Part shown: positions 1-64,000 of the stretch, in pieces
Layout: every line of letters starts with the position of its first letter
How positions within the stretch are numbered: position 1 is the stretch's first letter
Assembly (NCBI GenBank): GCA_964547325.1
Contig: CAZJNA010000002.1
Location: forward strand, 6,652-70,651
DNA length: 64,000 nucleotides
Origin: an uncultured Opitutaceae bacterium
GTDB taxonomy: Bacteria > Verrucomicrobiota > Verrucomicrobiia > Opitutales > Opitutaceae
Direction of reading: 5' to 3'
Translations under genes and position numbers: made by a program
Notes under the pieces: model-generated
What the model was told of the DNA's origin: nothing
What the model saw: only the letters and a program-made list of their open reading frames with translations
Database searches by the model: none

Positions 1-935
1 CGGCGCAGCCGCACGTCGCAGGCGGCGAGGTGCGCCGGCTGCCGCGACACGACCGCGAGGGCCACCGTGCGGGCTGTGTTCGTGAGCGGCGTGAGAACGG
101 TCTGCCAGACCGGCGCGAGGTTCGCCCAATCTCCGGGCGGAAGGCCCTCGAGGATCGTGTCAAGGGCGCCGATCTGAAGGGCGAGCCGAGCTGCAGCGCG
201 CTGCAGCTTGTCCAGTCCCCGGAGCCAGGCCTGCGGGCGGGTGGTCCCGGTCGGTGCGAGAACCGCATAGGTCTGGTCCAGGGTGGTCCTTAGGGCGGCC
301 TCCGCTTCCGCCATGCGCCGGTGGCGCTCGCCTGCGGGCGCCACCGGGTCGGGGGACATCGCGGCAAAGAGGTCGGCCACGGCCAGCCAGCTGTCCGAGA
401 CCGCCCGCCGAAGGGGATGCTGCGGGCGGAACGGCCAGAATGCCAGCTGGAGCGCCACGCCCCAGAGTCCTCCCGCAAAGGCGGCGATGAGGCGGTGCTT
501 TGCAGCCGCCGGGCCGCCCGATCCGGCGAGCCCGATGGCATACATGAGGGTTGAGGAGACTGCGATCGCCGGACCGTAGTCGCTGCTCAAGTAGCGCCAG
601 ACGCCCCCAAGGATGGCCACGACCGCCATCCCCGCGACAGCGGCGATCAAATGGGGCCCAAGGAGCCCCCCGAGTCCGGCGCATGCGGCCAGGATGGCGG
701 TGGCGGCCAGGAGGAGGCTGAAGCGAAGCCCATAGGCGCCGCGCACATCGGGCATCGCGACATTCTGGGCTGCAATCGCGGCAAACATCGCCTCGACGGG
801 CAGCCTGCCCGCGATGGCGACTAGCAGCGGCGCCATGAGGGCGAGCGTGCACCGCGTGGCGCGCCCGAGGTCGGGTCGGAGCGATTCGTTTTCTGCTAGC
901 CGGCCCAAACGCCTCAGGGAGCTGATTGCCGCCAT
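1..935 (-). CDS. FUSC/YccS-like integral membrane protein, N-terminal part (gene runs off the left edge)
   Basis: Hand translation of the minus strand from ATG at 935 gives an uninterrupted frame down to position 1 (MAAISSLRRLGRLAENESL...LMAPLLVAIAG...GLWGVALQLAFWPFRPQHPLRRAVSDSW...). It shows several hydrophobic helices followed by a helical soluble segment. It is absent from the ORF track because it is open at the edge. The 373-aa ORF 160..1281 in another frame is Arg/Pro-rich junk. Confidence 0.5.
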   Translation of the reverse strand, partial: MAAISSLRRLGRLAENESLRPDLGRATRCTLALMAPLLVAIAGRLPVEAMFAAIAAQNVAMPDVRGAYGLRFSLLLAATAILAACAGLGGLLGPHLIAAVAGMAVVAILGGVWRYLSSDYGPAIAVSSTLMYAIGLAGSGGPAAAKHRLIAAFAGGLWGVALQLAFWPFRPQHPLRRAVSDSWLAVADLFAAMSPDPVAPAGERHRRMAEAEAALRTTLDQTYAVLAPTGTTRPQAWLRGLDKLQRAAARLALQIGALDTILEGLPPGDWANLAPVWQTVLTPLTNTARTVALAVVSRQPAHLAACDVRLR

Positions 936-1057
936 GACCGAGCGATAGTGGAGCGGGCCCGATTCTCAAGTTCTGCCGGTTTGTGCCGATCCAAAGGGCT
1001 GACGGCGGTCCGGCCATTTGCCTGATCGCTCGCCGTCTTTGGCCGAATCCAGCCTCT

Positions 1058-2767
1058 ATGGCCAATGTGCTTCTGATTGACGAGAGTGACGTGGCGAGGA
1101 AAGCCCTCAAGGGGATCCTCGTGCGGGGCGGCCATCGCCTGGCGGCTGTGGGCAAGTTCGACGAGGCCTGGGAGTTCCTTCGCGCCCACGTAAAGCTGGA
1201 CCTGGTCATCATGGAACTGGGGCCGAAGACCGAGCCCGGGATGGAATTCATCAAGCGGCTCCGGAGGGATTGCTTCCTCAAGCTGCTGCCCGTTGCGATT
1301 TACACGTCGCAGGTGGACCGCGCGGCCGTGAGGGCTGCCGCGGAACTCCATGTTCAAAATTTTCTGCTCAAGCCCTATGACGACCATCACATCTATTCCG
1401 AGGTTGCCAAGGCTTTGGTGAATCCCTGGCGGCAGCGGTTTTTCGAGGAGGAGAAGTCCTTCTGCGTGCTCATGGGGATCCAGCCTGACGAGCTCCGCCG
1501 AACGCTCGGCGAGCTGCGATCGGGGTTGGAGGCTGCGGCTCCCTACCTCGTCGATTGTGCGCAAAACCAAAGCGCCGTCGGGGCGGGGTCCCGGCTGATC
1601 AAGCTCACGGCGTCGGCCGAGGAGGCCGGCGCATGGGGCGCCGTTGAATGCCTCGGCGAGCTACAGGCGAGCCTTTCGGAGAACGATTGGGATCGCTTAT
1701 CCCTGCAGATTCCCGGGCTCGAATTCGCGGCCACGCTGATCGCGATCCATCTCAACCCGGGCCACGTCCCCGAGCCCATGCTCACTGACCAGGAGCGCGA
1801 GGCGGAGCGGGAGGCCCGGGAAAAGGCGCTCTGGTTCGAGGCTGCGGCCAAGGGCCGCTGCCCGGTGGTGACCTTGGCCGATGCACAGAAGCGGCTCGAT
1901 GCGCTCGGCGGCTGCCCCGTCGTCGATTCCGCCGCCGCGATGTTTCATATGCTGGCCGACGGGCACCGCTCGAGCCTGGTTCCGATCATGGATCGGGTCG
2001 AAAAGGACCCGGGCCTTGCGGCCCAGATCCTGATTTCGGCGACCCGCCTTCGGCGCCAGGAGGACGCGGAGGCCTCACCGGTCGAGGATGTCCGGCTCGG
2101 GGTGGAGCTCCTCGGGGAGCTGAAGCTCGCGACGCTTGCAAAAGGGCTCGTGACGCTTGAGGAGCGCCTGTTGCACGCGCCCCCCTTCAACTGGCCGCGA
2201 TTCTGGATGTTCCAGATCGCGGTCGCGCGCATGTCCAGGAATGTGTGCGAATACCTCGAGCTCAACGGCATAAAGAGCAACGCGTACACGGCCGGCCTTC
2301 TCCACGACCTCGGCAAGCTGCTGGTCGCCCACCTGTACCCCTTCGGCTGGCAGGCCATCCTCGCCCATTCCCGGGAATTTGGCGTGTCCACCGCGGAGGC
2401 CGAGCGCCTTTTCCTCGGTTGCACGGCCCGGGAACTCGCGGACCATTTTGCCCTCAAGCATGGCCTTCCGGATTGCTTCCGCCATGTCATGCGCTCGTTG
2501 GAGACTCCGGACGAGGCCGAGGACGACCATGAGCTCGTGGCGGTCGTCGGCCTCGCCCGGGACCTTTGCCGGCGCAATCATGTGGGGCACGACGGCGACC
2601 AGCCCCATGGCCACGGGCCGTCCCTCGAGGACACCCGCGCCTGGGTTGTCCTTGCTCCCCGGGTATTCCCGAGCTTTCGGTGGGACCAGTTCGAGGAGCA
2701 GATGCACGCCTCCTGCCAGGACATCAAGAAGGAGCTCCATGGCTGGCTGGAAGCCCCGGCGGTCTAG
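1058..2767 (+). CDS. Response regulator receiver domain fused to an HDOD signalling domain
   Basis: N-terminus MANVLLIDESDVARKALKGIL...LDLVIMEL is CheY-like. The C-terminal half with LLHDLGKLLVAH is HDOD-like. ATG at 1058 was chosen over the upstream track start at 983. Confidence 0.8.
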   Translation: MANVLLIDESDVARKALKGILVRGGHRLAAVGKFDEAWEFLRAHVKLDLVIMELGPKTEPGMEFIKRLRRDCFLKLLPVAIYTSQVDRAAVRAAAELHVQNFLLKPYDDHHIYSEVAKALVNPWRQRFFEEEKSFCVLMGIQPDELRRTLGELRSGLEAAAPYLVDCAQNQSAVGAGSRLIKLTASAEEAGAWGAVECLGELQASLSENDWDRLSLQIPGLEFAATLIAIHLNPGHVPEPMLTDQEREAEREAREKALWFEAAAKGRCPVVTLADAQKRLDALGGCPVVDSAAAMFHMLADGHRSSLVPIMDRVEKDPGLAAQILISATRLRRQEDAEASPVEDVRLGVELLGELKLATLAKGLVTLEERLLHAPPFNWPRFWMFQIAVARMSRNVCEYLELNGIKSNAYTAGLLHDLGKLLVAHLYPFGWQAILAHSREFGVSTAEAERLFLGCTARELADHFALKHGLPDCFRHVMRSLETPDEAEDDHELVAVVGLARDLCRRNHVGHDGDQPHGHGPSLEDTRAWVVLAPRVFPSFRWDQFEEQMHASCQDIKKELHGWLEAPAV

Positions 2768-2772
2768 CCCGT

Positions 2773-3849
2773 TCAGACATAGATCCCGCCGCCGAGAAGC
2801 CGATCCTCCTCGTAGAGCGCCAGGATCTGGCCGCTAGCGAGCGCGCGCTGCGGGTCCGCGAAGCGGACGACAGCGCTGCCCGGGCCCTCGGGGATGAACC
2901 GAAGCCGCACGCGCGGGTCGCGGTAGCGCACTCGCCCCTCCAAGGGGCCCTCGCCGGGGGCCAGCCCGCCGGTCCAGCTGAGCCCGTGCACCCGGATCTC
3001 CTTCTGGAACAGGCCGGGCGTTCCGGGCTGGTCAAAGGCGATCAGGAGCGCGTTGTCCGACGCGCGCTTTCCCACGACCACGTAACGCTCGCGCTCGGTG
3101 TTCGACGGCACGCCGATGCCCCGGCGCTGGCCCAGCGTGTAGAAGTGCAGGCCGCGGTGGCGGCCCATCTCGCGCGAGTCGCCGGCGCGGAGGATGGGCC
3201 CCGGGCGATCCGGGACGTATGTCCGAAGAAAGTCCCGCATCTTCACCTGGCCGATGAAGCAGATGCCCTGGCTGTCCTTTTTTCCGGCGTTGGCCAGGCC
3301 GGCCTCCCGTGCAAGGCGGCGGACTTCCGGCTTCACCAGTCCGCCAAGGGGAAAGCGCGCTGAGCGGACCTGATCCGGACCGAGGAGCGCGAGGAAGTAG
3401 GACTGGTCCTTGTTCCTGTCCGCGCCTTCGAAGATGACGGGGTCGGGGCCCGGCCCTCTCCGTGCGTAGTGCCCCGTCGCCACCGCGCCGAAGCCGTGTT
3501 CGAGCGCCCAGGCCCGGAACACGCCGAACTTGATCTCCCGATTGCACATGACGTCCGGATTGGGAGTCAGGCCCCTCGCATAGCCTTCGAGCAGGTGCTG
3601 CACGATCCGCTCGCGGTAGTCGCGCATGAGATTGACCACCTGGAAGTCGATGCCGATCCGCTCGGCGCTCCGGCGGGCATCCTCGATGTCGTCCTCCCAG
3701 GGGCAGCGGCCGATGACGCCTTCCTCGTTGATCCAGTTCTTCATGTACGCGCCCGCGACATCGTGGCCCGCCTCCTTGAGAAGGAGGGCGGCGACGGAGC
3801 TGTCTACTCCCCCCGACATGGCTACGAGGATCTTTTCGCGGGACGGCAT
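2773..3849 (-). CDS. mnmA: tRNA-specific 2-thiouridylase
   Basis: [27 protein letters not shown]-loop motif, and MnmA-like along the full length. ATG at 3849; the longer track ORF to 4182 is an N-terminal over-extension. Confidence 0.9.
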
Positions 3850-3940
3850 GGTAACGGCTTTGGATCGAGCATGGACCAACCCGGCCCGCGGCTCAATTCG
3901 TTCTCGCGCCTCCCTCGGGTAATTCCATTTTGAACCCTCT

Positions 3941-6376
3941 GTGGCCGACTCTCCCCCCCGCCTCATCCGCGCCTGGCTCGACTCGCTTTCGTCGGGAATA
4001 GCGGAGTTCAACTGCGACTGGAGCGGCCAGACCGCGCCCTGGCTCAAGCTGGGCGACGGGCCGGCGGATATCCTGGAGCAGGCGCCCGCCCCGGGGATGG
4101 CGGCCAGCCGGGCCTTTGGATACTTCTCGTACCAGCCGGGCGAACTCGCCTTCGTCTTTCCCCTCGAGCATGGCTGCGACATAGATCCGGCCCGCGACCG
4201 CGTCTATGTCGCCGGCGACTTCAACGGCTGGCAGCAGGCCGTCGGCAACCCGGAATGGGAGCTCATACCCGCGGAGCTCGACGGCGAGCGTGTGCTGCGG
4301 TGGAGCGGGCCCGTTGCCAAGGTTTACTGGCCGACGATCCAGCGTTTCAAGTTTGCGACCGGGGACAACCTCTGGCTCGGCGTGCCGGACGATGCGTCAA
4401 ACTCCGTGCGGGACGCGGGCGGCAACACCAACCGTCTCCTCGACCCGGCCCGGACGGGGCGGCATCTCTGGCATTTCAAGCTAGGGCGCCCCATCGACCT
4501 GGCCGAACGCTGGGCGCTTCTTGCCGGCGCCGACCGCGTTCCCCTGGTCCCGGGCAGCTTCTTCTACGATCTCGCGACGGATCTCCCGCTCGGCGCGATC
4601 ACCTCGCCGGAGGAGACGATTTTCCGCCTCTTCGCGCCGCGGGCCCGCCGCGTGACGCTATGCGTCTGCGCCGAGCTTTCCGATCAGGACAAGCCCCACG
4701 TCTTTGAGCTCGGGCGCAGGTCCGCCCCCGGGGAGGGCATGGTCTGGGAGGTCGTTCTCGACCAGAACATGCGCGGCTGGTTCTACTGGTACCTCCTCGA
4801 CGGCGTGCGCGACGGGCCCGGCAGGTTCGAGCCCGCAGCCCGCGTCCTCGACCCCTACGCCCTGGCGGCCGTCGACCGAGGCGGCCCCGGAATCGTCCTC
4901 GAGCGGGAATGGATAGGCGCCGGGCATCGCGACTTCGCGACGCCGGACTGGCAGGACCTGGTGATCGCCGAGGCGCATGTGCGCGACCTGACGGCCAACG
5001 CGCCCGTGCCGGCGACCCCGGAGGAGCGGCGCGGCTTCACCGGCCTGCGTCGGTGGGTCGAGAGCCCGGAATTCTACCTGCGCCGGCTCGGGGTGAACTG
5101 CGTCGAGCTCCAGCCGGTGCAGGAATTCGATAACCGGACAACCGAGGAATACCACTGGGGCTACATGACCAACAACTACTTCGCGCTGGAGAGCAGCTAT
5201 TCGCTCTCCCCAGCGGATGCCTCGGGAGTGCGCGAATTTCAGGCTTTGGTCGCGGCCCTGCACCGGCGGGGGATGGCCGTCCTGCTCGATGTCGTCTACA
5301 ACCACGTCGGCGACCCGGCACATCTCATGCTGATCGACCGCATCTACTATTTCGAGCAGGATGCGAAGGGCGAACTGGCCTCCTGGAGCGGCTGCGGCAA
5401 TGACGTGCGCGCCGGCGCCGCCATGGCGCGGCGCCTGATTATCGACAGCTGCGCGCACCTGATCGAGGCGTACGGGGTGGACGGGTTCCGCTTTGACCTG
5501 GCCGAGCTGCTTGGCGTGGAGGCCCTGCGCGAGATCGAGCGCGCCCTCAAGCGCGTGAAGCCCGATGTCATCCTGATCGCCGAACCCTGGAGCTTCCGCG
5601 GCCACATCGCGGGCGCCCTGCGCAACACCGGATGGTCGTCATGGAACGATGGATACCGGGACTTCGTCCGCGGCTACGTCCGTGGCGGCGGGGGCGCCGA
5701 CCGCCTGGAGTACTTCATGCGCGGCTCCCCCTGGTACTACGCCAAGTGGCCGGCCCAGACCGTGAACTACACGGAGTCCCATGACGACCGGACCTGGATC
5801 GACGCGATCACCGAGAACCCCGGCAACAACGGCTTCGTCCCGACGGAGAACGACCGCCGCAGGACGCACCTCATGGCGGCCATCCTCTTCATGTCGATCG
5901 GAATACCGATGGTGGCCGAGGGGCAGGATTTTCTGCGCTCGAAGCAGGGCGTCAACAACACCTACCAGCGCGGCGACCTGAACGCCCTCGACTACCACTT
6001 GCTCGAGCACCGCATGGACACGCACGCGTACTTTGCCGACTGGATCGCGTTTCGCCTCGGCACCCGGGGCCGGCTTCTGCGGCAGTTCTCGCGTCCCGCG
6101 GAGGCCTTCTTCGAGTTCTTTCGGCTTCCCGGCGGCGGCTCGCCCCTGGCCGCGGTGTACAACGCCGACGGCTCCGCCGGTCCGGTCCGGCTTCTTTTCG
6201 CGGTCAATCCGACGACCGATTCAGTCGCCATTCCGGTCGGTAAGTCCGTCGCGGGAACCTGGCGGCAACTGGCCGATTCCGAGCGCTTCCTGCCGGCCAG
6301 GGGGCAGAAATCCTGGAAAATCGCCAGGCAGATCGTGCTGCCGGCGCTCAGCTGCGGACTCTGGGTGGACGAGTAG
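3941..6376 (+). CDS. GH13 debranching enzyme (pullulanase/GlgX-like) with CBM48-type N-domain
   Basis: Conserved GH13 regions are present: [32 protein letters not shown]. An E-set-like [15 protein letters not shown] lies upstream. The start is uncertain (GTG 3941, or ATG 4097). Confidence 0.8.
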
Positions 6377-6487
6377 ATGCGCCCTGCAGCAAAACCACCT
6401 TGCCAACCCGCGGAGCCGCGGCTTCCTTGTCCGTCTTCGCGCCCGCGCGGAGCCCTCACCGTAAATCAGAAAACAACACATACCTAA

Positions 6488-7546
<1,059 letters not shown>

Positions 7547-7551
7547 GGCCG

Positions 7552-8796
7552 ATGCCGAAGTTCAAGACCATCCGCGACCTCGACCTCGCCGGCCGCCGGG
7601 TCCTCCTGCGCGTCGATTTCAACGTCCCGCAGGACAAGGCTACGGGAGCCATCACGAACAACCAGCGCATCGTCGCTGCACTTCCCACGATCGCCTATGC
7701 CCTGGAGAAGGGGGCCTCGGTCGTCCTTATGAGCCATCTCGGACGGCCCGACGGCCAGCGGAACGCGAAATTTTCGCTGAAGCCGGTCGCCGCCGAGCTC
7801 GAAAAGCTGCTCGCCCGGCCCGTCGCGTTCCTCGACGACTGCGTCGGTCCGGAGGTCGAGGCCGCCTGCGCCCGCCTCGCGCCCGGTTCCATCGTCCTCC
7901 TCGAAAACCTCCGCTTTCACATCGAGGAGGAGGGCAAGGTGAAGCTCGAGGACGGCACCTCAAGGAAGGCCGACCCGAAGGCTGTCGAGGCATTCCGGGC
8001 CAGCCTTTCGGGGCTCGGCGACGTCTACGTGAACGACGCCTTCGGCACCGCCCACAGGGCCCATTCCTCGATGGTGGGGGTGTCCCTCCCGCAGAAGGCC
8101 GCCGGTTTTCTCATGGAGGCGGAGTTGAACGCCTTCGCATCCGTCCTGGAAACCCCCCGGCGCCCGCTCCTTGCGATCCTCGGAGGCGCCAAGATCGCCG
8201 ACAAGATTCCGCTCATCAGGAACCTCCTCGAGAAGGCGGACGAGATCATCATCGGCGGCGGCATGGCGTACACCTTCAAGAAGGTCATCGACGGGATGGC
8301 GATCGGCGACAGCCTGTTCGACCCGGAAGGGGCGAAGATCGTCGGCGAACTTGCGGCGCAGGCCCGCGCCAAGGGCGTCAATCTCGTCTTCCCGGTCGAC
8401 TACGTCTGCGCGAACCGCTTCGCGCCCGACGCCGACACGCAGCCGGCGGACGACGCGTCCGGAATTCCCGCGGGCTGGATGGGGCTGGACGCCGGGCCGA
8501 AATCGGTCGCCCTGTACCGCAGCGCCATATTGCGGGCGAAGACGATCGTCTGGAACGGCCCCTCGGGCGTCTTCGAATTCGAGAAGTTTGCGGGATCGAC
8601 CAGGGCGATGGCGCAGGCGATCGCCGAGGCCACCGCGGGCGGCGCGACGACGATCGTCGGCGGCGGGGACACGGCCACGGCGGCCAAGAAATTCAAGGTG
8701 GCCGACAAGGTCACCCACTGTTCGACGGGCGGCGGGGCGAGCCTCGAGTACCTCGAAGGGAAAACATTGCCCGGGGTCGCATTTCTGGAATCGTAA
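7552..8796 (+). CDS. pgk: Phosphoglycerate kinase
   Basis: [26 protein letters not shown], with PGK similarity along the full length. ATG at 7552, 6 nt after the gap stop. Confidence 0.95.
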
Positions 8797-8813
8797 AGGC
8801 TCCGACCCATCCC

Positions 8814-9581
8814 ATGTCACCGCGCAAAAAGCTGATCGCTGGCAACTGGAAGATGAACAAGACGGCGGCGGACGGCCTCGCGCTGGCCCAGGAGCTTGTC
8901 GTGGCCGTCGGCCGCCAGCCCTCGGTGGACGTCGTGGTCTGCCCGCCTTTCACCGCGCTCGAGAGCGTGGCGAAGGCCATCGACGGATCGCTGGTCAAGC
9001 TCGGCGCCCAAAACCTTCATCCCGAGGCTTCCGGTGCCTTTACGGGCGAAGTCTCCGCGCCCATGCTCCGCGCCCTCTTCGTCACCCACGTCATCCTCGG
9101 GCACAGCGAACGGCGGACGCTCTTCGGCGAGACCGACGCCTTCATCAACCTGAAGGTCCTTGCCGCGCTCAAGAACCAGCTCCGCCCGATCCTCTGCGTC
9201 GGCGAGCTGCTGGCCGAGCGCGAGGAGGGAAACACCCTCAAGGTGGTGCAGGCCCAGACGGAGCGCTGCCTCGAGGGGGTCGGCAAGGAGCAGGCCGCGA
9301 GCCTGGTGGTCGCCTATGAGCCCGTCTGGGCAATCGGGACTGGAAAGGTCGCGACGGCCGAGCAGGCGCAGGAGGTGCACGCCTTCATCCGGGGCCTGCT
9401 GGCGAAGCTTTTCACCGATCCGGTCGCGCAGCGTGTGAGGATACTCTACGGCGGCTCGATGAAGCCCGCCAACGCGGCCGAACTCCTCGGACAAAAGGAC
9501 ATAGACGGCGGCCTGATCGGCGGCGCCAGCCTCGAGGCCCGGAGCTTCCTGGATCTCGTTTCGGCCGCCGCCGCGGCCTAG
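8814..9581 (+). CDS. tpiA: Triosephosphate isomerase
   Basis: LIAGNWKMNKT, GHSERR and AYEPVWAIGTG motifs. Confidence 0.95.
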   Translation: MSPRKKLIAGNWKMNKTAADGLALAQELVVAVGRQPSVDVVVCPPFTALESVAKAIDGSLVKLGAQNLHPEASGAFTGEVSAPMLRALFVTHVILGHSERRTLFGETDAFINLKVLAALKNQLRPILCVGELLAEREEGNTLKVVQAQTERCLEGVGKEQAASLVVAYEPVWAIGTGKVATAEQAQEVHAFIRGLLAKLFTDPVAQRVRILYGGSMKPANAAELLGQKDIDGGLIGGASLEARSFLDLVSAAAAA

Positions 9582-9674
9582 CAGATTTTTCAACAGCCTG
9601 CTAGCTGCGCCAAGAATCGGGTGGACAACCGGCCGGCGGGAGCATTCAATTTCCACCCGATCGTCACTCCCATC

Positions 9675-9749
9675 ATGTCGCCCCGCTCCCCCATTATCTT
9701 CGGCATTATCATCATTCCCGGCCGCCCCGGGGAGGCGCTGATGGCGTAG
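9675..9749 (+). CDS. Candidate Ile-rich leader peptide (24 aa, MSPRSPIIFGIIIIPGRPGEALMA)
   Basis: ATG 9675 to TAG 9747-9749. Six of 24 codons are Ile, four of them consecutive (9705-9716). It lies between tpiA and cimA and immediately upstream of a terminator hairpin. Confidence 0.55.
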   Translation: MSPRSPIIFGIIIIPGRPGEALMA

Positions 9750-9782
9750 TCGGATCCGAGCCGATCAAACCAACCGCTTCCG

Positions 9783-9821
9783 ACCCCGGGCCGAATTTCG
9801 ATGCCCGGGGTTTTTCTTTTT
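9783..9821 (+). terminator. Intrinsic terminator / attenuator hairpin directly abutting the cimA start codon
   Basis: CCCCGGGC (9784-9791) pairs with GCCCGGGG (9803-9810) across an 11-nt loop. It is followed by TTTTTCTTTTT (9811-9821), and the cimA ATG is at 9822. Confidence 0.65.
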
Positions 9822-11402
9822 ATGAGCAAAAATCCCGTGAAAATCTACGACACGACCCTCCGCGATGGAACGCAGGGCGAGGGGATCAGCTTTTCCGTGA
9901 CCGACAAGCTCCTGGTCGTCGAGAAGCTGGACCAGTTCGGCGTGGACTACATCGAGGGAGGGTTCCCCGGATCCAATCCCCGGGACATCGCCTTCTTCGC
10001 CGAGGCCCGGACGCTCAAGCTTCGCCATGCCCGCCTGGCCGCCTTCGGTTCGACGCGGAGGGCGGGGGTCAAGCCTGGGGACGACGCGCAGCTTCGGACC
10101 CTGCTCGAGAGCGGCATGCCCGTCCTCACGCTGGTCGGCAAGACCTGGCTCCTCCACGTTCGGGAGATCCTTCGCACGACTCCGGAGGAAAACCTGGCGA
10201 TGATCGAGGACTCGGTCCGGCATCTCGTCTCCGAGGGCCGGGAGGTCGTCTATGACGCGGAGCACTTTTTCGACGGCTACCTGGATGATCCCGACTATGC
10301 CCTGCGCACGCTTGAGGCGGCGGCGCGCGGCGGCGCGAGCAACCTCTCGCTCTGCGAGACAAACGGCGGCAAGCTCGTGCCCGAGGTCGAGCGCATCACG
10401 GCGGCCGTCGTGGCGCGCTTCGGCCGCGACAAGGTGGGGATCCACTGCCATAACGACAGCGGCCTGGGCGTCGCGGTCACCCTCGCCGGCGTCCAGGCGG
10501 GAGCCGCGCTGGTCCAGGGGACGATGAACGGCTATGGGGAGCGCGTCGGGAACGCCAACCTGACGACGATCCTTCCCAACCTCTTCCTCAAGATGGGCTG
10601 CACCGCGCCGTGCGCGGCCAACCTGGCCCAGCTCCGGGACCTCTCGCTCTTCTTCGACGAGCTCGCCAACCTGAGGCCCGATCCCAAGGCGCCGTTTGTC
10701 GGCCAGTCCGCCTTCGCGCACAAGGGCGGGCTCCACGCCAACGCCGCGCAGAAGGTCGCCCGCAGCTACGAGCACATCGATCCGGGCCTGGTCGGCAACC
10801 GGACGCGCGTCCTCGTCTCCGACATGGCCGGCCGGAGCAGCCTCGCCCTCAAGGCCCGCGAGCTCGGCCTCGAGCTCGACGAGAAGCGCCCCGAGATGAA
10901 GGGCCTGATCGAGGAATTGAAGGAGAGGGAATTCCGCGGCTACGAGTACGAGGCCGCCGACGCCTCGTTCAAGCTGCTCGTTGCGAAGTGGCTCGGCCAT
11001 CGCCCGTCGTTCTTCGAGGTCGACGGCTACCGCGTGATCATCGAGCGCCACGACGGGCAGCTCTGGGCCGAGGCCACTGTCAAGCTGCGGATAGGCGGCG
11101 AATCCGTCCACACGGTCGCGGAATCGACGGGACCCGTCGGCGCCCTCGACCTCGCGCTTCGCAGGGCCCTCGAAAAGACCTATCCGCGGCTCCGCGAGAT
11201 GTCGCTTCGCGACTACAAGGTTCGGATCCTGGACAGCAACCAGGGCGCCGCTGCGCGCACGCGCGTCTTCGTCGAGAGCGGGGACGGCACCGCGATCTGG
11301 GCCACGGTGGGCGTGAGCGACAACGTCATCGATGCGAGCTGGGAAGCGCTCCGCGACGCCGTGGAGTACATGCTCACAATAAAGGCGCCAGAAGCCGGCT
11401 GA
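9822..11402 (+). CDS. cimA: (R)-citramalate synthase (LeuA/CimA family with C-terminal regulatory domain)
   Basis: MSKNPVKIYDTTLRDGTQGEGISFSVTDKLLVVEKLDQFGVDYIEGGFPGSNPRD matches the CimA-type N-terminus as I recall it from Geobacter CimA. A LeuA-dimer-like C-terminus is present. The track start at 9801 lies inside the terminator stem and was rejected. Confidence 0.8.
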   Translation: MSKNPVKIYDTTLRDGTQGEGISFSVTDKLLVVEKLDQFGVDYIEGGFPGSNPRDIAFFAEARTLKLRHARLAAFGSTRRAGVKPGDDAQLRTLLESGMPVLTLVGKTWLLHVREILRTTPEENLAMIEDSVRHLVSEGREVVYDAEHFFDGYLDDPDYALRTLEAAARGGASNLSLCETNGGKLVPEVERITAAVVARFGRDKVGIHCHNDSGLGVAVTLAGVQAGAALVQGTMNGYGERVGNANLTTILPNLFLKMGCTAPCAANLAQLRDLSLFFDELANLRPDPKAPFVGQSAFAHKGGLHANAAQKVARSYEHIDPGLVGNRTRVLVSDMAGRSSLALKARELGLELDEKRPEMKGLIEELKEREFRGYEYEAADASFKLLVAKWLGHRPSFFEVDGYRVIIERHDGQLWAEATVKLRIGGESVHTVAESTGPVGALDLALRRALEKTYPRLREMSLRDYKVRILDSNQGAAARTRVFVESGDGTAIWATVGVSDNVIDASWEALRDAVEYMLTIKAPEAG

Positions 11403-12819
11403 GATCCTCGGCCACGGTGCCGAGAATCTTCGGGCCGCCGGGAGCCGTCCTGGCCTCCGTGCACTGCTTCATCAACGCAGCAGCCCATGCCTTGAGCGCA
11501 AGGACTTCGGGCGCCGAATGCACGAGGACGCCGATCTCGAAATTGACGAACAGGCTCCGCAGGTCGAAGTTCGCCGAGCCGATGAGGGCGACGCGCTCGT
11601 CCACGATCATCGCCTTGGCGTGCAGCATGATCCTGGGATAGAGAAGCACCCGTCCGCCCGCCTTCCTGAGCTCCCGGGTGTAGTAGCGGCGCGCGAAGTC
11701 GGTGACCGGATGGTTGGACTCTGCCGGCAGGACGAGGGTCACGTCGCGGCCGGCGCGCGCCTTGACGATCAGCGAGCGCAGGAGGACGTCGTCCGGGATG
11801 AAGTAGGGAGTGACGATCCAGATGCTGTGCTCCGCTTCCTGGATCATCGCGATGATCCCCTCGTAGAGCGGATCGCCGGGGACGTCCGGGCCGCTGGCGA
11901 CTACCTGCAGGGTCCCCGCGCCCCGGGCCTCGACGACATGCGCCGGAATCTCCTTGTGAAGCGCCTCCGGCGATTGCCGTGTCGCAAAGCACCAGTCGGC
12001 GATGAAGACCTCGTTCAGGAGCGCGGCGGCCGGGCCCTCGATCTGGGCGCCCAGGTCCATCCACCGCTTCGGCTGCGGCTCGGCGCCCATGTATTCATAG
12101 GCGATATTTCGCCCGCCGATGATCGCCGTCGAATGATCGAATATCGCGATCTTCCGGTGGTTGCGCAGATTCGCCGAGGTGCGCGATCCGAATGGAAGGA
12201 CCGGCATGAACCGGCCGACCTCGCCGCCGGCCCGCCGGATCGGATTGACGAAATGCATGCTGGAGACGAAGCAGCCGAAGGCGTCGAGGAGAAGCCGCAC
12301 CTTGATCCCATCGGCCGCACGCTCCGCCAGGAGCTGGACCAGCCTGCGGCCGGTCTCGTCGCGTCCGAGTATGAAAGTCCCGATGTGTATCTGGTGCTTG
12401 GCGCCGCGTATCAGTCTCTCGAGGGCCCTGAAGTCCTCCTCGCCGGTCGTCAGCAGGCTGAGCCGGTTTCCCCCGGCTGGCGCGCATCCTCCGGCCGCCG
12501 TCACGGTGTCGGCGACCGCGGGCGCCAGAGGGGGAACGGCGGTCGCGGCGGCTCCCGGAAGCGTGGGGAGGAGGGGAGACTTCCGCCCCGCGATCCTGCG
12601 GAGCTTGCGGCCGCCGATAAGGAGGTAAAGCGGGACGCCGACATACGGGATCAGCACGATCCCCAGGAGCCACGCGAAGGTGTTCGCCGGCGCGCGCTTC
12701 TCGCTCAGCAGGCGGGCGACGAGGAAGAAAGCCAGGACGAAGCCCGCGATCGCGAAGAAATGGGGGACGTAGCCGTGCGCCAGAAATCGCTCGAAGGGTT
12801 CGCGCAGATGGGCCGGCAT
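11374..12819 (-). CDS. cls: Cardiolipin synthase (PLD superfamily, two HKD motifs)
   Basis: Two N-terminal TM helices, then HKD motifs NHRKIAIFD and LHAKAMIVDERVALIGSANFD. Its 3' end overlaps the cimA 3' end by 29 bp (convergent). Confidence 0.85.
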   Translation of the reverse strand: MPAHLREPFERFLAHGYVPHFFAIAGFVLAFFLVARLLSEKRAPANTFAWLLGIVLIPYVGVPLYLLIGGRKLRRIAGRKSPLLPTLPGAAATAVPPLAPAVADTVTAAGGCAPAGGNRLSLLTTGEEDFRALERLIRGAKHQIHIGTFILGRDETGRRLVQLLAERAADGIKVRLLLDAFGCFVSSMHFVNPIRRAGGEVGRFMPVLPFGSRTSANLRNHRKIAIFDHSTAIIGGRNIAYEYMGAEPQPKRWMDLGAQIEGPAAALLNEVFIADWCFATRQSPEALHKEIPAHVVEARGAGTLQVVASGPDVPGDPLYEGIIAMIQEAEHSIWIVTPYFIPDDVLLRSLIVKARAGRDVTLVLPAESNHPVTDFARRYYTRELRKAGGRVLLYPRIMLHAKAMIVDERVALIGSANFDLRSLFVNFEIGVLVHSAPEVLALKAWAAALMKQCTEARTAPGGPKILGTVAEDLSRLLAPLL

Positions 12820-12901
12820 CACCCGTCAGAAAATACAGCGGGCGGCATCTGGCAACCACCCGCTCGGCTTTATGAGTCGGATCCCGCGCCCTGGTAAGCC
12901 C

Positions 12902-13099
12902 TCAGGGCCCGTCAATCCCGGGCAACCGGTTCGGTTTGTTATGCCAGTCTTCATCTTTGACCGCCGTTTTCGTCGGATCATTGCCCCAGCGCAATATGGT
13001 TGAACAGCCTCCTGCTAGCAGACCCGCGCCGCCGAGCAAAAGAACGAGGATAAGCCGCCGGGCATTTCTCTTCGTCTCAGCCTGCCGGTCCGGCCGCAT
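12902..13099 (-). CDS. Small putative lipoprotein (65 aa)
   Basis: Lipobox-like LLAGGC after a basic N-terminus. It starts 7 nt after the stop of the upstream paralog gene. Support comes from position and signal only. Confidence 0.4.
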   Translation of the reverse strand: MRPDRQAETKRNARRLILVLLLGGAGLLAGGCSTILRWGNDPTKTAVKDEDWHNKPNRLPGIDGP

Positions 13100-13106
13100 C
13101 GGAAGG

Positions 13107-14507
13107 TCAGCCGTTGGAAACCTGCCGGACCTTCTGGTCCGGGCCGTACACGTAGGTCACTCCCAGCCAGCTGAAGGTCAGCGCGGGCGCCGCTCCGGCG
13201 GAGAGCCGGGACGGGACACCCGCCTGCTGCAGGGCCATGAAAGCCCGGCGCATCTCCATCTCAGCCGTGTCGCCGGGCATCTGGTCGGGAACGGGAACGC
13301 GGCGCGGCGGCCCTTCCTTGGGCTGCTGGCGCGGTTTGGCCGCCACGGCGAGGAGGCTGCTGTGGATCTCCTGCAGCCTTTCCAGGTTCGCTATGTCCCC
13401 GGGCTTGTACCTCTTGGGCAGCGTGTAAACCCCGAGGCCCGGGCTGAAGAGGGAGAGCCTGTCGTCCATGGTAAACGCCACTGCGGGATGATCGCCGGGA
13501 ACCAGGACCACCTTCTCGGCCGGATGAACCTTCAGGAACGTCGCGCAGAAGAAGACATTTTCCATGACCCCGCCATTCTTCACGCAGAGGTACGGCAGCC
13601 GGGTTACGGGATTGCGCGGGAACGGCTTTGCACGGGTGCCGCGGTCCGGGTGATAGAAGTACTGCACGCCCTCCCAGTCGAAGACGATTGCCCTGATGGA
13701 TTCGGTCTTTGTGGCGCCCTTGCCCGAGATCTCGATATTGACCTGGTTGAGGGCGACAGGGACGAATCCCGCCTTGTCGGGGTCGTGCAGGGTCTTGTAG
13801 GTCCAGTCCAGGACCTCGCCCGGGGAGTCGGAGTAAGGGGAGTAAAATTTGTCCTGCATCACCGGATCATGGCCCCCGGCCAGGCGGAGCACGCTGTAGT
13901 CCCCCGATTCCTCGGCGACAATCTTCAGCTCGCTGAGCCTGCCGAGGTCGTCGGGATTGGAATTCGTTTCAGCCGGCCCGCCGGTGCTGCCCCGGACCAC
14001 GAACACATCCGTCTTGTGATTGAGGAAGTCCATGAGGTCTTTGCCGTACTCTGAGAGTTCCCGCGAGGCCCCTATGCGCTGCCTGATCTTTTCCAGGCCT
14101 TCACGCGTGCGAAGATCGGCGGGGCTGAATTCAGGCAGGTGAATGTGCTCGCCCAGGGCGTTGCTGGTCACGTAGAGCTCTCCTTCCTGGCTGAATGCGA
14201 TCGTCGCCCACTTGGTCTTTTCGCCGTCCTGATCGGTGATGATGACCGCATTCTCGGCCGGATGATCGGTCAGGTACCTGTGCCGCCAAAGGATGGCTTC
14301 GACCATCGGACCGCTCCGCAGGCTCGGGAATTCGCCATCGAAAAGATGAACTAGCTTCTCGATCCCGGCCTTTGGCTTCTTATCCGTGACGACGAAGGGG
14401 CTCAGCTTCACGGGCTGGCTGGATTGCGGTTCATTCTGGGCTAGCGACGGGATTGTGCTCGCCAGAACCGCCACGCAACAGCGGACTCCGTTCCTGATTG
14501 TGCGCAA
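13107..14507 (-). CDS. Exported protein of unknown function, paralog A (466 aa)
   Basis: Signal-peptide-like N-terminus. Clearly homologous along its length to the upstream 485-aa ORF. TTG start at 14507. Confidence 0.7.
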   Translation of the reverse strand: MRTIRNGVRCCVAVLASTIPSLAQNEPQSSQPVKLSPFVVTDKKPKAGIEKLVHLFDGEFPSLRSGPMVEAILWRHRYLTDHPAENAVIITDQDGEKTKWATIAFSQEGELYVTSNALGEHIHLPEFSPADLRTREGLEKIRQRIGASRELSEYGKDLMDFLNHKTDVFVVRGSTGGPAETNSNPDDLGRLSELKIVAEESGDYSVLRLAGGHDPVMQDKFYSPYSDSPGEVLDWTYKTLHDPDKAGFVPVALNQVNIEISGKGATKTESIRAIVFDWEGVQYFYHPDRGTRAKPFPRNPVTRLPYLCVKNGGVMENVFFCATFLKVHPAEKVVLVPGDHPAVAFTMDDRLSLFSPGLGVYTLPKRYKPGDIANLERLQEIHSSLLAVAAKPRQQPKEGPPRRVPVPDQMPGDTAEMEMRRAFMALQQAGVPSRLSAGAAPALTFSWLGVTYVYGPDQKVRQVSNG

Positions 14508-14529
14508 GGGTTCGGTCCCTGGTTGGCGA

Positions 14530-15987
14530 TCAGCCGTTCGAAACCTTCCGGAGCTGCTGATCGGACCCGTAGGTGTAATCGACCCCCTGCCAGGTGAAAG
14601 TCAGGCTGGAAGTGTCCCCGCTCTTCAGATGGACAGGGATTCCCACGCTTTCAAATGCCACAAATATTCGCCGCATCTGCAGGTCGGCCGTGTCGCCCGG
14701 GAGTTCCCTCGGCACCTGCTTTAAATGCCCGCGCCCGGGTCCTACAGCGGGCGCAGGCAGGCTCGCCACCGCGGACCGGACCCTGTCGATCGAGGACTTA
14801 AGGGCATTCTCGCTGTTGATTGCGTCCGGATTCGCCGACTTGAGGACGGCGAACCGGTTGAGCGAAGGGCTGAAGACGCACAGTTTGCCGTTCACCGTGT
14901 AGGCGGCGGACGGATTGTCGCTCGGCACGACGACCGCCTTCTCGGAGGGATGGCTCCTCAGGTAGGTCGCTGAAAAATAGATGCTTTCGATCAGGCCGCT
15001 GTCGCGCACGCACAGAAAGGGGAGCCCGGTGACGAGATTGATAGGAATCGGCCGTCCCACCGTCCCGCCGTAGGGCCTGTACACGTAGTGGACCCCCTCC
15101 CAGTCGAAGACGACCGCCTGGCTCGGCCTAGTGACGAGCCCCTTCGGCGTACGCATCTGGATGTCGACCTGTCCCACTCCCACGGGGACGATCCCGGATC
15201 GTGCCGGATCGTGAAGCGCGCGGTAGACCGTATCCAGCATTTCCTTCGGCGCTTCATGGAAGCGGTCGCCCCAATAGGCGCTATTGAAGAACGCCGTGTT
15301 GGCTCCGCGGAATTGTTGGGAGATTCCTCCCGGCGGCACGACCATCGAATCCGGATAGAAGATGTTCAGCCCCGGCGGTACGACCGCGCCCGTATCCTCA
15401 AGACTTCTCCCAAAGCCGCGGCCTGCCGTGAAATCGCCCATCACGGGGTTGAACGCGCTTCCAGCGACCACCCATCCGCCTCCCCTGAGGCTGGCGGTCG
15501 CCATCGAGGCGTCGAGCGTGTATGCATCGCGGATCCCGCCGAAGGCCTTCTCAATCTTCGCGACGTCATGGATGTCCGCCGCACTCAGGCCATGAAGTCG
15601 AACGCGTTCGCCCAGGGCATAGCTGTTCGCGAAGAGCTTTCCCCCGTTTGTGTACACCGTCGTCGCGTCCGTCACCCGCCCGTTCGAACGCTGTTGGATA
15701 AGGATGACCGCATCTTCGGTCGGATGGACCGACAGGTATCCGTGCTTCCAGATGATGGCCTGGATGAGAGCGCCCCCTTGGGCGTCCACCCAGGGCCCGT
15801 CGAAGAGATGGTCCATCTTTTCGTAGAATTCAAATAGGGGCGAAGTGAAGGTGGGCGCCGTCACTTCGAATGCCGGCAATTCCATCGGCCTGTGGTCGGG
15901 CAATTCCGATTCGGCGCCGGCGAGCGCGGTCTGGGACAGGGCGGCCAACCCCAGGAACACTATCCGGCTCGGGAGGGGAGACTTCAT
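14530..15987 (-). CDS. Exported protein of unknown function, paralog B (485 aa)
   Basis: Signal peptide MKSPLPSRIVFLGLAALSQTALAGA. Shares blocks with paralog A (VFDWEGV.Y.Y.P, LP.LCV, HP.EK.V.VP, PGDTA..MRR.F, LTF.W.GV.Y.YG.DQ..R.VSNG). Confidence 0.75.
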   Translation of the reverse strand: MKSPLPSRIVFLGLAALSQTALAGAESELPDHRPMELPAFEVTAPTFTSPLFEFYEKMDHLFDGPWVDAQGGALIQAIIWKHGYLSVHPTEDAVILIQQRSNGRVTDATTVYTNGGKLFANSYALGERVRLHGLSAADIHDVAKIEKAFGGIRDAYTLDASMATASLRGGGWVVAGSAFNPVMGDFTAGRGFGRSLEDTGAVVPPGLNIFYPDSMVVPPGGISQQFRGANTAFFNSAYWGDRFHEAPKEMLDTVYRALHDPARSGIVPVGVGQVDIQMRTPKGLVTRPSQAVVFDWEGVHYVYRPYGGTVGRPIPINLVTGLPFLCVRDSGLIESIYFSATYLRSHPSEKAVVVPSDNPSAAYTVNGKLCVFSPSLNRFAVLKSANPDAINSENALKSSIDRVRSAVASLPAPAVGPGRGHLKQVPRELPGDTADLQMRRIFVAFESVGIPVHLKSGDTSSLTFTWQGVDYTYGSDQQLRKVSNG

Positions 15988-16208
15988 GTTCTATCCTTTC
16001 TTTTGACTTCCAAACCTTTGAGGAGCGGGGAACCTGCGAAAGCAAACGGGCGAATGGGGCAGGCCCCACAATTAAAGCCTTGAACTCCATTAGTCCAATT
16101 GGAAATTTGATCGTTCCGTAAATCGGACGCTCGGGGCTCATCTGCGGCAGACTGCAAATAAGGTCTTGAATGCAAACGATTCGCGGGGTTTTCTGACCAT
16201 TCATCTCC

Positions 16209-16294
16209 GGTGGGTTACTCAAGTGGCCAACGAGGGCGGACTGTAAATCCGCCGGCTAACGCCTTCGATGGTTCGAATCCATCACCCACCACCA
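16209..16294 (+). tRNA. tRNA-Tyr (anticodon GTA), long variable arm, encoded CCA
   Basis: Acceptor GGTGGGT/ACCCACC, anticodon stem GCGGA/TCCGC with loop CTGTAAA, T arm GATGG-TTCGAAT-CCATC, 86 nt. Confidence 0.93.
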
Positions 16295-16652
16295 CTTTCA
16301 GCACGTGACGTACATTCGAATCTTGTATCCCGCAGAAGGAGAGTCGTTGAGTGATGGATGAGAACCTTGGTTCGACGGAGCCCCGCCCCGGCGGGGCGGA
16401 GAAGGGGCGCGCACAGCGCGAGAGCGAAGCTCCTGGCCATCAGGCCAGCCAATCCATCACCCACCACCACTTTCAGCACGTGACGTACATTCGAATCTTG
16501 TATCCCGCAGAAGGAGAGTCGTTGAGTGATGGATGAGAACCTTGGTTCGACGGAGCCCCGCCCCGGCGGGGCGGAGAAGGGGCGCGCACAGCGCGAGAGC
16601 GAAGCTCCTGGCCATCAGGCCAGCCAATCCATCACCCACCACCACTTTCAGC
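16276..16652 (+). repeat. Two identical 175-bp tandem units plus a third 27-nt core, each starting with the last 19 nt of tRNA-Tyr
   Basis: The core AATCCATCACCCACCACCACTTTCAGC occurs at 16276, 16451 and 16626. The two intervening 148-nt segments read identical by eye. Confidence 0.9.
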
Positions 16653-16653
16653 C

Positions 16654-18168
16654 GTGCCGCCTTCCGCTCAGCGGGGTGAAACGCCCCTTTTCGGCAGACA
16701 TTGGGACAAGGCTGCGCTGATCGCCGTCCTGACCGCCGCCGCCTTCGTGCGGCTTTGGCGCCTCGACCTGATGGAATTCAAGGGCGACGAGGCGAATGCC
16801 TGCCGGCTCGCCCTTCAGTCGCTCGGCCGCGGTGTCGGCGGCGATTCCGGGGCCGGATTTCCCCTGACGGGCCTGATGGCGAGCATCGGCGTACCGAATC
16901 CCCCGCTTTTCATTTACCTTCTGGCGCTGCCCCTTGCCATTTCGGCCGACCCGCTCGCGGCTGCAGTTTTCGTGGCGCTCGCCAATGTCGCGGCGGTCGC
17001 CATCTGCTACATCGTCGGCCGCCGCTACTTCTCACCGTTTGTTGCGCTGGCCGCCTCCGCGCTCTATGCGCTGGCCCCCTGGGCGGTCATTTTTTCGCGG
17101 AAGCTATGGGCCCAGGATCTGATGCCCGTCTTCATCTGCGGCTTCCTGCTCGCGGCGCATTCCTTTCTCGTCGATCGAAAGCCGCGATCGCTCGCCATCG
17201 CCATCTTCCTCGCTGCGGCCGCCATCCAGCTCCATTTCTCGGCGCTCATCCTCGTGCCCGTGATCGCCTGCCTTCTTGTCGCCGGCAGGGCGACCGTACG
17301 GGGCCGCTGGATCGCGGCCGGAATCCTTGCCGCCGCCCTGCTCTACGCTCCCTATGTCCTGCACGTTGTCCGCACGCACGGCGCCGATTTTGCGAACCTC
17401 GGCGCCCGCCGGGGCGAATGGTCCGCCTCCCTGCCTGCGGGGCGCAGGCTGCTGCTGGCGCTCCGATACCCGCTCGCGGTCTCGGGCGCCGATGCCACGG
17501 ATGCTCTTTTGGGCGGGCAGCCTGGCCTGGCCTTCCCGTTCGCCCTTCTCACCGGAATTCTGGCATTTGCCGGCCTGGCCTGGCTCTGTGTCCGCGACCG
17601 CGCCGGCCCGCTATTCTCCGCACGGCTCATTCTGGCGATCTGGATCATCCTCCCCAGCCTGGGAATCGCCGTCGTCGGAGTCGTTCCCTACACCCATTAC
17701 TTCATAGTTCTCTACCCGATCTTGTTTCTGGGACTGGCGGCTGCGCTTGAAAAACTGTCCGGCGACTGGCGGCTGGTGTCGCTGGCAGCGTGCGTGGCCG
17801 GCTATGCGTGGCTCGACGCGTCCCTCTTCCACTCGGTGGCTTCGCGCGGCGGCGCTCCGGCTGACTATGGCGTGGCCTACGCGTACAAGGCGGCCGCGAT
17901 CGAATCCGCGGCGGCTGAGAATCCGGGCCGCCCGTTCGTCCTCGCTGACGGCATCCATCCCGAGGGAGCCATCGCGCCGGAGTACCGGTTTCTTGCCGAC
18001 CTCAGGGACTGCGGGCGCAAGCCGGCCTCCGGACAGCCGGAGTTTGGCTACGTCCTGATCGATACGTTGGGAACGGCGCTGACCCCGGAAGGCGAGGCGG
18101 CCGCCAAAAAATTCCAACGGCGGCAGTTTGGGCCGCTGGCGGTCTATGTGATCCCGCTTGGCCGCTGA
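16654..18168 (+). CDS. Polytopic GT-C-type membrane glycosyltransferase-like protein (ArnT/PMT-like)
   Basis: About 12 predicted hydrophobic helices. The N-terminal LTAAAFVRLWRLDLMEFKGDEA resembles the ArnT/PMT_2 first helix-loop. GTG start, 1 nt after the last repeat core. Confidence 0.55.
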   Translation: MPPSAQRGETPLFGRHWDKAALIAVLTAAAFVRLWRLDLMEFKGDEANACRLALQSLGRGVGGDSGAGFPLTGLMASIGVPNPPLFIYLLALPLAISADPLAAAVFVALANVAAVAICYIVGRRYFSPFVALAASALYALAPWAVIFSRKLWAQDLMPVFICGFLLAAHSFLVDRKPRSLAIAIFLAAAAIQLHFSALILVPVIACLLVAGRATVRGRWIAAGILAAALLYAPYVLHVVRTHGADFANLGARRGEWSASLPAGRRLLLALRYPLAVSGADATDALLGGQPGLAFPFALLTGILAFAGLAWLCVRDRAGPLFSARLILAIWIILPSLGIAVVGVVPYTHYFIVLYPILFLGLAAALEKLSGDWRLVSLAACVAGYAWLDASLFHSVASRGGAPADYGVAYAYKAAAIESAAAENPGRPFVLADGIHPEGAIAPEYRFLADLRDCGRKPASGQPEFGYVLIDTLGTALTPEGEAAAKKFQRRQFGPLAVYVIPLGR

Positions 18169-18211
18169 TGCTGGGAATCGCCCCGCTCCCGCGGGCCGCC
18201 GGAAATGGGAC

Positions 18212-18287
18212 TGGAGCCGACAGCCGGACTTGAACCGGCGACCCATGCTTTACGAAAGCATTGCTCTACCAACTGAGCTATGTCGGC
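18212..18287 (-). tRNA. tRNA-Thr (anticodon CGT), encoded CCA
   Basis: The reverse complement reads GCCGACA TA GCTCAGTTGGTAGAGC A ATGCT TTCGTAA AGCAT GGGTC GCCGG TTCAAGT CCGGC TGTCGGC T CCA, 76 nt. Confidence 0.93.
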
Positions 18288-18366
18288 TAAACAGCCCGCC
18301 TGCAGCCCTGATATTTACCTTGGGCGCGCTGCTTCCGGCAAGGGAAAAGGCGAAACGGGCGGCCCG

Positions 18367-20439
18367 TTAGCGCAGGCCCCTGACCCGCGCCAGGTTCTGA
18401 TGCGCGGACGCATCGCCGGGGCTCAGCCGCAGCACTTCCTCGAACTGCGCCTGCGCCTCGTCGAGCCTGCCGCTGATCGCCAGGGCGACGCCGAGATTAT
18501 TGCGGGACCTGACATCGGCCGGCCTCAGCTGCACCGCCCGCTCATAGTGGGTCACGGCCTCCGGAAGCCGGCCGGCGCGCTGAAATGCGAATCCGAGATT
18601 GATCTCGGCGTCGGCGTAGTCGGGCTTCAGCCGGATGGCCTCCTCGTATTGGGCGACGGCCTCGTCGGCCCGGCCCTGTCCTCCCAGCAGGTTCGCGAGG
18701 TTGTAGTGCGCCGGGGCGTAGCCCGGATCGAGCTGGATCGATCGTTCATAGTGCCCCATCGCCTCGCCGTTCCTTCCGAGATCGGCCAGGGCGACGCCGA
18801 GGTTGTTCTCAGCCTCGGTATAGTCCGGCCGGATGCGCAGCGCCCGCTCGTAGTCCTCCACGGCTTCTGGATTTCGGCCCAGTCCATGGAGGCAGTTCCC
18901 CAGATTGTACAAGGCCTGGGGATAGTCGGGCCTTTCACGCAAGGCCTCCGTGAAATCCCCGATCGCTTCCCCGAACCGCCCTTGTTCGAACGACAGCTGC
19001 CCCCGGTTGAGATGAGCTTCCGCAAAATGCGGGTTCAGTCTCAGCGCCTGCTCATAGTCCCTGGCGGCCTCCGCTTTCCTGCCCGTTCCCGATTCGAGGA
19101 AGCCGAGGTTGTTGTAAACCATCCAGGCCCCGGGGCTCCGGGCCAGCGTCGCGCGGTAGAGGGTCTCCTCGTCCCGATAGCTTTCCGCCTGCCTCCAGGT
19201 GAGGCTGACACATGCGCCGACCACAAGCGCCGCCGCGCCCCAGGCCCAGGGAGCCGCAAGCGGCCGTCGCCGGAGACTTTCCCAACCGGCCGCGGCGAGG
19301 GCGAGCAGGCCGATGATCGCAAGATGCTGGTAGTGGTCGGCGACCAGCGAATACCGCATGAAGTACACATCGGTGAAGCCGAGGACCGGCAGGAGCATCA
19401 CGCAGAAATAACCCCAGGCAAACAGGGCGGCCCTGGCGGGTCCGCCGGTCGAGCCGCCGCGGCGGGCCCAGAGCCACAAGGCTGCCGTCGTCCCGATTGC
19501 GGCGAGCAGGGGAAGCCACCAGAGCGGCTCCCGGGGATCGATGCTCCACAGGGGATAGACAAAGGTGAGGTTGGCCGGCGCGATCGCCTTCGAGAGGTAG
19601 AACCAGATCGCAGCCGCCGCGCCGAGCAGCCGCTGGATGGGATCCGCGCTCCGAATCGCCTCGTGCGTGCCGTGAGTCTGGAACCAGATGTTCACGGCGA
19701 CCAACCCGGCTGCGGAGAGGAGGAATGGCGCCAGGCGCGCGACGTCTCCGGGCGTGACGCGGCGCCTCCACGCGATGACGCCGAGCAGGACGAGCGGCAG
19801 CGGGGCCACAGAACCCTTGCTCAGCATCGCCAGAATGAACGCAAGCAGGCTCAGCCAATAAAAGGAGTCGGGTCTCGGAAGTTGCCCAGCCCCAATTGGC
19901 GCCAAGCAACCTCCGAGACCCAACCCCTTTTCATACCATTGCGTTCGCAAAAACCCATGGACCGACAGGAGGTAAAACAGCATCGCGGTCAGGTTCTTCC
20001 GCTGAGCGACCCAGGCGACCGATTCCACGTTCACCGGGTGGACGGCGAATAGGAGCGCGGCGAGCCACGCTCCGGGGACGCGCAGCCGGCGCAGGACACC
20101 CCAGAGAAGAAGGACCTCGCCGAGGTGAAGGGCCAGATTCGTCGCGTGGTATCCGACTGCATGGGTCCCCCATAGCCGCCATTCGAACCAAAGGGTGCTC
20201 GAGGTGACCGGCCAGTAGTCGAGCGGCTGGGTCGTGAACCAGAAGCGATACAGCCCGTCCGGCGCCTTGATCAGCGCGTTCTTCGTCAGGAAGGTGTCAT
20301 CGTCCCAGACAAATCCGTTCCGCAGGGTCGGAAGGTAGGCGGCCACGCAGGCGGCAACGAGCAGGGCCGCGAGCCACGCCCGCTGCCCGCCGCCAGACGC
20401 GGGTTTGGCGGGCGGCAGCGGGGCATCCGGTCTTGGCAT
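18367..20439 (-). CDS. TMTC-like protein: N-terminal polytopic GT-C-like membrane domain plus C-terminal TPR array
   Basis: N-terminus AYLPTLRNGFVWDDDTFLTKN followed by many TM helices. The C-terminal third holds repeated 34-aa TPR units (A...Y..AL.L.P....A..NLG). Confidence 0.75.
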   Translation of the reverse strand: MPRPDAPLPPAKPASGGGQRAWLAALLVAACVAAYLPTLRNGFVWDDDTFLTKNALIKAPDGLYRFWFTTQPLDYWPVTSSTLWFEWRLWGTHAVGYHATNLALHLGEVLLLWGVLRRLRVPGAWLAALLFAVHPVNVESVAWVAQRKNLTAMLFYLLSVHGFLRTQWYEKGLGLGGCLAPIGAGQLPRPDSFYWLSLLAFILAMLSKGSVAPLPLVLLGVIAWRRRVTPGDVARLAPFLLSAAGLVAVNIWFQTHGTHEAIRSADPIQRLLGAAAAIWFYLSKAIAPANLTFVYPLWSIDPREPLWWLPLLAAIGTTAALWLWARRGGSTGGPARAALFAWGYFCVMLLPVLGFTDVYFMRYSLVADHYQHLAIIGLLALAAAGWESLRRRPLAAPWAWGAAALVVGACVSLTWRQAESYRDEETLYRATLARSPGAWMVYNNLGFLESGTGRKAEAARDYEQALRLNPHFAEAHLNRGQLSFEQGRFGEAIGDFTEALRERPDYPQALYNLGNCLHGLGRNPEAVEDYERALRIRPDYTEAENNLGVALADLGRNGEAMGHYERSIQLDPGYAPAHYNLANLLGGQGRADEAVAQYEEAIRLKPDYADAEINLGFAFQRAGRLPEAVTHYERAVQLRPADVRSRNNLGVALAISGRLDEAQAQFEEVLRLSPGDASAHQNLARVRGLR

Positions 20440-20515
20440 CCCGCGAAGCTAGGACGAATTCCGGGGCATTTGCACCGCGGATTTTCCCTTCGAACCCATA
20501 CCCTACGCGACGGCC

Positions 20516-20893
20516 TCACCAAGTTACGTGACGAATCTCTCGAATGAAGCTGAAATGCCGGTCCCTGCTGAGCACCGGCAAGCGGTATTGGAGGGCCAGA
20601 GCGGCGATCCATATATCGTTTTCGGGGATGGGTGTCCCTCGGGATTTTAGTCCAAAACGAATCGCGGCATAGTGGACTGCGGTTGTGCCGTCCACGGAGA
20701 CGACAGCGAATGCGGTAAGGCTCCTTTGGAGCCAGCCTTCATAGCGACCGTGAAGCTTGGAGCCCAGGATTCCGTACCGAAACTCTCCCAGCACGATGGA
20801 CGGGAGCGACGGCACCGACACCGGCTCCAATTTTGTGGCAACGCCTTCGTCGCCATCTGCGAGCGCCGACAGGGCGTTTGTGTCGAGGATCAT
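20516..20893 (-). CDS. vapC: PIN-domain toxin
   Basis: MILDTNALSALADGD...NDIWIAALALQY are typical PIN acidic residues. There is a 4-bp ATGA overlap with the upstream antitoxin. Confidence 0.85.
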   Translation of the reverse strand: MILDTNALSALADGDEGVATKLEPVSVPSLPSIVLGEFRYGILGSKLHGRYEGWLQRSLTAFAVVSVDGTTAVHYAAIRFGLKSRGTPIPENDIWIAALALQYRLPVLSRDRHFSFIREIRHVTW

Positions 20894-21156
20894 TTCCAGT
20901 CTTCTGGATTCACGCCTGAGAATTCGGAAGCCATGTTGCTGCTGATCCTGGCGGTCTCCTTTCGAAGGGAACGCAGGCCTCCAAAGGCAGCCCTCCATTC
21001 CGGAAGCTCGGTCCGTTGGCCGACGGGGCGATTGAGCTTTTCGACCAACGCTTCGTTTACGACGGTGCGCAGGGTCTTTCCCTGCTTGGCGGCGGAAATC
21101 TTAAGCTGCCTGAAAAGCGGGTCGGGGATCTCGAGGGTTGTCTTCACGAGAGCCAT
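20890..21156 (-). CDS. vapB: VapB-type antitoxin (88 aa)
   Basis: MALVKTTLEIPDPLFRQLKISAAKQGKTLRTVVNEAL is an RHH/antitoxin-like N-terminus. It is translationally coupled to vapC. Confidence 0.7.
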   Translation of the reverse strand: MALVKTTLEIPDPLFRQLKISAAKQGKTLRTVVNEALVEKLNRPVGQRTELPEWRAAFGGLRSLRKETARISSNMASEFSGVNPEDWK

Positions 21157-21204
21157 AAAACCATAAATATGGATAGATTCAACTTTTTAGGCAGAATCGG
21201 GACC

Positions 21205-21930
21205 TCAAAGGAGACCTGCCTCCCTGAAGCTATAATACCCGCGTCCCAATGGATCTGCGCCTCGACGTCCGATGATGACATGATCCAGCAGGGGAATATC
21301 CACCGCAGCCGCCGCTTCACGAAGCTGCCGAGTGAGTTGGATGTCAGCAGCGCTGGGCGATGGATCTCCGGACGGGTGATTGTGCGCGCAGACGATCGCC
21401 GCGGACGATTCCCGGATCGCGGCCCGGAAGACCTCGCGCGGGTGGGCGAGGGCGCTCGTCGCCGTCCCCGACGTTACCTCCACCCGCTTGAGGAGGCGGT
21501 TCTTTCGGTTGAGGCACAGGACCCAGAGCTTCTCAACCTCGAGCCCTGCGGCGAGCGGCTGCAGGTAGGCGGCGATCAGCTCGGTTCGCGCGAGGAGAGG
21601 AGCCTCGCTGCCTGTCTGGCGCAGGGCGCGGCGGGCGACCTCCATGACGGCGACGAGCTGCAGGCCCTTCACCCGGCCGATTCCCTTCAGGCGCCGAAAA
21701 TCCCCCTCCCGCCAGGCGAGGAGGGCGCCGAGCGAGCCGGCTTCCGCGATCAGGCGGCCGGCGAGGGTGATGACGTCCTGGCCGCGGGTGCCGCTTCGCA
21801 GGAGCATGGCGAGGAGCTCCGTATCGCTCAGTGCCCCGGCGCCGAAGGCCTCCATCCGCTCCTGCGGTCTTTCCGCAACCGCGGTTTCCCTCAGGCGGTT
21901 GTCTGTTGGCGCTGCGTGCGGGCTGTTCAT
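21205..21930 (-). CDS. radC: RadC-like JAMM/MPN domain protein
   Basis: LSDTELLAMLLRSGTRG HhH region and the JAMM motif HNHPSGDPSPSAAD. ATG 21930 is preferred over the TTG at 21969. Confidence 0.85.
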   Translation of the reverse strand: MNSPHAAPTDNRLRETAVAERPQERMEAFGAGALSDTELLAMLLRSGTRGQDVITLAGRLIAEAGSLGALLAWREGDFRRLKGIGRVKGLQLVAVMEVARRALRQTGSEAPLLARTELIAAYLQPLAAGLEVEKLWVLCLNRKNRLLKRVEVTSGTATSALAHPREVFRAAIRESSAAIVCAHNHPSGDPSPSAADIQLTRQLREAAAAVDIPLLDHVIIGRRGADPLGRGYYSFREAGLL

Positions 21931-22030
21931 CCGGCGCGCAATCAGGGGCCGCGCCGGACGCCTGCTCAACCCCGGACCCGCACTATTTTCAGCCCGGGAA
22001 AGCTGGGTGTTTCACCCCAGCGCAATCCTG

Positions 22031-23032
22031 CTAGAAGTGCTTCACGTAGCCGTCGCGGCGAAGCCGCTCGAGCCAGTGCTCTTCGCCGGCGTTGGTCATC
22101 TGAGTGACCAGCATCGCCTCGATCTGCGGGCGCACATCCGACAGGGGCTGGATCCCGGCGTACTTCCGATCCTCCGCGAAAAGGACGAAGCAGCCGTCCG
22201 GAGTCACGATCGGATCGGTGGACTGGCCCTTTTTAAGGGCGAAGAGCGGATCGCTGAACTCGGGCTTCAGGTCCCCGCGTTTCTTCCATCCCCAGTCGCC
22301 GCCCTTGCTGCGGTGAAGGTCCTCGCTGAACTGCTTGGCCAGATCCTCGAACTTCTCGCCGGAGCGCAGGCGTCCCATGATCGTCTCGGCCTTGCTCTTC
22401 AGCTGGGAGTCCGTGTCGCCGTTCGAGCGGGTCAGCTCGATCATGCGCATGTGCACCTGGTCCTCCTGGTAGAACTGGTCCTTGTTCTCCTTGTAAAACT
22501 GCTCGATGCGGACCGGGCTGACGACGCTCTGGGACTTGCGCTGCTGCTGGCGCATGTACTGGTAGATGATGTCCTCCTCGACCTCCCTGCGGTAGTCGCG
22601 CAGCGTCTCGCCTTTCGTGCGCAGGTAGGCGAGGAACTTCGAGCGATCGTTGTCGAACTGGTCGTTCAGCCGCTCGGCGATCGAATTGTCCACAAAGCTG
22701 TCCGGGATCCGCCGTTTCTCATCCTTGCGGAACTCCTTGATGATCAAAACGCGGTCAATGAGCTGCTGGATGATGCCGTCCTGGAGGGTCTCGAGTTTCT
22801 GGTTGTACTCGTCCATGTTCCGGGCTTCCCGCTGGAGCTGCTGGACATAGGGAGCGATCTCGCGGCGCACATCGTCCACGGTGATCACCTTTTCCTCGGC
22901 TATTGCGACGATCCCGTCGGCGAACCGAAGATTCATGCCGTCGTCCGGCGGCGTCTGCGCGATCTGGCCCAGCGCGGTTGCCCCCGTCGCGATCAGCGAG
23001 AGGAGGGGAGGAAGGAGCCGGCGGACCGTCAT
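22031..23032 (-). CDS. Parvulin-type peptidyl-prolyl isomerase, SurA/PrsA-like
   Basis: Signal peptide MTVRRLLPPLLSLIATGATALG, a SurA-N-like helical region, and a PpiC domain GGDWGWKKRGDLKPEFSDPLFALKKGQ. Its ATG overlaps the mfd stop (ATGA). Confidence 0.75.
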   Translation of the reverse strand: MTVRRLLPPLLSLIATGATALGQIAQTPPDDGMNLRFADGIVAIAEEKVITVDDVRREIAPYVQQLQREARNMDEYNQKLETLQDGIIQQLIDRVLIIKEFRKDEKRRIPDSFVDNSIAERLNDQFDNDRSKFLAYLRTKGETLRDYRREVEEDIIYQYMRQQQRKSQSVVSPVRIEQFYKENKDQFYQEDQVHMRMIELTRSNGDTDSQLKSKAETIMGRLRSGEKFEDLAKQFSEDLHRSKGGDWGWKKRGDLKPEFSDPLFALKKGQSTDPIVTPDGCFVLFAEDRKYAGIQPLSDVRPQIEAMLVTQMTNAGEEHWLERLRRDGYVKHF

Positions 23033-26000
23033 GGATTGGGCAATTGGTTCAGAAAACGGATGATTTCCCTCAACCGTAGAAGCGCCCGCGGGGCGGTCAA
23101 TCTTGGAAACCGGGCGCCGTTCATCACCCAGTCGTCCCGGCGGCCGCTGTTCCGAAGGCACTTCAGGCGGTTTGACTCGGTTTCGACGGAAACAATGCCC
23201 TTTTGTTCCGCCCTTATCCGGATTTCCGTGGCCAGCAGGAGGGCCCGGACCTCGTCTCCGAAACGGCCGAAGCGGTCGCGGAGGTCCGATTCGATCTGGC
23301 GGAGCGACTCTGCCGAGTCGGCCAGCGCGAGCCGGCGGTAAAAGTCGATCCGCAGGCGGGTCTCGCCAAGGTAGGCTGCCGGCAGGCGGGCCGCGATCTG
23401 CGGTATCGGCACCGACCCCGCGTCCTCGGCGTCCTTGAGGGCCGTGTAGCCGTCCTCGTGGCGCCCCCGGACAGGGCCCCCGTCGGGCGCGCCCTCCCCG
23501 GTCACCAGGAAATCCAGCTTCACGGACGCGCGGACGGCCGCGGCCGTCCGGTCGCCCTTGAGCCTCGCGACCGACTGCCGCAGGAGCTGGCAGTAGAGTT
23601 CGAAACCCACGCCGACGATGTGGCCGCTCTGCTCCGGCCCCAGCAGGTTCCCGGCGCCCCGAAGCTCGAGGTCGCGCATGGCGATCCGGAAGCCGGCGCC
23701 GGGCTGGTTGTGCTGCCGGAGGGCGGCCAGCCGGCGCCGCGCGACGTCGAGGACCTGGGTGTGCCGATGAAGGAGAAGATAGGCATAGGCCTGGTGCTTG
23801 AAGCGGCCCACGCGCCCCCTCAGCTGGTAGAGCTGCGCGAGCCCGAAGCGGTCGGCGCCCTCGATGATGATCGTGTTGCAGTTCGGGATATCCAGGCCGC
23901 TCTCGATGATCGTCGTGCAGACGAGGACGTCGTGCCCGCCCGCCACGAACTCCGTCATCACGCGCTCAAGCGCCTCGGCGCCCATCTGCCCGTGGCCCAC
24001 GCCGACCCGCAGGCCGGGAAGCATCGCCCCCAGCCGGCTGGCGACTCCATTGATCGTGGCAACCCGGTTGTGGAGGTAAAAGACCTGGCCTCCGCGCCGG
24101 ATTTCCTGGCGGATCGCCTCGGTGACGATCTTCTCGTCGTAGGTTTTGACCACCGTCTGGATCGGATGGCGGTTCGCGGGCGCGGTCTCGATCGCGCTCA
24201 GGTCGCGGGCCCCCGTCATCGCGAGGTAGAGGGTGCGGGGGATGGGCGTCGCGCTCATCGAGAGGACGTCGACCGTCTCCCGCATCCGTTTGAGCGCCTC
24301 CTTGTGCTTCACCCCGAACCGCTGCTCCTCGTCGACGACCACGAGCCCGAGGTCGCGGAACCGAACGTCCGCCTGGAGGAGCCTGTGGGTGCCGATCAGG
24401 ATGTCCACGCCTCCCGAGGCAGTCGCTTCGAGAATCCGCTTCTGCTCGGATGCCGTGCGAAAGCGGCTCAGCATCTCGACCGCGACCGGATAGGCCGCCA
24501 TCCGCTCCCGGAAGGTGCCGAGATGCTGCTGCGCGAGGACGGTCGTCGGCACGAGGACGGCCACCTGGCGGCCGCCCTGGACCGCCTTGAAGGCGGCGCG
24601 GACGGCGACCTCGGTCTTGCCGAAGCCCACGTCGCCGCAGAGCAGCCGGTCCATCGGGCGCCTGCGCTCCATGTCCGCCTTGGTATCCTCGATCGCGCGA
24701 AGCTGGTCCGGCGTCTCGGAGAACGCGAAGGACGCTTCGAACTCCTTCTGCCATGCCGAATCCGGCGGGTACGCATGCCCCGGCTGCGCCTCCCGCTTCG
24801 CCTGGATTGCCAGAAGCTCGGCCGCCAGGTCGAGGGTCGCCCGTTCCGCGGCCTGCCTTGCCTTCTCCCAGCGGGCCGTCCCGATGCGGCCGAGCTGGGG
24901 CCTCGTTTTGGCCAGGCCGACATAGCGGCTGATGAGATGGGACTCGGTCAGGGGCACGTGAAGCGTGACCCGGTCGTCGAACTCGAGCGAGATCACCTCC
25001 CTCATCCCCTGGGCCGTCTCGAGCCGGGTCAGCCCGTGGTAGAGCGCGATCCCGTGCTGGAGATGGACGACGAAGTCGCCCTCGACCAATTCCGAAAAGT
25101 CGAGCAGCTGGTCCACCTGGCTCCGCTGCGCGATGCTCCGCGCCCGAAGCCCCGGCCGCCTGGGCCGCTGCCTGCCGAACACCTCGGTTTCGGTGACGAG
25201 GACGAGCCCGCGTGCGCCGGGCGCCAGCGCGGAAGAGGCCGCCGGCAGGCCCGGGATCGCCGGGGAGGCCGCGCGGAACACGATGCGGAATCCCTCGTTC
25301 AGGTTGCCCCGCAGGATACGCGGCTCCGAGGCCCCGAATCCGGGCGCCTCGGAGAGGATCTCCCGGAGGCGCTGCTCCTCGCCCTCCTTCGATGCGACGA
25401 AGACAACCGCATGGCCGGCCTCCTTCCAGGAGGCGATCCGCCCCAGGAAGTCCCGGCGGGACTCCTCCTCCGAGTGCAGGCGATCCTGCGCGAGCAGCGA
25501 GTCGTCCGGATAGCGGCGGTGGTTGGCCAGGCTCTCGGTATCCCAGGTCGCCTCCGCGCCCTCTCCGGCGGGAAAAAGAGAGCTCGCCTCGTCCAGGTCG
25601 GCGAGGGCGATGAGCGCCGCGCACTTTGCGACGAGCGGGGCGACGCCGCCGGAGCCCTCGGGAGCCAGGGTTTCGAACGCGGGCTCCAGGGCCGCCGGCT
25701 CGACCAGGACGAGGCGCGTGTCCCCGGGCAGGTAGTCGGCGAGCCCGGCCCGGGCCGGGGCAAAGGTGACGCGCGGCGATGCCGAGAGCGTGATCGAGGC
25801 CGCCTCCGCGCCCGAACGCTGCGTAACGGGGTCGAAGGCGCGGATCTGCTCGATCTCGTCGCCGAAGAAGTCGAGGCGGTAGGGCTGCGTCGCCGTCACC
25901 GGGTAGACATCGATGATCCCCCCGCGGACCGCGTAATGGCCCGGGGCCTCGCAGATCGCCTCGGCGTCATAGTCGAGCCCGCGGAGCGATTCGAGGAGCT

Positions 26001-26418
26001 CGGGGAAGGGCTGCCTCTGGCCGCGCGCGAGCGTGAGTTCGCGCGCCGCGAACGCCTCGAGGGCAGGCACCGGCTGGAGCAGTGCGGCGGGGGTTGTCAC
26101 GATGAAGAGGGTCGCCGCGGCCCCGTGGGTTGCGCGGAGACGTGAAAGTACGGCCAGCCGGTCGCTCGATGCGGCGAAGGCCTCCCTCATGTCCCGGCTG
26201 TCGGGCACCGACTCCGGGAAAAGGAGCGTCTCCGTCGGAGCCCCGCCCGCCGCGTTCCTGAAAAAGGCGATGTCCTCCGCGAGTCTCTCGGATTCCCGGG
26301 TATCCCCGGCGACGACGAGCCACACCGGCGCGTCGTGGGCGGACGCCAGCTCCGCAATGACGGCGCCGCGGGCCGGCCCGCAGACGCCGGTCAGCTTGAA
26401 TCGGGAGGGCGACGACAT
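23029..26418 (-). CDS. mfd: Transcription-repair coupling factor
   Basis: 1129 aa with superfamily-2 helicase motifs (GDVGFGKTEVA, DEEQRFGV), a UvrB-homology N-terminus and a TRG region. Confidence 0.95.
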   Translation of the reverse strand: MSSPSRFKLTGVCGPARGAVIAELASAHDAPVWLVVAGDTRESERLAEDIAFFRNAAGGAPTETLLFPESVPDSRDMREAFAASSDRLAVLSRLRATHGAAATLFIVTTPAALLQPVPALEAFAARELTLARGQRQPFPELLESLRGLDYDAEAICEAPGHYAVRGGIIDVYPVTATQPYRLDFFGDEIEQIRAFDPVTQRSGAEAASITLSASPRVTFAPARAGLADYLPGDTRLVLVEPAALEPAFETLAPEGSGGVAPLVAKCAALIALADLDEASSLFPAGEGAEATWDTESLANHRRYPDDSLLAQDRLHSEEESRRDFLGRIASWKEAGHAVVFVASKEGEEQRLREILSEAPGFGASEPRILRGNLNEGFRIVFRAASPAIPGLPAASSALAPGARGLVLVTETEVFGRQRPRRPGLRARSIAQRSQVDQLLDFSELVEGDFVVHLQHGIALYHGLTRLETAQGMREVISLEFDDRVTLHVPLTESHLISRYVGLAKTRPQLGRIGTARWEKARQAAERATLDLAAELLAIQAKREAQPGHAYPPDSAWQKEFEASFAFSETPDQLRAIEDTKADMERRRPMDRLLCGDVGFGKTEVAVRAAFKAVQGGRQVAVLVPTTVLAQQHLGTFRERMAAYPVAVEMLSRFRTASEQKRILEATASGGVDILIGTHRLLQADVRFRDLGLVVVDEEQRFGVKHKEALKRMRETVDVLSMSATPIPRTLYLAMTGARDLSAIETAPANRHPIQTVVKTYDEKIVTEAIRQEIRRGGQVFYLHNRVATINGVASRLGAMLPGLRVGVGHGQMGAEALERVMTEFVAGGHDVLVCTTIIESGLDIPNCNTIIIEGADRFGLAQLYQLRGRVGRFKHQAYAYLLLHRHTQVLDVARRRLAALRQHNQPGAGFRIAMRDLELRGAGNLLGPEQSGHIVGVGFELYCQLLRQSVARLKGDRTAAAVRASVKLDFLVTGEGAPDGGPVRGRHEDGYTALKDAEDAGSVPIPQIAARLPAAYLGETRLRIDFYRRLALADSAESLRQIESDLRDRFGRFGDEVRALLLATEIRIRAEQKGIVSVETESNRLKCLRNSGRRDDWVMNGARFPRLTAPRALLRLREIIRFLNQLPNP

Positions 26419-26429
26419 GCCCGCCTACA

Positions 26430-27128
26430 TTATTCCGGCCCCGGCTCTTTTTCCAGCGTCTCGAGCGCCGCCCTTGCCGCCGCTTCCTCGGCGGCCTTCT
26501 TCGACGGGCCGCGCCCGCGACCCAATTCCCGGTCCAGGAGAAGGACGGCGACCTCGTAGGCCCGCGCATGGTCCGCACCCTCGATTCCGACGACGTCGTA
26601 GCGCAGGGCCAGGTTGCCGTATTCGGGCTGCACCTTCTCCTGCAGGCGGCCCTTAGGATTGTCGTCATCGCCGATGTGCGCCAGGCGGGAGCCGAGGTCG
26701 CCGTACCATCCTAGGACCGCGCTTCGGGCCGCCGGCAGGCCGCCGTCGAGATAGATCGCGCCGACCAGGGCCTCGAAGGCGTCTTCCAGCGCCGAAGCCT
26801 TCCGGCGTCCGCCGCCGGCCTCCTCGCTGCTGCCAAGGCGCAGGCATTCGGCGAGCCCGAGCTCGCCCGCGAGCCGGGCGAGAAAGCTTCCGTTGGCGAG
26901 GGCCGCCCGGCGCTTGCTGAGAGGGCCCTCGCGCTCGCCGGGATAGAGGCTGAAGAGTTCCTCGGTCAGGATGAGCTGCAGCACGGCGTCGCCCAGGAAC
27001 TCCAGCCTCTGGTTGCTCTGCCCGATCCCCGGATCGTCCTGGAGCCGGGAGGGGTGGGTGAGCGCGCGCTCGAGGAGACCGGGGTTCTTGAAGACGTGGC
27101 CGAGCCTGGTTTGCAGGGCGCCCAGCAT
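26430..27128 (-). CDS. rnc: Ribonuclease III
   Basis: NQRLEFLGDAVL signature plus a C-terminal dsRBD (GPSKKAAEEAAARAAL). ATG 27128; the track ORF is over-extended. Confidence 0.9.
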   Translation of the reverse strand: MLGALQTRLGHVFKNPGLLERALTHPSRLQDDPGIGQSNQRLEFLGDAVLQLILTEELFSLYPGEREGPLSKRRAALANGSFLARLAGELGLAECLRLGSSEEAGGGRRKASALEDAFEALVGAIYLDGGLPAARSAVLGWYGDLGSRLAHIGDDDNPKGRLQEKVQPEYGNLALRYDVVGIEGADHARAYEVAVLLLDRELGRGRGPSKKAAEEAAARAALETLEKEPGPE

Positions 27129-27145
27129 GGGGATGGGAGAACCGG

Positions 27146-27940
27146 TCACGACGAGGCGCTCGAATAGCTTCTCAGACCCCGGTTGAAGACGAACACGGCG
27201 AGGGCGAGCCACGCCACCGCGGCCGCGACGAGCCACAGGGTCCACGCGGGCTGGAATCCATGCAGGAGCGTCCGCGCGGGGGCGTTTCCGACGACCACCG
27301 CGGGAAGCAGCCACACAAAGACGAGGCTGGCGGCGCCCCGGAAGGCCTCCCGGGGCAGCCGGGAGAATTCCGCGAGCGTGAAATAGGTCCCCTCGATGTT
27401 CTGGGCGCTCTTGAGCCAGAACGACAGGGACATGGTCAGGACGAGGAAGCTGTACTGAACGACCAGCCCGGCCAGGATGAGGATCGCGTACAGCCCGAGG
27501 TCGAGGGCGCTTGGATGCAGGCCCAGCCGGTGCGCCGCATAGGCGACGACGGCGGCGGCGACGAACGAGTTGGCCAGACCGTCCGGGTCCAGTTTCCGGG
27601 TCGATGCCATGAAGAGGGGGTGGCCCGGCTGCGCCAGGAAGAAGTCGAAGGCCCCGCTGCGCACGTTCCGGCCCATCTCGAAGAGGCTGCTCCAGAAGAA
27701 ACCCATCAGCAGGCGCTGGACCAGCATGGCGGTTCCCACGAGCAGCATCATCTCGTACTTCGTCCAGCCTGCGATCGAGGAGGTGTGCCGGTAGATCACC
27801 GAAATCAGGAGGAGGTTCACGCTCATCCAGAAGAGTTCGACCAGGGACCAGACCAGGAAGTCGCCGCGGAACATGAGCGTCCGGACCACGGAATACCGCG
27901 CGGACGCGAGCCAGATTCGAAGGTAGCTCAATAAGGTCAT
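27146..27940 (-). CDS. ABC-2 family (DUF990-like) transporter permease
   Basis: 264 aa, six hydrophobic helices, YSVVRTLMFRGDFLVW N-terminus typical of ABC-2/DUF990 permeases. Confidence 0.65.
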   Translation of the reverse strand: MTLLSYLRIWLASARYSVVRTLMFRGDFLVWSLVELFWMSVNLLLISVIYRHTSSIAGWTKYEMMLLVGTAMLVQRLLMGFFWSSLFEMGRNVRSGAFDFFLAQPGHPLFMASTRKLDPDGLANSFVAAAVVAYAAHRLGLHPSALDLGLYAILILAGLVVQYSFLVLTMSLSFWLKSAQNIEGTYFTLAEFSRLPREAFRGAASLVFVWLLPAVVVGNAPARTLLHGFQPAWTLWLVAAAVAWLALAVFVFNRGLRSYSSASS

Positions 27941-27950
27941 GGGCTCTTCC

Positions 27951-28060
27951 CGTTTCCGCTTTCGGATTTTCCGAATCGAGGGATCGGACGTTCCGCTTTC
28001 CGCTTTCCGCTTTTTCGAATCAACAGGGACATGGACTTAATTTTCCGCTTTCCGCTTTTC
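27951..28060 (+). repeat. TTTCCGC heptamer repeat cluster A (three runs) filling the spacer between the two ABC-2 permease genes
   Basis: Runs at 27951-27965 (CGTTTCCGCTTTCGG), 27991-28015 (TTCCGCTTTCCGCTTTCCGCTTTTT) and 28041-28060 (TTTTCCGCTTTCCGCTTTTC). Confidence 0.85.
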
Positions 28061-28063
28061 ATA

Positions 28064-28861
28064 TCATCCTCCGACGGCTGTGTGCCGGCGCAGCCCGCGC
28101 CGCCACAGGAACTCGGCGATGCCGAGAAGCGCGACCACCCACCCGAGTTCGATGCAGAGCCCGCGGGCGGTCGCCGCAAGACCGATCCGCCCGGTGAAGA
28201 TCGCGGCCGGAAAATACATCTGGTAGTAGAACGGCAGATACTCGGCGACGCGGAGAAGGACGGGAGGCATGAGGTCGAGCGGAAACACCTGCCCTCCGAG
28301 CACGGATTCGACCGCCATGGACAGGATCACGAAGCCCTGGATCTCCAGGAACCAGAAGGTCAGCAGGCCGAAGCAGTAGGCGATCGTGAACTGGATCAGC
28401 GCGGAAAGCGCCAGGGCCGGGGCGCCGAGCGCGAGCCGCCACCCCTCATGCGGCAGGGATAGCCGGCCGTGGAGGAGAGGCAGCGCGAGGGCCAGGGGCA
28501 CGAGGACGAGGCCCCCCGACACGACCCGCGCCGCGGTGAAGATGCTGAACCGATAGGCAAAGTAGTTGATCGGCTTCAGCAGGAACTGGTTGATGAGGCC
28601 GTTCCGGATCTCCTCGCTGATCTGGTAGTCCTCGTTGAAGGCGCCGACAAAGAACTGAAGGACGAGGATGGCGGTGAAGTACGTGAGGGTCTGGTTGAAA
28701 TCGAAGCCCCCGATCCGGGATGCGCCGGCGTAGGCGGCGCCCCAGAGGATGAAGACGAGGACGAGCTGGAACAGCGAGAAGAACCCCCGGACCGCGAAGT
28801 TCCAGCGGTAGACCAGGTTGCTCTGGAGCCCGACCAGGAAGGCTTGCCGGTACTTGTTCAA
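28064..28861 (-). CDS. ABC-2 family (DUF990-like) transporter permease
   Basis: NKYRQAFLVGLQSNLVYRWNFAVRGFF followed by six helices. The likely TTG start at 28861 overlaps the parA stop (TTGA). The track ORF to 29260 runs into parA and is over-extended. Confidence 0.6.
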   Translation of the reverse strand: MNKYRQAFLVGLQSNLVYRWNFAVRGFFSLFQLVLVFILWGAAYAGASRIGGFDFNQTLTYFTAILVLQFFVGAFNEDYQISEEIRNGLINQFLLKPINYFAYRFSIFTAARVVSGGLVLVPLALALPLLHGRLSLPHEGWRLALGAPALALSALIQFTIAYCFGLLTFWFLEIQGFVILSMAVESVLGGQVFPLDLMPPVLLRVAEYLPFYYQMYFPAAIFTGRIGLAATARGLCIELGWVVALLGIAEFLWRRGLRRHTAVGG

Positions 28862-29640
28862 ACGTTCAGGCCGAAGCGCTTGCTGACCTCGACGGCCAGG
28901 CTCCGGTAGGCGGCCGCCCCCGCGCCCGACGGATCGTACGCGAAGATCGTCTGGCCGAAGCTGGGGGCCTCGCTCAGACGCACGGTGCGCGGTATGACCG
29001 TCTCGAAGATCTTGTCGGGAAGGTGCTGTTTCACCTCGTCGACCACCTGCCGCGAAAGGTTGGTTCGCGCGTCGAACATCGTCATCACGACGCCCCCGAG
29101 TTCGAGGGACGCGTTGATCCCCGCGGTCTTGAGCCGCTCGACGTTCCTCAGGATCTGCCCGAGTCCCTCCAGGGCCATGTATTCGCACTGGAGCGTGATG
29201 AGGAGAAAGTCGGCGGCCGCCAGGCTGTTCATCGAAAGCATCCCGAGGGCGGGCGGGCAATCGATGATGATTGCCCGGTAGGATCCGGCCGCGCGCACGG
29301 GCTCCAGGACCCCGCGCAGCTTGAGGAGGTAGTTCTCCATCTGGGCTATCTCGATCTCCGCCGCGGCGAGGTCCTCCTCGCTCGGGATCAGGGACAGGTT
29401 CTCCTGGCCGGTCGGCGCGATCATCGGGAGCGCGGCGCCCTCGCCCCGAAGCGCCGCGTAGAGGCTGCGGCCCTCCTGTTTTTCAACGCCGAGGGCGCTT
29501 GTGGCGTTCGCCTGGGGATCGAGGTCGATCAGGAGGGTGGGGACGCCGAGCGCCGCGAGGGCCGATGAGAGATTGACGGCCGTGGTTGTCTTGCCGACGC
29601 CCCCCTTTTGGTTGGCGATCGTGAAGACGGTGGTCGGCAT
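28858..29640 (-). CDS. parA: ParA/Soj-type partition ATPase
   Basis: MPTTVFTIANQKGGVGKTTTAVNL deviant Walker A and LLIDLDPQANAT. ATG 29640. Confidence 0.9.
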   Translation of the reverse strand: MPTTVFTIANQKGGVGKTTTAVNLSSALAALGVPTLLIDLDPQANATSALGVEKQEGRSLYAALRGEGAALPMIAPTGQENLSLIPSEEDLAAAEIEIAQMENYLLKLRGVLEPVRAAGSYRAIIIDCPPALGMLSMNSLAAADFLLITLQCEYMALEGLGQILRNVERLKTAGINASLELGGVVMTMFDARTNLSRQVVDEVKQHLPDKIFETVIPRTVRLSEAPSFGQTIFAYDPSGAGAAAYRSLAVEVSKRFGLNV

Positions 29641-29954
29641 CGGCAGAGCCTTAAGCCCCGCGCGGCGCACCTCCAATCTTTTTATTGCCTCACAGTCAGC
29701 GTCCCCCTCATGCCCACCTGAAAGTGGGCGGGGAAGGTGCAGAGGAAGGGATAGTCCCGCAACGATTAGCGTCGGGCTAATGCCTGGCGCAGCGGGGTTA
29801 ATAGTCTGCGCGGCCTGCGGACGGGCGGTTGCAGTCGGGTCCGCTGGCTGGGAGAAATGCCGTAATAGGGCTTGAAAAAGACCGTGGCGTTCGCGAATTC
29901 TCATGGGAGCTTGGCGAATGCCGTAGCTGCCCATATCCTCTTCCTCACGCCTTC

Positions 29955-31199
29955 ATGCGTTTGCCCACATTTTCCACGAAATTCGCCCCCCTGGGCCGTT
30001 GCGCGATGGCGCTGGCCGGCCTCATCGCCCTCCCGGGCTGCCAGTGGATGCACATGGACGGCCGCCAGTCGACGATCGCCGTCGAGGGGCCGGTCGCCCT
30101 GGAGCAGCTCAAGGTCTTTTACGTCACCTGCTGGGTGACCCTGGTCATCTTCATTATCGTCGGCAGCATCCTGGCCTACACGATCATCAAGTTCAGGGCT
30201 CGGACGGAAGCCGACGCCCGCGCCATTGTCCCTGAACAGGGCCATGGAAACCCCTTGATCGAGGTCGGGCTCATCGGGGCATCCGTCTTTGCCCTGGCCA
30301 TCATCGCATTTCCCACACTGCACGCGATCGACTACACGTACGACGTCCCCGATAGCGAGAAGGCCTCCGCCCTCCAGATCGTCGCGACGGGCTACCAGTG
30401 GTGGTTCAAGTTCGAGTATCCCAACGAGCAGATCCCGGGCGCCGGGGTGGTGACCACCGGCAATGAGCTCGTCATTCCCGCCGGGCGCGCGGTCCACATA
30501 GATCTTCGCAGCGTGGACGTGATGCACAGCTTCTGGGTTCCCAAGCTCGCCGGCAAGGTGGACATGATCCCGAACCGGGCGAACCTCCTCTGGCTGAAGG
30601 CCGACCACCCCGGCTACTACTGGGGACAGTGCGCGGAGTTCTGCGGGGAGTCGCATGCGGTCATGCGCTTCCGGGTGATCGCGCTCGACGCCAAGGAGTA
30701 CGCCGACTGGCTGGCCCAGCAGAAGCAGCCGGCCCGCAGCGTTCCCGTCGCGTCGGACTCTGCGCCGAAGGCGCAGTTCGCCTCCCTCCGGACGTTCAAG
30801 CAGAACGAGATCGGCTTTCCCGAGGGCGATGCGCTCGATGTCACCCCGCTCGATGCCTGGCGCGCAAAGCAGTTTCCCGAGAAGGACGAGGATCCCGCCC
30901 TCATCGCGCGGGGCCGGGAGCTCTTCCAGGCCAAGACCTGCATCGTGTGCCACACGATCCGCGGGATTCCGTCGGCCGTCGGCGTTCGCGGGCCCGACCT
31001 CACGCACGTCGGCGCGCGAACGACGATCGCGGCCGGCCTCCTCGAAAACAACGCGGAGCAGCTCCAGCGCTGGATCCACAACCCGAGCCTGGTCAAGCCG
31101 GGCAACAAGATGTGGGTGGAGGGCTACCTTGTGAACCACATCACCCTTTCCTCCGATGACGAGGTCGCCCTTGTGGCCTTCCTTCGCAGCCTGAAATAA
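29955..31199 (+). CDS. coxB: Cytochrome c oxidase subunit II with fused C-terminal cytochrome c domain (caa3-type)
   Basis: CuA site CAEFCGESHAVM, a C-terminal heme c motif CIVCH, and a lipoprotein-like signal LIALPGC. Confidence 0.9.
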   Translation: MRLPTFSTKFAPLGRCAMALAGLIALPGCQWMHMDGRQSTIAVEGPVALEQLKVFYVTCWVTLVIFIIVGSILAYTIIKFRARTEADARAIVPEQGHGNPLIEVGLIGASVFALAIIAFPTLHAIDYTYDVPDSEKASALQIVATGYQWWFKFEYPNEQIPGAGVVTTGNELVIPAGRAVHIDLRSVDVMHSFWVPKLAGKVDMIPNRANLLWLKADHPGYYWGQCAEFCGESHAVMRFRVIALDAKEYADWLAQQKQPARSVPVASDSAPKAQFASLRTFKQNEIGFPEGDALDVTPLDAWRAKQFPEKDEDPALIARGRELFQAKTCIVCHTIRGIPSAVGVRGPDLTHVGARTTIAAGLLENNAEQLQRWIHNPSLVKPGNKMWVEGYLVNHITLSSDDEVALVAFLRSLK

Positions 31200-31212
31200 C
31201 CGACCCATTCCC

Positions 31213-33171
31213 ATGGCCGACGCACTCGCTAAAACCAATTTTCTGGGCCGGGAGGAGCATGCCGCCGCGCCCAAGCCCTTCGTCATCTGGCGCCCGACCG
31301 CCAAGACGGGCCTCATCAGCTGGCTGACGACCGTCGACCACAAGCGCATCGGCTTCCTTTACGGAATCTCGGCGCTCTTCTTTTTCCTCGTGGGCGGCGT
31401 GGAGGCCCTCCTGATCCGCATCCAGCTCGCGGTGCCGAACAACCACGTGCTCACCTCGACCCAGTACAACGAGATGTTCACGATGCACGCGACGACGATG
31501 ATCTTCCTCGCGATCATGCCTCTCAGCGCCGCGTTCTTCAATTTCATCATGCCGCTGCAGATCGGCGCCCGCGACGTGGCCTTCCCCCGCCTGAATGCGT
31601 TCTCCTTCTGGACCTTCCTTGCCGGTGCGATCATCATCAACCTCGGCTGGTTCCTGAAGAGCGGCGCCCCGGACGCGGGCTGGTTCAGCTACGCGCCGCT
31701 CAGCACCCGGACCTACACGCCCGGCCACGCGCTCGACATGTGGGTGATGGGCATCCAGCTCCTCGGCGTGGCCTCGATCGCCGCGTCGCTCAATTTCGTC
31801 ATCACGATCATCAACCTGCGGGCGCCCGGAATGACGATGATGCGCCTCCCCGTCTTCACCTGGATGACGCTGGTCACCGCCTTCCTCATCATCCTCGCCT
31901 TTCCCGCGATCACGATCGCTCTCGTCGAGCTGATGATGGACCGGCTCTTCGGCACGAACTTCTTCGAGGTCTCGAACGGCGGCATGCCGATCCTCTGGAC
32001 GCACCTCTTCTGGGTCTTCGGGCACCCTGAGGTGTACATCCTCATCCTGCCGGGCATGGGCATCATCTCCGAGATCCTGCCGACCTTCTCGCGCAAGGCG
32101 CTCTTCGGCTACCCGATCGTGGTCTTTTCGGGCGCCTCGATCGGATTTCTCGGATTTGGCGTGTGGAGCCACCACATGTTCACAACCGGAATGGGGACGA
32201 TGGGAACCGCGGCTTTCGCCGTGACGACCATGGCCATCGCGGTCCCCACGGGCGTCAAGATCTTCAACTGGATCGGAACCATGTGGGGCGGCCACCTCCA
32301 GATGCGGACGCCGATGATGTTCGCCCTCGGCTTCATCTGGCTCTTCATGCTCGGCGGCTTCTCGGGCATCATGCATTCCGCGGCCCCGGCCGACGCCCAG
32401 CAGCACAACAGCTATTTCGTCGTCGCCCATTTCCATTACGTGCTGATCGGCGGATCCCTCTTCGCGCTCCTCGCCGGCATCCACTATTGGTTCCCGCTGA
32501 TGTTCGGCCGGAAGGTCAGCGAATTCTGGGGCAAGCTCTCGTTCTGGGTTATCTTCATCGGCTTCAACGTGACGTTCTTCCCCCTGCACTTCGTCGGCCT
32601 GAACGGCATGCCGCGCCGCACGTTCACCTACGACTCGAACATGGGATGGAACCAGGGCAACATGGTCGCGACCATCGGGGCCTTCATCCTCGGGATCGGG
32701 GTCGCCATCTACTTCGGCGTCATGATCTACACCTACTTCAAGGGGGAAAGGGTCGGTCGCGATCCTTGGGACGCCCGGACGATGGAATGGAGCCTGCCGA
32801 ATCCCCCGCCCGAGTATAACTTCCGGACCATCCCGGAAGTCCACGCCCGCGACTCCTGGTGGTATGAGAAGCATCACAAGGCCGAGGTTGCCCAGGAGAA
32901 GGCGAAGCATGCGGCCGCCGAGTCGGCTCACGGCGGCATCCACATGCCCTTCCAGTCAATCTATCCCTTCATCGCCGGAATAGGGATCCTGATCGGGGCG
33001 ATCGGCATTTCCATCATCGATGCGAACCCCGATCCGCATGTGATCATCGGCCGAAAGCTTGCGGTGACCCTTGTGGGCTTTTTCGTCCTGGTCGTGTCCG
33101 TCTACCTTTGGGCCCTTGAGGGCAACGAGGGATACCACCTCCATCCCGAGGACGAGGAGGGCCATTCATGA
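31213..33171 (+). CDS. ctaD: Cytochrome c oxidase subunit I (with about 100-aa C-terminal two-helix extension)
   Basis: WFFGHPEVY-type motif (LFWVFGHPEVYILILP) and HHMFTTG; 652 aa. Confidence 0.95.
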   Translation: MADALAKTNFLGREEHAAAPKPFVIWRPTAKTGLISWLTTVDHKRIGFLYGISALFFFLVGGVEALLIRIQLAVPNNHVLTSTQYNEMFTMHATTMIFLAIMPLSAAFFNFIMPLQIGARDVAFPRLNAFSFWTFLAGAIIINLGWFLKSGAPDAGWFSYAPLSTRTYTPGHALDMWVMGIQLLGVASIAASLNFVITIINLRAPGMTMMRLPVFTWMTLVTAFLIILAFPAITIALVELMMDRLFGTNFFEVSNGGMPILWTHLFWVFGHPEVYILILPGMGIISEILPTFSRKALFGYPIVVFSGASIGFLGFGVWSHHMFTTGMGTMGTAAFAVTTMAIAVPTGVKIFNWIGTMWGGHLQMRTPMMFALGFIWLFMLGGFSGIMHSAAPADAQQHNSYFVVAHFHYVLIGGSLFALLAGIHYWFPLMFGRKVSEFWGKLSFWVIFIGFNVTFFPLHFVGLNGMPRRTFTYDSNMGWNQGNMVATIGAFILGIGVAIYFGVMIYTYFKGERVGRDPWDARTMEWSLPNPPPEYNFRTIPEVHARDSWWYEKHHKAEVAQEKAKHAAAESAHGGIHMPFQSIYPFIAGIGILIGAIGISIIDANPDPHVIIGRKLAVTLVGFFVLVVSVYLWALEGNEGYHLHPEDEEGHS

Positions 33172-34022
33172 GCAACGCTGCGGCAGGCGCCATCGACCAC
33201 CATTTTGACCCGAGCACGTCGACGGGCATACCGAACAAGAAGCTCCTCATGTGGGCGTTTCTTGCGTCGGACTGCATGTTCTTCGGCTGCCTGATCTCGA
33301 CCCACCTGATCTACCGCCTGCATCCGCCGCCCGGCGTTCCGGCGGCCCGGCAGGTGTTCAGCATCGAGCTCACGTCCTTCTCGACCTTCATCCTTCTGAT
33401 GTCGTCCCTGATGATGGCGCTGGCCGTCAACGCCATCCAGAAGGGCAACCTGAAGAGCCTTCGGGCGTCCCTCCTGACGACGATCTTCTTCGGCTGCATC
33501 TTCCTCGGCTGCCAGGTCTACGAGTTCAACAACTTCGTCTTCGAGAAGCACCTGACGATCACGAACAGCATCCTCGGGACCACGTTTTTCACTCTGACCG
33601 GCACCCATGGCTGCCACGTCGCCGTCGGCGTGTTCTGGCTGATGCTCATGTACGTCCGCAGTTTCCAGCCGCGGGACACGACCAGCGACAGGCGGTGGTT
33701 TCTGCGCAACGTCCTGCACATCCTGGCCTTCATCGCGACGATCCTCCTCGCGATGCGCCTGACTCTGGCGCTTGTCCGCGGCATCGAGGCCACGGGGGCC
33801 AACCTCGGCACGGTGGCCCATTTCGCCAGCATCTATTTCGCGGCGATCCTGGGGCTCGTGGTCAGCGGCGGCCTGCTTCGGTGGTTCGCGCGCCCCGCCG
33901 GCCCCGTCGCCTTCGACGAGGCCAATGCGATCGACGTCGAGATGATGGGCCTTTACTGGCACTTCGTCGACATCGTCTGGATCGTCATCTTCACGGTTGT
34001 GTACCTCCTCGAATACCTCTGA
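33168..34022 (+). CDS. ctaE: Cytochrome c oxidase subunit III
   Basis: The ATGA overlaps the subunit I stop. Motifs FFTLTGTHGCHV and YWHFVDIVW. Confidence 0.9.
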   Translation: MSNAAAGAIDHHFDPSTSTGIPNKKLLMWAFLASDCMFFGCLISTHLIYRLHPPPGVPAARQVFSIELTSFSTFILLMSSLMMALAVNAIQKGNLKSLRASLLTTIFFGCIFLGCQVYEFNNFVFEKHLTITNSILGTTFFTLTGTHGCHVAVGVFWLMLMYVRSFQPRDTTSDRRWFLRNVLHILAFIATILLAMRLTLALVRGIEATGANLGTVAHFASIYFAAILGLVVSGGLLRWFARPAGPVAFDEANAIDVEMMGLYWHFVDIVWIVIFTVVYLLEYL

Positions 34023-34032
34023 ACGCCCGATC

Positions 34033-34404
34033 ATGAGCTCTTCCGCCCACGCCCCCGCAGCCGGATCGCACGCGCTCGAGGAAAGCAAGTTCCAGATCTA
34101 CGTGCAGATCGCCATGCTCCTGGCCGTCATCACCGGCATCGAGATCATAACGGTCTACCTTCCCTTCGCCGTCCCGATCCTTTTCACGGTCCTTGTCGTG
34201 TTCTCGGCCGTGAAGTTCCTCTTCGTCATCTTCTTCTTCATGCACCTGCGCTGGGATCGCCCGTTCTGCACGATCCTTTTCTTCATCGGCCTGATCCTCG
34301 CAGGTGGCACGATGTGGGCGCTTCTGCAGCTCTTCGGCGCAGAGTCGAGCAAGCCCCTGTCGGCCGCCCTTATCGAGACGGTCCGCGTCGTGGCGGCGGC
34401 ATAG
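34033..34404 (+). CDS. Prokaryotic cytochrome c oxidase subunit IV family protein
   Basis: 123 aa, three helices, FFFMHLRWD motif, position after subunit III. Confidence 0.7.
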   Translation: MSSSAHAPAAGSHALEESKFQIYVQIAMLLAVITGIEIITVYLPFAVPILFTVLVVFSAVKFLFVIFFFMHLRWDRPFCTILFFIGLILAGGTMWALLQLFGAESSKPLSAALIETVRVVAAA

Positions 34405-34413
34405 GATTTTCGG

Positions 34414-35199
34414 ATGATCGACTGGGGATCGTGGCTCAACCAGCCGATCCTCCTCGGCGGATTCGTCATTCTCGCCTGGGCCTACGCGCTTGCCTCGGGG
34501 CCGCTGCGTCCCGGCCTCGCGCCCGGGATTCCGTTTCCACGCAAGAGCGCCGTCCGATTCCACTGCGGCCTGGGCATCCTGGTCCTGGCGCTGGGTTCGC
34601 CGCTCGACGGCATGGCCCGCACCTTCCTGTGCAGCGCGCAGACGGTTCAGGATCTTCTCGTCCTCTATCCGGCAGCCGCGCTGCTCCTCTCCGGCCTGCC
34701 CGGCTGGATGGTCGATCCCGTGCTCGGCCGGTTGCCCCGGCCGGTTGGCCGGACGCTCCTGGGCCCAGTCGTCTGCGGCGCCTTTTTTGTCATCATCGTC
34801 AGCGGATGGTATGTGCCGCGCCCCTTCGAGGCGGCTCTGGGCAATGGGGCTGTCCGTTCGCTGCGGGCGATCGCGTATCTCGCGGCGGCGCTTCTCTTCT
34901 GGTGGCCGCTTCTCAGCCCATCGCGAATCTTTCCGCCCCTGCGCTACGGGGCCCGCCTGCTCTATCTTTTCGGCATCGAGGTCGCGCTGACCGGGGTCTT
35001 CACCTACATCCTCATGGCGGACCATGCCATGTACCCGACCTATGCGCACGCTCCGCGGCTCATCGCGGCGCTTACTCCGGCCGAGGACCAGGTTCTTGCG
35101 GGCGTGCTCCTCAGTTTTTTCAGCTCTGTGGTCCTCGTCGGCGCCTTGGGCCTGAATTTTTTCCGCTGGGCCCGCTCGGACGCCAAGCCTCTGAAATAG
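34414..35199 (+). CDS. ctaG: caa3-type cytochrome oxidase assembly factor CtaG-like membrane protein
   Basis: Polytopic 261-aa protein directly after the cox structural genes. Call is based on family resemblance and position. Confidence 0.6.
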   Translation: MIDWGSWLNQPILLGGFVILAWAYALASGPLRPGLAPGIPFPRKSAVRFHCGLGILVLALGSPLDGMARTFLCSAQTVQDLLVLYPAAALLLSGLPGWMVDPVLGRLPRPVGRTLLGPVVCGAFFVIIVSGWYVPRPFEAALGNGAVRSLRAIAYLAAALLFWWPLLSPSRIFPPLRYGARLLYLFGIEVALTGVFTYILMADHAMYPTYAHAPRLIAALTPAEDQVLAGVLLSFFSSVVLVGALGLNFFRWARSDAKPLK

Positions 35200-35294
35200 G
35201 CCGCGCGGCTTGGCGCGCAGTGGACGGTGCGATTTCAAGGCGCCTACGATCTTGAATTCCGGTTCCGTCGCTCCCAATTTGGCTGCCCCCTCGC

Positions 35295-35322
35295 GTTTCC
35301 GCTTTCCGACATCCGCTTTCCG
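35295..35322 (+). repeat. TTTCCGC heptamer repeat cluster B, 9 nt upstream of the sugar permease ATG
   Basis: GTTTCCGCTTTCCGACATCCGCTTTCCG. Confidence 0.8.
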
Positions 35323-35330
35323 ATTCTCCC

Positions 35331-36431
35331 ATGGCGTCCCGCTTTCGAAGGCTCTTCGGTTTCCAGGAAAGCGGCCTCGTCCTGATCGTCCTCGTCCTGG
35401 GGATGCTGCTTGCCGCCTTCAGCGGATCGGTCCGCCTGCCGGAGTTCACCCGGGGGCCCGACGGCGCCCGCCGCCGCGTTTTTGAGACGGACGCTTTGGG
35501 GAACCGGGTCCCGGCTTTCGCCGTCCGCAACAAATTTCTCAACGCGCAGAACCTCGCCCAGCTGGCGAAGGACACGAGCTTCATCGCGATCATGGCGGTC
35601 GGGATGGGCATCGTCATCATCTCCGGGGGCATCGATCTCTCCGTCGGCGCGATCTATGCGCTCGCCTCGGTTGTGGGCGCGATTGTCCTGCGGCACTACG
35701 GGCCGGAGGGGCCGGCGATCGGCATCTTTCTCGGCGCCGCCGCGGGACTCGGCACGGCTGTTCTCTGCGGCCTTCTGAACGGCGGCCTGATCGTCGCCCT
35801 CAGGGTGCATCCCTTCATCATCACGCTCGGCGCCATGGCGATCCTGCGCGGGATAGCGTTCGTCGTCACCTCCGGCCAGTCGATCGGCGGATTTCCCGCC
35901 GGGTTCAGGCAGCTGGTGCGCTACGAGGTGGGCGACGGGCTCAGCCTGGTGCCGCTCGCGGTCATGGTGCTCGTCATGGTTGCCGGCTGGGTATTCCTGT
36001 CCCGGCTGGCCGCTGGACGGCGTGTGTACGCGATCGGCGGCAACGAGATGGCCGCGCGCTTCAGCGGGATCGGCGTCGGACGGTCCAAGCTTGGCGTCTA
36101 CGTTCTGTCGGGCCTGACCGCCGGCATTGCGGCGCTGCTTTCGCTGGGATACTACGGCGCGGCCACCTCGGGCGATGGCCAGGGCTATGAGCTCAATGTG
36201 ATCGCCGCCGCCGTCGTCGGCGGCGCAAGCCTCACGGGCGGCCGCGGCTCCGCCTTCGGCGTCGTCCTCGGCGCATTGATCATCCAGATGATCAGCAGCG
36301 GCATCGTGCTCCTGGGCATCGATCAGAATTACAGCCAGATCATCATCGGCGCGGTCGTCATCGCCGCCGTCGTCCTCGACAACATCAACACGTGGCTCGG
36401 CCGCCGCCGGCTCTCAATGACTTCCCCATGA
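35331..36431 (+). CDS. Sugar ABC transporter permease (RbsC/branched-chain-type fold)
   Basis: 366 aa, about 10 TM helices, motifs GGIDLSVGA and GGASLTGGRGS. Confidence 0.85.
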   Translation: MASRFRRLFGFQESGLVLIVLVLGMLLAAFSGSVRLPEFTRGPDGARRRVFETDALGNRVPAFAVRNKFLNAQNLAQLAKDTSFIAIMAVGMGIVIISGGIDLSVGAIYALASVVGAIVLRHYGPEGPAIGIFLGAAAGLGTAVLCGLLNGGLIVALRVHPFIITLGAMAILRGIAFVVTSGQSIGGFPAGFRQLVRYEVGDGLSLVPLAVMVLVMVAGWVFLSRLAAGRRVYAIGGNEMAARFSGIGVGRSKLGVYVLSGLTAGIAALLSLGYYGAATSGDGQGYELNVIAAAVVGGASLTGGRGSAFGVVLGALIIQMISSGIVLLGIDQNYSQIIIGAVVIAAVVLDNINTWLGRRRLSMTSP

Positions 36432-37381
36432 AAAACACCCTGCTCCTCCTCCTCGCCGCGTTCGCCGTTTCCCTGCGCGCGGCCGATGCGCCCCGTGCGC
36501 TGACGATCGGCCTCGTGGCCAAGTCCCAGGCAAATCCCGTCTTCCAGGCGGCACGCGTGGGCGCCGAGGCCGCCGCCCGCGACCTCAGCGCCAAGGACAA
36601 CCTGGCTATCAGGATCGACTGGCGGACCCCCAACGAGGAGGACGCGCAGAAGCAGGCGGAGGCGATCGAGCAGCTCGTGCTGGCGGGCGCCGCCGGCATC
36701 GCCGTCAGCTGTTCCGACGCCAACAAGCTGACCGACGCCATCAATTCCGCGGTGGACAACGGCGTTCCCGTGGCGACCTTCGATTCGGACGCGCCGAACA
36801 GCAAGCGTTTCGTCACCTACGGCGTGGACGACCTGAAGTGCGGCGAGCAGGTCATGGATGAGCTGGCCAAGCTCATGGACGGCAAGGGGGTCGTGGCGAT
36901 CCTTGCCGGGAACCCGAACGCGCCCAATCTGCAGCGGCGCGTGCAGGGCGCCCGGGAGGCTGCGAAAAAATATCCCGGCATCGTGATCCGGGACGCCTAT
37001 TACCACAAGGAGACGGCTCAGGACGCCGCGGCCAAGGTGGAGCAGGTCATGGAGGCCAATCCCGACATAACCGGCTGGGCGATGATCGGCGGCTGGGCGC
37101 TCTTCACCGACAATGCATTCAAATGGCAGCCCGGGACGGTCAAGTGTGTCTCCGTGGACGCGCTGCCGGCGTGCCTCGCCTACATTCGAAGCGGGCATGT
37201 GCCCGTCCTCCTGGCGCAGCAATGCTACGAGTGGGGCTACCGCTCGGTGGAGCACCTGGTCGACAAGATCGTGTTCAAGAAGGATCCGCCGGCCATCAAG
37301 GACGTGAGCGAACTCATTGTCGTCAACAAGGACAACGTGGACGCATACGCAAAGAATTGGGACACATGGCTGCCGAAGTGA
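36428..37381 (+). CDS. Periplasmic sugar-binding protein (RbsB-like, Peripla_BP_4)
   Basis: Signal peptide MKNTLLLLLAAFAVSLRAADA and an LacI/RbsB-type binding fold. The ATGA overlaps the permease stop. Confidence 0.85.
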   Translation: MKNTLLLLLAAFAVSLRAADAPRALTIGLVAKSQANPVFQAARVGAEAAARDLSAKDNLAIRIDWRTPNEEDAQKQAEAIEQLVLAGAAGIAVSCSDANKLTDAINSAVDNGVPVATFDSDAPNSKRFVTYGVDDLKCGEQVMDELAKLMDGKGVVAILAGNPNAPNLQRRVQGAREAAKKYPGIVIRDAYYHKETAQDAAAKVEQVMEANPDITGWAMIGGWALFTDNAFKWQPGTVKCVSVDALPACLAYIRSGHVPVLLAQQCYEWGYRSVEHLVDKIVFKKDPPAIKDVSELIVVNKDNVDAYAKNWDTWLPK

Positions 37382-37394
37382 GAAATGGCTGCGA

Positions 37395-37549
37395 GCGCAG
37401 TTCGACGATTGATGATCCTCCGGGGCTGCGCTTCGCAATTCCCAATCCGGTCGCCGCAGCCGGCCTTCCCCTCTGATGGGGGTCGGCCAAGAGGCGACCG
37501 ATGAAGCTCCGTTCATGCCCCTTCCGGATCATCAATCGTCGAACTGCGC
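37395..37549. repeat. 155-bp element bounded by 24-bp perfect inverted repeats (MITE-like / long hairpin)
   Basis: GCGCAGTTCGACGATTGATGATCC at 37395-37418 is the exact reverse complement of 37526-37549. The interior has further pairing (GGTCGCC/GGCGACC). Confidence 0.85.
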
Positions 37550-37573
37550 CTATATAATGGGGCGTTGGGCCTT

Positions 37574-39058
37574 ATGCCTCTTATAGAATTTAAGGGCATC
37601 ACCAAGCGATTCCCCGGCGTGACGGCGCTCGATGGGGTCAGCTTTAGCGTGGAGCGAGGGTCCTGCCATGCGCTCATCGGGGAAAACGGGGCCGGCAAGA
37701 GCACGCTCGGGAAGATCCTGGCGGGCGTGCAGACCGCGGATGCGGGCGAGATACTCCTGGACGGGAGCGCCATTGCTCCCGCGACCCCGCATGCCGCGCG
37801 CGCCCTGGGGATCGCCATGGTGCATCAGGAGCTGGCCTTCTGCCCCAACCTCAGCGTCGCAGAAAACGTCTGCCTTGGGGACCTGCCGCGGAGCCGTGCG
37901 GGGTGGGTGGACCGGACCGCGATGCGCGCCCGAGCCCGGAAGATGCTCGCCGCGGTCGGCGCCAGCATCGACGTCGACGCGCCGATGGAAAGCCTCTCGA
38001 CCGGCCGCGAGCAGCTCGCCCAGATTGCGGCCGCCATCGGCACGGGGGCCCGCATCGTCGTCATGGACGAGCCGACGAGCTCGCTGTCCGCCGGCGAAAC
38101 GCATGAGCTCTTTCGGCTCGTGCGCGAGCTGAGGTCCCGCGGGATGACATTGATCTATGTCTCCCACCGGATGGAGGAACTCTTTGCCCTGTGCGACAGC
38201 ATCACCGTCCTGCGCGACGGAAGACACGTCGCCACCGGGGCCGTCGCCGACACCGATCCCCACCGGATCGTCGGCCAGATGATCGGTCGCGAGCTCGGCG
38301 CGCATGAGCCCCGGCACATTGGCCATCACGCAGGCCCGGAGCGGCTCAAGGTCGAGGGCCTGGCGTCGCCCGGGCGCTTCCGCGACATCGGGCTCTCCGT
38401 CCGTTCGGGGGAGATCGTGGGGCTGGCGGGGCTTGTCGGGGCCGGTCGCAGCGAGGTGGCGCAGGCGATCTTCGGCCTGGATCCGGCCGCCACGGGCCGG
38501 GTGCTTGTGGACGGCAGCCCGCTGGAACTGGGCTCGATGGCCGCGGCCCTGGCGGCCGGCATCGGCCTCGTGCCCGAGGACAGGAAGCGGCAGGGGCTCG
38601 TTCTTTCCCTCAACTGCCGCGAGAACATTTCGCTCGCCGCCCTGCCGGACCTGACCCGATGCGGCTGGGTGAGACGCGGCATGGAGCGAGCGCTGGCTTC
38701 GCGCTACGCCGGCCGGCTGCGGGTCAAGGCGCCGAGCCTCGAGACGGTCGCGGCCTCTCTGAGCGGCGGCAACCAGCAGAAGCTGGCGCTCGCCAAATGG
38801 CTCGCCCGCGACTGCGGCGTCTTGATCGTGGACGAGCCCACCCGCGGCGTGGACGTCGGGGCTAAGGCCGAGATCCACCGGCTGCTCGACGAACTGGCCG
38901 CCGAGGGGAAGGCGCTCCTCGTGATCTCATCGGAATTGCCCGAACTGATCGGCCTGTGCGGCCGGATTCTCGTCATGCGGGCGGGCCGGCTTGCCGGCGA
39001 ACTGGCCCGACCGGACTTCAGCGAGGCCGCGTTGATGCGGCTGATGGCCGGCTTGTAG
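37574..39058 (+). CDS. Sugar ABC transporter ATP-binding protein (duplicated ATPase, RbsA-like)
   Basis: Two Walker A sites (GENGAGKST, GLVGAGRSE) and two LSGG signatures (LSTGREQ, LSGGNQQK). Confidence 0.9.
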   Translation: MPLIEFKGITKRFPGVTALDGVSFSVERGSCHALIGENGAGKSTLGKILAGVQTADAGEILLDGSAIAPATPHAARALGIAMVHQELAFCPNLSVAENVCLGDLPRSRAGWVDRTAMRARARKMLAAVGASIDVDAPMESLSTGREQLAQIAAAIGTGARIVVMDEPTSSLSAGETHELFRLVRELRSRGMTLIYVSHRMEELFALCDSITVLRDGRHVATGAVADTDPHRIVGQMIGRELGAHEPRHIGHHAGPERLKVEGLASPGRFRDIGLSVRSGEIVGLAGLVGAGRSEVAQAIFGLDPAATGRVLVDGSPLELGSMAAALAAGIGLVPEDRKRQGLVLSLNCRENISLAALPDLTRCGWVRRGMERALASRYAGRLRVKAPSLETVAASLSGGNQQKLALAKWLARDCGVLIVDEPTRGVDVGAKAEIHRLLDELAAEGKALLVISSELPELIGLCGRILVMRAGRLAGELARPDFSEAALMRLMAGL

Positions 39059-39123
39059 CCGGCCGGCGGCATCCCAAGCTTCGATCCGGGTCACGCTATA
39101 CGCGAAAGGACGCCGATCCGCCC

Positions 39124-39681
39124 TCAGCGGTACGCCGCGAGCATGGCGTAGACGATCACCCCGGTGACGGAGACATAGAGCCAGATTGGGAATGTGAAGC
39201 GGGCGAGCCGTCGATGGGCGGGAAACCGTCCGGTAAGCGAGAGGAAGAAGGTGATCAGGATCATCGGCAGGGCGATGACGGACAGGCCGATGTGGGAGAT
39301 CAGCAGGGTGAAATAGAGCGGACGGACCGCCCCCTGCCCGTGGAAGCGCATATCGCCGTGGAGGGCGTGGTTGGCGATGTACGTCACGAGGAAGACGGAA
39401 GAGAAGACGAATGCGGTGAACATCGCCGCGCGATGGGCGGGGATCCGGCGGGCGCGGATATGGCGATAGCCCGCCACGAGCGCGATGGCCGAGAGCCCGT
39501 TCAGGGCGGCGTTGAGTGCCGGCAGGAAAAGGAGGCGGGTTCCTGCGACGTCTGTCGGGGCGTGATAGTAGACGAGCCAGCAAAGAAAGAGGCTGGCGAC
39601 CGCGCTGACGGCGATGATGCCCGCCACCGCGCTCATCGGGATCCGGGCCTCGCCTGCCATGGAGGAATTCACGGGCGGCAT
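39124..39681 (-). CDS. DUF420 membrane protein (CtaM-like oxidase accessory factor)
   Basis: 185 aa, four to five helices, immediately downstream of ctaB. DUF420 proteins are linked to aa3 oxidase function in Firmicutes. Confidence 0.65.
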   Translation of the reverse strand: MPPVNSSMAGEARIPMSAVAGIIAVSAVASLFLCWLVYYHAPTDVAGTRLLFLPALNAALNGLSAIALVAGYRHIRARRIPAHRAAMFTAFVFSSVFLVTYIANHALHGDMRFHGQGAVRPLYFTLLISHIGLSVIALPMILITFFLSLTGRFPAHRRLARFTFPIWLYVSVTGVIVYAMLAAYR

Positions 39682-39684
39682 TTT

Positions 39685-40557
39685 CTAGAAATTGATCGCG
39701 CGGTCGAGGACCAGCGCCCCGAGGGCAAGCGGCAGGTAGCCGATCGACGCGAGAAAGAGCTGGCGGGCCGCGGTGTCACGGCCCTTCGTCCAGAGGAACG
39801 CGACGGCCTGCCAGAGCATCCAGGCGCCCAGGAGCGCGGCCGCCCCGGCATACCAGCGGCTGGCCATGCCGAGTGCGAAGGGAAGCAGGCTGATCAGGAC
39901 GAGGAGAAGGCAGGCGACCAGGGCCCAACGGGCCACCCAAGCGCCGGACTTGTCCCGGACCGGAAGCATTGGAAAGCGCACGGTCGCATAGTCCCGGCGG
40001 TGGGTCCATGCGACCGCCATGAAGTGGGGTATCTGCCAGAAAAAGAGGACGCCGAAGAGGACCCATCCCATCGGGGAAATCCGGTCCCCCGCAGCCGCGT
40101 TTCCGATCAGGGGAGGGAGGGCACCGGCAAGCGCCCCGATTTCTGTGCTCCAGCGGGAGGTGCGCTTTGCCGGCGTGTACCACCCGAGATAGGCGATCAT
40201 CGTGAGCAGGGCGAAGAGGGCGGCGAGCCCGTTGACCTTGGCGAAGATCACCATCAGCGAGGCGACGCACATCAGGGATCCGAGAACGAAGGCCGATCCC
40301 GTGGCCACGCGGCCGGCGGGTATCGGGCGGTCCGCCGTCCGCTTCATCTGCGCATCCGTCTCATGCTCGAGCCACTGGTTGAGCGCGGCCACGCCGCCCG
40401 CCGCGAGCGACGTGCCGAGGAGGATCCAGAGAAGTCCCTCCACTCCCGCCGAGGGCCGCTCGACCAGGTAACCCACGAGCGCCGTGAGCACGGAGAGCAG
40501 GCTCAGCCGCGGCTTCGTCAGCTCGAGGTAATCCGAGAATTTTGCCTGCTCCCCCAT
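39685..40557 (-). CDS. ctaB: Protoheme IX farnesyltransferase (heme O synthase)
   Basis: YLELTKPRLSLLSVLTALVGY, UbiA-family motifs. ATG 40557, 1 nt after the ctaA stop. Confidence 0.9.
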   Translation of the reverse strand: MGEQAKFSDYLELTKPRLSLLSVLTALVGYLVERPSAGVEGLLWILLGTSLAAGGVAALNQWLEHETDAQMKRTADRPIPAGRVATGSAFVLGSLMCVASLMVIFAKVNGLAALFALLTMIAYLGWYTPAKRTSRWSTEIGALAGALPPLIGNAAAGDRISPMGWVLFGVLFFWQIPHFMAVAWTHRRDYATVRFPMLPVRDKSGAWVARWALVACLLLVLISLLPFALGMASRWYAGAAALLGAWMLWQAVAFLWTKGRDTAARQLFLASIGYLPLALGALVLDRAINF

Positions 40558-40558
40558 C

Positions 40559-41539
40559 TTAGGCGCGCACCGTTGCCTCAAATGCGTCTCGGTGGGCGCG
40601 CCAGGTGAGCCAGAACGCGGTTGCCAGGGTGAGCGCGCCGACAATCACGTGGGCGGTCGTTATCCCGGGATCGCGGGCGGTCCTTATGATGGTCGCGCCC
40701 AGAAGGATCTGCAGGGCGAGGAGGCTTACGAGGGCCGATGCGCCGCAGCGCATCCCCAGGGTCGCGCCCCGGTCGCGCCAGATCCCGGCCGCGAACCCCA
40801 CGAGTGCGACCGTGATGATGACCGCCATGGCGCGGTGGGCAAAATGGATCGCAACCCTGAAGTCCCAGGCCGCCGGAAGCAGCGCATGGCCGGGGCCCGA
40901 CCAGGGGAAGGTTGGGATGGCCAGGCCGGCGTTGCTGTGCCGCATGACGGCGGCGATGGCCAGCTGAGCGAAAAGCAGGATGCAGCAGGCCACGCCCATC
41001 CGGCGCAGGCCTGATCGCACGGGGGAGGGATGCTCCATCCAACCCCGCGAGCACGCCGTCGCTATTGCGAAGAGGGCGCAGACGAAGAGTTGGGCCAGGC
41101 AGGCGTGGAGCATGGCGAGAAGCTCGCCGACGCTGGTGTCCATTGGCGCGACCTGGTCGGGATTGAGAAGGACGCGCAGGCCGCCGACCACCGCCTGCAC
41201 GAGGACAAGCCCGAAGGCGAACCAGGCGAGACGGCGGAGCCAGCGGCGCTCCTCGGAGCGCGAGATCCAGACTGCGAGCGCGAGGGTGGCCGCGCTGAGG
41301 ACGCTCACGCTCAGCCGGTGGGAGTGCTCGGCGAACATCGCGACATTGGTCAGCCAGCCGTGCGGATTCAGCGACCCGTTGGATAGCGGCCAATCGGGAA
41401 ACGCCATCCCGGCTCCGATCGTCGTCGTGAACGCGCCCAGGGAGACCGTTACGAAGGACCAGGCGCAGGCGGCGGCCGCGAGGGCGGCAAGGGCCGGCCG
41501 GTGGACGGATGCGCGCGGGGGAGGGGAGGGCGGGAGCAT
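40559..41539 (-). CDS. ctaA: Heme A synthase (COX15/CtaA)
   Basis: AGMAFPDWPLSNG and conserved His pairs in eight helices. Confidence 0.85.
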   Translation of the reverse strand: MLPPSPPPRASVHRPALAALAAAACAWSFVTVSLGAFTTTIGAGMAFPDWPLSNGSLNPHGWLTNVAMFAEHSHRLSVSVLSAATLALAVWISRSEERRWLRRLAWFAFGLVLVQAVVGGLRVLLNPDQVAPMDTSVGELLAMLHACLAQLFVCALFAIATACSRGWMEHPSPVRSGLRRMGVACCILLFAQLAIAAVMRHSNAGLAIPTFPWSGPGHALLPAAWDFRVAIHFAHRAMAVIITVALVGFAAGIWRDRGATLGMRCGASALVSLLALQILLGATIIRTARDPGITTAHVIVGALTLATAFWLTWRAHRDAFEATVRA

Positions 41540-41625
41540 GAGCGGAGCGACCTGCCAGCAGAAGGCCGCGTGCTTCCCACCGCAAACCCTTTGACAATTC
41601 TATCAGCCGGCGGATTTGTGGGAAC

Positions 41626-42519
41626 GTGAAAGCTAATGGCTTCCCACGATTTGCGTCCATCGGCGGGCTCCTCCTTCTGGCTGCCTGCTCCAGGCAGCCG
41701 GAAGCGGGGGCCGCCGGGCCGGTCGCGGAAGAGAAGCGCTATCCCCTGACAGGAGAAGTCCTGTCCGTGGATGCCGCCCGTGGCCGGATCACCGTGAGCC
41801 ACGATGCGGTGCCGGGGTTCATGCCGGCGATGACCATGGAATTCGGGGCCGCGCCGGGCGACGTGGCGATCGTGCATCCCGGGGAACGCATCCGCGCCGA
41901 GCTCGTCGCCGATCTCAAGGCGCCGCGGCTTGAGAAGGTCTGGCCTGACGACCGGGCGGCGGCAGACGCCGTGGCTGCTGGCCAGCGCCGGCTTCGGGAG
42001 GATACCCATGACCGGGGCAACGAGGTCTACCGGGATGTCGGCGAGGCGATGCCGGAGTTCGCGCTGTTCGACCAGGCGGGGCGGCTCGTCCAGAGCGGGC
42101 GCTTCCGCGGCAGGCAGGTGATGCTCAATTTCATCTACACCCGCTGCCCCTTCGCAAACATGTGCCCGGCCTCGACCCAGAAGATGATGAGCGCCCAGAG
42201 GATGGCCCGGGAGGCGGGGGTGAGGAACATCGAATTCGTGTCCATATCGATGGATTCCGCCTACGACACGCCTGGCGTCCTTCGCGCGTACGCCGACGAG
42301 CGCGGAATCGACACGAGCAACTTTTCGTTCCTGACGGGGCCTGACGGCGCCGTTCGCGACCTGCTGACTCAATTCGGGATCAAGGCGGAATTTGAGGGCA
42401 ATCTCCTGCGGCACACCCTGGCGACCCTGCTTATCGACGATCGCGGACGGATCATCTGGAGGGTGGACGGCACCGAATGGCAGCCCCAGGATTTCGTGGC
42501 CCGGATGCGCAAGGGATGA
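41626..42519 (+). CDS. SCO1/SenC copper chaperone with N-terminal CusF-like copper-binding domain, lipoprotein
   Basis: Lipobox LLLAAC. The segment YPLTGEVLSVDAARGRITVSHDAVPGFMPAMTMEF is CusF-like. The thioredoxin-fold CPFANMC motif is Sco-like. GTG start. Confidence 0.8.
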   Translation: MKANGFPRFASIGGLLLLAACSRQPEAGAAGPVAEEKRYPLTGEVLSVDAARGRITVSHDAVPGFMPAMTMEFGAAPGDVAIVHPGERIRAELVADLKAPRLEKVWPDDRAAADAVAAGQRRLREDTHDRGNEVYRDVGEAMPEFALFDQAGRLVQSGRFRGRQVMLNFIYTRCPFANMCPASTQKMMSAQRMAREAGVRNIEFVSISMDSAYDTPGVLRAYADERGIDTSNFSFLTGPDGAVRDLLTQFGIKAEFEGNLLRHTLATLLIDDRGRIIWRVDGTEWQPQDFVARMRKG

Positions 42520-43454
42520 GCGCCTCGGCAATCTCGCGGAGCGCGCGGAGGCAGGTGTGGCTCCTGTCGCTCGGGGCGGCCGCCCTCCTCGCCGTTCTCG
42601 TGTGCTTCCATTCGCGTCCGCGGCTGACGCACATGGACTTTGTCGCCGGAGGGCCGGGCTCGCTCGAGTTTTGCGATCCCGCCGATCCAAAGTTCCTTCC
42701 GGTCGTGGAACGGGCTTCGCCGGTCGCCATGGCCCTGATCGCAGCCGGTGCGCCGATGGCCCGCGCGCGCGTGGATGTGGTGGTGCGGCTGCGGACGAAC
42801 ACCGGCAAGCCGATCGGGCCGGAAGACCTCGCCACGACGACTGCGGATAAGATCAGCCTGTTCGTGGTGGACCCCGATCTGGTGGATTTCCAGGCGGCGG
42901 TTCCCTCGCCGGGCGCCGATCCCGGCCAGTGGTCCTTTTCATTCACTCCACGGCGGACGGGCGCCTACCGCGTATTCGCCGATTTCACCCCAAAGGCGAC
43001 GGGGCGGGAGATGTACGCCTATGCGGATGTGCTCGTGGGAGGCGCTGAGGAGCCCGCGCCGGCCCGGGATGTTCAGCGGACGATGGCGTGGAGCTGCGAG
43101 CGCGATGGGATGCGCTTCCTGCTCGTGCCGTCCACAATGCCGCTGCGGGCCCGCGAGCCGTTGCAGATGGGATTCTCGGCTTCGCGAACGGATGGGTCAT
43201 CCGTGGAGCCCCGGCTGTCCTATGGCACCCGGGCGTGTCTCGTGGCCTTTGATCGGGATCGCACCGGCTTGGCGATCTTGCGTCCGGAACCGGCAGGGGA
43301 AAAAGCGGAAATTGAAAACCCGAAAGCGAAAACTGAAGAGGCGTTGGTCTTCAAGGTGTCGATCCCGGATCCCGGCAGGTACGTGATCTGGAGCAGGGTG
43401 GATGCGGGGGGCGGGGAGGTCTCGGCGCCATTTTGGTTCGATGTGTCGCCCTGA
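42516..43454 (+). CDS. Membrane-anchored exported protein of unknown function, translationally coupled to sco
   Basis: The ATGA overlaps the sco stop. One N-terminal helix (VWLLSLGAAALLAVLVCF) is followed by a beta-rich sequence. No family recognised. Confidence 0.6.
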   Translation: MSASAISRSARRQVWLLSLGAAALLAVLVCFHSRPRLTHMDFVAGGPGSLEFCDPADPKFLPVVERASPVAMALIAAGAPMARARVDVVVRLRTNTGKPIGPEDLATTTADKISLFVVDPDLVDFQAAVPSPGADPGQWSFSFTPRRTGAYRVFADFTPKATGREMYAYADVLVGGAEEPAPARDVQRTMAWSCERDGMRFLLVPSTMPLRAREPLQMGFSASRTDGSSVEPRLSYGTRACLVAFDRDRTGLAILRPEPAGEKAEIENPKAKTEEALVFKVSIPDPGRYVIWSRVDAGGGEVSAPFWFDVSP

Positions 43455-43591
43455 ACGGCCTGCTAGGCATTTCCTGCCGCCGCTTTTCAGCGTCGAATGT
43501 TGGCGTTGGAAAAGTGTATTGTAACTAATTGTATATAAAGTAGTTAAATAACATGGCATGAGCTTTGCTTTTAGTGAAGGCAATCTCACTC

Positions 43592-44116
43592 ATGCCTTCC
43601 AAGACCGCTACCTCCGCCTCCGTCCAGTCCTCAAATCCACGGTTTCTGTGGAACGAGATCGTCCGATGGACCTTTGAGGCCTGCATCCTCCGCAAGGAGG
43701 GGAAGGAGGGAGCGGTCGCCGTTCTGCTTCAGGAACGGCTTCCCGCCCTCATCCGCACCTGGTCGAGCCGCTGCGGCCTGGCGCCCGCGGCCTGCAAGGA
43801 GCAGCTGACCAGCCTTTTTTCCCGGGTCCAGGAGAGCGTGGAACTCGGCTTCATGCAGAGGCGCCTGATCGTCGAGGAAATTTGCGCCCGCTTTGCCCAG
43901 CAGCCTTCCGGTTCGCGCCTTCCGGACGTCTCCGGAGCGGTCGGACTGCGCCGCCGGGTGCCGATCGGCGACGTTTCGGACATGCTCGATGCGCTCGCCG
44001 AGGCGGAATTCGAGACCATGGGCGAGGCCATCCTCCCCGTCCGCCGGGCGACCATGGTTCCGCCCAGCCTTTATGCCGAGGAGCCCGCCGACACCCGGAT
44101 GGCCCTGAGCGCCTAG
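43592..44116 (+). CDS. Hypothetical 174-aa protein with acidic C-terminal tail, upstream partner of the actin-like gene
   Basis: ATG 43592. Predicted helical, with the tail DMLDALAEAEFETMGEAI...YAEEPAD. No family recognised. 42 nt before the actin-like gene. Confidence 0.5.
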   Translation: MPSKTATSASVQSSNPRFLWNEIVRWTFEACILRKEGKEGAVAVLLQERLPALIRTWSSRCGLAPAACKEQLTSLFSRVQESVELGFMQRRLIVEEICARFAQQPSGSRLPDVSGAVGLRRRVPIGDVSDMLDALAEAEFETMGEAILPVRRATMVPPSLYAEEPADTRMALSA

Positions 44117-44158
44117 AAAATTAGAAGCTAGAAACCACAACCCAGTCATAATCCAAAA

Positions 44159-45301
44159 GTGAAAACCGTCCTCAACAAATCCGCCAGCAACGCGGCGACC
44201 ATCACCCGTGATGATGGCCGGTCCGCAGACACCGAGACCCTGCTTGTGGGCCTCGACTGGGGCACGAACACCTCGTGCCTCATGGCCGCTCCCCGCGCCA
44301 GCAACGATTCCCGCGTCTCCATCAAGGAGAAGATTCCGACGGTCGTCGGATATGCGGCCGACACGGTTCTGCAGCGCGTGCTGCCGGGCGACGCCAAGGT
44401 TCTCTTCGGAGCCGAAGCCCTGAAGCACAAGCTCTACCTCAGCATCGTTCGTCCGCTCCACGGCGGCGTGATCAACGACCTCCCCTCGGCCCGTCTCTTC
44501 GCCCAGCATCTGCGCGACCGCCTGAACGCAGGGGACCGCGAAGTCCGCGCCGTTATCGGCATGCCGGCCAGCTCCGACATGTCCGCCCGCGAGAACGCCC
44601 GCAACGCCGTCCAGGGGGTGTTCAGCAAAGTCCTCTTCGTCCCGGAGCCATTCCTCGCCGCCCTCGGATATCGCGACGAGGCCCGGCTGAACGACGACAA
44701 GTACCAGGATCCCGTCGCCAATTCGCTCTACATCGACATCGGAGCCGGATCGACGGACGTCTGCCTCGTCCAGGGCCACTATCCGACGGTCGACGACCAG
44801 CTGAGCGAGCCCTTCGCCGGCGACGCGGTCGACCAGATCATCCTTGACCGCGTCCTCGAGGCCTACCCGGACTGCGGACTCACCGCCGCCCGCATCCGCG
44901 ACATCAAGGAGCAGCACTCCTTCGTCCTGGCCAAGGACAGCGCCACCCCTGCGATCGCGACCGTCATGGTTGGCGGCAAGCAGCGGAAGCTCGACGTCAC
45001 CGACCAGGTCGGCGCCGGCTGCGAGGCCCTTCTTCAGAAGGTCTTCGAGATGACGCGTTCGCTCATCGCCCGCGCCGATGCGGAAAGCGTCTCCGAGCTC
45101 CTTCAAAACATCATCGTCACCGGTGGCGGCAGCCTGATCAAGGGCTTCGGCGTCGCGCTGCAGACCAAGCTTCTGGAGGAAGGCTTCGACAACCCGCGCG
45201 TCCGCGTCCTCGGTGAAAACTACAAGGACTACGTCGCCCGGGGTGCGCTCAAGGCCGCCCGCCAGGCCAAGGATCGCCACTGGCAGAATTTGATCGGCTA
45301 G
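44159..45301 (+). CDS. Actin-like ATPase of the MamK/MreB/ParM superfamily (MamK-like by recalled motifs)
   Basis: Phosphate 1 LVGLDWGTNTS, VIGMPAS, connect/phosphate 2 YIDIGAGSTDVCLV, adenosine motif IIVTGGGSLIKGF. The order and spacing match MamK as I recall it (VVGYP, IRYPLQDGV, VDIGAGTTDIC, KEQFSFV, FAGGGSRIRGL). Confidence 0.75.
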   Translation: MKTVLNKSASNAATITRDDGRSADTETLLVGLDWGTNTSCLMAAPRASNDSRVSIKEKIPTVVGYAADTVLQRVLPGDAKVLFGAEALKHKLYLSIVRPLHGGVINDLPSARLFAQHLRDRLNAGDREVRAVIGMPASSDMSARENARNAVQGVFSKVLFVPEPFLAALGYRDEARLNDDKYQDPVANSLYIDIGAGSTDVCLVQGHYPTVDDQLSEPFAGDAVDQIILDRVLEAYPDCGLTAARIRDIKEQHSFVLAKDSATPAIATVMVGGKQRKLDVTDQVGAGCEALLQKVFEMTRSLIARADAESVSELLQNIIVTGGGSLIKGFGVALQTKLLEEGFDNPRVRVLGENYKDYVARGALKAARQAKDRHWQNLIG

Positions 45302-45330
45302 CCAGCCATTAGCCGAAAGGGTTGGGTTCC

Positions 45331-45372
45331 CCGGTCTGCGGCACGAGTTATGCCGCAGGCCGGTTCCTTTTT
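45331..45372 (+). terminator. Intrinsic terminator after the actin-like gene
   Basis: CCGGTCTGCGGCA / TGCCGCAGGCCGG is a 13-bp stem (one G-U pair) with a 7-nt loop, followed by TTCCTTTTTT. Confidence 0.6.
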
Positions 45373-45378
45373 TATCGA

Positions 45379-46275
45379 TCAGGCGCTCGCGAGCGCGTTG
45401 GCGGAGTTCAGGTGATCGGAGCCCGTGTACTTCTCGGACTGCTCGTCGGCGTGGTAGCTGGAGCGGACGAGCGCGCCGCTCTCGACGACGCCGAACCCGA
45501 GTCCCAGGCCGAATTCCTTCCAGCGGATGAATTCCTCCGGGGTCACCCAGCGGTCCACCGGCAGATGCTTCGCGGTCGGCTGCAGGTACTGCCCGATCGT
45601 GAGGATGTCGATCTTGTCGCCGGCCAGGTCGCGCAAGGTGCGCTCGATCTCATCCTGGCGCTCCCCGAGGCCGAGCATGATGCCGGTCTTTGCTACAAAC
45701 CCCCGGCCCTTGGCGTGGGCGAGGACGCGCCGCGACCGGTCGTAGCGGGCCTGCACCCGGACGGGCTTCTGGAGGCGCTCCACCGTTTCCACGTTGTGGT
45801 TGAAGATGTCGGGCTTGGCCTCGAGGACCGTATCCACGTCCTCGAGTTTCCCCTTGAAGTCGGGCACCAGGACCTCGATCGCCGTCTGGGGATTGCGGTG
45901 GCGGACGGCCCGGATCGTCGCCGCCCACACGCTCGCGCCCCCGTCCGCGAGCTCGTCCCGCGCGACGCTGGTCAGGACGCAATGCCGCAGGCCCATCCGG
46001 GCCACGGCGTCCGCGACGCGCGCCGGCTCCCCGAGGTCGAGCTCGGTCGGCCGGCCCGTCTGCACCGCGCAAAAATTGCACGAGCGCGTGCAGATGTTTC
46101 CCAGGATCATGAGGGTCGCGGTCCCCCGCGACCAGCATTCCCCGAGGTTCGGGCATTGCGCGCTCTGGCAGACCGTGTGGAGCTTGTGCTCGTCCACGAG
46201 CTTGCGCACGGCGGAATAGCCCGGGCCGGCGGGGAGCTTGGCGCGGAGCCAGTCGGGTTTGCGCGCGGTGTGCAT
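45379..46275 (-). CDS. lipA: Lipoyl synthase
   Basis: Radical-SAM CTRSCNFC plus the N-terminal cluster CQSAQCPNLGEC. 298 aa from ATG 46275. The rest of the 1277-aa track ORF is an artefact. Confidence 0.93.
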   Translation of the reverse strand: MHTARKPDWLRAKLPAGPGYSAVRKLVDEHKLHTVCQSAQCPNLGECWSRGTATLMILGNICTRSCNFCAVQTGRPTELDLGEPARVADAVARMGLRHCVLTSVARDELADGGASVWAATIRAVRHRNPQTAIEVLVPDFKGKLEDVDTVLEAKPDIFNHNVETVERLQKPVRVQARYDRSRRVLAHAKGRGFVAKTGIMLGLGERQDEIERTLRDLAGDKIDILTIGQYLQPTAKHLPVDRWVTPEEFIRWKEFGLGLGFGVVESGALVRSSYHADEQSEKYTGSDHLNSANALASA

Positions 46276-46383
46276 GAGCGAGCTGGAAACTAAGCAGCCG
46301 GCACGCGAGGTGACAAGCTTTCGAACCGCCGTCCCAATTTCCGTTTGCTCCGATTCCCGCTCGGGGCCAGCATCCGCGGTTCC

Positions 46384-47859
46384 ATGGCTGAAATCCCCTC
46401 CGAGATAACCCACGACCAGCAGGCTGTGCGCCGGCAAAAGCTGGCCGACATGCGCGCGGCCGGGTCGGACCCGTTCCTGGCGAACTTTGCGCCCACGCAT
46501 TTCTCCGCCGAGGCCCTGAAGGCCTACGTCGAGGGCCAGGACAATGCGGTCGCGGTCGCCGTTGCCGGGCGGCTCGTCGTCATCCGGGACATGGGAAAGA
46601 GCCAGTTCGCGAAGGTCCTGGACCAGGATGGCCAGATCCAGATCTACGTGAAGAAGGACGTGGTCGGCGACGAGGCCTACGCGGCATTCCGCCGCCTCGA
46701 CCTCGGCGACATCATCGGGGTCAGGGGAACCCTTTTCAAGACGAAGAGCGGGGAGGTCACGGTCCGCGCCGAGGGCTTCACCCTCGTCGCCAAGGCGCTG
46801 CGGCCTCTGCCGGAAAAGTGGCACGGGCTCACCGACCCGGAGCAGGTGTACCGCCAGCGCTACCTCGACCTGATCGTCAATCCCGAGTCCCGGGCCCGGC
46901 TCCTCATGCGCTCCCGGATTGTCGCCGGAATCCGCCGTTACCTCGAGGACCGGCGGTTTGTGGAGGTGGAGACCCCCGTCCTGCAGACGGTCGCGGGCGG
47001 AGCGGCCGCGCGGCCTTTCACGACCCACCACAACGCCCTTGGCGCTGATTTCTTCCTTCGCATTTCGCTCGAGCTCTACCTCAAGCGCCTGCTCGTCGGC
47101 GGCTATGACCGCGTCTTCGAGATCGGACGGAATTTCCGGAACGAGGGGATTTCGAGGCGCCACAATCCTGAGTTCACGATGCTCGAGGTCTACCAGGCCT
47201 ACAGCGACTACCGCGGCATGATGGCCCTGGCGAAGGGTATGATCACGGAGCTCTGCGCGGGGGTCCTCGGAACGCTCAAGATCGCGCATCCGGCGAGCGG
47301 CCAGGAAATCGACTTCGGCGGGGAATGGCGCGAGGTCGCCTACAAGGACCTGATCCGGGCCGAGACCGGCGATCCCGACTGGTTCAAGCGGAGCCGGGCC
47401 GAGCACGCCGCGGCCGCGGAAACGCTCGGGATCAAGGGAATTCAGCCCCAGTGGGAGGATTTCGAGATCACGCAGGAGATCTTCTCCAAGCGGATCGAGC
47501 CGGCCCTCATCCAGCCCACGTTCGTCGTCAATCTTCCAAGGGAACTGTGCCCCCTGGCGAAGATCAATCCCGCGGACCCGGACACGCTCGACGTGTTCGA
47601 ACTGTGCATCGGGGGCATGGAGATCGCGCCCGCCTATTCGGAGCAGAACGATCCGGACGCGCAGCGGGCGATGTTCGAGCGGCAGGCCGGCGGCGAAAAG
47701 CAAAGCATAGACCAGGATTTCCTGGTCGCACTCGAGCACGGAATGCCCCCCGCCGGAGGAATGGGCGTCGGCATCGACCGGCTCTGCATCCTCCTGACCG
47801 GGGCCGAGAGCATCCGCGACGTCATCCTCTTCCCGCTCTTGCGCCCCGACGGGGCCTAG
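46384..47859 (+). CDS. lysS: Lysine--tRNA ligase (class II)
   Basis: OB-fold N-domain, class II motifs FRNEG, GGMEIAPAYSE and GMGVGIDRL. Confidence 0.95.
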   Translation: MAEIPSEITHDQQAVRRQKLADMRAAGSDPFLANFAPTHFSAEALKAYVEGQDNAVAVAVAGRLVVIRDMGKSQFAKVLDQDGQIQIYVKKDVVGDEAYAAFRRLDLGDIIGVRGTLFKTKSGEVTVRAEGFTLVAKALRPLPEKWHGLTDPEQVYRQRYLDLIVNPESRARLLMRSRIVAGIRRYLEDRRFVEVETPVLQTVAGGAAARPFTTHHNALGADFFLRISLELYLKRLLVGGYDRVFEIGRNFRNEGISRRHNPEFTMLEVYQAYSDYRGMMALAKGMITELCAGVLGTLKIAHPASGQEIDFGGEWREVAYKDLIRAETGDPDWFKRSRAEHAAAAETLGIKGIQPQWEDFEITQEIFSKRIEPALIQPTFVVNLPRELCPLAKINPADPDTLDVFELCIGGMEIAPAYSEQNDPDAQRAMFERQAGGEKQSIDQDFLVALEHGMPPAGGMGVGIDRLCILLTGAESIRDVILFPLLRPDGA

Positions 47860-47876
47860 ACGCCGCCCCACCGTGG

Positions 47877-47945
47877 TTTCCGCTTTCCGCTTTCCGCTTT
47901 TCGCCTTGGGTCCCCCGCTTTCCGCTTTCCGCTTTCCGCTTTTTC
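47877..47945 (+). repeat. TTTCCGC heptamer repeat cluster C (two runs of three units) upstream of lolC/E
   Basis: GTTTCCGCTTTCCGCTTTCCGCTTTTCG (47877-47904) and CCGCTTTCCGCTTTCCGCTTTCCGCTTTTT (47916-47945). The downstream ATG is at 47953. Confidence 0.9.
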
Positions 47946-47952
47946 CTCCCCC

Positions 47953-49182
47953 ATGCCCTGGTATCTTTACCTGGCGCTGAAGCAGTTGTTTCCGTCGGGA
48001 AAGCGGTTTCCGTTCTTCACGGCAATCTCGGTCTTTGGCGTCGCCCTGGGCGTCATGGTGCTGATCGTGACGACGAGCGTCATGGGCGGGTTCCATTACG
48101 AGCTCAGGGAGATGATCGTGAACAAGGAGGGGGAGGTCCAGGTCAAGGCGCAGGGACTCATGCCGAACTATCCCGCCGTGGTCCGGCGCGTGGAGTCCGT
48201 TCCCGGCGTCGTGGCGGCCACGCCCTATGCCGGGACGTCGGTTATGGTGAAGTTTCAGGGCCGGCCCGCGTACCCCCTGCTCACCGGAATCGATCCGTCG
48301 AGCGTCGAACGGGTCACGCGGCTCCGGCAGTATGTCGTCCTCGGCTCCCTGGACGACCTCGACGACGATTCCGTGATTCTCAGCTCCGTCCTGGCGCGCA
48401 GCCTCGGCGCGGGCGTGGGCGACTCCATCGAGGTGTATTCGCCGCTTCTCGTGGAGAAGCTGACCAAGGACGAGGTTTTCCTGCCGCGCTCGGTCCGCGT
48501 TGCCGGGATCATCGAGTTCGGGCACCAGCAGCTGGACCTTAGCACGGTCTATTGCACCCTGCGGCTTGCCCAGGATCTCTTCGGCCTCGATACGACGGTC
48601 CACGGGCTGTACGTGCGGCTGGCGCCCGGCCTGAACGAGGACGAGGGCGCGGCGCGGATCAACGCCGTGCTGCCGCAGGACATCCGCGCCTTTTCCTGGG
48701 AGGACCTCTGGAGCGACTTCCTGTGGATCCTCAACCTCGAGAAAAGCATGATCTTCTTCATGCTGTTCATCATCGTGATCGTCGCGGCCTTCTCGGTCAC
48801 GAGCTCGCTCCTGATCTCGGTCATCCGAAAGACGCGCGAGATCGGCCTTCTGGGCGCCCTCGGGGCGCAGCCGCGCCAGGTGGCGGCCTGCTTCTGCGTC
48901 CAGGGGCTTTTCATCGGGATCCTGGGGACGGCCGTCGGGCTCGGGCTCGGCTTCGGGGCCCTTGCCGTCCGCAACGACGTCGTGATGGGAATAGCGCGGG
49001 CGACGCAGCGCGACGAGGTGCTCCGCCGCTTCTACCAGTTCAGCGAGCTGCCCGCCCACACGGCCGCGCGGGACGTCGTCCTCACCGTCGTCCTCACGAT
49101 CGTCGTCTCCACCCTGGCCGGACTGCTGCCCGCCTGGCGGGCAGCGCGGCTGAAGCCCGTGGAGGCCCTGCGCAATGAGTGA
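47953..49182 (+). CDS. lolE: Lipoprotein-releasing system permease (LolC/LolE, FtsX/MacB type)
   Basis: MacB-like periplasmic domain between TM1 and TM2, a C-terminal FtsX domain, followed by lolD. Confidence 0.8.
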   Translation: MPWYLYLALKQLFPSGKRFPFFTAISVFGVALGVMVLIVTTSVMGGFHYELREMIVNKEGEVQVKAQGLMPNYPAVVRRVESVPGVVAATPYAGTSVMVKFQGRPAYPLLTGIDPSSVERVTRLRQYVVLGSLDDLDDDSVILSSVLARSLGAGVGDSIEVYSPLLVEKLTKDEVFLPRSVRVAGIIEFGHQQLDLSTVYCTLRLAQDLFGLDTTVHGLYVRLAPGLNEDEGAARINAVLPQDIRAFSWEDLWSDFLWILNLEKSMIFFMLFIIVIVAAFSVTSSLLISVIRKTREIGLLGALGAQPRQVAACFCVQGLFIGILGTAVGLGLGFGALAVRNDVVMGIARATQRDEVLRRFYQFSELPAHTAARDVVLTVVLTIVVSTLAGLLPAWRAARLKPVEALRNE

Positions 49183-49864
49183 ATGGGTCCTCAGCGCCCG
49201 CGGCCTTCGCAAGAGTTACAAGAGCGGCGACCGCCGGATCGAGGTTCTGCGCGGCGCGGACATCGCGATCGGCTCCGGGGAGAGCGTCAGCATCCGCGGC
49301 GAGTCCGGCTCCGGAAAATCCACGCTGCTCAACCTGCTGGCGGGGCTGGACGCCGCCGACTCGGGCACGCTCGCGTGGGCGGGCTCCGCCGACACGGGTC
49401 CGGACAGGCGCGCGGACTTTCTCGGCATGGTCTTCCAGGCGTTCTACCTCATCCCCGAGATGAATGCGCGCGAGAACGTTCTCATGGCCCGGAGGATCCG
49501 CGGGAGGCTTGACGCGGGGGCGCGGGCGAAGGCGGACCAGCTCCTCGCGAGGGTGGGCCTGGCCGAGCGCGGCCACCACCTGCCCGCGCATCTCTCGGGC
49601 GGCGAGCGCCAGCGGGTCGCGGTGGCCCGGGCGCTCATGAATTCGCCGCGGCTCCTGCTCGCCGACGAGCCCACGGGCAACTTGGACGAGGGTTCCGGCG
49701 AGGCGGTCGTCGACCTGCTCCTCGGACTCTGCCGGGAGACGGGCACGGCTCTCGTCCTTGTGACCCACAACGCGGCCTTCGGCCTGAAGACGGGCCGCCA
49801 GCTTCTCCTGCGCGAGGGAACGCTGCACGAACTTAACGGTTCACAGCCGGCTCCTTCAGGCTAA
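49175..49864 (+). CDS. lolD: Lipoprotein-releasing system ATP-binding protein
   Basis: GESGSGKSTLLN, LSGGERQRVAVARAL, LLLADEPTGNLD. 8-bp overlap with lolE. Confidence 0.85.
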   Translation: MSEWVLSARGLRKSYKSGDRRIEVLRGADIAIGSGESVSIRGESGSGKSTLLNLLAGLDAADSGTLAWAGSADTGPDRRADFLGMVFQAFYLIPEMNARENVLMARRIRGRLDAGARAKADQLLARVGLAERGHHLPAHLSGGERQRVAVARALMNSPRLLLADEPTGNLDEGSGEAVVDLLLGLCRETGTALVLVTHNAAFGLKTGRQLLLREGTLHELNGSQPAPSG

Positions 49865-49873
49865 GTCTTCCCC

Positions 49874-50854
49874 ATGGCCAAGAAGATCGCATGCGGCGTC
49901 GTCGGGGTGGGCTCCCTCGGCCAGCACCACGCCCGCATCTACGCCGGGATGCCGGGAGCCGAGCTCGCGGGCATCCACGAGACGGACGACGCCCGCGCGG
50001 CTGAGATTTGCGGGCGCCTTGGCTGCCGGCGCTATTCCACGCTCGATGAGCTCGGAGAGGCCTGCGACGCGGTCTCGATCGTCGTTCCCACGGACCGTCA
50101 CGCCGCCGTCGCGCTGCCGCTCCTCGCCCGCGGCTGCCACCTCCTGATCGAGAAGCCCATCTGCGCCTCGCTCGAGGAGGCGGAGCAGGTCCTCGCCGCC
50201 GCGCAGAAGCACGGCGCGATCGTCCAGGTCGGCCACGTCGAGCACTTCAACCCGGTGATGACCTTCCTCGAGAAGGAGGCCGACAATCCCCAATACATAA
50301 CCGCGGAGCGGCTGGCCCCCTACCAGACCCGGGGCACGGAGGTCGGCGTCGTCCTGGACCTCATGATCCACGACATCGGGATCGTCCTGGCGCTGGTCAG
50401 GTCGCCGATCGCCCGGCTGGACAGCGTCGGCATCAATGTCCTCTCCAAGACCGAGGATATTGCGAACGTCCGGATCCAGTTCGAGAACGGATGCGTGGCC
50501 AATCTCAGCGCGAGCCGGATGAGCCTCAAGAAGTCGCGCGAGATCCGCATCTTCCAGGACAACGCCTACCTCTCGCTCGATTTCATGAACCAGACAGGCC
50601 ACCTCGTGCGCAAGCGCGACATCGTGGCCTACGGGCTCAAGATGAAGGTCGGGCTCGTCAAGGCGGGCGACACGAGCTCGGTGCCGGTCCGCGAGATCCC
50701 GATAGAGAAGGGCGAGCCGCTTGCGCTGGAGCTGAGTCATTTCGTGGAGAGCGTCGCCAAGGCCCGCCAGCCCAAGGTGGGCGCGGCCCTCGGAAAATCG
50801 GCGCTGGAGGTGGCCATCGCGATCACGGAGCAGATCCGGTCCGCGAAGCGATGA
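49874..50854 (+). CDS. Gfo/Idh/MocA-family NAD-dependent oxidoreductase (GnnA-like candidate)
   Basis: Rossmann GVVGVGSLGQHHARIY, EKP motif LLIEKP, QVGHVEHFNP. The stop overlaps the lpxB start. Confidence 0.75.
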   Translation: MAKKIACGVVGVGSLGQHHARIYAGMPGAELAGIHETDDARAAEICGRLGCRRYSTLDELGEACDAVSIVVPTDRHAAVALPLLARGCHLLIEKPICASLEEAEQVLAAAQKHGAIVQVGHVEHFNPVMTFLEKEADNPQYITAERLAPYQTRGTEVGVVLDLMIHDIGIVLALVRSPIARLDSVGINVLSKTEDIANVRIQFENGCVANLSASRMSLKKSREIRIFQDNAYLSLDFMNQTGHLVRKRDIVAYGLKMKVGLVKAGDTSSVPVREIPIEKGEPLALELSHFVESVAKARQPKVGAALGKSALEVAIAITEQIRSAKR

Positions 50855-51999
50855 GCGCGCCGCCGGCCCTGCCTTTCCGGTTCGCTCCGCCCTCGGGCGG
50901 CCCCGCCGACCTTCTGATCATCGCCGGTGAGCACTCGGGCGACGAGAACGCGGCGCGCATGGCCGCCGAATTCCTCGTCCTGCGGCCGGGAGCCCGGATA
51001 TGCGCCCTGGGCGGCCCCCGGCTCTCAGCCGCCGGCGCCCAGCTTCTCTTCGACCTGACGGCCTCCTCGGTCGTCGGGCTTCTCGGCGTGCTCAGGAACC
51101 TCTCGTTTTTTCGCATGCTGCAGGCGGAGACCCTCCGTTGGATCGCCGAGCACCGGCCGCGCGCCGTCTGCTTCGTGGACTACTCCGGATTCAACCTCCG
51201 GGTGGCGTCGGCCCTCCGCGAAAGGGGGCTGAGCGCAAAGGGGGGAGGGGGGATCCGGCTCGTCTACTACATCAGCCCGCAGATATGGGCGTCGCGCGCC
51301 GGGCGGCGGTTCGCGATGGCGCGCGACCTGGACGCCCTCGCGGTCATCTTTCCCTTCGAATTGAAAACCTACGCGGACACGGGGCTCCGGCCCGAGTTTG
51401 TCGGCCATCCGTTTGTCGCCGCCGGCCATGTTCCGCCGGTGACGTACGATCCGGCCGGCCCGGTCCTGCTCCTGCCCGGAAGCCGCCGGCAGGCTGTGGC
51501 CCGAATCTTCCCCGTCCTCCTCGCGGCGCACCGGGACTTTGGCGGGCGCGGCGCGGTCGCGATCTATCCCAGCGAGGAGATTCTTGCGGTCCTGCGCGGC
51601 GCCGGTCCCCCCGCGTCCGTCCAGCTCCAGCCGACCGGTGCGCCCGTGGCCGCTTCGGCCGTCCTCACTTCGAGCGGAACGATGTCCATGCATTGCGCCC
51701 TCGCGGGAATCCCGGGCGCGATCGCCTACCGGATCGATCCGCTGACCTACTGGATCGGACGCTGGCTCGTCAAGGTGCCCCACCTCGGGATCGCCAACCT
51801 GATTCTCGGCGAGGCGATGTATCCGGAATATATCCAGGGCGCCGCGACACCGGAGGCCCTCGCCGACGAATTGCGCGCCTGCCTGGAAGGTCCCGCGCGG
51901 CGCGAACGGGCGGCCGCGCAGGCCGCCAGGCTGCGGGGCCTGCTGAGCCAAGCCGCGGGCAGCACGCCCGGCGAATGGCTTTCTCGCCAGGTGCCCTGA
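50851..51999 (+). CDS. lpxB: Lipid-A-disaccharide synthase
   Basis: LLIIAGEHSGDENAARM N-terminus, GT19 layout, ATG 50851 (ATGA overlap). The track ORF start at 50491 is over-extended. Confidence 0.85.
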   Translation: MSAPPALPFRFAPPSGGPADLLIIAGEHSGDENAARMAAEFLVLRPGARICALGGPRLSAAGAQLLFDLTASSVVGLLGVLRNLSFFRMLQAETLRWIAEHRPRAVCFVDYSGFNLRVASALRERGLSAKGGGGIRLVYYISPQIWASRAGRRFAMARDLDALAVIFPFELKTYADTGLRPEFVGHPFVAAGHVPPVTYDPAGPVLLLPGSRRQAVARIFPVLLAAHRDFGGRGAVAIYPSEEILAVLRGAGPPASVQLQPTGAPVAASAVLTSSGTMSMHCALAGIPGAIAYRIDPLTYWIGRWLVKVPHLGIANLILGEAMYPEYIQGAATPEALADELRACLEGPARRERAAAQAARLRGLLSQAAGSTPGEWLSRQVP

Positions 52000-52035
52000 T
52001 CGGGTCGGCAAGGACAGGTCTCCGCGATCGGCCAA

Positions 52036-54363
52036 ATGGATATGGCCAACCGGGCCGCGTTTTGCCTGACTTCCCAAATGCCCCCCGGCGAGACCCCGAT
52101 CTCCGGTCGGAAGAGCTGGATCCGCTTTCTGCCGCTCCTTGTTTTTGCGGCGGCGGGTCTTGCCTCCCTTTACTTGTCGCTGATGCTTCGCAGCGCGGCC
52201 CATCGCGCACTGTGGGAGTCGCGCCTGCCCTCCATCGCGCTCGCCGCCGGGGTCGGCGTCGCCGCGCTCGCCGCTGCGCTCGTGCGCGAGCTCCTGAAGA
52301 CGCGCGAGCGGGCGCTCGCCGAGGCGGAGCGCATGACGGCCGACCTGCGCGGGGTCCAGCAGCAGCTGGCCCGCGAGGAGGCGCTCTTCCGCTTCATCTA
52401 CGAGAACGCCCCCGTGGGCCTATCCTGGCTGGAAGGGCAGCGTGGCGAGACGCGGCTTGTCAACAAGGCCCACGTGAGGATCACGGGCGTTTCCGTTGAG
52501 AAATCCCGGGACACCGCGAACTACGTCGCCGTCAGCCATCCGGACGACCGGGAGATGCAGCAGCTCCTCATGGAGCGGCTCTACCGGGGCGAGATCGAGC
52601 AGTTTTCCATGGAGAAGCGCTACGTGCACCCCAACGGAAAGCTCGTCTGGGCGCTCCTCACGATGCACGCCTACCGGGATCCCGTGAGCGGCGAGATGAG
52701 GGAGGTGAACACGATCGTCGATATCACCGAGGCAAAGCGGGTCCAGGAGGAGACGGCCCGCGATCAGGCCCGCCAGGCCGCGGCCATGACCGCCGCAAAA
52801 GAGGCGGCCGAGCAGGCGAACAACGCCAAGAGCCAGTTCCTCGCGATGATGAGCCACGAGATCCGGACGCCGATGAACGGCGTGATCGGCATGACGAGCC
52901 TCCTCCTCGATTCGCCGCTGAGCGCCGAGCAGCGGGAATACGCCGAGACGATCCGCCACAGCGGCGAGGCGCTGCTGACGATCATCAACGACATCCTCGA
53001 TTTCTCGAAGATCGAGTCCGGCCGGCTGGAGATCGAGCGGGAGGCGTTCGGCCTGCGCGAGTGCGTCGAGGGCACGCTCGACCTCCTCGCGCCCCAGTTC
53101 GCGGCGAAGCGGCTCGATCTTCTCTATGAGATCGCCGACGGCGTCCCCGGGCAGGTCCGCGGCGACGTCACGCGTCTCCGCCAGATTCTCGTCAACCTCC
53201 TCGGCAACGCCCTGAAGTTCACGGAGTCGGGAGAAGTCGTGCTCAGCGTGCGCGCTCAGCCCGCGAACGATGCCCGCACGGAGCTTGTTTTCGCTGTGAG
53301 GGACACGGGGATCGGCATCCCTGGCGAGGCCATGGATCGCCTTTTCCAGTCCTTTTCCCAGGTGGACGCCTCGACGACCCGAAGGTTCGGCGGCACCGGC
53401 CTCGGGCTTGTCATAAGCAAGCGTCTCGCCGAGATCATGGGCGGCAGGATGTGGGTCGAGAGCGAGGTGGAAAAAGGCTCGACCTTTTCCTTCACGCTCC
53501 TGGTCGAGGCGGTGCCGAGCAAGCCGCGTCCCTACCTGGGGCCCGCCGTGAGCCATCTCGCCGGAAAGCGCCTCCTCGTCGTGGACGACAACGCGACCAG
53601 CCGGCGCATCCTGACCGCCCTCGCGACCGGCTGGGGCATGTCCATCCGGGCAGCATCCTCCGGAGAGGAGGTCCTCGGCTGGCTGCGGAACGGCGAAGCT
53701 TTCGACGTCGCCGTCCTCGACATGCAGATGCCTACCATGGACGGAAGCATGCTCGCGCGCGAGATCCGCACTCTGCGCGATGCCGAACAGCTTCCGCTGA
53801 TCATGCTGTCATCGCTCGGGCACCGGGAGCACAGCGGCGATCCCTCGCTCTTCGCCGCCTATCTCGCCAAGCCGGCAAAGCCCTCCCAGCTCTTCGAAAC
53901 GCTGTCCGAGGTGCTCCAGGCGCGGGAACTCGATTCGGCCCAGGTTTTTCAGCCGGGCGACGTCGCGGAGCCGGCGATCCGGCGCGCCGAGCGCGTGCTC
54001 GTCGCCGAGGACAATGCGGTGAACCAGAAAGTCGCCCTCTTCATTCTCGCAAAGCTGGGATACCGCGCGGACGTCGCCGCGGACGGGAGGGAGGCCCTGG
54101 CGGCGCTCGGCCGGCAGGCCTACGACATCGTCCTTATGGACGTGCACATGCCCGAAATGGACGGGCTCGAAGCGACCCGCCGGATCAGAGCCGGCAATCC
54201 GCCGAACAGGCCATGGATCATCGCCCTCACCGCGAACGCGATGTATGGCGACCGGGAACTCTGCCTGGCCGCGGGAATGGACGATTACATCAGCAAGCCG
54301 ATCAAGCCCGGGGAGCTCGCCACTGCGCTGGGCAGGGCCCAGCCCGGCGCGCCCGCAACCTGA
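52036..54363 (+). CDS. Hybrid sensor histidine kinase (2 TM, PAS, HisKA, HATPase_c, two receiver domains)
   Basis: H-box SHEIRTPMNGV, G-boxes DTGIGI and GGTGLGL, and receivers LLVVDDNATSRRIL...LDMQMP and VLVAEDNAVNQKV...MDVHMPEMDG. Confidence 0.9.
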   Translation: MDMANRAAFCLTSQMPPGETPISGRKSWIRFLPLLVFAAAGLASLYLSLMLRSAAHRALWESRLPSIALAAGVGVAALAAALVRELLKTRERALAEAERMTADLRGVQQQLAREEALFRFIYENAPVGLSWLEGQRGETRLVNKAHVRITGVSVEKSRDTANYVAVSHPDDREMQQLLMERLYRGEIEQFSMEKRYVHPNGKLVWALLTMHAYRDPVSGEMREVNTIVDITEAKRVQEETARDQARQAAAMTAAKEAAEQANNAKSQFLAMMSHEIRTPMNGVIGMTSLLLDSPLSAEQREYAETIRHSGEALLTIINDILDFSKIESGRLEIEREAFGLRECVEGTLDLLAPQFAAKRLDLLYEIADGVPGQVRGDVTRLRQILVNLLGNALKFTESGEVVLSVRAQPANDARTELVFAVRDTGIGIPGEAMDRLFQSFSQVDASTTRRFGGTGLGLVISKRLAEIMGGRMWVESEVEKGSTFSFTLLVEAVPSKPRPYLGPAVSHLAGKRLLVVDDNATSRRILTALATGWGMSIRAASSGEEVLGWLRNGEAFDVAVLDMQMPTMDGSMLAREIRTLRDAEQLPLIMLSSLGHREHSGDPSLFAAYLAKPAKPSQLFETLSEVLQARELDSAQVFQPGDVAEPAIRRAERVLVAEDNAVNQKVALFILAKLGYRADVAADGREALAALGRQAYDIVLMDVHMPEMDGLEATRRIRAGNPPNRPWIIALTANAMYGDRELCLAAGMDDYISKPIKPGELATALGRAQPGAPAT

Positions 54364-54370
54364 GGGCTTT

Positions 54371-55447
54371 CTAGACGGGGCAGCCGCTTATGCCGGCGGC
54401 CGGATTCGCCGTCCGGTGCGCCAGCAGGGGCTCAACCTGCCGCCAGAGCACATCCGTGCGCGCGGCGAGGAGGGCCCGGCATCGCGCGATTTCGGACTCC
54501 CTCGAAGCCCGGTTCCTATCGGCAATCCGGGCCAGGTCGTCCAGATCGTAGCGAAAGACGTTCTCAAGGTCCGCGACCGCCGGTTCGACGTCCCGGGGCA
54601 GGGCGAGGTCTATGAAGAACAGGGGCCGGGTCGGCCGCCTCCGCATCGCCGCCTCCGCGGCCGCGAGCGAGAGAACCGCATGCGGCGCAGCCGTGGAACA
54701 GACGACGACGTCGAACTCCGCAAGCCGCGCCTCCCTCTGGTCGAAGGGAAGGGCGCTCCCTCCTAATTTCCCCGCGAGCTCCATGGCCCGCTCGCTGCTG
54801 CGGCTCGACACCGTGAGCGCCAAGGCCCCGCGGCTCTGGAAGGCCCGCGCGGTCTTCTCGCCGATCTCGCCGGCGCCGACCATGAGGACCCGGGCGTGGG
54901 CAAGGTTGCCGAAGATATTCTGCGCGAGGTCCACCGCCACGTTCGAGACGCTGACCTGGCCCGCGGTGATGGCGGTGTGGCTGCGGACGTGCTTCGCCGC
55001 CTGGAACGCCTTCTGGAATATTCGATTCAGGAGGGGGCCGGCGGCGCCCCGCGCCTGGGCCGCGGCGTAGGCCGCCTTCACCTGGCCGAAGATCTCCGTC
55101 TCCCCGAGCATCTGCGAATCCAGGCCCGAGGACACCTCGAGCAGGTGCTGCACGGCGTCGCGGCCGTGAAGCCTCAGCCGGAATTTCTCGAATTCCACGG
55201 GATCGAAGCGCTGCCTCGCGCAGAATGCCGCCTGGACGCGCGCCGCAGCGCCGTCGTCCGCGCCGACGCCGTAGAACTCGACGCGGTTGCAGGTGCTCAG
55301 CATGGCGAATTCCCTCAGCTCCCGCAGGCCCGAGAGCTCCAATCCCAGAGCGGCCTCGGCCTCGGAATCGAGGGCGAGCCTCTCCCGCACCTCCAGGGGG
55401 GCCGTGTGATGGGTCGCGCCGACGAGGAAGAATCCGGGACCGCTCAT
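54371..55447 (-). CDS. hemA: Glutamyl-tRNA reductase
   Basis: GATHHTAPLEVRERL, STCNRVEFY, NADPH site VLMVGAGEIG. ATG 55447; the 630-aa track ORF is over-extended. Confidence 0.9.
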   Translation of the reverse strand: MSGPGFFLVGATHHTAPLEVRERLALDSEAEAALGLELSGLRELREFAMLSTCNRVEFYGVGADDGAAARVQAAFCARQRFDPVEFEKFRLRLHGRDAVQHLLEVSSGLDSQMLGETEIFGQVKAAYAAAQARGAAGPLLNRIFQKAFQAAKHVRSHTAITAGQVSVSNVAVDLAQNIFGNLAHARVLMVGAGEIGEKTARAFQSRGALALTVSSRSSERAMELAGKLGGSALPFDQREARLAEFDVVVCSTAAPHAVLSLAAAEAAMRRRPTRPLFFIDLALPRDVEPAVADLENVFRYDLDDLARIADRNRASRESEIARCRALLAARTDVLWRQVEPLLAHRTANPAAGISGCPV

Positions 55448-56289
55448 CGCGCTGCCTCCCGGCTCGCGGCGAGGGTGGGATGCCGGCTGGCATCCACGGG
55501 ACCGAGGGAGATCAGTGCGGCCGCAAAGAGGGCCAGGCACGTCCAGGCGAAGCGCTTGGACAGCAGACGCCCCCCGAGACGAAGCGCGAGCGTCGCGGCG
55601 TAGGCCGCCCAGACGCCGACCGTGATCAGGAGCGTGACCTTGTTGACGGTCGCCGTGTCGCGCAGCCAGTAGACCGTCCCCACGGCGAGCGAGGCGCTGA
55701 GCAGGGCGACCCCGGTGCCGAGGAGCCTGAGACCGATGTGATCCAGGTCCACGATGGACGGCAGGAAGGAGAACCAGCCGTCGAGATGCTTCGCCTTCAA
55801 GGAATAGTTCCGCAGGAGGAAGAGTACGGAGGTCAGCGCGAGAAGCCCGAAGACGCCATAGCTGAAGAGGGCGAGCGCCGCGTGGAGCTCGATCCAGGGA
55901 TTGGCGCCGAAAATGTGCACGCGGCGCGTCTGATCCCAGGAGCGAATCGAGAGGGAGGCGAGAGTCAGGAAGGCCCCGAGACCCGAGGTGAAGTAACCGA
56001 GAAGGCTGGAGCGGAAGGTCACGCCGACCACCAGGTAGAGCGTGATCGCCGACCAGGCTACGAACTGCAGCATCTCGAACGTGTTTCCGAGCGGGCAGCC
56101 CCCGTCCGCGCGGCCCCGGAGGTAGAGGCCGACGTACTGGAGGACGTAGCCCGCGGCCACGATCCCGTACGTCACCCCGCTCGAGGGCCGTTCGCCGCGC
56201 ATGACCGACCAGGCGCCGCGCAGGAATCCCGCGAGGTAACAGCCCGCGGCCAGCCACAGCCACTGGCGGTCGGTGAGCACGGAAAACAT
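55444..56289 (-). CDS. Cytochrome c assembly family membrane protein (CcsA/HemX-like)
   Basis: 281 aa, eight helices, classical position upstream of hemA with an ATGA overlap. Confidence 0.65.
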   Translation of the reverse strand: MFSVLTDRQWLWLAAGCYLAGFLRGAWSVMRGERPSSGVTYGIVAAGYVLQYVGLYLRGRADGGCPLGNTFEMLQFVAWSAITLYLVVGVTFRSSLLGYFTSGLGAFLTLASLSIRSWDQTRRVHIFGANPWIELHAALALFSYGVFGLLALTSVLFLLRNYSLKAKHLDGWFSFLPSIVDLDHIGLRLLGTGVALLSASLAVGTVYWLRDTATVNKVTLLITVGVWAAYAATLALRLGGRLLSKRFAWTCLALFAAALISLGPVDASRHPTLAASREAAR

Positions 56290-56336
56290 GGGAGGGTCAG
56301 CTTACGCCAGCGCCACCCTGAGGCAAGACCGCCCAA

Positions 56337-57494
56337 TCATCGGCGCTGGGGGAAATCCTTCCATGCCCACTCCAGGGCTTCCGTGATGGTCTGCGCCCTC
56401 ACTGCGCGGTCCGTGTGCCCGGCGTTCAGGGCGAAAACGTATTGGTAGTGGTAGCCCTTCGCCTTGAGCACGGTCGCCATGCGGTTGTTGGCCGCGACCC
56501 AGTCGTGCATGCCGTCGCGAAGAGGGTTCGGATTGTAATTGTCGCGGTCGCCCACCTCCAGCCACACGCGAATGGGCTTCTGAGGGCTCCCCGGGATGAG
56601 ATGCTCGTGATACTCCCAGGCGCCATGGGGAGCGTCTGGATTCAAGGGGGAGGCCTGGTTTACATAGGTGCCGGAATAGGTGATCACGCGGTGGTAAAGC
56701 TCCGGGTGATACCATGCCATGGTGAACGCCGCGGCGCCCCCGGAGCTGCCGCCCATGGTTGCGCGCGCATCCGGATCCCTGGAAATGACGACGTTGCATT
56801 GCGCCTCCACGAGCGGGAACACCTCCGCTTCGACGAATTCGGCGTATCTGCCGGATAGTGTATCGTACTCCAATCCCCGCTCGCTTCCCTGGGCGTCGCC
56901 ACCCCCATTTTGGATCATCACGGCCACCATCGCCGGAATGCGATGCCGGGCGATCAGGTTGTCGAGCACCACAGGCAGGCTGTTGTCCGGGCCGTCCTGT
57001 ACCACGATGACGGGCGCGGGAGTTCCGGGGACGTATTGGGCGGGCACGTAAACGGTAACCGTCCGCGTGTAGGGCTTCGGGTAAGTCTTCACCTGGGTCC
57101 AGTCCGGCGGATAGTAGTTTGGGGGGCCGCCCGGCGGAACCTTGGTGATGCCCGGATAGTACTTGCTGTCCGTCGAACGCATCGTGAGATGATGCACGGT
57201 TCCATTCGGAACGCCTTCGGCTGGAGTCAGTTCCGGAGCGGGGACGTAGTCCGGACCGATGAGAAAGTCCCCGTCCGCAACCGCGGGCGGATTCATGCCC
57301 GGAGCACCGCGAAGCACCATGGCTTCCCCTGGCTTCGATCCGACGGGAATCAGGACGGGGGTGCCCGGCGCGGTCGGCGATCGGGTTGGGGGCTGCGGCC
57401 GGGGCGGGGCATCGGCGGCGTAGGCATTTTGCAAGAGTGCGAGTGCGATCAAACAGCCGACGATCGGCGTGATTCCAGGGGATGTCTTCTTCAT
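56337..57494 (-). CDS. Secreted esterase (enterochelin-esterase-like / esterase D family)
   Basis: Signal peptide MKKTSPGITPIVGCLIALALLQNAYA, nucleophile region MGGSSGGAAAF, C-terminal GHTD. Confidence 0.7.
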   Translation of the reverse strand: MKKTSPGITPIVGCLIALALLQNAYAADAPPRPQPPTRSPTAPGTPVLIPVGSKPGEAMVLRGAPGMNPPAVADGDFLIGPDYVPAPELTPAEGVPNGTVHHLTMRSTDSKYYPGITKVPPGGPPNYYPPDWTQVKTYPKPYTRTVTVYVPAQYVPGTPAPVIVVQDGPDNSLPVVLDNLIARHRIPAMVAVMIQNGGGDAQGSERGLEYDTLSGRYAEFVEAEVFPLVEAQCNVVISRDPDARATMGGSSGGAAAFTMAWYHPELYHRVITYSGTYVNQASPLNPDAPHGAWEYHEHLIPGSPQKPIRVWLEVGDRDNYNPNPLRDGMHDWVAANNRMATVLKAKGYHYQYVFALNAGHTDRAVRAQTITEALEWAWKDFPQRR

Positions 57495-57577
57495 TTGGGG
57501 TTGGGTTGCAGCAAGCCGTGGGGTCAAGAGGGGGCCGAAGCGAAGGGGCCGGGCGTGCATTTGAGAAATTGTCCCCC

Positions 57578-57844
57578 TCACCGTTGGTTCTTCAGGAAGG
57601 TCTCGACCTCATCATGCGTGCCGCACAGGTGGAAGACGAGGGCTTGTCCCTCGCGCTGGAAGACAAGCCTTAAGTCCAGGCCGCAGCGACATTCCATGAA
57701 CGGCCGGATGCGTCGCAGCCCGACCCCGGCGTGAAGGTGGGGTTGGCCGTAGGCGCTTCCAGCGGCCTTCATGGCCGCCAGAGCCTCCGCCCGCCGGGAA
57801 GACGGGACGCTTTTAAGGAAGCGCGGCGTCGCCAATAACCTCAC
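57578..57844 (-). CDS. RelE/ParE-superfamily type II toxin
   Basis: 88 aa. The GTG start overlaps the antitoxin stop (GTGA). The C-terminal LRLVFQREGQALVFHLCGTHDEV pattern is RelE/YafQ-like. Confidence 0.6.
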   Translation of the reverse strand: MRLLATPRFLKSVPSSRRAEALAAMKAAGSAYGQPHLHAGVGLRRIRPFMECRCGLDLRLVFQREGQALVFHLCGTHDEVETFLKNQR

Positions 57845-58143
57845 GGGGCGAGGTCGGCCAGCTCGGCAATCTCACGCAATTTCCCCGTGCGGCGCGCACG
57901 CGCCGTCTCCCTCCTCATCGCAAGGCCCGCCCTGAAGGCTTGTGCGGGTGCAAGGCCGTATTCCGAGGCAAAATAGGCCTCATCGGACTCGGTGACCGCA
58001 AAAGGGAGGCCGCGCCGATTGACGAGCTGGGTCAAGGCCATGGAGAAGAACGATCCGGCATCCAGCCCAAGCCCCTTGAGGACGGAGTCGCTCTCCTTCT
58101 TCAGGCCACGATCTATGCGCGCGCGTATTTGAATGGTTGCCAT
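57841..58143 (-). CDS. RelB/DinJ-family antitoxin
   Basis: MATIQIRARIDRGLKKESDSVLKGLGLDAGSFFSMALTQLVNRRGLPF closely follows the DinJ N-terminal RHH pattern. Confidence 0.75.
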   Translation of the reverse strand: MATIQIRARIDRGLKKESDSVLKGLGLDAGSFFSMALTQLVNRRGLPFAVTESDEAYFASEYGLAPAQAFRAGLAMRRETARARRTGKLREIAELADLAP

Positions 58144-58230
58144 GCCTCAAAAGTGCTCAAAATGACTCATTCTGTCAAGCGGTGGATGGCGGAACTTGGA
58201 TTGGCACCTGACCGCCGGCAATGGGCTGGC

Positions 58231-58893
58231 TTACGCACGGTGCGCAACGATCATCTGCCTGATCGATTCGATCACGACATCCGGCGCGGCGGCCGCAATG
58301 CCATGCCCGACGCCCTCGACGACCCTCATCGTTCCGTTGCTCGTGAGTCTGCAGTACTCCAGCAGGAGCTCGTTGCGCTCGCGAACGATAGCCGTCCTTA
58401 CATTGAGGGGCAGCTCATCCGGCATTTCCAGCGCGCCCGCGGCCAGAACCCTGAGAGGCACGTCGCCAAGCTCCGTAACCTCGGACACCTGGCGGCATCC
58501 CTCATCCCAATCAGCGCCGAAACCGCTTAGAAAGGAGCGAAATTGCTCCATTGCCATCGACGAGCCAACACGCTCGCTCGAAAGCGTGGCCAGCGCCTTT
58601 TCACCCTGCCTTGGGTGGGACGGGTCGATCAGAATCATGCCCGCGACGACTTGGCGCCGGTGAAACGCAAACAGGAGGTGCGTGAAAGCGGCATAGGATG
58701 CTCCGACCAGGATGAAAGGCGGGGCAAACTTCCGCGCGGCCAGCCAGGCGTGAAGTTCGGCCGCAGCGAGACGCGGCTCAACCCGCCACCCGCCGCTTCT
58801 TTCAAATACTGCCGTCGGCGCAAACTTTGAAACCTGCTCCGCAACGCTTCCGCACCCGTCGAGTATGACCGTTGGAATCGAGTTCGCGCTCAT
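58231..58893 (-). CDS. Alpha/beta-fold hydrolase
   Basis: Nucleophile elbow LVGASYAA and C-terminal VEGVGHG; 220 aa. Confidence 0.6.
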   Translation of the reverse strand: MSANSIPTVILDGCGSVAEQVSKFAPTAVFERSGGWRVEPRLAAAELHAWLAARKFAPPFILVGASYAAFTHLLFAFHRRQVVAGMILIDPSHPRQGEKALATLSSERVGSSMAMEQFRSFLSGFGADWDEGCRQVSEVTELGDVPLRVLAAGALEMPDELPLNVRTAIVRERNELLLEYCRLTSNGTMRVVEGVGHGIAAAAPDVVIESIRQMIVAHRA

Positions 58894-58936
58894 TTCGGAT
58901 TCTCTGCCGCCAAGCTACACCTATGTCGCCGGCCGT

Positions 58937-61192
58937 CTACGGCGGAGTGACCATTATTTCGCATTGCTTGTCGATGAAGGCGTAGGGCGGCTTTTTGCCG
59001 GGTTCGAAGCGGAAGAAGCGGAAATTGAGGGTATGCCGACCAAGCTGGGAAAAAGTCAGATCGTACCGTCCTTGCCAGCTTTCTGTTTGGTCTTCGCCGG
59101 GCACCAGACGATCGAGCGCCTTGTTTGCGGTGAGGTCCACCACGTCGATAAAATTCAGTTTTCCGATTGAGTCGAACGCCTCATATCCGATTTTGGCGGG
59201 CTGGCCGGCGACGCAGGACGGCGGCGCAAGCAGCTGGCCGAAGAAGGCTTGGTCCTGGACCCGGAAGGTCATGTCGCTCGTTGTCGAGCCCACCGAGTTG
59301 GTCGCGGTCAGCTTTGCGATGAACGTCCCGGCGTGGCGAAGGTGGCCGCGGATAACACCGCTCCAGGCATCCATGGAAAGGCCTTCGGGCAAGTCCGTGG
59401 CGGAGTAGCGCACGGGACTATATGCCGCCCTGGAGCGATAATTAAATTCGGCTCGCGTTGACCAGACGATGCTGGGTGTTGACAGGAAGAACGGTGCTGC
59501 GGGCGGTGCCGCCTCCGCGTGAGAGAGTCGCGCAGCGTTCAACAGTCGGGTGAGATTGACGGCACTGCCTCCGTCAGGACGCTGCAAGTCCGGACGCTCG
59601 TAAATCGAGATTGAGTACCCGATTGCCGACAGGTCGCCGACGTGGCGCATGTTTGCCCCGCACCATTGCGCCGTTACGGGCGACAAATTGCTCATCTGCC
59701 TATCGGTTGGAAACGAAGCGGGATCGGTTCCGGTCAGGATGCAGACAAAGTCGCTCCTTCGAAGTTGCTGCTGGATAAATTCCCGGGGCGATTCGAACAG
59801 TGACGTAGGGAGGGTCTGCTCGAACGGCATCCAACGGTGATGCCGTTCGTAGGCAAGGACGCCGAAGGCCGTGGCGTTCAAACCGTCGGAAACCAGGGTC
59901 GCGGCAACGCGTGGCGGGGCAAGACGGCACTCTTCAGCCCGGAAAAATAGGTAGTCGGACAGGGCGTTTACGTTCTGGGCGTCCCTTGCAAACTCATCCG
60001 AGTAGCGTTTTCCCGACAGTGCCGTTGCAAAAACTGCTTCTCCGGCAAGGAAGGCCATTCCGCTGATCAAGGCGACCGTGCGCGCACGGGCGCCTTGCGA
60101 TAGGCGGCGGCAGCCGAGAACGGCCAGCCAAACGGTTCCAGGGATGAGGATGCTGAGCGGGTGGGGCGCTTTGAGCGAATGCCACGACAGCACGGCCGCG
60201 GGAGCTGCAAGAAAGATCAGTGCAATGCTCCACGTGCCGGGGGACAAGAGCTGACGTCCGAAAGTCTCGTGGGCCCGGCTGCGGGATGCGACGTGGAAGA
60301 TGAGCAGTGCACTCGCCACGACAAGCCACAGGACCGCGGCCGGCAGGCCGATCTGCTCGAACAAAAGCTGTTTGAAGATCCACTTTGCTGAAGCGGCTGC
60401 GTCCAGGTGTGAGATGCGCAAGGCGCGTTCGGGCCCCGTTATATGACCGATCCAATAATAGTCGTGGAGCGCCTGCTGTTTGCGCCAGAAGACGGGTCCT
60501 GCCATCGCAAGCGCCACCATGCCCGAGAGCATCAGGCGCAGGCTGCGAGCCCAGCGGTCGTGCTGCGCGAGAAGCACAATGAACAGGAGCGGAAAAATCA
60601 GGGCGAAGTAGACCGCCGTCAATGATCGGGTCAAAAGTACGAGTCCCGCCGCGGTGCCGAAGGCAATACTCCAGCGAGTCGACTTGAAGCCCCTTCCAGC
60701 GATCGCAGTTGCGAGGCAGACTCCGTAGGCGCAAGCCGTCATCCAATCCAATCGGAAATCGAATGCCGAACCGGCTTCCCCCGACCAAGGGCAGCGGAGC
60801 GCAGCCAGCAAGGCGACGGATGCCCACGCCAACGAAAACGAGGCCGAAATCCTTCTGACCGCAAGGAACGTCGCGCCTTGGAGCGCCAGGAAGGCCAGCA
60901 TGTTGATGGCAAGAGCCGAACTCCGTGAAGGACCGGCGAATGAGAAGGCAAGAAGACCCCAAAAGCTGTGCAGGGAGCCCTGGGCCGTGAGGTTCGTCAG
61001 CGCGTGACCGACACCCGCGATAAACCCGTGCTCCCGTGCATACTCATATGCCCGATATGCCTCGCCAAGATATTGGAGCTGATCGAACCACCTGGGATAA
61101 ATCCATGCGTAATAGCGCGCCGTCGTTGCTTGAAAGAGAGCAAACTCTGCGGCGAACACCGAAATCAGGGCCAAGGCATGGACCCGTTTCAT
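58937..61192 (-). CDS. Large polytopic membrane protein (GT-C-like N-terminal two thirds) with C-terminal Ig-like (dystroglycan/cadherin-type) domain
   Basis: ATG 61192 (MKRVHALALISVFAAEF). About 12 helices. The C-terminus YSATDLPEGLSMDAWSGVIRGHLRHAGTFIAKLTATNSVGSTT matches the putative-Ig-domain pattern. Lower GC than its surroundings. Confidence 0.6.
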   Translation of the reverse strand: MKRVHALALISVFAAEFALFQATTARYYAWIYPRWFDQLQYLGEAYRAYEYAREHGFIAGVGHALTNLTAQGSLHSFWGLLAFSFAGPSRSSALAINMLAFLALQGATFLAVRRISASFSLAWASVALLAALRCPWSGEAGSAFDFRLDWMTACAYGVCLATAIAGRGFKSTRWSIAFGTAAGLVLLTRSLTAVYFALIFPLLFIVLLAQHDRWARSLRLMLSGMVALAMAGPVFWRKQQALHDYYWIGHITGPERALRISHLDAAASAKWIFKQLLFEQIGLPAAVLWLVVASALLIFHVASRSRAHETFGRQLLSPGTWSIALIFLAAPAAVLSWHSLKAPHPLSILIPGTVWLAVLGCRRLSQGARARTVALISGMAFLAGEAVFATALSGKRYSDEFARDAQNVNALSDYLFFRAEECRLAPPRVAATLVSDGLNATAFGVLAYERHHRWMPFEQTLPTSLFESPREFIQQQLRRSDFVCILTGTDPASFPTDRQMSNLSPVTAQWCGANMRHVGDLSAIGYSISIYERPDLQRPDGGSAVNLTRLLNAARLSHAEAAPPAAPFFLSTPSIVWSTRAEFNYRSRAAYSPVRYSATDLPEGLSMDAWSGVIRGHLRHAGTFIAKLTATNSVGSTTSDMTFRVQDQAFFGQLLAPPSCVAGQPAKIGYEAFDSIGKLNFIDVVDLTANKALDRLVPGEDQTESWQGRYDLTFSQLGRHTLNFRFFRFEPGKKPPYAFIDKQCEIMVTPP

Positions 61193-61209
61193 TGCGACAG
61201 GATGGTCGA

Positions 61210-62004
61210 TTATGGGCTGGCTGGCGTCCGCGCCACCCAGAAGCGGCAGTCGTCCGAGAAGGCGCGGACGGCCTCTGATTCGGCGGCGATCTCGCGCCGC
61301 ATGGCGTCGAAGGCGTGCTCCCAGCCCGTTGCGGCAAGGTCGTCCAGGATCTCCGCCCGGTCGGGCAGGTGCATGAAGGTGCTGCCCGTCTCGTCCGAGA
61401 AATACCGGTCGCCGTATTCGACCAGGCGCGGATCCTGTTCGCCGCGGTCCCAGCGCGCCTTCTCGAGGCGCCAGAGCGCGCGTTCGGTCGGGGAACTGTC
61501 GCGGTCGTGGGTCGTGAAGAGGAGCGGGGCTCCGGGCCGGCATGCGAGGCGGAGTTCGCGGAGGGCCGCGAGGCGATTCGCGCGTCCGGGAATCTGCATC
61601 AGGCCATTGAACATGAACAGCGCGCCGTCAAAGCTTCCGTGTATCTTGTCGCGCACTATAGGACATGCGCTGAGTTGGGTGGCATCCGCCTGAAAGAACC
61701 GGATCGCTCGCGCGCCCCGTTCCTCCGCAAGGCTGCGTGCCTGCTCCAGCAGTTCCTCGGCTATGTCAAAGGCCGTGATGTCGCGGTAGCCCAGGTCCCA
61801 CAGTCCCAGGGTGACTCTCCCGGCGCCACATCCCGCCTCGAGGAGCTTGGCGCCGGTGTCGGAAAAGTGGCGCCCGATCAAGATCCGCTCCGACTGCCAC
61901 AGCCCGAGGTGGTGCGCGGCCCGGGTGTAATGGACGACAGCATTCGGATCGTTGAAATCGGCGCGGACCGTCTCGATGGAGATTTTTCCGTGGCCCGTCT
62001 TCAT
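61210..62004 (-). CDS. Class I SAM-dependent methyltransferase
   Basis: Motif I LLEAGCGAGRVTLGL and post-I ITAFDIAEELL. ATG 62004 overlaps the dnaE stop (ATGA); the alternative is ATG 62016. Confidence 0.8.
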   Translation of the reverse strand: MKTGHGKISIETVRADFNDPNAVVHYTRAAHHLGLWQSERILIGRHFSDTGAKLLEAGCGAGRVTLGLWDLGYRDITAFDIAEELLEQARSLAEERGARAIRFFQADATQLSACPIVRDKIHGSFDGALFMFNGLMQIPGRANRLAALRELRLACRPGAPLLFTTHDRDSSPTERALWRLEKARWDRGEQDPRLVEYGDRYFSDETGSTFMHLPDRAEILDDLAATGWEHAFDAMRREIAAESEAVRAFSDDCRFWVARTPASP

Positions 62005-64000
62005 CTCCGTCCCCATCTCCGGTCGGGCTTGAGTTCGAGGCGCTTTGCCTCGACCTGGACGCCGGAGACGGCCGGATGGGCCCTCAGCTCCTGGAACGAC
62101 ACGGGAGTCACGCGCCAGCCGAGCGCCTGGCTGGCCTCTGCGACAGGCGCCGCCGAACCATCGAAAACGAACGCAAACTGGACGCGCGTGTCGCCGGACT
62201 GCTTGTTCACGGCTTCCCTCATCTGCCGGAGGAACTCCGGAACCCGGTCGTTTGCGGGGTCGATCAGCCAGGTCACCCGCTGCACGAGCCCGCTGATCGC
62301 GCCGTCGAGCGGGTAGCATTCCTTCACGTTGAGCCGCGCCCCGTCAGAACCGGCGATGACATTGCCGAGGACCACGACCGGGCCGTTCTCTGCGAGGTTC
62401 TGGCCATAGGCCGCGAAGGCGTCGGCGAACAGATTGAGGGCGACCGTTGACTTCCGGGTGGCCAGCGTGAAGGCGACCCAGGGTCGGTTGTCCTTCTTCG
62501 AGAGCTTCTTTGCGATCTCTCCGGGGATGCCGCACAGGCGGAACTCCGTGCGGTCGGGCTGGTGGATGAGCTCGGCCGCCGGAAACGTGTCCAGGGCGTC
62601 GGCCAGGCCGCCATAGGCGTCCAGGGGATGGCCGGAGACATAGAACCCGAGCAGCTCCTTCTCGAATTGGAGGAGGTTTCCGGCCGTCAGCCGCCTTTCT
62701 GCGGCGGCCGGCGCCATTTTCCCCGCTGCGCCGTTTGTCTTGGCGTGGTGGGCCGCCCCGAGGTCGAGAACCGCATGGTCGTCGCCGTGACCGTTCGCAT
62801 AGGCAGCGGCCGCCGGCTTGCGGCTGTGCCGCAGGATCTCGGCAAATTCCGCGGACAAGGTCGCCCGGTCGGGAGGTGCGGCGGCGGCCGCCGTACCCAT
62901 GTCGAAAAGCATGTCTTCGGCCGCCTCGGCGGGTTTTCCCGCTCCTGGAATCTCCCTCCTCAGGCCCGGATACTTGCGCTGCAGCTCCCCGAGGGCGGCG
63001 AGCGCGGAGTCCACCTGCGCGAAGAGCTCCTCGCGCGCCGCGCCGCTGAAATCGAAGGCGCCGGCCGCGATGAGATTTTCGAGGACGCGCTTGTTGATCG
63101 CCCGCGCGTCCGCGCGCAGGAGAAAATCCTGAAAATCCCGGAAGGGGCCGGCTGCCTCGCGCTCGGCCAGGATCTTCTGCGCCGCCTGCTCGCCCACGCC
63201 CTTGATGCCGGCCAGGCCGAATCGGATCGTCCCCTGGGACGAGCCTCCGTCCTTCTTCGCGACCGGCGTGAAGTTTTCCCCGGACTCGTTGACGTCGGGG
63301 CCGAGGACCCTGAGGCCCATGGCCTCGCACTCGGCGATGAAATGGGAGACCTTCTCGGAATTGCCGAGCTCGCTCGAGAGCATCGCGGCCATGAACTGGA
63401 CTGGGTGGTTCGCCTTGAGGTAGCCGGTCTGGTAGCTGAGGACGGCGTAGGCGGCGGAATGCGCCTTGTTGAAACCGTAGCCTGCGAATTTGTTGAGGAT
63501 GTCGAAGATCGAGTTGGCGGTCTTTTCGTCGATCCCGTTCACGCGCCGCGCGCCTTCGACGAAGTTCACCCGCTCGCGCGCCATCGCCTCGGCGTCCTTC
63601 TTTCCCATCGCCTTTCGGAGCATGTCCGCACCGCCCAGGGTGTAACCCGCCACGATCTTCGCCGCCTCCATCACCTGCTCCTGGTAGACCATCACGCCGT
63701 AGGTCTCGCGGCACACCTCCTCGAGGAGCGGGTGGGGGAAGGTGACCGTGCTCGGGTCCCTCTTTCCGCGGACGTAGTCGGGAATCCACTCCATCGGGCC
63801 CGGGCGGTAGAGCGCGATCAGGGCCACGATCTCGTCGATCGAGGCGAGGCTGATCTGGCGGCACAGGGCCTGCATGCCGCCCGACTCAAGCTGGAAGACG
63901 CCGGTCGTGCGGCCGGTGTTCAGGAGGGCGTAGGTCTTCGGGTCGTCGAAGCCCACCGCCTCGAGGTCGAACTTCGGGTCGGCGGTCAGCCGGATGTTGT
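62001..64000 (-). CDS. dnaE: DNA polymerase III alpha subunit, C-terminal part (gene continues past the right edge)
   Basis: GVFQLESGGM, LIALYRPGPM, MVYQEQVM, GYGFNKAHSAAYA and the OB-fold C-terminus. The frame stays open to the window end. Confidence 0.92.
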   Translation of the reverse strand, partial: NIRLTADPKFDLEAVGFDDPKTYALLNTGRTTGVFQLESGGMQALCRQISLASIDEIVALIALYRPGPMEWIPDYVRGKRDPSTVTFPHPLLEEVCRETYGVMVYQEQVMEAAKIVAGYTLGGADMLRKAMGKKDAEAMARERVNFVEGARRVNGIDEKTANSIFDILNKFAGYGFNKAHSAAYAVLSYQTGYLKANHPVQFMAAMLSSELGNSEKVSHFIAECEAMGLRVLGPDVNESGENFTPVAKKDGGSSQGTIRFGLAGIKGVGEQAAQKILAEREAAGPFRDFQDFLLRADARAINKRVLENLIAAGAFDFSGAAREELFAQVDSALAALGELQRKYPGLRREIPGAGKPAEAAEDMLFDMGTAAAAAPPDRATLSAEFAEILRHSRKPAAAAYANGHGDDHAVLDLGAAHHAKTNGAAGKMAPAAAERRLTAGNLLQFEKELLGFYVSGHPLDAYGGLADALDTFPAAELIHQPDRTEFRLCGIPGEIAKKLSKKDNRPWVAFTLATRKSTVALNLFADAFAAYGQNLAENGPVVVLGNVIAGSDGARLNVKECYPLDGAISGLVQRVTWLIDPANDRVPEFLRQMREAVNKQSGDTRVQFAFVFDGSAAPVAEASQALGWRVTPVSFQELRAHPAVSGVQVEAKRLELKPDRRWGRR

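Follow-up and report, generated by a model that had tools for sequence, protein, structure and literature searches.

A putative isoleucine-specific leader-peptide attenuator upstream of the citramalate synthase gene cimA in Opitutales

Described attenuators and the tpiA-cimA spacer

In the four-segment model of the trpL leader, a stalled ribosome frees an upstream segment for pairing with the 5′ arm of the terminator, and a ribosome at the stop codon prevents this pairing; the terminator is thermodynamically favoured, and the antiterminator forms first. The E. coli ilvGMEDA leader, ilvL, consists of a short ORF with an Ile run (ATT ATT ATC), followed by a G/C-rich segment, a stop codon, a G/C hairpin with a U-tract, and a branched-chain biosynthesis gene. 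The G/C segment, GUGCGGGG, is complementary to the terminator 5′ arm, CCCCGCAC, and the IlvL peptide of MG1655 reads MTALLRVISLVVISVVVIIIPPCGAALGRGKA. Leader-peptide attenuators have also been described for ilvBNC in Corynebacterium and for ilv-leu in Staphylococcus and Listeria (PMC10272879, PMC11857589, PMC5794164, PMC5864092). In 2010, Naville and Gautheret reported that Proteobacteria and Actinobacteria were the only groups then known to have leader peptides; their own survey added Firmicutes (PMC2965389). A different type of sensor, the T-box, is found on leuA-family genes in Bacillota as well as on leuA of Geobacter and Pelobacter (PMC2494555). A full-text literature search returned nothing relevant on a leader peptide or attenuation at cimA or citramalate synthase, nor on attenuators in Verrucomicrobia, in line with the first-pass annotation of this DNA, whose author was not aware of such regulation having been described for cimA.

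Here, we analyzed the spacer between tpiA and cimA in a 64-kb stretch of Opitutaceae DNA (hereafter the window; G+C content 65.9%). Citramalate synthase catalyses the committed step by which pyruvate and acetyl-CoA enter the threonine-independent pathway leading to 2-oxobutyrate and isoleucine. The nearest homologs of the CimA protein encoded in the window are the citramalate synthases of Opitutaceae/Opitutales (Verrucomicrobiota). The features of the locus, in window coordinates, are as follows.

6500-7546: gap, an upstream neighbour, followed by pgk.
8814-9581: tpiA, the gene located 5′ of the spacer.
9622-9650, forward strand: tentative candidate promoter, with a -35-like TGGACA (9622-9627), a 17-nt spacer and a -10-like TTCAAT (9645-9650), and an A-rich stretch upstream.
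9675-9749, forward strand: leader ORF of 24 codons plus TAG, MSPRSPIIFGIIIIPGRPGEALMA, from reading of the sequence, with the frame kept in 12 of 12 orthologous leaders.
9693-9698 and 9705-9716, forward strand: putative regulatory Ile codons, ATT ATC and ATT ATC ATC ATT, the latter being the sole (ATH)4 run in the window.
9717-9721, forward strand: Box0 (CCCGG), an optional and possible protector that would pair with 9727-9731 in the absence of a stalled ribosome, seen as a 5-bp G-C hairpin in folds.
9725-9732, forward strand: Box1, CCCCGGGG, with the core CCCGGG at 9726-9731, the predicted 5′ strand of the antiterminator, based on conserved spacing and nascent folds.
9732-9781, forward strand: P2 hairpin around the leader stop codon, in which 9732-9737 pairs with 9775-9780, with additional inner pairs, based on folds and orthologs.
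9782-9812, forward strand: intrinsic terminator hairpin, in which the Box2 core (9785-9790) pairs with the Box3 core (9804-9809), with a ΔG of -21.5 kcal/mol.
9811-9821, forward strand: U-tract TTTTTCTTTTT (U5CU5), a T-rich 11-mer adjoining the cimA start codon.
9822-11402, forward strand: cimA, encoding (R)-citramalate synthase, the gene proposed to be regulated (TIGR00977, 662.7 bits against a cut-off of 450 bits).

The first-pass annotation, made from the letters alone, had named tpiA and cimA as the flanking genes, and had located the small ORF (ATG at 9675, TAG at 9747-9749, with Ile at six of the 24 codons, four of them consecutive at 9705-9716), a CCCGGG-core segment at 9725-9732, the two hairpin arms, the U-tract and the cimA ATG at 9822; all of these were found where it had put them. 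The arms of the hairpin, CCCCGGGC at 9784-9791 and GCCCGGGG at 9803-9810, lie in a helix that reaches G9782-U9812 and includes three inner pairs. This hairpin appears in both the minimum free energy (MFE) and the centroid fold, and a terminator scan missed it only because the loop limit of the scan was 8 nt. Its 5′ arm is located 34 nt downstream of the leader stop codon, and the terminator as a whole lies 200 nt past the tpiA stop codon and adjoins the cimA ATG. On both strands of the 64 kb, the (ATH)4 run occurs only once, with 0.067 occurrences expected, and an 11-mer with at least 10 T likewise occurs only once, while three copies of CCCGGG within 100 nt form a single cluster in the window, with ~0.34 expected. 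The sequence features at the leader are thus confirmed to be real and beyond chance.

The leader ORF starts in the context ctcccatcATG, similar to the starts of gap (cctcccATG) and tpiA (catcccATG), and no Shine-Dalgarno sequence was found at any of these three starts. Two other readings of the coding potential were discarded: an in-frame extension to a GTG at 9621, giving a 42-aa ORF, runs across the -35-like box and lacks conservation, and a mini-ORF (ATG GCG TAG, 9741-9749) preceded by GGAGG has TCG, GAC or GGC at this place in the orthologs. Of the antisense ORFs across the region, those not contained within tpiA or cimA have no family match. As for the candidate promoter, 10 of the 12 orthologous leaders have T[GC]GACA or TTGACA, preceded by an A-rich stretch, 21-47 nt upstream of the leader start, and the -10 box is weak and poorly conserved among them. 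A sigma-70 scan gave no match at this position, the scan demanding an A at position 2 of the -10 box.

When set beside ilvL, the cimA leader shows the same succession of elements, and the peptide tails look alike (IIIPPCGAALGRGKA in the cimA leader against IIIIPGRPGEALMA in E. coli IlvL). The first-pass annotation had quoted the IlvL tail, and the MG1655 sequence proves the quotation correct; the likeness is one of design, with no sequence homology, and comparison of the two leaders by blastn-short returned only a trivial 9-nt match of the GGGGTTTTT type. The two leaders also differ in several respects. IlvL is multivalent, with Leu, Val and Ile codons, whereas the cimA leader family is Ile-only and has no Val; the regulated gene and the phylum are different; and the cimA leader reuses one palindromic hexamer three times and holds its stop codon inside the antiterminator at a fixed spacing of 15 nt. 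Judged by these comparisons, the cimA leader is analogous, not homologous, to E. coli ilvL. The ilv leaders of Corynebacterium, Staphylococcus and Listeria share with it the control of branched-chain genes, the small ORFs with cognate codons, the terminator/antiterminator pair and an occurrence outside Proteobacteria, but they belong to other phyla, genes and sequences, are mostly Leu- or Val-rich or mixed, and none of them concerns cimA or Verrucomicrobiota.

The leuA T-boxes similarly attenuate a LeuA/CimA-family synthase according to amino-acid supply via a terminator and an antiterminator; unlike the proposed cimA leader, they sense uncharged tRNA directly and do not need translation. The idea of an Ile T-box on cimA, for instance in Geobacter, was considered and rejected, since the Rfam search found no T-box upstream of cimA at 20 loci, including Geobacter-like, Firmicutes and Verrucomicrobiota ones, and the literature consulted names a T-box on leuA only. 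More generally, no Rfam family reached its gathering score in the leader region, in the window (apart from two tRNAs) or at the 20 related loci. The best sub-threshold match, at 18.7 bits, was to an unrelated sRNA and ran through the terminator.

The leader among orthologous cimA loci

Genome and metagenome collections yielded 160 cimA loci, to which a look-up of exact protein matches added 10. One shared architecture was found upstream of cimA in 12 loci, namely the window and 11 other Opitutales contigs, the CimA proteins of the module-bearing loci being 69-92% identical to that of the window. The Ile-rich small ORF, the absence of which from orthologous spacers had been named in the first-pass annotation as evidence against its proposal, thus recurs in 11 further Opitutales regions, together with the CCCGGG inside the ORF, the terminator, and the conserved frame and spacing. 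In seven of the 12 loci, the gene upstream of the module is tpiA (the window, L161, L163, L081, L169, L084 and L168), and in the other five the upstream genes are unrelated (L002, L007, L009, L010 and L147). The presence of the module in places where tpiA is not upstream indicates that it belongs to cimA, and not to the 3′ end of the glycolytic operon.

Across the 12 leaders, the ORF has 22-28 codons, of which 3-7 are Ile codons (just three each in L163 and L168), and its N-terminal part is variable. The Ile codons alternate synonymously between ATT and ATC. In the first eight leaders, the 75-nt stretches leading up to the stop codon contain 46 ATH triplets, 43 of them in frame with it (binomial p = 1.4e-17), and 42 of the 184 residues (23%) are Ile, compared with 4.5% in neighbouring proteins. 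Val is altogether absent from these eight leaders (0% of residues), and Leu is scarce and not enriched. On this residue composition, the putative sensor is Ile-specific, which fits an enzyme serving the Ile branch only. Moreover, TAG, TAA and TGA are each found at one and the same aligned stop position in the 12 leaders, and such a fixed position with three different stop triplets argues for translation of the leader ORF.

The spacing of the elements is regular on either side of Box1. The distance from the last Ile codon to Box1 is 8-12 nt, and exactly 9 nt in eight of the 12 leaders, and the distance from Box1 to the stop codon is 14-16 nt, with 15 nt in 10 of 12. Other spacers vary, the one between the stop codon and Box2 from 28 to 39 nt and the terminator loop from 6 to 14 nt. 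That the 9-nt and 15-nt spacers are fixed while the others vary points to selection on ribosome geometry, and not to mere recent common ancestry. Further downstream, the start of the T-tract lies exactly 11 nt from the cimA ATG in all seven tpiA-linked members; in L009, L147, L010 and L002, the U-tract and the ATG are 22-54 nt apart.

The CCCGGG/CCCGGG terminator is kept in 12 of 12 leaders, and the RNAalifold consensus of these 12 contains one covarying pair, a C-G to A-U double change found in three sequences. Box1, Box2 and Box3 are an invariant palindrome, so that the Box1:Box2 pairing cannot gain support from covariation.

We further searched 152 cimA upstream regions of many phyla for small ORFs with at least four Ile in eight codons, and obtained 12 hits on the forward strand, five on the reverse strand and none in shuffled sequences. 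L084 and L147 have hits on both strands, and their two reverse-strand hits most likely just mirror the ATT runs that score in the forward direction.

The module is patchily distributed. In four close relatives (L083, L162, L167 and L170), the tpiA-cimA spacer is only 2-29 nt long and contains no leader or terminator. In L166, a terminator is found between tpiA and cimA and the leader is absent, and this hairpin may be a plain terminator. Opitutus terrae (L164) and loci of the L003-L008 type have instead a TTGCCA-N17-TAnnnT promoter ~10 nt upstream of cimA. Such a patchy presence shows that turnover of the module between close relatives is fast, and provides a natural series for the study of attenuator gain and loss.

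Folding of the nascent RNA and a proposed switch

The full-length leader RNA folds at its MFE into P2 and the terminator, whatever region is masked. Two mutually exclusive structures, as predicted in the first-pass annotation, are therefore not obtained as MFE folds, the terminator being present in every ribosome state; they are obtained in folds of the nascent transcript, that is, of the RNA made before Box3, when the Ile codons are masked as though occupied by a ribosome. In 12 of 12 such folds, Box1 pairs with Box2 to give an antiterminator stacked on P2, in agreement with the earlier proposal that the CCCGGG of the leader ORF can pair with the terminator 5′ arm. Over the 12 sequences, the ΔG of the antiterminator hairpin ranges from -19.5 to -38.3 kcal/mol, compared with -13.7 to -22.3 kcal/mol for the terminators; in the window, the antiterminator hairpin has a ΔG of -28.5 kcal/mol. 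Given that the full-length MFE structure always holds the terminator, the switch would be a kinetic, co-transcriptional one, and not a choice between two folds of equal energy.

P2, which sets Box1 beside Box2, has an equivalent in all the orthologs, where it likewise begins directly 3′ of Box1, spans the stop codon and closes shortly ahead of Box2. Its z-scores are all negative in the eight sequences tested (-0.45 to -3.1), and that of the window, at -0.69, means that this P2 is not more stable than its shuffles. The 5′ and 3′ strands of P2 pair better with their own partners than with crossed ones (mean -12.4 vs -10.9 kcal/mol, permutation p = 0.008), a modest support that comes in part from conserved sequence (GGCG/CGCC and GGAG/CUCC) and not from covariation. 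The fold of the whole spacer gave no global structure signal (z = +0.16), and RNAalifold run on the MAFFT alignment recovered the terminator only, the 3′ strand of P2 being misaligned. In addition, the window can form a 5-bp Box0:Box1 hairpin (9717-9721 with 9727-9731), and Box0:Box1-like pairings are found in some orthologs (L081, L084 and L002) and missing in others.

Based on these folds and on the conservation of frame, spacing and terminator in the 12 leaders, we consider it quite probable that this element is an Ile-specific, ribosome-mediated leader-peptide transcription attenuator of cimA. The same basic proposal had been made in the first-pass annotation; the orthologs and the nascent folds support it and refine its geometry. 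The defining sequence-level features of a classical leader-peptide attenuator, namely an Ile-rich ORF, a terminator, an antiterminator and a conserved frame, are all present in silico. Sensor and output are matched, given that citramalate synthase is the commitment to the Ile route.

In the proposed mechanism, transcription would start from a promoter that serves the leader and lies between it and tpiA, and a ribosome would translate the 24-codon leader while RNA polymerase moves ahead. When charged tRNA-Ile is scarce, the ribosome would stall at the Ile codons at 9693-9716. The mRNA channel of the ribosome extends ~15 nt to either side of the P site. With Box1 starting 9 nt past the last Ile codon, the stalled ribosome would cover at most its first 1-2 nt, leaving Box1 (9726-9731) and P2 exposed, and Box1 could pair with Box2, stacked on P2, in one long antiterminator hairpin that would be complete before Box3 is transcribed. 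The terminator could then not form, and the polymerase would enter cimA. When Ile is plentiful, the ribosome would reach the stop codon and occupy ~9732-9760, melting the 5′ strand of P2 and abutting Box1. With P2 melted and Box1 held against the ribosome, Box2 and Box3 would pair and the transcript would end in the U-tract. The first-pass annotation had the terminating ribosome cover 9725-9732; this detail does not hold, since 15 nt separate the end of Box1 from the stop codon, and the ribosome is here proposed to adjoin Box1 and to act by melting P2. A naive fold with a ribosome parked at the stop codon still allows Box1:Box2 to form across the ribosome, and the proposed block of this pairing rests on steric reasoning.

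The proposed switch resembles trpL in that a stall would free a segment for the terminator 5′ arm, and in that the terminator is favoured while the antiterminator comes earlier. In contrast with trpL, a protector of the 1:2 type is not conserved in the cimA leaders, the Box0:Box1 pairing being found in some members only; in the window, the Box0:Box1 hairpin could serve as a trp-like protector. Nascent RNA free of ribosomes is predicted to fold into the antiterminator in five of eight members, so that the default state of the cimA leader without a ribosome may be read-through rather than super-attenuation.

If this attenuator operates as proposed, classical leader-peptide attenuation would be extended to the phylum Verrucomicrobiota and to the gene cimA, for which we found no earlier description. 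An Ile-only sensor would also constitute independent regulatory evidence, in mostly uncultured bacteria, that this LeuA-family enzyme serves isoleucine via citramalate, and not leucine. In addition, the regular geometry (9 nt, Box1, 15 nt, stop codon) would lend itself to precise ribosome-footprint predictions for attenuation. The mechanism itself is a textbook one, and the moderate surprise for a specialist would be in where it is found.

Alternative readings and occurrence in other Verrucomicrobiota

Other readings of the same features have to be weighed. The hairpin and U-tract might simply terminate the gap-pgk-tpiA operon, with an ORF present by chance and cimA transcribed, regardless of Ile, from its own promoter or from one that reads through. 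This would agree with the location of the element downstream of tpiA, with the full-length MFE fold that always holds the terminator, and with L166, in which the same terminator lies between tpiA and cimA without a leader ORF. However, the ORF and terminator are also found upstream of cimA in the five loci without tpiA (L002, L007, L009, L010 and L147), and in the window the hairpin stands 200 nt past the tpiA stop codon and abuts the cimA ATG. Nor would a chance ORF be expected to show the in-frame Ile enrichment (p = 1e-17 in round terms), a stop position kept with three different triplets, or the unique (ATH)4 run, and we regard this explanation as highly improbable. The output, rather than the sensing, could also differ from the one proposed: the leader peptide would sense Ile, and the hairpin would mainly affect translation or mRNA stability by blocking SD-independent loading on the U-rich leader, which the antiterminator form would free, termination being secondary. 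The exact 11 nt between the start of the U-tract and the cimA ATG in the seven tpiA-linked members, which places the hairpin within the initiation footprint, and the lack of Shine-Dalgarno sequences at the neighbouring genes are in keeping with such an output. It appears unlikely all the same, because this distance grows to 22-54 nt in L009, L147, L010 and L002, and because a G/C stem followed by a U-tract with at least five U, the only such U-tract in the 64 kb, is a canonical intrinsic terminator.

Alternatively, the leader RNA might be regulatory without being translated, switched by an RNA-binding protein, a small-molecule aptamer or an uncharged tRNA, the ORF being incidental. Several observations argue against such a switch: the Rfam search gave neither a T-box nor a riboswitch nor any other family, either in the window or at the 20 related loci; no conserved structured domain is located upstream of Box1, where in-frame Ile codons with ATT/ATC variation are all that is conserved in the alignment; and the identity of the stop codon varies while its position is fixed. 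The invariance of CCCGGG at three positions, which a conserved protein or ligand site could account for, and the fact that the evidence for P2 comes partly from sequence conservation and not from covariation, would both suit this explanation, which we nevertheless consider improbable. The attenuator controlled by Ile-codon stalling thus remains the reading that we favour.

Beyond the Opitutales module, Ile-rich small ORFs of other designs precede other Verrucomicrobiota cimA genes. This suggests, as far as upstream sequences can tell, that sensing of Ile through codons ahead of cimA is widespread in Verrucomicrobiota, and it may have arisen more than once. A bolder version of this idea, which we put forward only tentatively and with somewhat less than even confidence, is that control of cimA by an Ile-only leader evolved on several occasions in Verrucomicrobiota and took three or more unrelated forms (the triple-CCCGGG type of Opitutales, the “..IRIxxGLxxA*” type of Verrucomicrobiaceae, and the type of L039 and L118, with downstream pairing of the Ile-codon region itself). 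Of these, the Opitutales type would be a minimal three-box version with no conserved protector, in which the terminating ribosome itself acts as the anti-antiterminator, and gain and loss of the module among close relatives would be rapid. If true, a ribosome acting as anti-antiterminator would explain the strict 15-nt spacing from Box1 to the stop codon as well as the burial of the stop codon in the antiterminator.

In six loci (L036, L040, L045, L047, L050 and L110), the small peptide ends in ..IRIxxGLxxA* and a hairpin encloses the stop codon. Further Ile-rich small ORFs are found upstream of cimA in L039, L118, L022, L032 (Akkermansia-like) and L120.

Turnover of the region upstream of cimA

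The regulatory region upstream of cimA turns over quickly. The Ile-rich leader, the candidate Ile-sensing attenuator of the window, is absent upstream of cimA in the close relatives L083, L162, L167, L170, L166, L164, L003-L008, L018 and L025 (cimA loci of other genomes and metagenomes), and the CimA proteins of these leader-less relatives are up to 91% identical to that of the window. In four contigs (L083, L162, L167 and L170) tpiA and cimA abut or nearly so, with a spacer of 2-29 nt; L166 carries the terminator only; and in Opitutus terrae (L164) and others (L003-L008, L018, L025), the cimA start codon (ATG) is preceded at a distance of ~10 nt by a conserved promoter-like motif, cccTTGCCA-N17-TAnnnT.

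Ile-rich small ORFs of an architecture unlike the window's precede cimA in other Verrucomicrobiota (L036, L040, L045, L047, L050, L110, L039, L118, L022, L032 and L120), those of the first six lying ~130-205 nt upstream of the gene. One such ORF encodes MGNRPDIRLTTRISFGLIRA* and has its stop codon enclosed by a GGACUC...GAGUCC hairpin plus a U-run, and in L039 and L118 a downstream UGAUUGC is complementary to GCAAUCA in the Ile-codon region. Ile-sensing leaders on cimA may have more than one evolutionary origin.

Translation starts

There is no Shine-Dalgarno sequence in the stretches just ahead of gap (stretch 6470-6499), tpiA (8784-8813), the leader ORF (9645-9674) or cimA (9792-9821). A C-rich "(c)tccc/atccc" context precedes the first three starts and a pure U-tract precedes that of cimA. 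These observations suggest that initiation is Shine-Dalgarno-independent in this organism.

A GGGGAGG (9729-9735), followed after 5 nt by ATG GCG TAG (9741-9749), could form a Shine-Dalgarno sequence and a two-codon mini-ORF ending at the leader's own stop codon. This mini-ORF is present in the window only and is probably incidental, since orthologs have TTG, TCG, GAC or GGC at the position of its ATG.

The 3′ end of cimA and Rfam matches

cimA (forward strand) converges with a phospholipase-D-family gene:

11374-12822, minus strand, phospholipase-D-family gene (Pfam PLDc_2, PLDc, PLDc_N)

The 3′ ends of the two genes overlap by 29 nt (11374-11402), and the identical overlap is found in L161-L163 and L165-L169.

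In the 64 kb window, two tRNA genes and nothing else matched an Rfam family at gathering score:

16209-16291, plus strand, tRNA gene
18215-18287, minus strand, tRNA gene

Follow-up and report, generated by a model that had tools for sequence, protein, structure and literature searches.

The window we have analyzed (the whole 64-kb stretch of Opitutaceae DNA) contains a pair of genes which code for an actin of the BeeR family and a small helical partner protein. In our opinion, the pair is likely to be a self-contained chromosomal bicistronic sigma-54 operon of Opitutaceae, whose partner protein would act as a tether, adaptor or regulator of the actin filament. BeeR, from Opitutus terrae, is a tubular actin with three strands (PDB 8r2n). 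It was described in 2025 as structurally unique by Bergeron et al., who stress that its function is unknown (PMC11929497). The features of the locus are the following:

43466 to 43478, plus strand: candidate upstream activating sequence (enhancer), a palindrome GGCA-TTTCC-TGCC (GGCATTTCCTGCC)
43496 to 43553, no strand: A+T-rich spacer from the enhancer to the -24 element, which includes the 43511-43554 stretch
43554 to 43569, plus strand: predicted sigma-54 (RpoN) promoter, -24/-12 type, TGGCAT GAGCT TTGCT (TGGCATGAGCTTTGCT)
43580 to 43591, plus strand: predicted transcription start (about 43580, by the usual distance from the -12 GC to +1) and short 5' leader
43592 to 44116, plus strand: partner ORF, ATG start, 174 aa
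44159 to 45301, plus strand: BeeR-family actin ORF, GTG start, 380 aa
45331 to 45373, plus strand: predicted intrinsic terminator of the operon, 13-bp stem and T-run, from a terminator scan

Both ORFs are found where the initial annotation had placed them, with a gap of 42 nt between them. The terminator which it proposed after the pair corresponds to a hairpin at 45331-45363 with 13 pairs, 10 of them G-C, followed by TTCCTTTTTT. The downstream gene, lipA (radical-SAM lipoyl synthase), is convergent: it lies on the minus strand and ends at 45379. The flanking genes code for cytochrome-oxidase assembly, SCO1, LipA, LysRS and a Lol-type ABC transporter. These are chromosomal housekeeping genes, syntenic across Opitutaceae, and no plasmid or mobile-element genes are found in the context of the locus. 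Magnetosome (mam) genes are absent from the neighbourhood, as noticed before, and our survey of the genes of the window has not detected mreCD or rodZ nearby. The 325-aa gene at 42477-43454 was considered as a member of the operon and rejected: close relatives have a PNP_UDP_1 gene on the minus strand between it and the partner. A search of 43300-45500 against Rfam gives no match. No sigma-70 promoter is found on the plus strand of the scanned region, and the minus strand has one weak match only.

The 380-aa protein belongs to the BeeR family, it is not an orphan relative of MamK. The NCBIfam BeeR profile (NF053558) gives 515.1 bits (E 7.8e-155) and is covered completely (positions 1-349 of 349). 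This score is 15 bits short of the curated equivalog cut-off, 530 bits. Most members of the same subclade which we have tested score between 492 and 515 bits, and three (P0135, P0172 and L037) between 531 and 552; the cut-off may have been adjusted to proteins of the O. terrae type. Other profiles remain far below their cut-offs: 212.8 bits for MamK (NF040964, cut-off 400) and 42.6-46.2 bits for the MreB models (cut-offs 293-515). The score for FtsA is 20 bits. Comparison with known structures gives the same order. In a phmmer search of the PDB, the BeeR chain 8r2n scores 370 bits (E 9e-110), MamK 125 bits and MreB 57 bits. With the AF2 model (pLDDT 84, below 50 for residues 1-24), Foldseek also places 8r2n at the top (E 1e-42, TM 0.85/0.91), followed by MamK (5e-27) and MreB (4e-21). 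The model and the full-length alignment to the BeeR and MamK structures confirm the actin fold, and the nucleotide-binding motifs are aligned, in agreement with the ATPase motifs read initially from the sequence. In a neighbour-joining tree the protein is found inside the BeeR clade, with MamK as outgroup. The initial annotation considered this protein a MamK-like actin, closer to MamK than to MreB or FtsA. The order is correct (NCBIfam scores of 213 against 44-46 and 20 bits), but the name is only acceptable in a broad sense, since the BeeR profile scores 515 bits and the MamK profile 213.

Could this actin be an ordinary orthologue of MreB, involved in rod shape, or of MamK, involved in magnetosomes? 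Most annotation pipelines name its homologues "rod shape-determining protein MreB", and there is a 63 bit match to the Pfam MreB_Mbl domain. This broad domain is the only feature of MreB or Mbl which we have found. The profile scores given above, the structural ranking (BeeR, then MamK, then MreB) and the lack of mreCD, rodZ and mam genes nearby all argue against such an orthologue, which is already refuted at the level of sequence. We give it practically no chance of being right, and the automatic annotation of these genes as MreB is wrong.

Other properties of BeeR are also found. The protein has a disordered N-terminal extension of about 24-27 residues, and the match to the BeeR profile begins at residue 28. 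The extension is slightly shorter than the 30-50 aa reported ahead of the actin core of BeeR (PMC11929497). The distribution is that of a non-magnetotactic protein of Verrucomicrobiota: nearly all of the 37 loci come from genomes titled Opitutaceae, Opitutia, Opitutae, Opitutus, Rariglobus, Verrucomicrobia or Limisphaerales, and our locus has no mam genes around it. Two of the 37 are labelled uncultured Akkermansia. Cultured carriers include Actomonas aquatica and the Opitutaceae strains MBA3-11 and D2-102.

The actin of the window resembles O. terrae BeeR in profile, sequence, fold and disordered N-terminal extension, and both come from Verrucomicrobiota. Identity is about 46-47% (aligned columns, 8r2n), and the tree places the two proteins in separate subclades. 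The hydrophobic C-terminal plug is retained: L385, I277 and L284 of O. terrae correspond to I379, V271 and L278 in our protein. The cross-strand interface is less conserved. Ten of the 12 published positions can be mapped, and about five of these are identical (E153 and L284) or conservative (L385I, I277V and T307S). Most polar contacts across the strands are altered, by the changes R157N, Q310A, E149M, R242E and N246D, so it is not certain that this protein forms a three-stranded filament. These data suggest a second large subclade of BeeR with a different lateral interface, which we have not found in the BeeR paper, its preprint or the searchable literature.

The partner protein has no recognisable family, as stated in the initial annotation: Pfam and NCBIfam searches give no match, and none of its 53 clusters of homologues has a Pfam domain. 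An exhaustive profile search has detected 161 representatives of the partner. A Foldseek search against the PDB gives no match with E <1. Some non-significant fold resemblances (E >1, TM 0.2-0.5) include FliT-type chaperones. The 174-aa ORF is a real gene, which codes for a previously undescribed protein.

This protein is formed by a three-helix bundle (residues ~16-103), a disordered linker (104-127), an acidic amphipathic helix (~123-152) and a disordered tail. The N-terminal bundle is modelled by AF2 with pLDDT >94. In the C-terminal part it is the amphipathic helix which is conserved, with the motif LRRRVPIxDVxxMLDALAEAE. The extreme YAEEPAD tail is poorly conserved and predicted to be disordered. 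In the homologues both ends are conserved, and the linker between them goes from about 15 aa to a long helical middle region. Long forms have 534-565 aa, most of which belong to this helical middle region, with Apolipoprotein-type Pfam matches between the conserved ends. We have rejected the possibility that they are fusions of partner and BeeR: The extra length is a long helical linker. P0287, one of the long homologues, is probably an artefact of read-through. With a mean pairwise identity of 39%, versus 68% for BeeR, the partner is the faster evolving of the two proteins. The evolution of both proteins is in step (r = 0.90), a correlation which is expected from vertical inheritance alone.

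In 34 of the 37 genomes, one Limisphaerales genome included, the partner gene is found 20-70 nt upstream of the BeeR gene, on the same strand. The upstream ORF is a true and conserved neighbour of the actin gene. From one genome to another the flanking genes change and the pair stays together; with its own promoter and terminator, it behaves as the self-contained two-gene unit which was suggested initially. The partner is not strictly required, since three of the 37 loci have BeeR without it. Distant and long-form representatives of the partner also have a BeeR-family actin downstream, and the partner family adjoins such an actin in five of the six informative look-ups. A partner-like gene without actin downstream (L039) is found on a short contig. 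The O. terrae BeeR gene also has a remote homologue of the partner directly upstream (hhalign 90.6%, E 1.3e-6). The partner accompanies BeeR genes in both subclades. We have found no mention of it in the BeeR paper (PMC11929497), in the preprint or in the searchable literature.

The promoter of the operon is predicted to be of the sigma-54 type. The strict pattern TGGCA[CT]-N5-TTGC[AT] has a single match in the 64-kb window when both strands (128 kb) are scanned, at 43554-43569, and the partner ATG lies 22 nt past its end. As in the consensus TGGCAC-N5-TTGCW, the -24 GG and the -12 GC are one helical turn apart, and the distance to the gene is appropriate. In the aligned loci GG-N10-GC is invariant (36 of 36), with a TGGCAT-N5-TTGCT consensus. 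Two loci without the partner (L008 and L013) have the same -24/-12 element directly upstream of BeeR. The partner ATG of the relatives is found 11-23 nt after the 16-mer, so that many of their mRNAs would be leaderless or nearly so. Start codons cluster just past the predicted transcription start. All sigma-54 promoters need an ATP-dependent enhancer-binding activator. No such protein, recognised by its GAFTGA motif, is found in the window or up to 6 kb from any of the loci, and no RpoN-box motif is present in the window. The sigma factor and its activator are therefore assumed to be encoded elsewhere; members of Verrucomicrobia are reported to possess RpoN often (PMC3372290). We infer both the use of sigma-54 in vivo and the identity of the activator, which is considered below. 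The O. terrae-type loci are different, they have a GAACC-N16-GTCTA (ECF-like) motif and an extra gene for a tail-anchored membrane protein. We have found no sigma-54 motif in them, so sigma-54 regulation would be specific to the subclade of the window.

A candidate enhancer is found upstream of this promoter. The palindrome at 43466-43478 follows the stop codon of the preceding gene by 12 nt, and it starts 88 nt before the -24 element. Of 35 loci, 30 have palindromes of the type GGNA-(A/T-rich 4-8 nt)-TNCC between 40 and 130 nt ahead of the -24 element; the background would give 0.094 per 90-nt stretch. Their positions are quantised at about -65, -77, -87, -99 and -110, in helical steps of about 11 bp, a pattern which points to an enhancer dependent on the helical face. 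The palindrome is kept with the operon in cases where the upstream gene differs (L001-L003). On the other hand, neither the palindrome nor the A+T dip accompanies 12 further sigma-54-like matches, attributed to chance, within the loci and the window. We infer that a protein binds to the palindrome. The conserved promoter and putative enhancer of this subclade are likewise not found in the sources mentioned above.

The region between enhancer and promoter has an unusual composition. The 82% A+T stretch at 43511-43554, considered an outlier in the initial annotation, contains exactly 8 G/C among its 44 nt, and the window as a whole has 65.9% G+C. It is the most extreme 44-nt stretch of the 64 kb, where only one other site (21154-21198) has 12 or fewer G/C per 44 nt. 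A dip is also found on averaging 35 related loci: G+C is 34-42% over the 50 nt ahead of the -24 element, versus 60-67% in the flanks. There is a match to the IHF consensus with one mismatch at 43534, and an imperfect 16-nt inverted repeat (43515-43530 and 43538-43553). The spacer probably serves for bending or as an IHF-type site. Recurrence at the same place in more than 30 related loci is beyond chance for both the A+T-rich block and the GGCAT arm. What had been called an A+T leader appears to be neither a transcribed leader nor a candidate centromere: It is best explained as the spacer of a sigma-54 promoter, conserved across loci.

Two smaller repeats mentioned in the initial annotation are present in the sequence. 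The ATTGTA copies at 43518 and 43528 form no repeat family, are not above chance and are not seen in the upstream sequences of relatives. No direct-repeat families or iterated repeats are found in 43400-43640. The 8-bp inverted repeat (GGCATGAG at 43555-43562, CTCATGCC at 43589-43596) is exact. In its full length it is specific to the window, not above chance and not conserved in relatives. A hairpin over the start codon is predicted (-23.4 kcal/mol, z = -3.2). We have considered and rejected an RNA hairpin or riboregulator at the start codon: The 5' arm is the -24 element and the full repeat is not conserved. Such a hairpin is unlikely in the mRNA, because its left arm would be upstream of the transcription start. 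TGGCAT is the reverse complement of the ATGCCA-type Met-Pro starts found in several relatives. The inverted repeat is thus explained by chance complementarity between the -24 element and an ATG-CC start.

The following mechanism may be proposed. Sigma-54 RNA polymerase would transcribe the operon from TGGCAT-N5-TTGCT (43554-43569). An activator would bind the phased palindrome GGCATTTCCTGCC, and bending of the A+T-rich DNA, with or without an IHF/HU-type protein, would bring it to the polymerase. Since sigma-54 promoters need an enhancer-binding activator, expression would be conditional on a signal. The mRNA would have almost no leader, code for the partner and then the actin, and end at the 45331-45373 hairpin. 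The BeeR actin would polymerise with ATP into a rigid filament, with a cross-strand interface different from the one in the solved O. terrae tubule. The partner would bind BeeR through its conserved acidic amphipathic C-terminal helix, and another target, or itself, through the N-terminal three-helix bundle. The partner, co-inherited with BeeR throughout the family, would then be a two-ended tether, adaptor or assembly regulator of the filament. Both its contact with BeeR and the cargo are presumptive.

Other functions of the partner have to be weighed against this one. It might be an assembly chaperone, inhibitor or nucleator rather than a cargo adaptor, using its C-terminal helix to hold BeeR monomers, or else capping the filaments. 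Small helical chaperones of the flagellum, such as FliS, FliT and FlgN, hold clients which form filaments. The partner is small, all-helical and made just ahead of its presumed client from the same mRNA. Its only fold resemblances, all of them non-significant, include FliT-type chaperones, and the three loci which have BeeR without a partner fit a regulator better than an obligatory structural partner. Nevertheless, these Foldseek matches have E >1 and TM 0.2-0.5, and the helical middle region of the long forms, with its Apolipoprotein-type Pfam matches, is more similar to a spacer or tether than to a chaperone. This alternative seems possible, and clearly less probable than a tether or adaptor. 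Loci with BeeR and no partner, together with the L039 gene, which has no actin downstream on its short contig, would also be expected if the two genes were merely co-transcribed neighbours, the small protein acting on another target in the same sigma-54-induced response. This is improbable, since adjacency is found in 34 of 37 genomes, in both BeeR subclades and in distant and long forms, when every other neighbour changes, and a BeeR-family actin lies beside the partner family in five of six informative look-ups.

DNA segregation by a system similar to ParM-ParR-parC must also be considered. In that system ParR docks on ParM through its C-terminal helix. The logic is comparable: an actin-like ATPase which forms filaments is paired with a small protein whose conserved C-terminal helix could dock, and unusual A+T-rich, repeat-containing DNA adjoins the pair. 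The small protein would bind these repeats as a centromere, and its acidic tail would couple the DNA to the filament. The locus, however, has a chromosomal housekeeping context, syntenic in Opitutaceae and without plasmid or mobile-element genes, and no iterated direct repeats which might act as centromere iterons are found in 43400-43640. The upstream DNA is fully accounted for by the conserved sigma-54 promoter, enhancer and bend. The partner has no fold match in the PDB and no Pfam family of any kind, hence no ribbon-helix-helix or HTH domain which would make it a DNA-binding adaptor. The actin is BeeR, not ParM or Alp, and the gene order is the reverse of parM-parR. We consider a partition system very improbable.

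The predicted promoter of this operon would provide the first regulatory and genetic handles on the function of BeeR filaments. The strongly conserved sigma-54 promoter and its enhancer suggest that in the subclade of the window the filament is made on demand. The partner, the divergent interface and the promoter each make the "function unknown" of BeeR experimentally approachable, through pull-down of the partner, the question of the tubule, and the activator and its signal.

Among other known systems, MamK is the nearest other actin family, with 28% identity and the second-best structural match. MamK works with an acidic partner protein, MamJ, in the magnetosome chain. Similarity to MamJ, or to any other Pfam family, is not recognisable in the partner from the window.

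The closest parallel for the promoter is found in the sigma-54 class III flagellar promoters of the Caulobacter type, where FlbD acts at ftr enhancers, with an IHF site and a -24/-12 element (PMC3096577, PMC3930126). The promoter of the window has the same three parts, namely a palindromic enhancer some 90-110 nt upstream, then spacer DNA rich in A+T, and the -24/-12 element. The palindrome presumably resembles the Caulobacter ftr consensus. A scan of metagenomes with the enhancer-plus-promoter pattern of the window gave 80 loci, and in at least 26 of them the pattern is immediately followed by genes for flagellar hook, rod, flagellin or FlgA. These bona fide sigma-54 genes are thus driven by the geometry found here, which favours our reading of the enhancer. 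No flagellar gene is found in the Opitutaceae sequences analysed. A doubtful extension is that operons of the window type belong to a sigma-54 "cell-exterior" regulon under a FlbD/FleR-type activator, with the kind of enhancer which serves flagellar hook, rod and flagellin genes. The rigid BeeR filament and its two-ended partner would then be built only in a programme of motility or polar morphogenesis, and might, for instance, hold a polar structure in position or brace it. If true, the orphan BeeR cytoskeleton would acquire a first biological role. In any case, there is a clear difference between both systems: The Caulobacter class III promoters drive flagellar parts, whereas the promoter described here would drive an actin and its partner.

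Two neighbouring genes form an operon: one codes for a 174 aa protein, which we call the partner, and the other for an actin of the BeeR family. Both are on the plus strand, with a gap of 42 nt. All the features described in the initial annotation (reading frames, A+T-rich stretch, ATTGTA copies, inverted repeat and hairpin) are present in the sequence; its interpretation holds in part. Together with two promoter elements, they are:

43466-43478, palindrome GGCATTTCCTGCC, candidate enhancer
43511-43554, A+T-rich stretch, 8 G/C per 44 nt (window overall 65.9% G+C)
43518 and 43528, copies of ATTGTA
43554-43569, sigma-54 -24/-12 element, the sole strict match on both strands of the 64 kb
43555-43562 / 43589-43596, inverted repeat GGCATGAG / CTCATGCC
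43592..44116, plus strand, partner ORF, 174 aa
44159..45301, plus strand, BeeR-family actin ORF, 380 aa, GTG start
45331-45373, terminator-like hairpin of 13 bp with a T-run, 3' of the actin gene

The A+T-rich stretch has the lowest G+C of any 44 nt stretch in the 64 kb. Only one other, at 21154-21198, has 12 G/C or fewer.

BeeR was described in 2025 as a Verrucomicrobiota-specific actin which forms a three-stranded hollow filament, with a function unknown to its describers (PMC11929497). The window actin belongs to this already known family. Pfam detects a generic MreB/actin fold and nothing narrower. With NCBIfam models the protein scores 515 bits for BeeR (full model length), 213 for MamK (cut-off 400), 44–46 for MreB and 20 for FtsA: It fails the tests for ordinary MreB or MamK membership, which we have rejected. 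The closest solved structure is the Opitutus terrae BeeR filament 8r2n (E 9e-110, about 47% identity over aligned columns), followed by MamK (2e-35) and MreB (1e-14). The AF2 model (pLDDT 84, residues 1–24 disordered) matches BeeR best (TM 0.85/0.91), then MamK, then MreB. The profile and phylogenetic checks proposed initially place the protein outside ordinary MreB, in a second BeeR subclade with about 46% identity to the O. terrae type. The initial term "MamK-like" holds as a resemblance; as a classification it is superseded, because the protein matches the published BeeR family (NCBIfam, 8r2n). The BeeR score is 15 bits below the curated cut-off, as in most members of the subclade, and the ten mappable cross-strand contacts of published BeeR include 2 identical, 3 conservative and 5 changed positions. 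Therefore, we file the actin as a BeeR-family member by homology, which does not imply a three-stranded architecture.

The partner is a genuine gene. An exhaustive profile search gave 161 representatives, and its homologues form 53 clusters of similar length, with a Pfam domain in 0/53. Scanning one genome per species with the BeeR alignment gave 37 loci; in 34 of them, one from a Limisphaerales genome, a same-strand partner homologue precedes BeeR by 20–70 nt, so that the proposed conservation of the upstream ORF beside the actin is confirmed. The three BeeR genes with no partner are L008:1781-3070, L013:5869-7116 and L027:5881-7059. The first is a second copy in a MAG whose other copy (L004) has a partner. 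Five distant or long-form partners are on usable contigs: a BeeR-family actin comes next in four, and none follows the fifth, on a 4.3-kb contig. The partner changes much faster than BeeR (mean pairwise identity 39% versus 68%). Their rates run in parallel (r = 0.90), which is compatible with co-evolution and also with simple co-inheritance. A metagenome gene call, P0287 (367 aa), runs from the partner C-terminal motif through the spacer into BeeR and ends frameshifted; this probably reflects faulty assembly or gene calling, not a natural fusion.

The cox/SCO1 and lipA/lysS/lol genes adjoin the pair in closer relatives only. The nearest relatives have a minus-strand phosphorylase gene directly upstream of the pair; elsewhere, a WD40 gene is found. 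In L001:4502-5272 (minus), for example, a divergent gene for a 256 aa PNP_UDP_1 phosphorylase separates the partner from the gene for a 325 aa protein. In the window this gene is missing between the two, and there is only a 137 nt spacer (43455-43591). The enhancer palindrome remains with the BeeR operon in either case. The 325 aa protein (42477-43454) has an N-terminal hydrophobic segment and no Pfam or NCBIfam family. Its gene is conserved in several Opitutaceae right after a SCO1/CusF fusion gene, near ctaA, ctaB and a DUF420 gene; a role of the protein as assembly factor for copper or cytochrome oxidase is possible. High G+C accounts for the 1277 aa open frame at 45379-49212 (minus), which is an artefact: Lipoyl synthase is encoded by just the final ~297 codons (45379-46272), and the remainder is antisense to lysS and a lolC-like gene.

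The domain layout of the partner is clear. A three-helix bundle (16–103, pLDDT >94) is predicted with confidence, followed by a disordered linker, a helix (128–154) and a disordered tail; the fold has no PDB match at E <1. Both ends are conserved in the family. The middle may be as short as ~15 residues; at the other extreme, forms of 534–565 aa have a long helical region there, with Pfam matches of Apolipoprotein type. Because of these conserved ends and free middle, the partner has what looks like the anatomy of a two-ended connector. Long homologues (399–565 aa: L038:5001-7974, P0224, P0240, P0290, P0265) retain the bundle and a C-terminal VPFxDLxxAIDxxI-type motif, with the helical middle inserted between them. 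The L038 partner is paired with a BeeR-family actin, and no sigma-54 motif was found at this locus.

The promoter motif and the candidate enhancer are conserved. Aligning the DNA upstream of partner starts in all loci gives TGGCAT-N5-TTGCT, the sigma-54 -24/-12 consensus, with GG and GC invariant in 36/36 loci. The partner ATG is 11–23 nt past this element, so the mRNA would be leaderless or nearly so. Two of the three partner-less loci (L008, L013) have the element directly before BeeR and keep the palindrome; L027 has a -24/-12-like site with the spacing one base short. The arms of the 8-bp inverted repeat are the -24 element and the ATG-CC start: The repeat is a by-product, because TGGCAT and ATGCCA are reverse-complementary. 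A start-codon hairpin is rejected, since its left arm, the -24 element, would be absent from the transcript.

The A+T block is also a conserved feature: Averaged over 35 loci, G+C is 34–42% in the 50 nt before -24 versus 60–67% on either side. A palindrome GGNA-(A/T-rich)-TNCC is found further upstream in 30 of these 35 loci (chance expectation 0.09 per stretch). Its distances to -24 (~65, 77, 87, 99, 110 nt) are steps of one helical turn. Neither palindrome nor A+T dip accompanies 12 sigma-54-like sites that occur by chance at other places in these sequences. Judging from the sequence, the three elements correspond to a classical enhancer-dependent sigma-54 layout (activator site, bendable spacer, closed complex). 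We infer that sigma-54 is used in vivo, with an activator. Neither the window nor the surroundings of the loci contain an rpoN or activator gene; RpoN is reported as often present in members of Verrucomicrobia (PMC3372290).

O. terrae BeeR and four relatives have a 138–186 aa gene in the partner position. Its product matches the partner family in profile-profile comparison (90.6%, E 1.3e-6, entire N-terminal domain), and the C-terminal motifs are alike: (S/A)IADFIDxML in the O. terrae type, VPIxDVxxMLDAL in the window type. These loci (L040:4949-7161, O. terrae CP001032, and L042-L045) present a fixed order: rplU, rpmA, a 125–147 aa gene, partner homologue, BeeR. The 125–147 aa protein combines a coiled coil at the N-terminus with a transmembrane helix at the C-terminus. 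In L040, L043, L044 and L045, GAACC-N16-GTCTA (ECF-sigma-like) precedes the partner gene and the sigma-54 element is absent; thus, the subclades may use different alternative sigma factors. We have not found the gene neighbourhood mentioned in the BeeR paper (PMC11929497) or its preprint, nor later work on it in a literature search.

In the mechanism we propose, a signal-activated AAA+ enhancer-binding protein would bind the palindrome, the A+T-rich DNA would bend, and sigma-54 polymerase would open at 43554-43569. A near-leaderless bicistronic mRNA ending at 45331-45373 would be made. BeeR would polymerise with ATP, the conserved amphipathic acidic helix of the partner would bind it, and the N-terminal bundle would bind a second target or itself. 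The contact with BeeR and the existence of a cargo are putative. A partner acting as a chaperone or polymerisation regulator is a live alternative, if a rather improbable one. A ParMRC-like partition cassette is unlikely: The pair lies in a syntenic chromosomal context, iterons are absent, no DNA-binding family or fold matches the partner, and a promoter accounts for the upstream DNA. So far, there seems to be no description of the partner, the second subclade or the sigma-54/enhancer control; these three make the question of BeeR function approachable by experiment.

A scan of metagenome contigs for the window palindrome followed 60–90 nt on by a -24/-12 element returned 80 loci, two of them BeeR operons. 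The first downstream gene is flagellar hook or rod in 23, flagellin in 2 and FlgA in 1; one flagellar cluster was named Rhodospirillales FlgF. The pattern GGCATTTNNTGCC, 60–90 nt, TGGCAY-N6-TGC precedes such genes in at least 26 of the 80 contigs (L046-L125), of varied G+C, and may serve as a signature of FlbD-type class III promoters. Caulobacter late flagellar genes employ sigma-54, IHF and the activator FlbD at ftr enhancers (PMC3096577, PMC3930126). By analogy, the Opitutaceae BeeR promoter might answer to the same activator, which we consider unlikely. In its layout, as the scan and the Caulobacter case indicate, the BeeR promoter does look like a Caulobacter-type flagellar class III promoter.
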